A DNA stretch of 32,013 bases, taken from the NCBI GenBank assembly GCA_903893855.1, contig CAITNV010000042.1:1-32013 (forward strand), written 5' to 3'. Both the position numbers and the translations under genes were made by a program. Below are positions 1 through 32,013 of this stretch, one piece after another; the first letter of the stretch is position 1; each line of letters opens with the position of its first letter. Below the pieces are notes generated by a model. It was not told the DNA's origin, ran no database searches, and was given only the letters and a program-made list of their open reading frames with translations. This stretch comes from Candidatus Tayloriibacteriota bacterium. GTDB lineage: Bacteria; Patescibacteriota; Minisyncoccia; Phycocordibacterales; PALSA-1337.

Positions 1-180
1 GTTACAGAGGAAGAAATGCAGAGTATACATTCCTTTCTCAATGACCGACCGAGGGAAGTGCTTGGGTTTAGGACTGCTTCGAGTTATTATTTAGAGGCAG
101 GTGTCCTACTTGAGGGGTAGCTAGAGGTAATCTTACTACAATCCATTAAAACAGGTTTAGTATTGTGTGTCAACTACGCG

Positions 181-972
181 CTATAATTTCACGCTTTCAG
201 ACCACAACCCTTTAAAGATTTTTTTGAAATTCTCGGCGAGAGCTTGATTGGTTATTTTTACACCAACAGAATTGTTTTTTTCTAACGAGAGGATGCTGAC
301 CGTGTCTCCAAGTATATAGAGTGCAAAGTCTTTGACGGTTTGATCTTTAGCTAAGAAGCGCGAAGATGTATACTTTCTACTTTTGTAGAAAGGCAAGTGT
401 TTTCTTTCCTCTTTCGAATCATTGATAATAAGTTGTGTCGATATATTGCGCTCCGAACGCCAGTTTTTTACGCGCGTATGCCATTCATCGCCAAAGATAA
501 AATTCCATTCAGGTGTCCAATAAAATTCACTACGAATTATGTGCATCGTCGCATTCTTAGGTGCAGCTTGCAGCATATTTATATAAATCTTCTTTAAACT
601 TTCCCGACTTTCGAAGAAAATAATATTTGGGATTTGCGTATTGCTACGAGATAGGAACTGAAGCTGGTCTGACATTTTTGCGAAGAGTTCAACACGTTTC
701 GCTACCGCTCGTTGTTCCTCATGGAGGATTTCACCTATTCGCTTCGGTTGTTGCCCGATGAATTGTTTAATGCCATTTTTGTACGTCGTTCCAACGAGGC
801 CCTTTGCGGTGAGTTTATCAAGTGCAGCATATACTGTACTGCGCGAATATCGAAGCTTCTTTGCAATAAAGCTGGCGCTCGTAGGTGAGTGCTCGAGGAG
901 CACTAGATATACTCCAGCTTCATAGTGGCTTAAACCAAGCTCAAGTAATTGGTCAAAAAGGGGATTTTCCAT
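181..972 (-). CDS. TrmB-family transcriptional regulator (N-terminal winged HTH plus C-terminal TrmB-type domain)
   Basis: 263-aa ORF. The N-terminal LGLSHYEAGVYLVLLEHSPTSASFIAKKLRYSRSTVYAALDKLTAKGLV fits the TrmB/MarR-like HTH pattern, and the length fits TrmB regulators. TAG stop at 181-183. Confidence 0.6.
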   Translation of the reverse strand: MENPLFDQLLELGLSHYEAGVYLVLLEHSPTSASFIAKKLRYSRSTVYAALDKLTAKGLVGTTYKNGIKQFIGQQPKRIGEILHEEQRAVAKRVELFAKMSDQLQFLSRSNTQIPNIIFFESRESLKKIYINMLQAAPKNATMHIIRSEFYWTPEWNFIFGDEWHTRVKNWRSERNISTQLIINDSKEERKHLPFYKSRKYTSSRFLAKDQTVKDFALYILGDTVSILSLEKNNSVGVKITNQALAENFKKIFKGLWSESVKL

Positions 973-1055
973 ATGTTGTCGTAACTGTATGACACATTGT
1001 ACATAATTGCAAGTTGTCTATACTTAGTCCAGATGAATAAACACAAAAAGGAAAT

Positions 1056-1553
1056 ATGATTCATGTTATTAAGACGATTGAGTCCATTCTCCCAACGCTT
1101 CTTACTCACGAGTCGGCGTGGAAGGGGATTTATGCAGATAGCGAAAAACCGCATTTGAAGAGGCTCTGGATGCAGTGGTATCAGTACCGTATCTGCCTCC
1201 ATCATTTCACGGAGTGTGGCGTGAATGAGGAATTCCCTCATCCACATCCATGGGCTATGGCAGTGCACATTCTTGAAGGTACATATTCGATGGGACTTGG
1301 TAGGGGGTCAAATCTCGATGTTCCACCGGCACTTACTTACCGTGAATACAAAGTGGGGGATTATTATGAAATGCTCGGTGCAGATGAATGGCACGCTATT
1401 CGTCCGCTCGGCAGTGAAGCGGTAACTATTATGGTTTCAGGTCCGCCGGTCTATCCTGAGAATAGGGCACGCTCGAATAAACCAACTAGGGAGCTTACCT
1501 CTCTTGAACGCTCGGAATTGTTTAAGCGGTTTCGGTCGCAGTATCATTTGTAA
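1056..1553 (+). CDS. hypothetical protein, possibly cupin-like (His-rich HPHPW...HILEG segment)
   Basis: 165-aa ORF. AAGGAA Shine-Dalgarno 7 nt upstream of the ATG. Candidate promoter TTGTAC-16-TATACT in the 973-1055 divergent intergenic. The His cluster FPHPHPWAMAVHILEGTY loosely resembles a cupin metal site. Confidence 0.4.
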   Translation: MIHVIKTIESILPTLLTHESAWKGIYADSEKPHLKRLWMQWYQYRICLHHFTECGVNEEFPHPHPWAMAVHILEGTYSMGLGRGSNLDVPPALTYREYKVGDYYEMLGADEWHAIRPLGSEAVTIMVSGPPVYPENRARSNKPTRELTSLERSELFKRFRSQYHL

Positions 1554-1643
1554 AAAAAGTTCTTTGCGATATGTCTTGAGTATTTGATTTAATCCCATTC
1601 TAATTTATTCTAGAGTGGGATTTTTTATGTATAATGTAAATGT

Positions 1644-2375
1644 ATGAAAATCATCCCAAAATTTACTATTTCAGATATACAGCTTGATGTCGGTGATCAC
1701 GAATTTAAAAAGGCTTTTTCTTTGTATGAAAAGGATGCCGTCCATACTATCAAAAGTGACTTTTCTGGATATCATGCGGTTGTTTCCGGAACTCAGGACT
1801 ATCGTGTGTATGTGAGTGCGAAATCATTTGATGTTGGAGATTGTAATTGTTATATCGGTCAAAAGGGCGAGCTCTGCAAACATATGTTGGCACTAGCAAT
1901 TGCCGTGGTATATACATATAGGCCAACTGATACAGAGATAGTAAAGCAGCCCCTTGATCAAGCTGTTTGTTCACATGAGCTTAGGGATATTACAAAAGAT
2001 GAAGTTGTCAGTATCAAAGCGGAGTTGAGTAAAGGCTTTAGTCTGATAAAGGGCTATAGTGGACCCTCTTCGAAATGGTTTCAATACCAAGACCGTCTCG
2101 CAAAAGGTTCTAGATTAATTTTATTGGCACTATCGAAACTCCCTGTATGTGAGAAATCTGCCAACAAGTGTATACTGATATTGAAAAGACTCGATGCGAA
2201 GTTACTCAAGGGTGGAATCGATGACTCCAACGGTACGATGGGAGACTTGATGATCAATATTGTCGAACTGTTAAATATGTTCGCAACTTCAGATGTAAAG
2301 CTCAAAAAATATATTAATAATCACTTGCCAAAAGGTGAAGTTTTCAATTGGGAAGCGGGGTTTAAAGCATCATAA
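1644..2375 (+). CDS. SWIM zinc-finger domain protein
   Basis: 243-aa ORF containing a textbook SWIM CxCxnCxH signature, DCNCYIGQKGELCKHMLALAIA. Confidence 0.55.
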   Translation: MKIIPKFTISDIQLDVGDHEFKKAFSLYEKDAVHTIKSDFSGYHAVVSGTQDYRVYVSAKSFDVGDCNCYIGQKGELCKHMLALAIAVVYTYRPTDTEIVKQPLDQAVCSHELRDITKDEVVSIKAELSKGFSLIKGYSGPSSKWFQYQDRLAKGSRLILLALSKLPVCEKSANKCILILKRLDAKLLKGGIDDSNGTMGDLMINIVELLNMFATSDVKLKKYINNHLPKGEVFNWEAGFKAS

Positions 2376-2385
2376 TTTCAAGTTT

Positions 2386-2455
2386 GTTTACATTGCTTGA
2401 CTCAATGTAAACAAAGGTGTATACTTTGCTTACATTAATAAAAAGATGTAAACAA
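2386..2455 (+). promoter_or_regulatory. sigma70-type promoter (TTGACT-17-TATACT) overlapped by an 11-bp perfect inverted repeat, plus a second partial site before the Fic start codon
   Basis: TGTTTACATTG (2386-2396) and CAATGTAAACA (2403-2413) flank the -35 TTGACT (2397-2402). The -10 TATACT is at 2420-2425, giving a 17-bp spacer. A second TTACAT...ATGTAAACA pair lies at 2430-2455, directly before ATG 2458. Confidence 0.55.
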
Positions 2456-2457
2456 AC

Positions 2458-3600
2458 ATGAAATCTATCAAAATTGGAGAACTTAAAGAGCAGAAAGAGG
2501 GCTTCAAAGCGTTTATTCCCGCACCTTTTCCTCCAAAAGGAAGTTTTGAGTTTGATTCGAAAATATTGAAAAAAGTCGATGAGGCAACACGATTGCTTGG
2601 CAAGCTTGATGGTATTACAAAACTTCTACCAGATGTGGATTTCTTTTTGAGTATGTATCTTCGAAAAGATGCTGCTTCATCAAGTCAAATCGAGGGTACG
2701 ATGGCAACAATGGTTGATGCTATTGAAGCCGAAGTGCAGTCGAATGCAAGTGTCCCTGAAGATGTCAATGATATACTGCACTATATTAAAGCACTTAATT
2801 ACGGAGCAAAGCGTGTCCAGCAGGATAATTTTCCATTGGCTCTTCGCTTTGTGCGCGAGCTTCATAAGCAACTTATGGATAATGCACGTTCGACACACTT
2901 CTCTGATCCGGGCGAATTTAGAAAATCACAGAATTGGATCGGTGGCACTCGGCCGGACAATGCGCGATTTGTTCCTCCTCCAGTGGAAGATATGCACAAA
3001 GCGCTTACTGATCTTGAGAGTTTCATGCATTCAAATGATGATATGCTCACTCTTGTAAAGGCCGCACTCATTCATGCCCAGTTCGAGACGATTCATCCAT
3101 TTTTGGACGGTAATGGTAGAACTGGCCGTATGCTCATAACCTTTTATTTGTGGAAGGAAGGTTATCTTGAAAAACCTGTACTGTTTCTATCTTCATATTT
3201 CAAGAAGTATCAAAAGGTCTATTACGAGCGACTTTTCGGCTATCATTTTGGAGACGTGTCTGAATGGGTCGATTTCTTCCTCGACGGTGTTATTGAAATT
3301 GCAAAGGAAGCAATAGATATTGTAGGTAAGATTACGGCTTTGCGCGATAAAGATATGCTCAAGATGCAGACGCTCGGAAAGCGCGCTGCTCTGAGCGCAG
3401 CTCTTGTGCTACCTAAGCTTTATGAGCAACCAATCGTTAATGTCGCGACGATCCAACGGTGGACTAATTTCTCAAGGGTTGGATCTCAATCAGTGATTAA
3501 TCGCTTTATAGATTTAGGTATTCTTCTTCCTAAAGATAAGGATAAGAAATATGGCCAGTCATACATATACAAGAAATATATAGATATTTTCTCCGAATAA
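2458..3600 (+). CDS. Fic family protein (class II: N-terminal inhibitory S-x-x-I-E-G motif, Fic core, C-terminal winged-helix-like tail)
   Basis: 380 aa. Canonical Fic motif HPFLDGNGRTGR. Upstream SSSQIEGT matches the [ST]xxIE[GN] autoinhibitory motif. Length and layout resemble COG3177-type Fic proteins. Confidence 0.9.
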   Translation: MKSIKIGELKEQKEGFKAFIPAPFPPKGSFEFDSKILKKVDEATRLLGKLDGITKLLPDVDFFLSMYLRKDAASSSQIEGTMATMVDAIEAEVQSNASVPEDVNDILHYIKALNYGAKRVQQDNFPLALRFVRELHKQLMDNARSTHFSDPGEFRKSQNWIGGTRPDNARFVPPPVEDMHKALTDLESFMHSNDDMLTLVKAALIHAQFETIHPFLDGNGRTGRMLITFYLWKEGYLEKPVLFLSSYFKKYQKVYYERLFGYHFGDVSEWVDFFLDGVIEIAKEAIDIVGKITALRDKDMLKMQTLGKRAALSAALVLPKLYEQPIVNVATIQRWTNFSRVGSQSVINRFIDLGILLPKDKDKKYGQSYIYKKYIDIFSE

Positions 3601-3651
3601 AAAACCGCTACGACGAGTCTTTTGAGACTGTCGAGCGGGTAAATTGCCGAA

Positions 3652-4098
3652 CTATTCAATCACAGTTCCACGCGCCTGTTCCTGTACTTCCAAGCGAAGG
3701 TTGTTGGGTTCTCGGATATCCCATAGACATCGATACAGGAGATTGCTCGCTTCTGCCAATCGATGTATCCTCATAACATTAAGACATAAGGCTTCCTGCG
3801 CGAAATGGTGAAAGTCGTGAAGACTGCTAAGGTCAAGGATTTCAGGTTTTTTAAACATGGCTTGCGTGATGCCGAGGATATCTACAAAAAATGAATTGTC
3901 GGTGATCCAGATTCGATTTGCGCAGCTTGTCGCCGATTCGGTCCAGAATTGTAAAAAACTGGTAACAGAATTCGCATCATCAAGGTTCAGTTCGTGCGAG
4001 ACGGGTTCTTTGAGCGGTTCGGTGATGAGGCCGTATTGCAGTATTCGGCCAAGTGCTACATTCCCAGCAATTACAAAGGTCGGCTTATTTTTTGTCAT
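3652..4098 (-). CDS. hypothetical protein
   Basis: 148-aa ORF directly downstream of, and co-oriented with, the HD-domain gene. No motif recognised. Confidence 0.45.
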   Translation of the reverse strand: MTKNKPTFVIAGNVALGRILQYGLITEPLKEPVSHELNLDDANSVTSFLQFWTESATSCANRIWITDNSFFVDILGITQAMFKKPEILDLSSLHDFHHFAQEALCLNVMRIHRLAEASNLLYRCLWDIREPNNLRLEVQEQARGTVIE

Positions 4099-4171
4099 AT
4101 TTCGCTTCTCTCTCTCTTTCTATTTTCAAGGTTTCATTTACGATACATCATTTTTAATCGATAGTCAATTC

Positions 4172-4729
4172 TTATCGAATTTTAAAAACCTTTGTCGCTT
4201 CGGTATACTCCGCCTCAAATAATTGATCAAGAATTGAACTCACACCTTTACACTGTTCTGCAATGAGTTTCGCACCAATTATATAGTCGCAATTACTTTC
4301 AAATGTCCAGCTTGGCTTTGGGTCTGTAACTACGAAGCGCACATTTGAGATTTGATCTGCGAGCTTGATTCGTTTGACGCTTGGACTTTCATTCGCTACT
4401 CGCTCTGCTTGTTTTGGTTTTCGTTCTGCATTAGTCAGGCTTTTAAATTCTATTGGATCAGTAAGTCCGTGAACTATTTCCATAACTTCAGTTCCGAATT
4501 TATCCTTAATATCCTCAAGAATGGTGGGTGTGTCCTCGACTGTGTCGTGTAGCCACGCTGCCGCTATTTCGGCATCACTTCCACCGGAAGCCCACACAAG
4601 ATCAGCCACTTCTTGTAAATGTTCGAATTGTCCGCGAACATCTCCCGATACCGTGGTTAGAGTAATGTGCTTATGGGCATCACGAACGAAGTGGCGTGCG
4701 ACTACAATGAGGTTTTGTGATTGGATCAT
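4172..4729 (-). CDS. small HD-domain phosphohydrolase, SpoT/Mesh1-like ((p)ppGpp hydrolase-type HD motif)
   Basis: 185 aa. AAWLHDTVEDT is the characteristic RelA/SpoT-type HD signature. An earlier His (HK-H) sits in the N-terminal region. Confidence 0.6.
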   Translation of the reverse strand: MIQSQNLIVVARHFVRDAHKHITLTTVSGDVRGQFEHLQEVADLVWASGGSDAEIAAAWLHDTVEDTPTILEDIKDKFGTEVMEIVHGLTDPIEFKSLTNAERKPKQAERVANESPSVKRIKLADQISNVRFVVTDPKPSWTFESNCDYIIGAKLIAEQCKGVSSILDQLFEAEYTEATKVFKIR

Positions 4730-4821
4730 AAATGATTTAATTTTGCACGTAAGTTGTTTGATGATAGTATATCAGCTGCACAGCTATATTTAATAGGTTT
4801 GAATAGCTTTACATTTTAGAT

Positions 4822-5328
4822 ATGAAAAGACAAAGAGAAAAAGTTTTATCAAAAATCGAACTCGCGTATTATAAAAGACCAAAGAAGGGTGATGAGCCTG
4901 CAAAATCCGGAATAACTTGTGGATGGTGTTTTGAGCCGGACATTACCAGTGTTGGCGGAGGTTATAAGGATGAGAAAGGAAGAATGTTTCATATTTGCGA
5001 ACAGTGTGCCGTGTATAGATATAAGGAGGATTATGGATATAAGACGTTAACCGCTGCACGAGCTCGACGCAGAAGAATTTTTGATGTCGCGTATTTATTT
5101 AATGAATTACTTATCGATATATACATGAATCTTCATGATATACCTGATTTTAAATATTTTAGTGATGCGGATGATCTATTCATAAAAGGGAGCGAGCTTT
5201 ATAATATTTTGTTTAGTAAACAAGATAAGATAGAACTCGAAGAGACTCAGGATCAAGATACGATTGAGCGACAGCTGCAAAATAGATTATCCTCGGTAAA
5301 CCTCTCGAAGTTTTTTAGCAGGATTTAG
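4822..5328 (+). CDS. hypothetical protein with a Cys4 zinc-ribbon-like segment
   Basis: 168-aa ORF. CGWC...18 residues...CEQC looks like a treble-clef or zinc ribbon. Confidence 0.45.
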   Translation: MKRQREKVLSKIELAYYKRPKKGDEPAKSGITCGWCFEPDITSVGGGYKDEKGRMFHICEQCAVYRYKEDYGYKTLTAARARRRRIFDVAYLFNELLIDIYMNLHDIPDFKYFSDADDLFIKGSELYNILFSKQDKIELEETQDQDTIERQLQNRLSSVNLSKFFSRI

Positions 5329-5351
5329 TGTAGATATATGAAACCAATTTG

Positions 5352-5384
5352 AAATTAAAAAACCACCGACATTAATCAGTGGTT
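5352..5384 (-). terminator. weak intrinsic terminator downstream of the zinc-finger ORF
   Basis: ACCAC (5362-5366) pairs with GTGGT (5379-5383). On the minus strand the hairpin is followed by a T6 run. Confidence 0.3.
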
Positions 5385-5405
5385 CGCGCTACTGCACTCT
5401 TTGGC

Positions 5406-5609
5406 TTATCGATATTGTTTAACACTGACCATACCTGTCCCGCTACAGGCTTTACATCGCAGACTATTACTGTCTCCAAGGCCATGACAATTACCACATC
5501 TAACCGCGTCTTGGGGAACAGCGACTTCTTTGGCCCCATTGCATACGGGACACGGTTGGGAAGATGATTGCCCCAAACCATGACAGAATTTACATCTGAT
5601 CCTCATCAT
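5406..5609 (-). CDS. stand-alone DnaJ-type cysteine-rich (CR) zinc-finger protein with four CxxCxGxG repeats; the reading frame stays open a further ~65 codons upstream to an in-frame TGA
   Basis: CKFCHGLG, CPVCNGAK, CGNCHGLG and CKACSGTG together form the DnaJ central-domain signature. The ATG-delimited ORF is 67 aa. See the finding on the upstream extension. Confidence 0.55.
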   Translation of the reverse strand: MMRIRCKFCHGLGQSSSQPCPVCNGAKEVAVPQDAVRCGNCHGLGDSNSLRCKACSGTGMVSVKQYR

Positions 5610-6056
5610 GGGTGTGTTTTGCCCTCTTTCGTGGTGGTGGTGTCTTTGTCGTTCGTCCTGCTGTTTTTGCCACCTCTTGTCTTGCGGAGGTGGTTGGTGC
5701 TTGTTTTTTTCTTCTTCAACTTTACGACCAATCAGCTCTATAATGTCAGAAGCCTTTACAATTCCATCTTCAATGGCATTGCGAAGGAGTCAAAGGGTTT
5801 TGAACATTATCTCTTTCTCACTTTCACTGGGTTCACTCATATTGTTGCGTATGAAGTTACATTGTTTTTATTCTACGTAATAGAATTCAATTCCTTTGCA
5901 GGAAGAGAATAATATAAAGACATCGCAACAGGCGACACATCTTCCACACTTTCAAAGGACTTGTACATAGGACACTAGCACATTTAAATGGATGTTGTCA
6001 AATCTGTAACCAAGTCTTTTTCTTGACATTACGTATTGGTTTTATGAAATAGATAC

Positions 6057-6332
6057 TTGAAAGAAGGACTAACTAGCCCAATGGGAGAAAGTAGAGAAGC
6101 AGCTCGTGGACGTTATGAGCTATGGATAGAGGAATTAAAAAAACTTAACCCGCAGGATGATGTTGTGGTTACAGGACAGTACCAAGAGTCCACACACAAT
6201 ATGAATGTTAAAAGTTTTTTAGCAAGACTAGAAAATCCAGAGTTGGTGTCGGGTGTCTATTTAAGATGGAGGCCTGTGCGGTATTATGCATTTGGTAAAA
6301 AAGAAACTGGAGAGAATCGAGAGCAGATGTAA
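6057..6332 (+). CDS. hypothetical protein
   Basis: 91-aa ORF followed by a hairpin terminator. Confidence 0.4.
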   Translation: MKEGLTSPMGESREAARGRYELWIEELKKLNPQDDVVVTGQYQESTHNMNVKSFLARLENPELVSGVYLRWRPVRYYAFGKKETGENREQM

Positions 6333-6337
6333 ATAAA

Positions 6338-6362
6338 AAAGCCACCATCGTTCGGTAGCTTT
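6338..6362. terminator. bidirectional hairpin between convergent genes
   Basis: AAAGCCACC, loop ATCGTTC, then GGTAGCTTT. The stem is 9 bp with one mismatch and is flanked by A and T runs. Confidence 0.45.
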
Positions 6363-6377
6363 GCGTGTAATTTTTGT

Positions 6378-6599
6378 TTATTTGAGAGCCGTGCGAATGG
6401 TTGCCATTGCAATGGCTCCAAAGAAGTGTTGCAAACAGCCAGTATGGATGTATACGTGAAACTGAGTGGAGTCTGTCGTAATCAGCACATCGATGTAACC
6501 ATTCTTCGTGTATGAAGTGTGACAGCCATAAGTAATTGCATTTTTTAACCTCGCTTTGTTGATGGTGTAAGAACTATTGAATTCAATTAAAATGAGCAC
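6378..6599 (-). CDS. hypothetical protein
   Basis: 73-aa ORF. No motif recognised. Confidence 0.3.
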   Translation of the reverse strand: MLILIEFNSSYTINKARLKNAITYGCHTSYTKNGYIDVLITTDSTQFHVYIHTGCLQHFFGAIAMATIRTALK

Positions 6600-6687
6600 G
6601 GAAAGATATATTTGTCAATTTTACTGCATTATTTAAATGGATATTATGTAAATTGTTATTTAGAGTTTTAGATGGTACTATAATAAC

Positions 6688-7011
6688 ATGAAAAATACTC
6701 TACAAAAGGGTGTTGTTAGAAATATAGTTTTCAAGGAAGACGACACATGGTATGCTGTTGGACTCGAATTTAACCTTGTCACAGAAGGAGATACGCCTGA
6801 AATTGCTTCTTTTAATCTTCAAGAAGCTATTGCGGGCTACCTTGAGTCTCTCAAATCAAGCAAGGTTGGTGGCTTAAGAACTGAAGCTATACTTAATCAG
6901 ATACCCGATCCAGAATATGAAGCATTGTGGAATGTGCTTGAAAGTCAGAAACCAATTCCTTCTCCATATCAGGTGCACTCATATGGCAGGTTATTGTTAC
7001 CTAAAGTCTAA
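6688..7011 (+). CDS. hicB: HicB-family antitoxin (type II TA), N-terminal RNase-H-like fold only
   Basis: VVRNIVFKEDDTWYAVGLEFNLVTEGDTPEIASFNLQEAIAGYLESL matches the HicB N-domain pattern. The gene sits immediately upstream of a HicA-like ORF. Confidence 0.7.
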   Translation: MKNTLQKGVVRNIVFKEDDTWYAVGLEFNLVTEGDTPEIASFNLQEAIAGYLESLKSSKVGGLRTEAILNQIPDPEYEALWNVLESQKPIPSPYQVHSYGRLLLPKV

Positions 7012-7016
7012 ATTCC

Positions 7017-7247
7017 ATGCCGAACGGTTTAATGAACTGGACATTTGATGAGGTAACTAAGTTTTTGAAAAAACATAATTTTGTTTACAATCACGCTCGA
7101 GGAAGTCATCATTTTTATATTGGCTCTCAGGGTGGTGTCTCAAGACAGGTTTGTGTTCCTTTTCATGGCAAAACTTCAATAAAGCCTCGCACGATGAAGG
7201 GTATTATACTCCAATCGGGTATATCAAAAGAAGAATGGTTGCGATGA
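7017..7247 (+). CDS. hicA: HicA-family mRNA interferase toxin
   Basis: 76 aa with the GSHH motif and downstream GK...P....ILKQ.GIS, the HicA dsRBD-like pattern. It lies 5 nt after the hicB stop. The true start may be the Met at 7032. Confidence 0.75.
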   Translation: MPNGLMNWTFDEVTKFLKKHNFVYNHARGSHHFYIGSQGGVSRQVCVPFHGKTSIKPRTMKGIILQSGISKEEWLR

Positions 7248-7279
7248 TGTAATTACAGCAGTAATGCTATACTAAAACT

Positions 7280-7600
7280 ATGAAATGGATTGTACCGATA
7301 TCACTACTGATTTTCTTCGAGTTGGTCGCTGATATTTTTGCGAAAGAGTGGTTGGTGCAGAGTGGTTATATTTTAGCGACGGGCGCTCTCGTCTCATATG
7401 TGATAGCGAATTCATTTTGGCTTTTTGCTTTAAAAAATGGCTCGGGACTCGCGAGGGGAGCGGTTATATTCTCAGTAGCTTCAGCGATAGTTGCTATCAT
7501 CCTCGGAGTCTTTCTATTTAAAGAAAATGTGACCAAGGTTCAGATGACCGGAATGATTTTGGGTCTTGTCGCTATAACGTTGATTTTTTGGAATGACTAA
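7280..7600 (+). CDS. small 4-TM membrane protein, SMR/EamA-like (DMT superfamily)
   Basis: 106 aa with four hydrophobic helices. The size and pattern match small multidrug-resistance and ArnE/F-like half transporters. Confidence 0.5.
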   Translation: MKWIVPISLLIFFELVADIFAKEWLVQSGYILATGALVSYVIANSFWLFALKNGSGLARGAVIFSVASAIVAIILGVFLFKENVTKVQMTGMILGLVAITLIFWND

Positions 7601-7971
7601 TGTTTGGAATTATTATCGTGTCGATCTTCGTGATTCATTTGTCCCCATTGCCATCGAGGCTTTTCTCCTTTCACGTATGTGACGACGATGAGGAGCGCTG
7701 TTGATATAATGATTGGCAAAGCGAATGTTAGGAAATTGCTTCCCGAATCAGGATTTCCTGCTATATCAATTTCTCTCGTGAGTATGAGGGCCAAAATGAA
7801 AGCGATATATATGATAATAGCGCACCAGCCTTGCCATTTTGCTGGTACCCATCCCCAGCCATAGAGTTTGGCTTTAAACCAATAGCCTTTAGGATTATCT
7901 TTTATATAGTTTATGTATTTTTTGAACATTGGCTCTATTCTAGCACGGAACATGAAGCTTGTTTTTATCAT
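7597..7971 (-). CDS. hypothetical membrane protein (Trp-rich, two TM segments)
   Basis: 124-aa ORF. It converges on the previous gene with overlapping stop codons at 7597-7600. Confidence 0.45.
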   Translation of the reverse strand: MIKTSFMFRARIEPMFKKYINYIKDNPKGYWFKAKLYGWGWVPAKWQGWCAIIIYIAFILALILTREIDIAGNPDSGSNFLTFALPIIISTALLIVVTYVKGEKPRWQWGQMNHEDRHDNNSKH

Positions 7972-8032
7972 TTTTGACCAATATAATAATCGTATCGTGC
8001 GGAAAAGTGATTAATCTAAATTAATAAATTAT

Positions 8033-8488
8033 ATGAAAATAGATATAACTGCGCAGCAATATAAGACTTTAATAAATGCTTTGGAGGTATCATCTTTTAT
8101 TTATGGCCCAATGTCCGACATGGTAGATGCGAAGTATAAGAAAGAAGTAAATAAAATTGAAGATATTGAATCACAGCTTCTTAAGCATGCAAAGGACTTT
8201 GGTATGGCAGATAGTGTAGAAGAGTTTGATGGAAAACTGCACATAAAGGAAACATATTATGATAAAATCCTTGATGATTTGGGGGAATATGATGATTGGC
8301 AAACGTTTGAAAATATTACCAACGTACTTGCCAAAAGGGATTTCCGAGCAGATCATTCAGCGGCGGAAATAAAAGAGATTGCAAAAAAGAATCGTGGCTA
8401 CCTAGGTGTCGAAATCTATGATTATGAAGAGAAATATTACAATGAGTTTAGGAAACATGGGTACGATGGGCTTTATATTAAAGCGTGA
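8033..8488 (+). CDS. hypothetical protein (acidic, AT-rich gene)
   Basis: 151-aa ORF. Markedly AT-richer than its neighbours. Confidence 0.45.
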   Translation: MKIDITAQQYKTLINALEVSSFIYGPMSDMVDAKYKKEVNKIEDIESQLLKHAKDFGMADSVEEFDGKLHIKETYYDKILDDLGEYDDWQTFENITNVLAKRDFRADHSAAEIKEIAKKNRGYLGVEIYDYEEKYYNEFRKHGYDGLYIKA

Positions 8489-8544
8489 TTTTTTACCTGA
8501 CAAATTCGATTTCATTAAAGGCAGTTTTTGAATAATTATTAAAA

Positions 8545-8592
8545 TAAAAAAACGCCGTACCGAAGTCGTGCGTTGTTGTTTATTTGAAAATG
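8545..8592 (+). terminator. intrinsic terminator
   Basis: A-run, then ACGC...GCGT hairpin, then TTGTTGTTTATTTG. Confidence 0.4.
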
Positions 8593-8620
8593 GTAATAGT
8601 TTTTCGCTAATTTGAGACAT

Positions 8621-8956
8621 TCAGATTCGGACGATTCCGCCAAATTCGCCCTCGTGAACTTCATCGAATTCAAAGATGCCTTTTTCGCCAGTCGGTGGAA
8701 CTGTCGGAAATGAGGACTCTTTCTGGTGCACAGAACCGGCGAGTTGGGGAGCCAGATCAAAGAAGCACGCAAGATATTGACCCTCAACACCTATAAAGGT
8801 GAGCCTCTCTTCTCCTTGAACTTTGGATACTGTTGCGACCGTCAAAGGATCCTTCTCCGTAATTTTAATCGATTTCTTGCGCCATTTTCCTTCCGTATCG
8901 ATAGGCAGAATGTCTTTTTTGGGTATCGCAATATCTCTGGACTTAAACGTAAACAT
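8621..8956 (-). CDS. hypothetical protein
   Basis: 111-aa ORF. A candidate promoter, TTTACA ... TAAGAT, lies upstream on the minus strand. Confidence 0.4.
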   Translation of the reverse strand: MFTFKSRDIAIPKKDILPIDTEGKWRKKSIKITEKDPLTVATVSKVQGEERLTFIGVEGQYLACFFDLAPQLAGSVHQKESSFPTVPPTGEKGIFEFDEVHEGEFGGIVRI

Positions 8957-9309
8957 GTAGTTCCTTGGTTGAGTGTTATAACATCTTTTTGTATCTTAGC
9001 ATGTATATTTGCATTGTAAACTAAATTATATGATTAAAAATGTAGAGGCCACAGAAATGTATGAAATAGAAAACAGTGAAATCATTAGGGAATAGTGAGT
9101 ACAACACGACAGAGTGAGGTTATATAAAAAAAGAAAACGTGTTTACCTTAAAGGTATAGTTCTCGATGTAGATACATTTTCCGCCTCTGGGAAAACTAGA
9201 CCTTTATACTTCGCTGCATTCCGATAATTCGCAGCTACCCCATTTCGCTCGCCACTAATCTGGGGGTCTTCTATTTAATCATCTTGAACACACGTTTTGA
9301 GCGCTTTGA

Positions 9310-9346
9310 ACCACTGTATCCTTAGCTCGGAGGAGTGGTGTTTTTA
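9310..9346 (+). terminator. orphan intrinsic-terminator-like hairpin plus U-run inside a 520-bp non-coding gap
   Basis: ACCACT (9310-9315), a 18-nt loop, AGTGGT (9334-9339), then GTTTTTAT. No plus-strand CDS lies upstream. Confidence 0.35.
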
Positions 9347-9477
9347 TAGTACCATAGTCTGTATAAAAATAATGTGTATCATTATTGTGGGAAAGTCAAA
9401 CAGGTTTTTGTCATTTTTAAAATTTCAAGATAGAAAAGAAAAGGCGGCCAACTATTGCTAGTTAGTCGCTGTTGTAA

Positions 9478-10353
9478 TTAAGATTTCAGAAACTTGTCCG
9501 CAGCTTCTTTGAGAGCGCCATCACCCGCCAGAGCTGATATCAATTGGGCCTCCTGACGGGTGGTGAGTGAGAAAAGTTTTTTGAATATTTCCTTCACTAC
9601 ACCCTCATCAGTATTCCAGTTGTCGTCGTACTCCACATAAAAGCTAATAATGTCAGGAGGCGTTAGCCTAAACGTTAGAAGTTGGGTGAAAGCGAAATGT
9701 TCCAAGTTGTCGTTACTTGTGTCGTTTCGCAAACTTTCCCATCTTTCTTCTGTCCATCCGGTTTGAGCGAGTGCCATTTTAACCTTCGCCACATCATCGT
9801 CGTGCGAGTTTTCTGCGGCATTCCAAACATCAATCCATTCTCCGTTCGTGCTCGCCAAGTTAATTGCTTTGGCGATTAAGAAGTTCGAAAATTGATCAAG
9901 TTCGTCCCTGTTTGAATATACTTCAATCCACGTATCGAGATCGTCTTTACATGCCTCAAGTTTGGCAATTAGGGCTGGAGTCAAAGGGCCGCTGCTACCG
10001 GTGGTATTGTTGAACCAATCGAGGTCTTCGAGAGAAGTGGCCGCCTTGAGAACTTCTTCATGAGCTTTTTGATACTCATGGTGACTCGCGGTATTTTCTT
10101 CAAGAATTTGTTTCCAGTAATCAAGGTCTTTGACTTCAGTCCCAGAATCGAAAAAAGCTTGAGGCTGAGGCTGTTCCCGTACTGGCCGTTGTTCTGCAGG
10201 CGGTTGTTGCTGTTGTTCGGTTTGTGGATTATTGGAGCCTTCCTTGATGCAAGAAAGTTTGGGCTTATTAGCGCTCCTTCTTTTTAAACTATGACTCGTC
10301 TCGTGGGGGAAACCCCTCAAGAGAGCAAAGATAAACTTCCCAATTTTTTTCAT
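9478..10353 (-). CDS. hypothetical protein with a Gln/Pro-rich low-complexity N-terminal region
   Basis: 291-aa ORF. No catalytic motif recognised. Confidence 0.5.
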   Translation of the reverse strand: MKKIGKFIFALLRGFPHETSHSLKRRSANKPKLSCIKEGSNNPQTEQQQQPPAEQRPVREQPQPQAFFDSGTEVKDLDYWKQILEENTASHHEYQKAHEEVLKAATSLEDLDWFNNTTGSSGPLTPALIAKLEACKDDLDTWIEVYSNRDELDQFSNFLIAKAINLASTNGEWIDVWNAAENSHDDDVAKVKMALAQTGWTEERWESLRNDTSNDNLEHFAFTQLLTFRLTPPDIISFYVEYDDNWNTDEGVVKEIFKKLFSLTTRQEAQLISALAGDGALKEAADKFLKS

Positions 10354-10426
10354 GTGCTAGCCTTTCAGTTGTAAGTGTTTTAATTTCTGTATGTGCGCTA
10401 TTCGTAGCTTAATACCTATTATTAGT

Positions 10427-10530
10427 ATTGTCAAGATATATATTGACATTATGCACTTATATGCTAATGTATGAAAAGTCAAGGATATTTAGGCTCATTC
10501 CACAAGCTAATCTTGTGGGCCTTTTGTTCC
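10427..10530 (+). promoter_or_regulatory. promoter (TTGACA-16-TAATGT) preceded by a 24-bp imperfect palindrome and followed by a hairpin plus U-tract in the leader of the flotillin gene
   Basis: ATTGTCAAGATATATATTGACATT spans 10427-10450 and is 20/24 self-complementary. The hairpin CCACAAG-CTAAT-CTTGTGG at 10500-10518 is followed by GCCTTTTGTTCC. Confidence 0.45.
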
Positions 10531-10555
10531 TCGAAAATCAGTACATATAGTAACT

Positions 10556-12415
10556 ATGACCGCAATAACCAGCAGTTCAATACTTGCGATTGCCATTCCG
10601 GTAGTCGCTTTCTTCATCCTCATCGTGTGCTACAAATTGATCCTCAGGATATTTGGGGTTGTCATCATCCCCAAGGATACGATCGGGATTGTCAACAAAA
10701 AGTTCGTACTCGTCGGCTCGAATCGTACGCTTCGTGATGGCGAAATTATCGCCCTCAACGGCGAAGCCGGCCTTCAGGCTGACACGCTGGCGCCAGGAAT
10801 TCATTTCTGGTTCTGGCCGTGGCAGTACGGAATTCAGACGCAAGAGTTCATTACGATTGAAGCCGGCAATATCGGCGTCGTCGAATCACGTGGCGGTAGT
10901 CCACTTTCAAACGGGCGGGTGCTCGCGAAGTCAGTCGACTGCGACATGTTCCAGAACGTGCGAAAGTTCCTGCAAAATGGTGGTCAGCGCGGTCCTCAGA
11001 TCGCGATTATTCCACCCGGAACGTATCGTATCAACACCGAATTCTTCGGAGTCGAGGAAGTCAAAGTTTTGGAAATTGAGGACAACAAGATCGGCGTCGT
11101 CACAACGAAAGACGGCAAGCCCCTTACCACTGGTGAAATTGCTGGTAAAGAAGTTCCCGACCATAGCATGTTTCAAGATGGTGATACCTTCATCGAACAC
11201 GGTGGTTTCAAAGGTCTGCAGGAGCAGGTGCTTCTCGCGGGGCGGTATTTCATCAACCCGATGTTTGCCACTGTTGAGATAAAACCGATGACGGAAGTGC
11301 CGATCGCCCATGTAGGTGTCGTCATTGCGTACGTCGGTGAAGCCGGCGTCGATGTTACGGGTGATTCATTTAAACATGGCAACCTCGTGAGCAAAGGGCA
11401 GAAGGGTGTCTGCGTGGAGCCATTGGATCCGGGCAAATATCCGATCAACCCGTACACCCACAAGGTCGAAAACGTTCCGACAGCGAACGTCGTACTGAAC
11501 TGGGCGACTGGGAAGAGTGAGGCACACAGGCTGGACGAGCGACTCTCCACCATTACGGTGCGGTCCTCAGACGGCTTCACGTTTAATATCGACGTTAGTC
11601 AAATCATTCACATTCCGGGGAAGGAATCGCCCAAGGTTATCGCCCGTTTCGGCAGTGTCGCTAACTTAGTCACACAGGTGCTCGAACCGACGATTGGGAA
11701 TTACTTCCGCAACGCCGCGCAAGGTTCCGACGTTATCGACTTCCTCAAAGGACGTCAGAGTCGCCAGAACGATGCGAAAGCAGCTATTGCAGCGGCCCTG
11801 AAGGACTACGATGTTGGTGCGGTTGATACCCTCATTGGTGACATCGTCCCTCCGGCGGAATTGATGAAGACGCTCACTGATCGTAAGCTCGCTGAGCAAG
11901 AAAAGACAACCTATGAGACACAACGTGAAGCACAGGTGACACGTCAGAGTCTTCAACAGGCAACAGCCATGGCGAACACTCAGGCGCAAGTCGTTGATGC
12001 TGAACGTAGTGTCTCGATTGCAGAGTTCGGCGCCAGAGCTGCGGTGAAGAAAGCGGAAGGCGAAGCCTCCGCGAAACAGACCCAAGCAACGGCTGATGCC
12101 ATGGTTGTCACAACCGTCGGCGCTGCTGAAGCAGGGAAGATCAAAGCGATCGGTACCGCTGAAGCTGACGTTATCAAGTTGAAAATCGCATCGATGGACG
12201 CCGACAACTACGCGCTCGTCCAAGTTGCTCAGGCTCTGGCCAGCAACCATATCGCTCTCGTGCCTAACATCATGGTTTCGGGAGCTGGTGGTGGCGGTAG
12301 CAATGGACTCGTGGATGTTCTTGTGGCCAACTTGGTCAGGGATCAATCGCTGAAGTCTGCGGCTCTCGCGGTACCTGCTGCGGCTCCGGCAGTCCCCACA
12401 GCCGAAAAGAAGTAA
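10556..12415 (+). CDS. SPFH/band-7 (flotillin-like) membrane protein
   Basis: 619 aa. N-terminal TM helix, SPFH-like core, then a long Ala/Gln/Glu-rich coiled-coil tail (AEQEKTTYETQREAQVTRQ...) typical of bacterial flotillins (YqiK/FloT-like). The gene is strongly GC-richer than its surroundings. Confidence 0.8.
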   Translation: MTAITSSSILAIAIPVVAFFILIVCYKLILRIFGVVIIPKDTIGIVNKKFVLVGSNRTLRDGEIIALNGEAGLQADTLAPGIHFWFWPWQYGIQTQEFITIEAGNIGVVESRGGSPLSNGRVLAKSVDCDMFQNVRKFLQNGGQRGPQIAIIPPGTYRINTEFFGVEEVKVLEIEDNKIGVVTTKDGKPLTTGEIAGKEVPDHSMFQDGDTFIEHGGFKGLQEQVLLAGRYFINPMFATVEIKPMTEVPIAHVGVVIAYVGEAGVDVTGDSFKHGNLVSKGQKGVCVEPLDPGKYPINPYTHKVENVPTANVVLNWATGKSEAHRLDERLSTITVRSSDGFTFNIDVSQIIHIPGKESPKVIARFGSVANLVTQVLEPTIGNYFRNAAQGSDVIDFLKGRQSRQNDAKAAIAAALKDYDVGAVDTLIGDIVPPAELMKTLTDRKLAEQEKTTYETQREAQVTRQSLQQATAMANTQAQVVDAERSVSIAEFGARAAVKKAEGEASAKQTQATADAMVVTTVGAAEAGKIKAIGTAEADVIKLKIASMDADNYALVQVAQALASNHIALVPNIMVSGAGGGGSNGLVDVLVANLVRDQSLKSAALAVPAAAPAVPTAEKK

Positions 12416-12495
12416 AACTGGTCACCATTGATCACACACCAACGAGTAATTCGTATGGTGTTTTTTATTGCATGTCTAGTACATAAGATTTTAAT

Positions 12496-12531
12496 AAAAA
12501 AAACACCAGCACGTTTGCTGGTGTGATATTT
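12496..12531. terminator. bidirectional intrinsic terminator
   Basis: A8, then CACCAGC-ACGTTT-GCTGGTG (a perfect 7-bp stem at 12504-12523), then a T-rich tract. It serves the flotillin gene and the convergent 90-aa ORF. Confidence 0.6.
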
Positions 12532-12803
12532 CAACTTTCTTGGTTTTTCAAAACTCCGTGGAGCTTCTTTGCGGTTCCGACAGGTCTTGCATCTTCGAGG
12601 CCTGTTCCTGTTTCAAGAAAATGCTCTGCCAAATCTATTGCTTGGCGAAGGGAATGTCCAATAATTTCTCCTGTACGTTCGCCTTCACAGAGAGTGACGA
12701 CGTAAATGAGCCTTACGAGACATTTGACTTCAACGGAACGTCCATTGTGGGAACAGGAATGGATTTGTGTTGCACGATCCAACTTCCACGATTTCTTTGT
12801 CAT
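12531..12803 (-). CDS. hypothetical protein
   Basis: 90-aa ORF. No motif recognised. Confidence 0.4.
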   Translation of the reverse strand: MTKKSWKLDRATQIHSCSHNGRSVEVKCLVRLIYVVTLCEGERTGEIIGHSLRQAIDLAEHFLETGTGLEDARPVGTAKKLHGVLKNQES

Positions 12804-12832
12804 AGTATATTTTCTGAGACTGTTAGTATGTG

Positions 12833-13828
12833 TTACTGCACAAATGTTAGGCTGCCTTCAATGCCATATTTTGCCATTAGATAGCTCATATGGTTGATGT
12901 GGGCGGACCCAAGTACCAAAACATTTCTTTTGGTCCGATCGGCTTTACGTGCGATCGTATGGAGAATGTGCAGGTTTCGAACTTGGCTTAGCGTGGTTAT
13001 CACCAGATCTGCCTGCGTACCTTTAAATGTGTATGGTGCCGGCTTACCGCGTACACTTGCCGGTAGGAGATACGACATAAAGTGTTGTTCAAGCGACTTC
13101 ACAGGACGATAATCAGCACCACGGACAGTAATTCCTAGATTCGGATTTGCTATGAACTGATAGCTTGCACAAGATGGAGCGCTTTTTTCGAAATACGCTC
13201 GTATCTCCACCTCATTCGTGAACGAATGTGCAATGGGCACCTCGGCGTCTTGCGATTCAGCAACCACTTGGAGCCAAGCATTGTTACTCGTTACAATCTC
13301 ACCGCCACAAAAATCTTCAGCCCAAAGTACGTCATAGTTCTTATGAACCATTTCCGCGATTTTTGCTTGAATTGCTACGATAGTACGGTCGTCCATATCG
13401 AGGGACAAATGAAATTGTCCAATGTAATCAAGATGCATTCCCCGAAGGGTTTGCAAGTCTTTTTCCATTTGTTCACGTGTAGGAGCGGATGCACGTTCAT
13501 TGCGAATGAGTCGCATCAAGTTCTCGTCATACGGAATTTCATGTTCCGCAAAGAAGTAGAGTTGATCGAGTCTGGCGAGCGTCTCGCTCACGATGTCATT
13601 GGTCACACCCTTCGGAAGGGATGCGGTTTTCCAAACGACTGAGGATTTCACCGGTTGAGGTGATTCGGGTGCTTTATTGAGCACGAAGTAGAGGCCGAAG
13701 CAGATTAATACCGTGGCCGCTGCCAGCACGTTAAAACGGCCGGAGTTTTTCTTGTTATTCTTCTGTTTATTTTTCAAGGTTCGAGACTTTCTTTGTTGAT
13801 TCTTTTGATTTAAATCGGCTTTTAACAT
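12833..13828 (-). CDS. membrane-anchored hypothetical protein; its C-terminal VLVLGSAHINHMSYLMAKYGIEG resembles the TraB/GumN-family C-terminal motif
   Basis: 331 aa with a Lys-rich N-terminus and one TM helix. The C-terminal motif similarity is the only hint, so the family assignment is tentative. Confidence 0.45.
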   Translation of the reverse strand: MLKADLNQKNQQRKSRTLKNKQKNNKKNSGRFNVLAAATVLICFGLYFVLNKAPESPQPVKSSVVWKTASLPKGVTNDIVSETLARLDQLYFFAEHEIPYDENLMRLIRNERASAPTREQMEKDLQTLRGMHLDYIGQFHLSLDMDDRTIVAIQAKIAEMVHKNYDVLWAEDFCGGEIVTSNNAWLQVVAESQDAEVPIAHSFTNEVEIRAYFEKSAPSCASYQFIANPNLGITVRGADYRPVKSLEQHFMSYLLPASVRGKPAPYTFKGTQADLVITTLSQVRNLHILHTIARKADRTKRNVLVLGSAHINHMSYLMAKYGIEGSLTFVQ

Positions 13829-13935
13829 AACACGTATTAAGTGTATTTGTCAATTAATTAGGTTGGGGGGGGGAAAGAATCACACCTCTTTACGGTAGTA
13901 TTATTAAATTTATAAAGCTAGTATAATAGCTCATT

Positions 13936-14934
13936 ATGGAAAAGATATCTTTTGAGGCCGATCCAAAGACCCCAGAATTAACAGAAAAGGATATAAGTGG
14001 ACATTTTGCATCAGCGATTAATCATGATCTAAGTAGCGAATTAAAAAATGAAGAGAGAGTACCTTCAACAAAATGGAGAAAGATGTTCAAGTCACTACAG
14101 ATCGCAGTTATGGCCACGGTCGCTGCTACTACTATCAATTATGAGTATCAATTTCGGCAAAAAGTGTCTGAGAGCGATGAAAAAGACGGAATTAAATGGT
14201 CTCATGAAGATAAAGAAACCGAGCATATCCTGAATACATTGTCAGGAAAAGAAAATTTTAGTGACGAGGAAAAAATACATCTGATGCGTTATATGACTTT
14301 GAAATGGTGCAAAGAAAAAAGTATCAAAGTACCTGAGGAAATAAAAAATTGGGGTATGTCGGATATTGAACGTTTTTATGAAACCCTTCCAAAAGAAACG
14401 GCCGCAATGCTTGAATTTAAATATCAGAAAGATTGGGTATTACAAAATCCAATAATTTTGAACCATGTCAATGACGAGCTATGGAGAATCGAAAAAGCTT
14501 GCGGTAGCCCTTACATCCGATGGGAAGATCCCGACCATTCATTTATTTTTTCTGACAGTCTCGGCAATAAAGATGAGCATAGAGCTCATTATAACAGTAT
14601 CAATAATACTATTTATCTTGCACCTGAGCACTTGAGTCCAAGAATCTATGATCAATTTGTTGCAGAAAGTGGTCATGCTGATCAATTTGCAGACGCACCA
14701 ATTACATCATTCGCGACTGTTATAAAAAATATTAGTCAGGCAGGAGTAAATGCCATCACTCATGGAAGCACATTCGCAGCTGAATGGGACAAGCTTTACA
14801 CTATCCCAGACACGATTGAATATGATGCACATGAAATAAGAGAAAAGAAGCTTGATGCCGAAGTTAAGAAAGCTGAGAATGCTGACGTCAAAAAGCTGAT
14901 GGAGAATTCACATATACAGCCTCGTGAGCATTAG
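13936..14934 (+). CDS. hypothetical protein
   Basis: 332-aa ORF. The TATAAT at 13922-13927 sits only 8 nt before the ATG, which suggests a leaderless or very short-leader mRNA. Confidence 0.5.
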   Translation: MEKISFEADPKTPELTEKDISGHFASAINHDLSSELKNEERVPSTKWRKMFKSLQIAVMATVAATTINYEYQFRQKVSESDEKDGIKWSHEDKETEHILNTLSGKENFSDEEKIHLMRYMTLKWCKEKSIKVPEEIKNWGMSDIERFYETLPKETAAMLEFKYQKDWVLQNPIILNHVNDELWRIEKACGSPYIRWEDPDHSFIFSDSLGNKDEHRAHYNSINNTIYLAPEHLSPRIYDQFVAESGHADQFADAPITSFATVIKNISQAGVNAITHGSTFAAEWDKLYTIPDTIEYDAHEIREKKLDAEVKKAENADVKKLMENSHIQPREH

Positions 14935-15038
14935 TCTTAGATAGATAAGCTATATCCACTTGTTTTTCTCCTTTTTGACCAGTATAATAGCTGTACTATG
15001 CAGAAAAGGGGTAAAGTGCATAATACAACATAAATACT

Positions 15039-16325
15039 ATGCTAAAAAACACTATAATAAAGCAAAAAGGAGATCGGGACAGACTCATGTCTCTGCCATA
15101 TGTAGAGCGTACACAAGAGAAAAAAGCTCAGAAATGGATGTCTTCTGACTTGATAAAAGTCATTCTTGGGCCAAGACGAGCAGGAAAATCAGTCTTTGCT
15201 TTTATGTTACTTAAAGATCAGTCTTTCGCATATTTTAACTTTGACGATGAGTCACTCCCTGGCGAAGAAAAGATAGATCTTGACGAGCTTCTCTCAGAAT
15301 TGAAGCAGGTCTATGGTGATACTCAATACATTTTCTTTGATGAAATTCAAAATCTTCCGAACTGGGAACTATTTGTAAACCGCCTCCACCGTTCCGGATA
15401 CAATCTAGTCCTCACCGGTTCTAATGCCAGCCTTCTTTCAAAAGAATTAGCCACACACCTTACGGGAAGACATATTCCAATAGAGATATTACCGTTTAGC
15501 TTCCAAGAGTTTTTGAAAGCTAAAAAGTATGAATTTGATGCAGGTAAACTTGCTCTCCCTGAAGAAAAAGCAAAATTTTTTGGCCATATAACTCAGTACA
15601 TGACAAACGGTGGGTACCCTGAAGTTGTTACAAAGGACGTTGATCCTCGAGGATACCTAGACGTACTGTTCGATGCAGTGCTATTTAAAGATGTTATTAA
15701 AAGACACAAAGTTAAGTTTTCAAAACAAATAGATTATCTCGGATCATATCTGATAAACAATGTTTCAAATCAATACACCGCACGAAGACTTCGTGACGTT
15801 TTGCAATTTAAAAGTGATGTAACCGTAGCAAAGTATCTCGATTATTTAATAGAGGCATATGTACTGTTCTCACTCGATCGTCATTCAAGCAAAGCAAGTT
15901 CCAGAATACAGTCTGCTAAGAAGACATATGTTATAGACAATGGACTCGTTACAGCCAAAGCTATACAGCATTCGCCTAATTCGGGAAAACTTATGGAAAA
16001 TCTTGTATTTACTGAACTTGTCAAAAAAGGTAATGAACCAAATCGCGAACTCTTCTATTACAAAACTAGAAATGATCGAGAGATAGACTTTGTTGTAAAG
16101 AATGGGCATGAAGTAGTAGAGCTTATACAAGTAGCATATGACGTGAGCAATCTTGAGGTGGTAGAACGTGAAGTCAAAGCGCTCGTAGAGGCAGGACAAG
16201 AACTTCAGGTAAATAAACTAACGGTCCTTACCTGGAATGAGAAACGAGAAGTAAAAAAAGGTGATGTGACTATTATGTTTCGACCATTGTATGAATGGAT
16301 GCTCGAGGTTAATAATAAAAACTAA
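15039..16325 (+). CDS. AAA+ ATPase, COG1373 / DUF4143-type
   Basis: P-loop ILGPRRAGKSVF and Walker B IFFDEIQ. The C-terminal region resembles DUF4143. An alternative start exists at M17. Confidence 0.75.
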   Translation: MLKNTIIKQKGDRDRLMSLPYVERTQEKKAQKWMSSDLIKVILGPRRAGKSVFAFMLLKDQSFAYFNFDDESLPGEEKIDLDELLSELKQVYGDTQYIFFDEIQNLPNWELFVNRLHRSGYNLVLTGSNASLLSKELATHLTGRHIPIEILPFSFQEFLKAKKYEFDAGKLALPEEKAKFFGHITQYMTNGGYPEVVTKDVDPRGYLDVLFDAVLFKDVIKRHKVKFSKQIDYLGSYLINNVSNQYTARRLRDVLQFKSDVTVAKYLDYLIEAYVLFSLDRHSSKASSRIQSAKKTYVIDNGLVTAKAIQHSPNSGKLMENLVFTELVKKGNEPNRELFYYKTRNDREIDFVVKNGHEVVELIQVAYDVSNLEVVEREVKALVEAGQELQVNKLTVLTWNEKREVKKGDVTIMFRPLYEWMLEVNNKN

Positions 16326-16330
16326 TAAGC

Positions 16331-17500
16331 ATGAAAAAGACTTATGTTTTGATGATTTGTCTAGTCGGTATACTTACACCCTTTGTTTCTTATGCGGATG
16401 TTATACATATCACCAGTCCTGTAGCGAATGAAGTTCTCACACCTAATCAGGCAAAAAGAATTACATGGACTGGGGGAGCAGATAAAGTATCCATATATCG
16501 GATACATTGTATTGCGCTTCTCGGTTCTACAAACAAACTCTGCTCGCAAAGCTCAGACTCTACGAACATGAATGATCCCCTCATAGCTGGTGTACATAAT
16601 GTCGGCTATTATGATTGGACAGTAAGACAGGGAGTTACGGGTTGGTCTGGAGATATAGATACATACCAAATACAAATACGAGATACAGACGCGACCACAA
16701 CAACCGACACTGACACCTCACCAGCTTTTTATATCAGTTCGCCACCGCAACTAACGATGATGACCAACCCCGGATCGTTTACTGATAACATTTCATACCT
16801 CCTCGCCCCCAATATACCCAATGGGGATTATCCAGTTGAAATCTACTGGACACTTAGTGCTGTAGACTCATGTATTGGTTCTGGTGATTGGAGCGGGCCG
16901 CAATTACATAATGCCGGTGATAACAATCATATTACTCTTGGAAAAGTATCTGACTTTACAACTAATAAAACCTATACCTTGACCTGTTCAAACCCAGCGG
17001 GGTCTGTTACGAAAAGTGTTACTTTCAAAGTTGCTTCACCTTTTCCTGTGGTGCCTCCACAGCCCAATCCAGTAACAATCAATACGGATGTGAAAGTGGG
17101 GGAGGTAAAAAGCGGTTCGTTAAGTCCTTCTGCAAATGCATTAACTCAAGTTCCCGTCACGATGACTACCCAACGACTGCCGACACAGTCGACACAATCG
17201 AGTATGCCACCTACGCCACCAGTGATCGCGCCCGTAAGAACTACAGCGTCTAATGCAACTATGACAACTACTGTACGTAGTACTCATGTGCCCAAAATAG
17301 TGACACATGTAGCGACTACCACAACTAAATCAGACGTCACTCATGGTGGTGTAAATGTATTGATTGCATCAACATCCACATCATCTATATTAAAGACTGC
17401 TACTACTTCAACAATACACGTTATGCTAATGCCTCTCAGTCAGGATGAATCTGATACTATATTTAATAAGATATGGAAAAGATTTTTCAGCATATTCTAG
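16331..17500 (+). CDS. secreted or surface protein with signal peptide and a Thr/Ser-rich C-terminal region
   Basis: Signal peptide MKKTYVLMICLVGILTPFVSYA. Long T/S/P/V low-complexity tail. Confidence 0.55.
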   Translation: MKKTYVLMICLVGILTPFVSYADVIHITSPVANEVLTPNQAKRITWTGGADKVSIYRIHCIALLGSTNKLCSQSSDSTNMNDPLIAGVHNVGYYDWTVRQGVTGWSGDIDTYQIQIRDTDATTTTDTDTSPAFYISSPPQLTMMTNPGSFTDNISYLLAPNIPNGDYPVEIYWTLSAVDSCIGSGDWSGPQLHNAGDNNHITLGKVSDFTTNKTYTLTCSNPAGSVTKSVTFKVASPFPVVPPQPNPVTINTDVKVGEVKSGSLSPSANALTQVPVTMTTQRLPTQSTQSSMPPTPPVIAPVRTTASNATMTTTVRSTHVPKIVTHVATTTTKSDVTHGGVNVLIASTSTSSILKTATTSTIHVMLMPLSQDESDTIFNKIWKRFFSIF

Positions 17501-17513
17501 AAAAAAGGTAATT

Positions 17514-17536
17514 AAAAACCCGAAGGGTGCTTTTTT
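17514..17536. terminator. small hairpin (CCCGAAGGG) plus T6 between convergent genes
   Basis: A5-CCCGAAGGG-TGC-T6. It reads as a terminator in both orientations. Confidence 0.4.
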
Positions 17537-17665
17537 ACTGCTCGACGTTGTGCGCGAGGTAATAACCTTTTGGAAGACCAATAAAGAGCACATTTATATC
17601 CCGAATTATAGGGATGGATTGTTTAAGATTACACAACCTACGGCTGAAGAAATGGCTAGTTTTCG

Positions 17666-17938
17666 TTAGTCCTTCAAAGAGATTACTTGCAAGCCCTTCT
17701 CATCAATATCCTCACGTGGCCAGAATTTTGTAAGCCCATAGATTTTCCACCTACCGACATATCCAACTTGTTTCTCCAATGTTCTGCCTGTGTAGTCTTT
17801 AGTTTCAGGGTCCCACTCTTTGAGTGTCAAAGTGTCCCCCTCAGAAATGTCAAAATCATTAAGCCTTAATTCAAAGGTCTTTTTGCCATTCAAGATTTGT
17901 TGAAAATATTCAGGCCAAACTTTTTTCTCGATTTTCAT
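17666..17938 (-). CDS. DUF3850 / ASCH-like (PUA-fold) domain protein
   Basis: KKVWPEYFQQILNGKKTFELRLNDFDISEGDTLTLKEWDP...YTGRTLEKQV matches the DUF3850 pattern (KxWPEYF...GxKTFExR.ND). Confidence 0.6.
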   Translation of the reverse strand: MKIEKKVWPEYFQQILNGKKTFELRLNDFDISEGDTLTLKEWDPETKDYTGRTLEKQVGYVGRWKIYGLTKFWPREDIDEKGLQVISLKD

Positions 17939-17963
17939 AATAGAATTATTCTAGCAGAAAATC

Positions 17964-25948: not shown

Positions 25949-26114
25949 ATATGTGAACATTGGCTATAGTACACAAATAACGATCATAAATCAATAGATA
26001 TACATAGAACACGTCCCCGTACGTCAGTATAGTAGTAGGATGAAATAATTTTGGATATACTTAGTAACAATAGGGTAGTGAAAGCGAAATTTATTAGCAT
26101 AATACATTACATAT

Positions 26115-26501
26115 ATGAAAATAGACATCAAGATTAAAGGTAGCGCAGGGCACGGCTTTACTATTACCCCAGCGATACATGAGTATGTAACAAAGCGCTG
26201 TGAATCTTTCGCTAAATTTCTCCAGCACGATCCCAACGCTTTGGTGACCGTAGAACTATCGAAACTAACCGAACACCAAAAGAGTGGGGATATCTTCTCT
26301 GCGGAGGTGCATATTCTCGCTAAGATTGGTGGTAAATCAAGCGACTTGTATTCATCTGCAGAACGAGCGGATCTTTATGCGGCTATTGATGCAGTAAAGG
26401 ATGAAGCATTTGAGGAGCTTTCTTCAACAAAGGCCAAGAATACCACGCTCGATCGCAAGGCAGGCGCTGAAGTTAAAAACATTTTGAAAGGAATTAAGTA
26501 A
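26115..26501 (+). CDS. hpf: ribosome hibernation promoting factor (HPF / RaiA / YfiA family)
   Basis: MKIDIKIKG...TITPAIHEYVTKR...SAEVHI...ADLYAAIDAV matches the HPF short-form pattern. Confidence 0.8.
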   Translation: MKIDIKIKGSAGHGFTITPAIHEYVTKRCESFAKFLQHDPNALVTVELSKLTEHQKSGDIFSAEVHILAKIGGKSSDLYSSAERADLYAAIDAVKDEAFEELSSTKAKNTTLDRKAGAEVKNILKGIK

Positions 26502-26662
26502 TATGGGGAGTTTCCTGAAACAGCGAGTAAATTCTTTTCTTTGTATAGCGCTTTTGGCTTTGATCACATTCTGGGTGGTGCTGTATTATCTTAGTGCGAA
26601 AGCGCAGATCATCGGAACCGAGTATGCGGGTCCTTACATGACCATATTAAATGTTCCGTAGT

Positions 26663-27541
26663 TTAAATATTTCTCAGAAAGATCTCATAGTCCATTTCCT
26701 TGCGACCTTCGGGAATGACTTTGTCGATGATGAGGGTATTATTGTGCCAATATGCATTGGTTATTTTGACGCGGATTTTTTTGGTGTTTGAGTTCGAAGC
26801 TGGGATAAAAAAGTATACGGTTGGCCAGAGGTGAAAGGCTTGAATCTTGCGGTAAATATCGTACTGGACCTTCGGCGAGTCTGAAGTGATATCTGCATAG
26901 TCAACGAGGCCGTCTTCTTTGGTGATTTTTTTGGTAAATGTCGCTCGAGTGTGGTCTTGTTCATAGCCGTGCGTCTTTCCAGAGACCCAATCTGGCAAAA
27001 TAGATACGAGAAGTTTCGCTCCGCGTTCGAACATCATTTTTTCGAATTCTTCGTAAATAGGCCATTCTTTAATAGTGACTGGTTCTTGAGCGACGATAGG
27101 GCCGTGATCCATGAGGCTATCAATAAGAATGATACTTACCGCTGTCTCTTTGGTATCGTCAAGCATCGAGGACTGTAGTGGAGTGGCGCCACGATAGAGC
27201 GGAAGTGCGGATGGGTGGATATTGAGTGCGCCACGCTTTGGTATGTCGATGACCGCTTGGGGGATGATTTTGCCATAGGCTGCGACGATATAGACTGGAC
27301 AGTCGTATGTGCGGAGTTCCTTGATGAATTCTTCATCAAGCTTGTCGGGAGTAGTGACGGGGATACCGTGTTCATTTGCCCAGACTTTCACCGGTGTCGG
27401 GGTAAGAGCGAGTCGATCTGCAGGCTTGTCGGGTGTGGTGACTATAAAAGTAGGTTTTGAACCAAGCTTAGCGAGCTCATTTAATAAATGAACTGAAGCA
27501 ATAGCGCTACCAAAGAAAATGTAAGGGATGGGTTCAGGCAT
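26663..27541 (-). CDS. fmt: methionyl-tRNA formyltransferase
   Basis: NIHPSALPLYRGATPLQ is the formyltransferase HxSLLPxxRG motif. The start is chosen at MPEPIPYIFFGS, 1 nt after the def stop; the ORF track's longer N-terminus would overlap def. Confidence 0.85.
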   Translation of the reverse strand: MPEPIPYIFFGSAIASVHLLNELAKLGSKPTFIVTTPDKPADRLALTPTPVKVWANEHGIPVTTPDKLDEEFIKELRTYDCPVYIVAAYGKIIPQAVIDIPKRGALNIHPSALPLYRGATPLQSSMLDDTKETAVSIILIDSLMDHGPIVAQEPVTIKEWPIYEEFEKMMFERGAKLLVSILPDWVSGKTHGYEQDHTRATFTKKITKEDGLVDYADITSDSPKVQYDIYRKIQAFHLWPTVYFFIPASNSNTKKIRVKITNAYWHNNTLIIDKVIPEGRKEMDYEIFLRNI

Positions 27542-27542
27542 A

Positions 27543-28103
27543 TTAAATATAATCCGGCAAAATCTCTTGAATCTGTTTTGCTGAGTCGATGAAAAGCACG
27601 CCATCTAGGTGGTCGGTCTCATGCTGGAAGATCTGGGCTAAGAGACCGCTCGCTCCACGCTCTATTTTGTTGCCTTTTTCATCATACGCACGAAGACTTA
27701 CTTTCTTTGAGCGTTTGATTTTGCCATAGAGATATCGCACGGAGAGACAGCCTTCTTCGAGAATTTCTTTCTCTTTGGAAGCCTTGGTGATGACGGGATT
27801 GATGAAAATGAGATCGGGGAAAGCGTTTACGCCGTCGATTGAAGACTTCTTCTCAAAATACTTTTCATCTGCGCTTGCAAGTACCGCTCCTGAGACAATA
27901 AATATTCGAAGTGGCACGCCAATCTGAGGTGCAGCAAGTGCGACGCCGTCCTTCTCGGGAGTGAGGGCTGCTTTCATATCTGCGATGATTTTTTGGATTT
28001 TTGGAGAGGTGATATCGTGTACAGGAACTGTCTGAGCGACCTCGCGTAAGACCGGGTCGCCATTTTGTACGATATTGGTGTTGAGGATATGCTTCGACTT
28101 CAT
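27543..28103 (-). CDS. def: peptide deformylase
   Basis: GVALAAPQIG, EGCLSV and QHETDHLDG are the three Def motifs. The start is chosen at MKSKHIL; the ORF track extends 15 codons further. Confidence 0.85.
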   Translation of the reverse strand: MKSKHILNTNIVQNGDPVLREVAQTVPVHDITSPKIQKIIADMKAALTPEKDGVALAAPQIGVPLRIFIVSGAVLASADEKYFEKKSSIDGVNAFPDLIFINPVITKASKEKEILEEGCLSVRYLYGKIKRSKKVSLRAYDEKGNKIERGASGLLAQIFQHETDHLDGVLFIDSAKQIQEILPDYI

Positions 28104-28125
28104 GAAATAATGTAAAAATACTATA

Positions 28126-30174
28126 TCACAAAAGGCTCTCTGGATCAATGTTCACACTTACACTTGGCGGTAGGGATCGGAGCTTGTTGCTTAAGGATTC
28201 GCTCGGCCAATTACCACGAGGAATTCGCATAAGACCGTGAAGGACATAGTCTCCGCGCACGGTATGGGTGAAGGCCGGAAAAATATCGACCACATGCGGT
28301 TCGAGACTTTTCTGTATCGAATTCATCTCTGCAATGATAGCTTCCTTCGGTCCTTCGAGGGTGATTTTAATAAGGTTTACAAAAGGAGGATAATTAAAGA
28401 TATTTCGTTCGGCTATAGTGTCACGATAGAAATCGCTCAGATTGCCCTTCAGTGCATATTCAAAAACCTTCTCTTCAGCACGGCGAGTCTGAACGATGAA
28501 TTCTTTGGTGGTAAGAGATCGCAGGGTGAGTAATGTGTGGATGATCTTTTCTTGAATACGAAAATCGGGAATCGAGAAGAGTGAATCGAGCGATATGATA
28601 GCTGCATTGTGTACCTTTTTGTTGGGATAGAGGAGCATCATTTCGGTGCCAAGGAGGATGCTACCGGGGTGATCTTGGAAATGAGCTATGGCTTCGTGTG
28701 CTTGTTTCTGGGTCTTAGTCGTATCGGCGTCTATTTGTGAAATGGTGATGTCGGGGAATTTTTGCCGGATGGTGTCTGCGACGAGATCGATGCCAATGCC
28801 TAATGTAGAGAGCTTCCAGCTAGAGCAGACTTTACAATATTCTTCGCTCGGGCGACGAGCTCCACAACGATGGCACATAAAGAAGCTCTTTGGGTTAGGA
28901 GTTGGCGTGGCTGTAGGACGAGAACTTGGTGATACTGGAGCCTTATGAAGAATGACTGGAGCGCTGCAGTTATTACACGTAACTATGGTCTGGCAATCAG
29001 CACAAATGACCGATGGAGCGATGCCACGGCGGGCCGCGAGGATGATCATGGACTCATTGTTCTCTTTATTGGCTCGAATGAGGCGTTCTACTTCAAGACT
29101 CAATATTCGGAAACGGTCTTCGGGATTCTCCGCTGTCTTATACTGACGCATGTCGATCAAACTGTCTTTGGCAGTTGAAAGTGAACGGAATTTAAATGGA
29201 GCAGATTCTTGAATGAGGCCTTCACTTTGGCGCCAGAGTGTCTCAGCTCGTAAAAGTATGTCACCGATAACGAGGGGGATGTTTTTTCTCTTGGTATAGA
29301 TCTCGGCCACGGTTCGAAGGTCGATGTATGGACGACGAAGGCTTTTGTAGCCTCGGCCATTTTCTTTCTCTATGATGACTGTACCGATATCTGCGCGCGG
29401 AAGACAGAGGAAACTGCCCGTAGCTACAATAACAACGGGGTGTTTTTCGAGAATTGCACGATTCCATGTGTCGATGAGCTTTTTTGGAGAGAGGGAATTA
29501 TGGAGCAAGAAAGCATAATCCTCAATGCCTTTATCAATGAGACTGTATGCTCGGATGGCATCCTCAATGGTGGGAAGCATGATAAAAACTGACTCTTTCT
29601 TAGTAAAAATTTGCCGGATGAGACTGCGGTAGCTACTATAGCGATCTTCGTCATCTCCTTGGATAGCACGAATCTCGTGGAAATTGGTATCGGAATCGGT
29701 AGATGACGTAGATAGTTTTGCTGTCGGCGTTTTTTTCGTTGCACTAGGCAGTAACGACGGATTTTTAAAAGAAGATGAACGCTTGAGAATTATGTCAGGG
29801 ACGAGAGCATCGAGCGTGCTACCAGTGGAAGTCGCATAGTAGAGTGAAGCCTCTTGTGCCATTTCGATAAATTCTGGTAAGAAGAATGGGCGTGGCTTGC
29901 GGGTTTTGTTAAGTATCGGGGTAGTTTCGGAAGCGTCATTATTAAGTGAAGAGATTTTCTTCAAAGCAAAGGGGGCGTTCTTGAGCTGACTTTTTAAATG
30001 AGAGACTGGATCGACGCGGGTGACGATAGCTTGGACGGTTTTTTTGCGCAGAGGAACACTCACTACTGCACCAAGCGGTAGGTTTTCAGGGCTAAAATAC
30101 GAGAGAGTCTCGGTCTTTAAGCCTTTTGCAATGGGGATGACTTCGATAACATTCATGATTTCAGAGTATAGCAC
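28126..30174 (-). CDS. priA: primosomal protein N' (PriA replication-restart helicase)
   Basis: 682 aa. The N-terminal MNVIEVIPIAKG is PriA-like. Cys-rich zinc insert CADCQTIVTCNNC...CHRCG...CKVCSS. Helicase motifs present. Confidence 0.85.
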   Translation of the reverse strand: MLYSEIMNVIEVIPIAKGLKTETLSYFSPENLPLGAVVSVPLRKKTVQAIVTRVDPVSHLKSQLKNAPFALKKISSLNNDASETTPILNKTRKPRPFFLPEFIEMAQEASLYYATSTGSTLDALVPDIILKRSSSFKNPSLLPSATKKTPTAKLSTSSTDSDTNFHEIRAIQGDDEDRYSSYRSLIRQIFTKKESVFIMLPTIEDAIRAYSLIDKGIEDYAFLLHNSLSPKKLIDTWNRAILEKHPVVIVATGSFLCLPRADIGTVIIEKENGRGYKSLRRPYIDLRTVAEIYTKRKNIPLVIGDILLRAETLWRQSEGLIQESAPFKFRSLSTAKDSLIDMRQYKTAENPEDRFRILSLEVERLIRANKENNESMIILAARRGIAPSVICADCQTIVTCNNCSAPVILHKAPVSPSSRPTATPTPNPKSFFMCHRCGARRPSEEYCKVCSSWKLSTLGIGIDLVADTIRQKFPDITISQIDADTTKTQKQAHEAIAHFQDHPGSILLGTEMMLLYPNKKVHNAAIISLDSLFSIPDFRIQEKIIHTLLTLRSLTTKEFIVQTRRAEEKVFEYALKGNLSDFYRDTIAERNIFNYPPFVNLIKITLEGPKEAIIAEMNSIQKSLEPHVVDIFPAFTHTVRGDYVLHGLMRIPRGNWPSESLSNKLRSLPPSVSVNIDPESLL

Positions 30175-30251
30175 TTTTCGAAAATAGTCTATATCTTGAA
30201 GTCATTTTCGGATGTAATTTTTTGAACAGGATTTTATACTATCTTGTATAT

Positions 30252-31823
30252 TTATAGATCTCGAAATGTTTCAATATGTGCACCTATAGTATTCAATCGT
30301 TCGGCAAGGTCTTCATAGCCACGATTAATATTGTAGACGTTACGAAGGATTGAGGTTCCTTGTGCCGCAAGCATAGCAATCATAATAATGACTGAAGGTC
30401 GAAGTGCTGGCGGACATACTATCTCAGTGGCTTTTAACTTGGTCGGGCCAGTAACATAGAAGCGATACGGATCTGCGAGGATGGTGACCGCACGGAGTTT
30501 GTCGAGCTCTTTGTAGTAAATGGCGCGTTCTTCATAGGTCCAGTCGTGGATAAATGTTTGTCCCACCGCTTGCGTGCCGATAACAGCAAAGAATGGAAGA
30601 TTGTCGATATTAATACCGGGGTATGGGAGTGCGTGAATTTTCTCTTCGAGGGCGATGAGGTTTGATGGTTTTGTCGTGATGTCGACGAGGTGAGTTTTGC
30701 CATTGTCAGATAGATAACGTTCGACGATACGGTATTTGAAGCCCATTTTCTCAAGCTTCAAGAGTTCGAGTTCGAGAAAGTCGATAGGACAGCGTTCTAT
30801 TGTGATGGCTGACTTCGTGACTATCGCTATAGCGATAAGAGACATTGCTTCAATAGGGTCTTCGGAGAGAGCGTATTCAGCATCGCTTGTAAATGTCGAT
30901 GCGTCTTTACCGTGGACGGTGAGTGTTGAAGAACCAATACCGTCGATCTTCACACCGAGCTTTTCTAGATAAAAGCACACATCCTGTACTTGATAGTTGC
31001 CTGAAGCGAACTTTATGACGGTAGTACCTGCTGTTCCTGCAGCTGCAGTAAGGACGGTCTCGGTGACGGTATCACCAGCTTCATAGAGTACGATTTCACG
31101 AACCGTGTTCGAGGTGTTCTTTGTCGTGTCTGCTAAGTGTGTAACCTTGTAATCATCTGAACGTGTCTCAATAGCAATTCCAAATTTCTCAAGTGCATAA
31201 AAGTAAGGCTTAACTGTGCGTGATCCTAAGCGGCAACCGCCAGCTTGTGGGAGATTGAATGATGTAAGTTGATGGATGAGGGGTCCCAGCATCATAATGC
31301 AGCTACGGGTCCTTGCGGCAGAATCGTGGTTGATCTTCGAGAGATCGTAACGAGCTGGTGGCCGAAGTTCGAGGTCGTTTTGTTTGTTCGCATTTATTTT
31401 CCAACTAACCTTCATGCCAATAGATTCAAGAACTTCGATGATACGATAGACTTCTTCGATTTTCGGAACATTGCGCATAGTCGTCGTGCCACGATTTAAA
31501 AGAGAAGCACAGAGTATTCCTACAGCGCCATTCTTCGATGTACGTACCGCTATGTGGCCAGAGAGTTTTCGCCCACCTTCGATACGGAAGTTAATATTAC
31601 CTGATGGAGCGATGGTAATAATTTCGCGATCTAGGGCTGCACTAATCTTAGCAAGTGTCTCAGTAGATAGATTCTGCTCACCCTTCTCAATGCGGGCAAT
31701 AACTGACTGTGTAGTGCCGGTTTTCTTGCCGAGCTCAGCTTGGCTAAGCCCTCGATCTTCGCGAAGCTTGGTAATGAGACTTCCGATTTGGGCGAGTGCT
31801 TCTTTGGTGTGTGTTGTAGACAT
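30252..31823 (-). CDS. murA: UDP-N-acetylglucosamine 1-carboxyvinyltransferase with an N-terminal XRE-type HTH domain
   Basis: The N-terminal ~65 aa LAQIGSLITKLREDRGLSQAELGKKTGTTQSVIARIEKGEQNLSTETLAKISAAL is a Cro/C1-type HTH. The remainder aligns to MurA (NVPKIEEV..., active-site loop GGCRLGSRTV carrying the Cys). Confidence 0.8.
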   Translation of the reverse strand: MSTTHTKEALAQIGSLITKLREDRGLSQAELGKKTGTTQSVIARIEKGEQNLSTETLAKISAALDREIITIAPSGNINFRIEGGRKLSGHIAVRTSKNGAVGILCASLLNRGTTTMRNVPKIEEVYRIIEVLESIGMKVSWKINANKQNDLELRPPARYDLSKINHDSAARTRSCIMMLGPLIHQLTSFNLPQAGGCRLGSRTVKPYFYALEKFGIAIETRSDDYKVTHLADTTKNTSNTVREIVLYEAGDTVTETVLTAAAGTAGTTVIKFASGNYQVQDVCFYLEKLGVKIDGIGSSTLTVHGKDASTFTSDAEYALSEDPIEAMSLIAIAIVTKSAITIERCPIDFLELELLKLEKMGFKYRIVERYLSDNGKTHLVDITTKPSNLIALEEKIHALPYPGINIDNLPFFAVIGTQAVGQTFIHDWTYEERAIYYKELDKLRAVTILADPYRFYVTGPTKLKATEIVCPPALRPSVIIMIAMLAAQGTSILRNVYNINRGYEDLAERLNTIGAHIETFRDL

Positions 31824-32013
31824 TTTTATATCATAGCATATACGCTATCATGTAAAATATTGTATTGTGGATATCTAATTGAAACGTCGAGTGGAAGATC
31901 TAGTTACCTTTGAAGTAGGACAGTAGAATTAATGGATTAGCAAAAATTAATTTCATTGTCATGACGTATCATCATTTGTCGTTTGAAGAGAGGTTTGTCA
32001 TTGAAAAATTGTA

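Follow-up and report, generated by a model that had tools for sequence, protein, structure and literature searches.

A conserved four-half-site block at the promoter of a SoFic-family fic gene suggests negative autoregulation

Introduction

One of the closest described systems is CccR of Yersinia pseudotuberculosis (YPK_0951, PDB 7XUX), which acts both as a Fic toxin and as a transcription factor and represses its own promoter via the inverted repeat AGATAATCAT-N26-ATGATAATCT near the -35 and -10 elements. This autorepression is dimer-dependent and was established by a lacZ fusion, EMSA, footprinting, and ITC (PMC9755527). SoFic/MloA of Shewanella oneidensis (SO_4266; PDB 3EQX, 3ZCN) is the founding member of the SoFic anti-phage family, a single-gene anti-phage system that is comparatively widespread. 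As a dimer, SoFic binds the 100 bp that precede its own start codon; binding was mapped to this fragment and not to a defined operator sequence, and the target of SoFic is EF-Tu (bioRxiv 10.64898/2026.07.09.737422). A third relative, EcSofic of E. coli H397, is toxic as the wild-type protein, and both dimerisation and the C-terminal domain are needed for this toxicity (PMC12249575).

Here, we describe the control region of a SoFic-family fic gene, namely the first of two fic genes in a 32,013-nt stretch of DNA (hereafter, the window), and compare it with orthologous loci, with more distant homologs, and with the systems above.

Results

Two dyads surround the promoter of the first fic gene

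A first-pass annotation had assigned the first fic gene a textbook promoter and had proposed that it is likely autoregulated. The promoter is present as described, TTGACT, a 17-nt spacer, and TATACT forming the top sigma-70-type match (10/12) in 1500-4800. Around the -35 hexamer lies a perfect inverted repeat, TTTGTTTACATTG (2383-2395) / CAATGTAAACAAA (2403-2415), with arms complementary at 13/13 positions and a spacer of 7 nt (CTTGACT, 2396-2402). Its dyad axis, at 2399, falls inside TTGACT. The annotation had thus placed this palindrome correctly and had rightly centred it on the -35, but had given it 11-bp arms and an N6 spacer in place of 13 bp and 7 nt. A second pair, TTTGCTTACAT (2425-2435) / ATGTAAACAAA (2446-2456), is complementary at 10/11 positions.

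Together, these repeats contain four 12-bp half-sites with the consensus GTTTG[T/C][A/T]TACAT, which form two dyads (Table 1): (i) dyad 1 (H1/H2, 2382-2416), which straddles the -35, and (ii) dyad 2 (H3/H4, 2424-2457), which spans from the -10 to the last base before the start codon. As a 12-mer, H4 reaches position 2457, immediately 5' of the ATG at 2458, so that the second pair does abut the start codon, as had been proposed. The half-site centres are 23 bp apart in dyad 1 and 22 bp apart in dyad 2, and the two dyad axes are 41.5 bp apart, which is about four helical turns and therefore puts both dyads on the same face of the helix. When the 82-nt intergenic region was shuffled, a perfect arm of at least 13 arose in 1 of 20,000 shuffles (~5e-5) and one of at least 11 in 18 of 20,000. 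Elsewhere in the whole window, just one perfect inverted repeat has arms of at least 11 (24572-24613), and a search of the window for further half-site copies, as a possible regulon, gave scattered two-mismatch matches only (21 versus 14 expected).

Table 1. Positions of promoter elements, half-sites, and protein features in the window
Feature	Position	Strand	Remarks
Half-site H1	2382-2393	+	GTTTGTTTACAT; left arm of dyad 1, just 5' of the -35
-35 hexamer	2397-2402	+	TTGACT; in the 7-nt spacer of dyad 1; TTGAC 96-100% conserved in 77 loci
Half-site H2	2405-2416	-	ATGTAAACAAAG on the + strand, CTTTGTTTACAT on the - strand; right arm of dyad 1
-10 hexamer	2420-2425	+	TATACT; last two bases shared with H3; 92-100% conserved in 77 loci
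Half-site H3	2424-2435	+	CTTTGCTTACAT; left arm of dyad 2; over the -10 end and the expected (inferred) transcription start
Half-site H4	2446-2457	-	ATGTAAACAAAC on the + strand, GTTTGTTTACAT on the - strand; right arm of dyad 2
fic gene	2458-3600	+	SoFic-type class II Fic, 380 aa; Pfam Fic_N 6.7e-22, Fic 2.9e-21
Inhibitory-helix motif	2677-2697	+	SSSQIEG, residues 74-80; invariant in 58 aligned orthologs
Fic active-site motif	3094-3129	+	HPFLDGNGRTGR, residues 213-224; H213 to M225 invariant in 58 orthologs
Predicted C-terminal winged helix	3370-3570	+	Helices 308-321, 329-336, and 340-352 (recognition); wing 353-371

The block is conserved with the gene across phyla

In 77 orthologous loci, drawn from many phyla, the 77-nt block 2381-2457 gives a gap-free alignment, with the four half-sites and both promoter hexamers conserved in register. 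Absence of the palindrome from orthologous promoters, which the first-pass annotation had named as grounds for rejecting autoregulation, is thus clearly contradicted. Positions of H1 are 79-100% conserved, and H4 is the most variable of the four half-sites. Across the 77 loci, conservation sets in sharply at 2381, with a mean of 1.35 bits per position in the block versus 0.10 further upstream, and the variable positions within the block are exactly the spacers between half-sites and hexamers, which vary as much as the flanks. Four-fold degenerate codon sites in the same fic genes carry a mean of 0.24 bits and are close to saturated; constraint on the control region therefore exceeds that on neutral sites, and recent common descent is no explanation for the conservation of the block.

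From 10 nt past the fic stop codon, information is again only 0.06-0.10 bits (78 loci). The flanking genes vary among loci, with 103 upstream and 101 downstream Pfam families, and the only recurrent neighbours are hsdS (12/76) and hsdR (about 13-15/73), about one-sixth of the orthologs lying between the two. Throughout the ortholog neighbourhoods compared, fic is the only gene that constantly accompanies the half-sites. The neighbouring SWIM protein was rejected as the half-site binder, because its gene is not a conserved neighbour. An AS1-like downstream antitoxin, as in EcSofic, was not found, the sequence 3' of the stop being unconserved in 78 loci and the downstream neighbours mutually unrelated. 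According to record titles, the hosts include Patescibacteria, Brocadia (a complete genome), Omnitrophota, Actinomycetota, Nitrospirota, Bacteroidota, several Pseudomonadota, and others, and the ortholog proteins are 69-96% identical to one another across phyla. This spread makes a host-specific regulator unlikely.

The clade of the window has the half-site form TGTTTACA and the majority of loci have TGTATACA, a difference that is within the tolerated degeneracy. A winged-helix specificity switch matching the two forms was considered and rejected, since position 7 takes A or T at all four sites; at H4, most loci have T. Among the orthologs, no case could be made for the protein and the operator co-varying. 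Outside the clade of the window, departures of an arm from the consensus are mirrored in the partner arm in just 4% of cases, and perfect palindromes are found for dyad 1 in 25/71 loci and for dyad 2 in 3/71. On these sequence comparisons, we read the dyads as probably acting through half-sites and not as a hairpin.

Searches of plasmids with 1600-3700 (megablast) and of E. coli genomes with 2375-3600 (blastn) gave no match, tblastn against phages gave only MloA-like proteins of ~29% identity in Streptococcus prophages, and no ortholog of the fic gene was found in IMG/VR viral contigs.

The gene product resembles SoFic and has a predicted winged helix

The PADLOC SoFic model PDLC03963 matches the first Fic protein at 4.5e-109 (residues 15-379 versus profile positions 5-359 of 361), and its sequence matches in the PDB include SoFic and a Mycobacterium marinum FIC protein (PDB 7CB8). 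With an AlphaFold2 model as the query, Foldseek gave whole-chain TM scores of 0.74-0.77 to the SoFic structures 3EQX, 3ZCN, and 3ZEC. The NCBIfam equivalog NF046030 (SoFic) scored 136.2 bits, below its curated cut-off of 550, so that any functional analogy to S. oneidensis SoFic holds at the family level only. Judged by these matches, the protein belongs to the SoFic family but is not an equivalog of S. oneidensis SoFic.

The AlphaFold2 model (pTM 0.79; pLDDT mostly 83-94 in the C-terminal domain) confidently predicts a winged helix of three helices and a beta-wing at residues 308-371, in agreement with the winged-helix-like tail named by the first-pass annotation. The wing (KDKDKKYGQSY) and the recognition-helix residues R340, G342, Q344, and R349 are invariant or nearly so among the orthologs. 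At the other end of the chain, an alignment by offset matches the N-terminal helix 34-55 with the dimer helix of SoFic, and A43 to D59 are largely invariant (58 orthologs).

The second Fic protein of the window (20515-21417) carries SNAIEN at residues 43-48 and the active-site motif HPFCDGNGRIGR. Both proteins can be assigned to class II on motif grounds, as had been claimed, with SSSQIEG and SNAIEN each fitting the inhibitory pattern [S/T]xxxE[G/N] in the same chain as the Fic core and N-terminal to it, and both have the active-site motif (HPFLDGNGRTGR and HPFCDGNGRIGR). In the first protein, HPFLDGNGRTGR agrees with the Fic/Fido AMP-transferase pattern HPFx[D/E]GN[G/K]RxxR. The further claim that they are latent and need an activating signal is only partly consistent with experiment, because E. 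coli Sofic proves toxic on expression even as the wild-type protein (PMC12249575). Such toxicity makes tight transcriptional control more relevant, not less. The window also holds PDC-S62, PDC-S01, PDC-S04, and AbiO/Nhi-like matches, a gene content that is consistent with a defence island.

Dyads also occur in homologs, in other modules, and on phage-like DNA

A 54%-identical homolog has the same half-sites, but its promoter is arranged differently. Of nine distant homologs on plasmids (29-42% identity), seven have their own, different inverted repeat, whose dyad lies 22-57 nt 5' of the ATG, with an outer span of 30-38 bp in six and 53 bp in one (35 bp in the window). Equally good repeats arose in at most 6% of shuffles.

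A reciprocal scan used dyad 1 in the form most common among the orthologs, TTTGTATACAT-N11-ATGTATACAAA, and covered 80 metagenome loci that carry a perfect copy of it. In 42 of the 80, a fic ortholog begins 41-47 nt downstream. Another 18 have a promoter-like module followed by another or a decayed gene; at one such locus (L093), the module precedes a VbhA-like small ORF and a 202-aa class I Fic without the winged helix. The remaining 20, which represent 16 distinct contexts and are often on phage-like contigs, have the dyad without a promoter and without a fic gene. In these 16 contexts the dyad is exact, its N11 spacing included; 22/34 flanks retain the flanking G...C of the 12-mer (p = 8e-9), and three contexts have a third half-site at an offset of +42, as H3. 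Several of the promoter-less dyads adjoin phage genes, namely those for a Mu-F-like protein, RepO, a primase, an HNH endonuclease, a terminase, and a DnaD-like loader, and some are on IMG/VR viral contigs. It may therefore be that a protein of such specificity works in trans, or that it is not SoFic. A viral scan with a degenerate form of the window dyad gave two further kinds of site, both judged unrelated: two related contigs with HicA/HicB just downstream, where the site is probably the operator of these genes, and one site ~870 nt 5' of a phage HTH_36 replication gene.

Discussion

Autoregulation and its rivals

Negative autoregulation by the winged helix of the Fic protein itself is, in our judgement, the best explanation of these data and a likely one. 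What we observe are the sites, their geometry, their extreme conservation with the gene, the lack of any other conserved gene nearby, and the fold and family of the protein; the Fic protein would then be the binder, and its binding would repress transcription. The first-pass suggestion of autoregulation thus gains support from the conservation of the operator in 77 loci, from the predicted winged helix, from membership in the SoFic family, and from the precedents of CccR and SoFic. The inverted repeats of the plasmid homologs, the half-sites of the 54%-identical homolog, and the 42 reciprocal-scan loci with a fic ortholog point the same way. We propose that the protein would dimerise via its N-terminal helix, that one dimer would set its two winged helices on one dyad, and that dimers bound at dyad 1, which brackets the -35, and at dyad 2, which extends over the -10, the start point, and the leader as far as the ATG, would exclude RNA polymerase. 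A potentially toxic enzyme could thereby be kept at a low set point in any host that it reaches. The stretch 2381-3600 is best explained as a self-contained, horizontally mobile single-gene unit with a sigma-70 promoter, four half-sites, and a Fic AMPylase, and the subfamily appears to rely on the intramolecular inhibitory helix together with transcriptional control.

The half-sites might instead be recognised by a different regulator of the same specificity, for instance one encoded by a phage or another mobile element, with the fic promoter as one of its targets; the defence gene could then be silenced by such a phage factor, or the factor could serve the host as a signal of infection. The promoter-less contexts point this way, with their exact N11 dyads, conserved G...C flanks (22/34), nearby phage genes, and occurrence on viral contigs, as does the occurrence of the module before genes that lack a SoFic winged helix, such as that at L093. 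However, no candidate regulator gene recurs beside the promoter-less sites, searches of those loci and of IMG/VR gave no relative of the SoFic C-terminal domain, and hhalign of this domain against two nearby phage replication initiators gave a probability below 1%. Moreover, the module is conserved in hosts from many phyla with fic as its sole constant gene, and the experimental precedent in the family, from CccR and SoFic, is self-binding. We therefore regard a different regulator as unlikely.

Far less probable is that the repeats act as nucleic-acid structure, whether as a leader hairpin, as an attenuator or terminator of upstream read-through, or as a recombination site that mobilises the gene. 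While the arms are perfect in the window and the unit is clearly mobile with sharp boundaries, this explanation is largely refuted by the near absence of compensatory arm changes and by the imperfect dyads of most orthologs. Further, H1 and H2 precede the expected transcription start, the hairpin of the leader is weak (-5.2 kcal/mol, z = -0.9), no Rfam family reaches threshold, and the 3' end of the unit has no matching conserved repeat, as a cassette-type recombination site would need. The least credible account attributes the conservation of the block to a very recent horizontal spread, with the palindromes as incidental AT-rich sequence. The gene has clearly been transferred horizontally, given 69-96% protein identity across phyla, but four-fold sites at 0.24 bits against 1.35 in the block refute this account, the spacers within the block are as variable as the flanks, and so perfect a repeat is expected by chance at only ~5e-5.

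Phage copies of the operator and significance

Alongside autoregulation by the Fic protein, the pairing of operator and winged helix may do more than set the expression of its own gene, an idea prompted by the exact dyads on phage and other mobile DNA, which we advance with little confidence and which could take three forms: (i) incoming or replicating phage DNA may titrate SoFic off its own promoter and thus act as an infection sensor that raises the toxin, (ii) SoFic may bind and silence phage DNA, or (iii) the phage copies may be decoys that sequester the DNA-binding dimer. Any of these, if true, would tie sequence-specific DNA recognition to the triggering or evasion of Fic-based abortive infection, and the operator copies on phage contigs are a concrete lead on such sensing or evasion.

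Comparative genomics resolves an operator for this subfamily to the single base, with four half-sites in two dyads and a near-consensus promoter, in contrast to the 100-bp binding fragment defined for S. oneidensis SoFic. The control region exceeds synonymous sites in conservation and accompanies the gene from phylum to phylum. This suggests a portable design, in which a toxic enzyme brings along a universal promoter and negative feedback of its own and would so be safe in new hosts.

Comparison with known systems

The anticodon nuclease PrrC is a latent toxin embedded in the type Ic restriction-modification locus EcoprrI. The orthologs between hsdS and hsdR of type I restriction-modification systems (about one-sixth) recall this arrangement, whereas the fic copy of the window lies outside any such locus. 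As in type II toxin-antitoxin systems, a toxic enzyme would be held low by feedback at a palindromic operator overlapping its promoter, within a mobile unit found in defence islands; unlike in those systems, a single polypeptide combines toxin, inhibitory element, and DNA-binding domain, with no separate antitoxin gene. EcSofic belongs to the same defence family as the window Fic but is accompanied by the 47-residue downstream antitoxin AS1, whereas nothing is conserved past the stop in the orthologs studied here.

SoFic of S. oneidensis shares with the window Fic the order of dimerisation helix, inhibitory helix, Fic core, and winged helix, as well as a full-length sequence match and the predicted fold, although sequence identity is just 22-23% over the Foldseek-aligned structures. 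CccR is structurally more distant (Foldseek TM 0.53 versus 0.74-0.77 for SoFic) and, unlike SoFic, dimerises back-to-back; it is a T6SS-secreted effector, whereas nothing suggests secretion of the window Fic. Its operator, a single dyad of unrelated sequence with 10-bp arms and a 26-bp gap, also differs from the two dyads of 12-bp half-sites with an 11-bp gap described here. CccR is nevertheless alike in that it is a class II Fic whose inhibitory motif (SARIEG) is N-terminal and whose HTH domain is C-terminal, and the feature that marks its type of control, an inverted-repeat operator overlapping the gene's own -35 and -10, is found here as two dyads in 77 loci.

Four half-sites frame the promoter of the first Fic gene

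To the 82-nt intergenic region between the SWIM-domain gene and the first Fic gene belongs a perfect inverted repeat (dyad 1), complementary at 13 of 13 arm positions. The first-pass annotation had centred a palindrome on the -35 hexamer, and a perfect repeat is indeed present with the -35 inside its spacer, but this spacer (CTTGACT) is 7 nt rather than 6 nt long, and the arms extend to 13 bp. The promoter, described as textbook, proved to be the top sigma-70-type match across 1500-4800. Dyad 1 is far from a chance occurrence; of 20,000 shuffles of the intergenic region, one produced a perfect arm of at least 13, and elsewhere in the 32-kb window a single further perfect repeat, probably a terminator, has arms of at least 11. 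Together with a second repeat pair (dyad 2), the region comprises four 12-bp half-sites, H1 to H4, with successive centre-to-centre distances of 23, 19, and 22 bp; the dyad axes, at 2399 and 2440.5, are separated by 41.5 bp, or about four helical turns. The predicted leader (2426-2457) contains no Shine-Dalgarno-like sequence. The A-rich AAACAAAC before the ATG belongs to H4 and is kept across phyla.

Features of the window, and loci on other contigs discussed in the text
Feature	Position	Strand	Sequence or remark
SWIM protein gene	1644-2375		PDC-S62
H1	2382-2393	+	12-mer
Dyad 1, left arm	2383-2395		TTTGTTTACATTG
-35	2397-2402		TTGACT, within dyad 1 spacer
Dyad 1, right arm	2403-2415		CAATGTAAACAAA
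H2	2405-2416	-	12-mer
-10	2420-2425		TATACT, 17 nt after -35
H3	2424-2435	+	12-mer
Dyad 2, left arm	2425-2435		TTTGCTTACAT
Dyad 2, right arm	2446-2456		ATGTAAACAAA
H4	2446-2457	-	12-mer, ends one base before ATG
First Fic gene	2458-3600	+	SoFic-type
AAA_14 + DUF4143 ATPase	15039-16325		PDC-S01
Second Fic repeat, left arm	20404-18		AAAAATCAGTGAAAA
Second Fic repeat, right arm	20438-52		TTTTCACTGATATTT
Second Fic -35	20451-20456		TTGACA
Second Fic, third copy	20464-20471		GTGAAAAC, inside promoter spacer
Second Fic -10	20475-20480		TATAAT
Second Fic gene	20515-21417		PDC-S04 match
Schlafen-type helicase fused to S24 peptidase	22150-24174		AbiO/Nhi-like
ORF before probable terminator	24171-24458
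Probable terminator	24572-24613		perfect 18-bp inverted repeat, 6-nt loop
VbhA-like ORF and class I Fic, L093	219-945	-
Exact lone dyads, L087	84-116, 283-315
Exact lone dyad, L116	6741-6773
Exact lone dyad, L104	9058-9090
Exact lone dyad, L138	2149-2181
Exact lone dyad, L091	5065-5097
Exact lone dyad, L086	138-170
Exact lone dyad, L128	3062-3094
Exact lone dyad, L181	3278-3310

The gene product is a SoFic family member with a predicted winged helix

The 380-aa product comprises Pfam Fic_N and Fic domains, and both motifs claimed for it were located in the same chain, namely the inhibitory SSSQIEG (residues 74-80) and the active-site HPFLDGNGRTGR (residues 213-224). The PADLOC SoFic model matches along the whole protein (4.5e-109), and the nearest solved structures by sequence are the Mycobacterium marinum FIC protein (7CB8) and S. 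oneidensis SoFic (3EQX, 3ZCN, and newer entries). Since the NCBIfam SoFic equivalog score (136 bits) falls below its 550-bit cut-off, we regard the protein as a member of the SoFic family rather than an equivalog of the Shewanella enzyme. The winged-helix-like tail proposed earlier is borne out by an AlphaFold2 model (pTM 0.79; high confidence in the domain), which predicts a winged helix-turn-helix at residues 308-371, with helices at 308-321, 329-336, and 340-352 and a beta-wing. In foldseek, the whole chain gave TM scores of 0.74-0.77 to SoFic structures versus 0.53 to CccR (7XUX). The winged helix is conserved among orthologs.

Promoter, half-sites, and gene are conserved together across phyla

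Close relatives of the first Fic protein are very numerous, and sampling one genome per species yielded 80 loci (72-88% identity to the window protein), many on contigs of at least 100 kb. Judging by record titles, their hosts include Patescibacteria, Brocadia (a complete genome), Omnitrophota, Actinomycetota, Nitrospirota, Bacteroidota, Verrucomicrobiota, Planctomycetota, Pseudomonadota of several classes, and others. When anchored on the -35, 77 upstream regions aligned gap-free between window position 2381 and the start codon, with the palindrome, as sought in orthologous promoters, found in register. Mean information is 1.35 bits per position at 2381-2457 versus 0.10 across the 104 positions that precede this block. 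Conservation reaches 90-100% in TTGAC, TATACT, and all four half-site cores, and the short intervening spacers vary as much as the flanks do. Because four-fold degenerate sites of conserved codons in the same genes average only 0.24 bits, the conservation of the block reflects selection rather than recent shared ancestry. Past the stop codon, conservation is lost within 10 nt, which sets the conserved unit at exactly 2381-3600, made up of the promoter, the operators, and a single gene.

The half-site consensus is GTTTG[T/C][A/T]TACAT. The TGTTTACA form of the window half-sites is typical of its clade and, because H4 carries the T form in most loci, falls inside the degeneracy seen elsewhere. 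Among the Patescibacteria, members of the clade nearest to the window have a perfect DnaA-box-like TTATCCACA ∼6-8 nt upstream of H1 (L001, L003, L004, L005, L008, L010, and L012), the rest of the upstream sequence being unrelated between loci; the window itself has no such box.

Related Fic genes carry repeats of their own

Among nine plasmid-borne homologs (29-42% identity), seven have their own inverted repeat, with the dyad 22-57 nt upstream of the ATG, and several have extra half-sites. The repeat sequence differs lineage by lineage; the outer span is 30-38 bp in six and 53 bp in one (35 bp in the window), and shuffles equalled these repeats in 0-6% of trials. At 54% identity, L161 retains GTTTGTATACAT sites in another arrangement, its dyad lying 18 nt upstream of the ATG. 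One would expect such a pattern if an operator and the DNA-binding domain encoded by its own gene co-evolved.

The second Fic gene of the window (motifs SNAIEN and HPFCDGNGRIGR) has a consensus promoter with a different inverted repeat just upstream. Its C-terminus resembles an excisionase-type HTH. It may represent another self-regulated Fic, independent of the first and with an operator of a different kind. With its SWIM protein, ATPase, second Fic, and Schlafen-type helicase, the window resembles a defence island on a contig of Patescibacteria type.

Copies of the dyad occur with and without a promoter

A reciprocal scan of metagenome contigs with the commonest ortholog form of dyad 1, TTTGTATACAT-N11-ATGTATACAAA, returned 97 stretches, and 80 loci were fetched and sorted into three groups. 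The largest, with 42 loci (32 distinct spacers), has a fic ortholog beginning 41-47 nt downstream of the dyad in promoter orientation. Another 18 (14 distinct) have a promoter-like module before another or decayed gene, including a 312-aa Fic with HTH_17, an HTH_3-SocA/Panacea protein, an EcoRI-type methylase, a MerR-type protein, an AAA_14 ATPase, and remnants within a decayed restriction locus (L139). In a further example, L093, a SoFic-type promoter with H1, H2, and H3 precedes a 50-aa VbhA-like ORF (SSKMEG) and a 202-aa class I Fic (HPFREGNGR), which looks like promoter capture or replacement of a SoFic gene by another Fic module.

The remaining 20 loci (16 distinct spacers) hold a lone dyad with no -35, -10, or fic gene. 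The flanking G...C of the 12-mer is kept in 22 of 34 flanks (p = 8e-9), and three loci have a third half-site at +42, the same offset as H3. Many lie on phage-like DNA, adjoining a Mu-F-like protein, RepO, and primase, an HNH endonuclease, or a terminase large subunit and DnaD-like loader; one tRNA array has two copies, and three of the contigs are IMG/VR viral genomes. The tabulated exact copies come from contigs that are phage-like or viral. When the gap was allowed to vary, a scan of viral contigs found gaps of 1, 8, 10, 11 (four loci, of which three are independent), and 18 (two loci). Fic-linked and lone copies are both present in two samples.

The Fic protein is the best-supported candidate binder of the half-sites

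A hairpin reading of the arms was rejected. Where an arm departs from consensus outside the window clade, the partner arm shows the matching change in only 4% of cases. A possible hairpin in the leader has low stability (-5.2 kcal/mol, z = -0.9), and Rfam gave no match above threshold. The sites therefore act like protein half-sites under separate constraint. Perfect dyads occur in 25 of 71 loci for dyad 1 and in 3 of 71 for dyad 2. As the hosts span many phyla, a host-specific factor is an unlikely binder. In Pfam scans of flanking ORFs, the 76 upstream neighbours carried 103 families and the 73 downstream neighbours 101. The sole recurrent ones were a type I R-M specificity subunit upstream (12 loci) and a restriction subunit downstream (about 13-15 loci), and the window's SWIM protein does not belong to them. 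About one-sixth of orthologs lie between hsdS and hsdR of a type I R-M operon, a few bases from the hsdR start (L023, L025, L027, L039, L043, L052, L055, L061, L073, L074, L077, L080, and others), and a Synechocystis pSYSX homolog (39% identity) sits inside a type I R-M gene cluster, overlapping hsdS.

The only protein always encoded beside the half-sites is the Fic with its conserved winged helix. Autoregulation through this domain, thought likely in the first-pass annotation, is the best-supported explanation; the protein would bind the half-sites and repress its own promoter. Chiefly on account of the promoter-less lone dyads, we keep two less probable readings, namely that a different protein recognizes the half-sites and, more novel, that a sensor, silencer, or decoy function is involved. 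Near the lone dyads, we found no recurrent regulator gene; no relatives of the SoFic C-terminal domain turned up in these loci or in IMG/VR, and its profile showed no similarity to nearby phage replication initiators.

Comparison with characterized Fic proteins

Autoregulation by the Fic also agrees with what experiments have established for the family. CccR of Y. pseudotuberculosis, a class II Fic with a C-terminal HTH, represses its own promoter through a dimer bound to AGATAATCAT-N26-ATGATAATCT near the -35 and -10 (PMC9755527). SoFic was first presented as a standalone Fic defence protein (10.1101/2022.05.11.491447). Wild-type E. coli Sofic is toxic, with a small downstream antitoxin, AS1, reported (PMC12249575), whereas the orthologs here have no conserved AS1-like sequence downstream. 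S. oneidensis SoFic AMPylates EF-Tu; as a dimer, but not as a monomer, it binds the 100 bp directly preceding its own gene, with no operator defined in that 2026 preprint (10.64898/2026.07.09.737422). To these findings, our analysis adds a candidate base-resolution operator model for a SoFic-type Fic, promoter-less dyad copies observed on phage DNA, and, as the alignments indicate, a promoter, operators, and gene that form one portable unit conserved across phyla.
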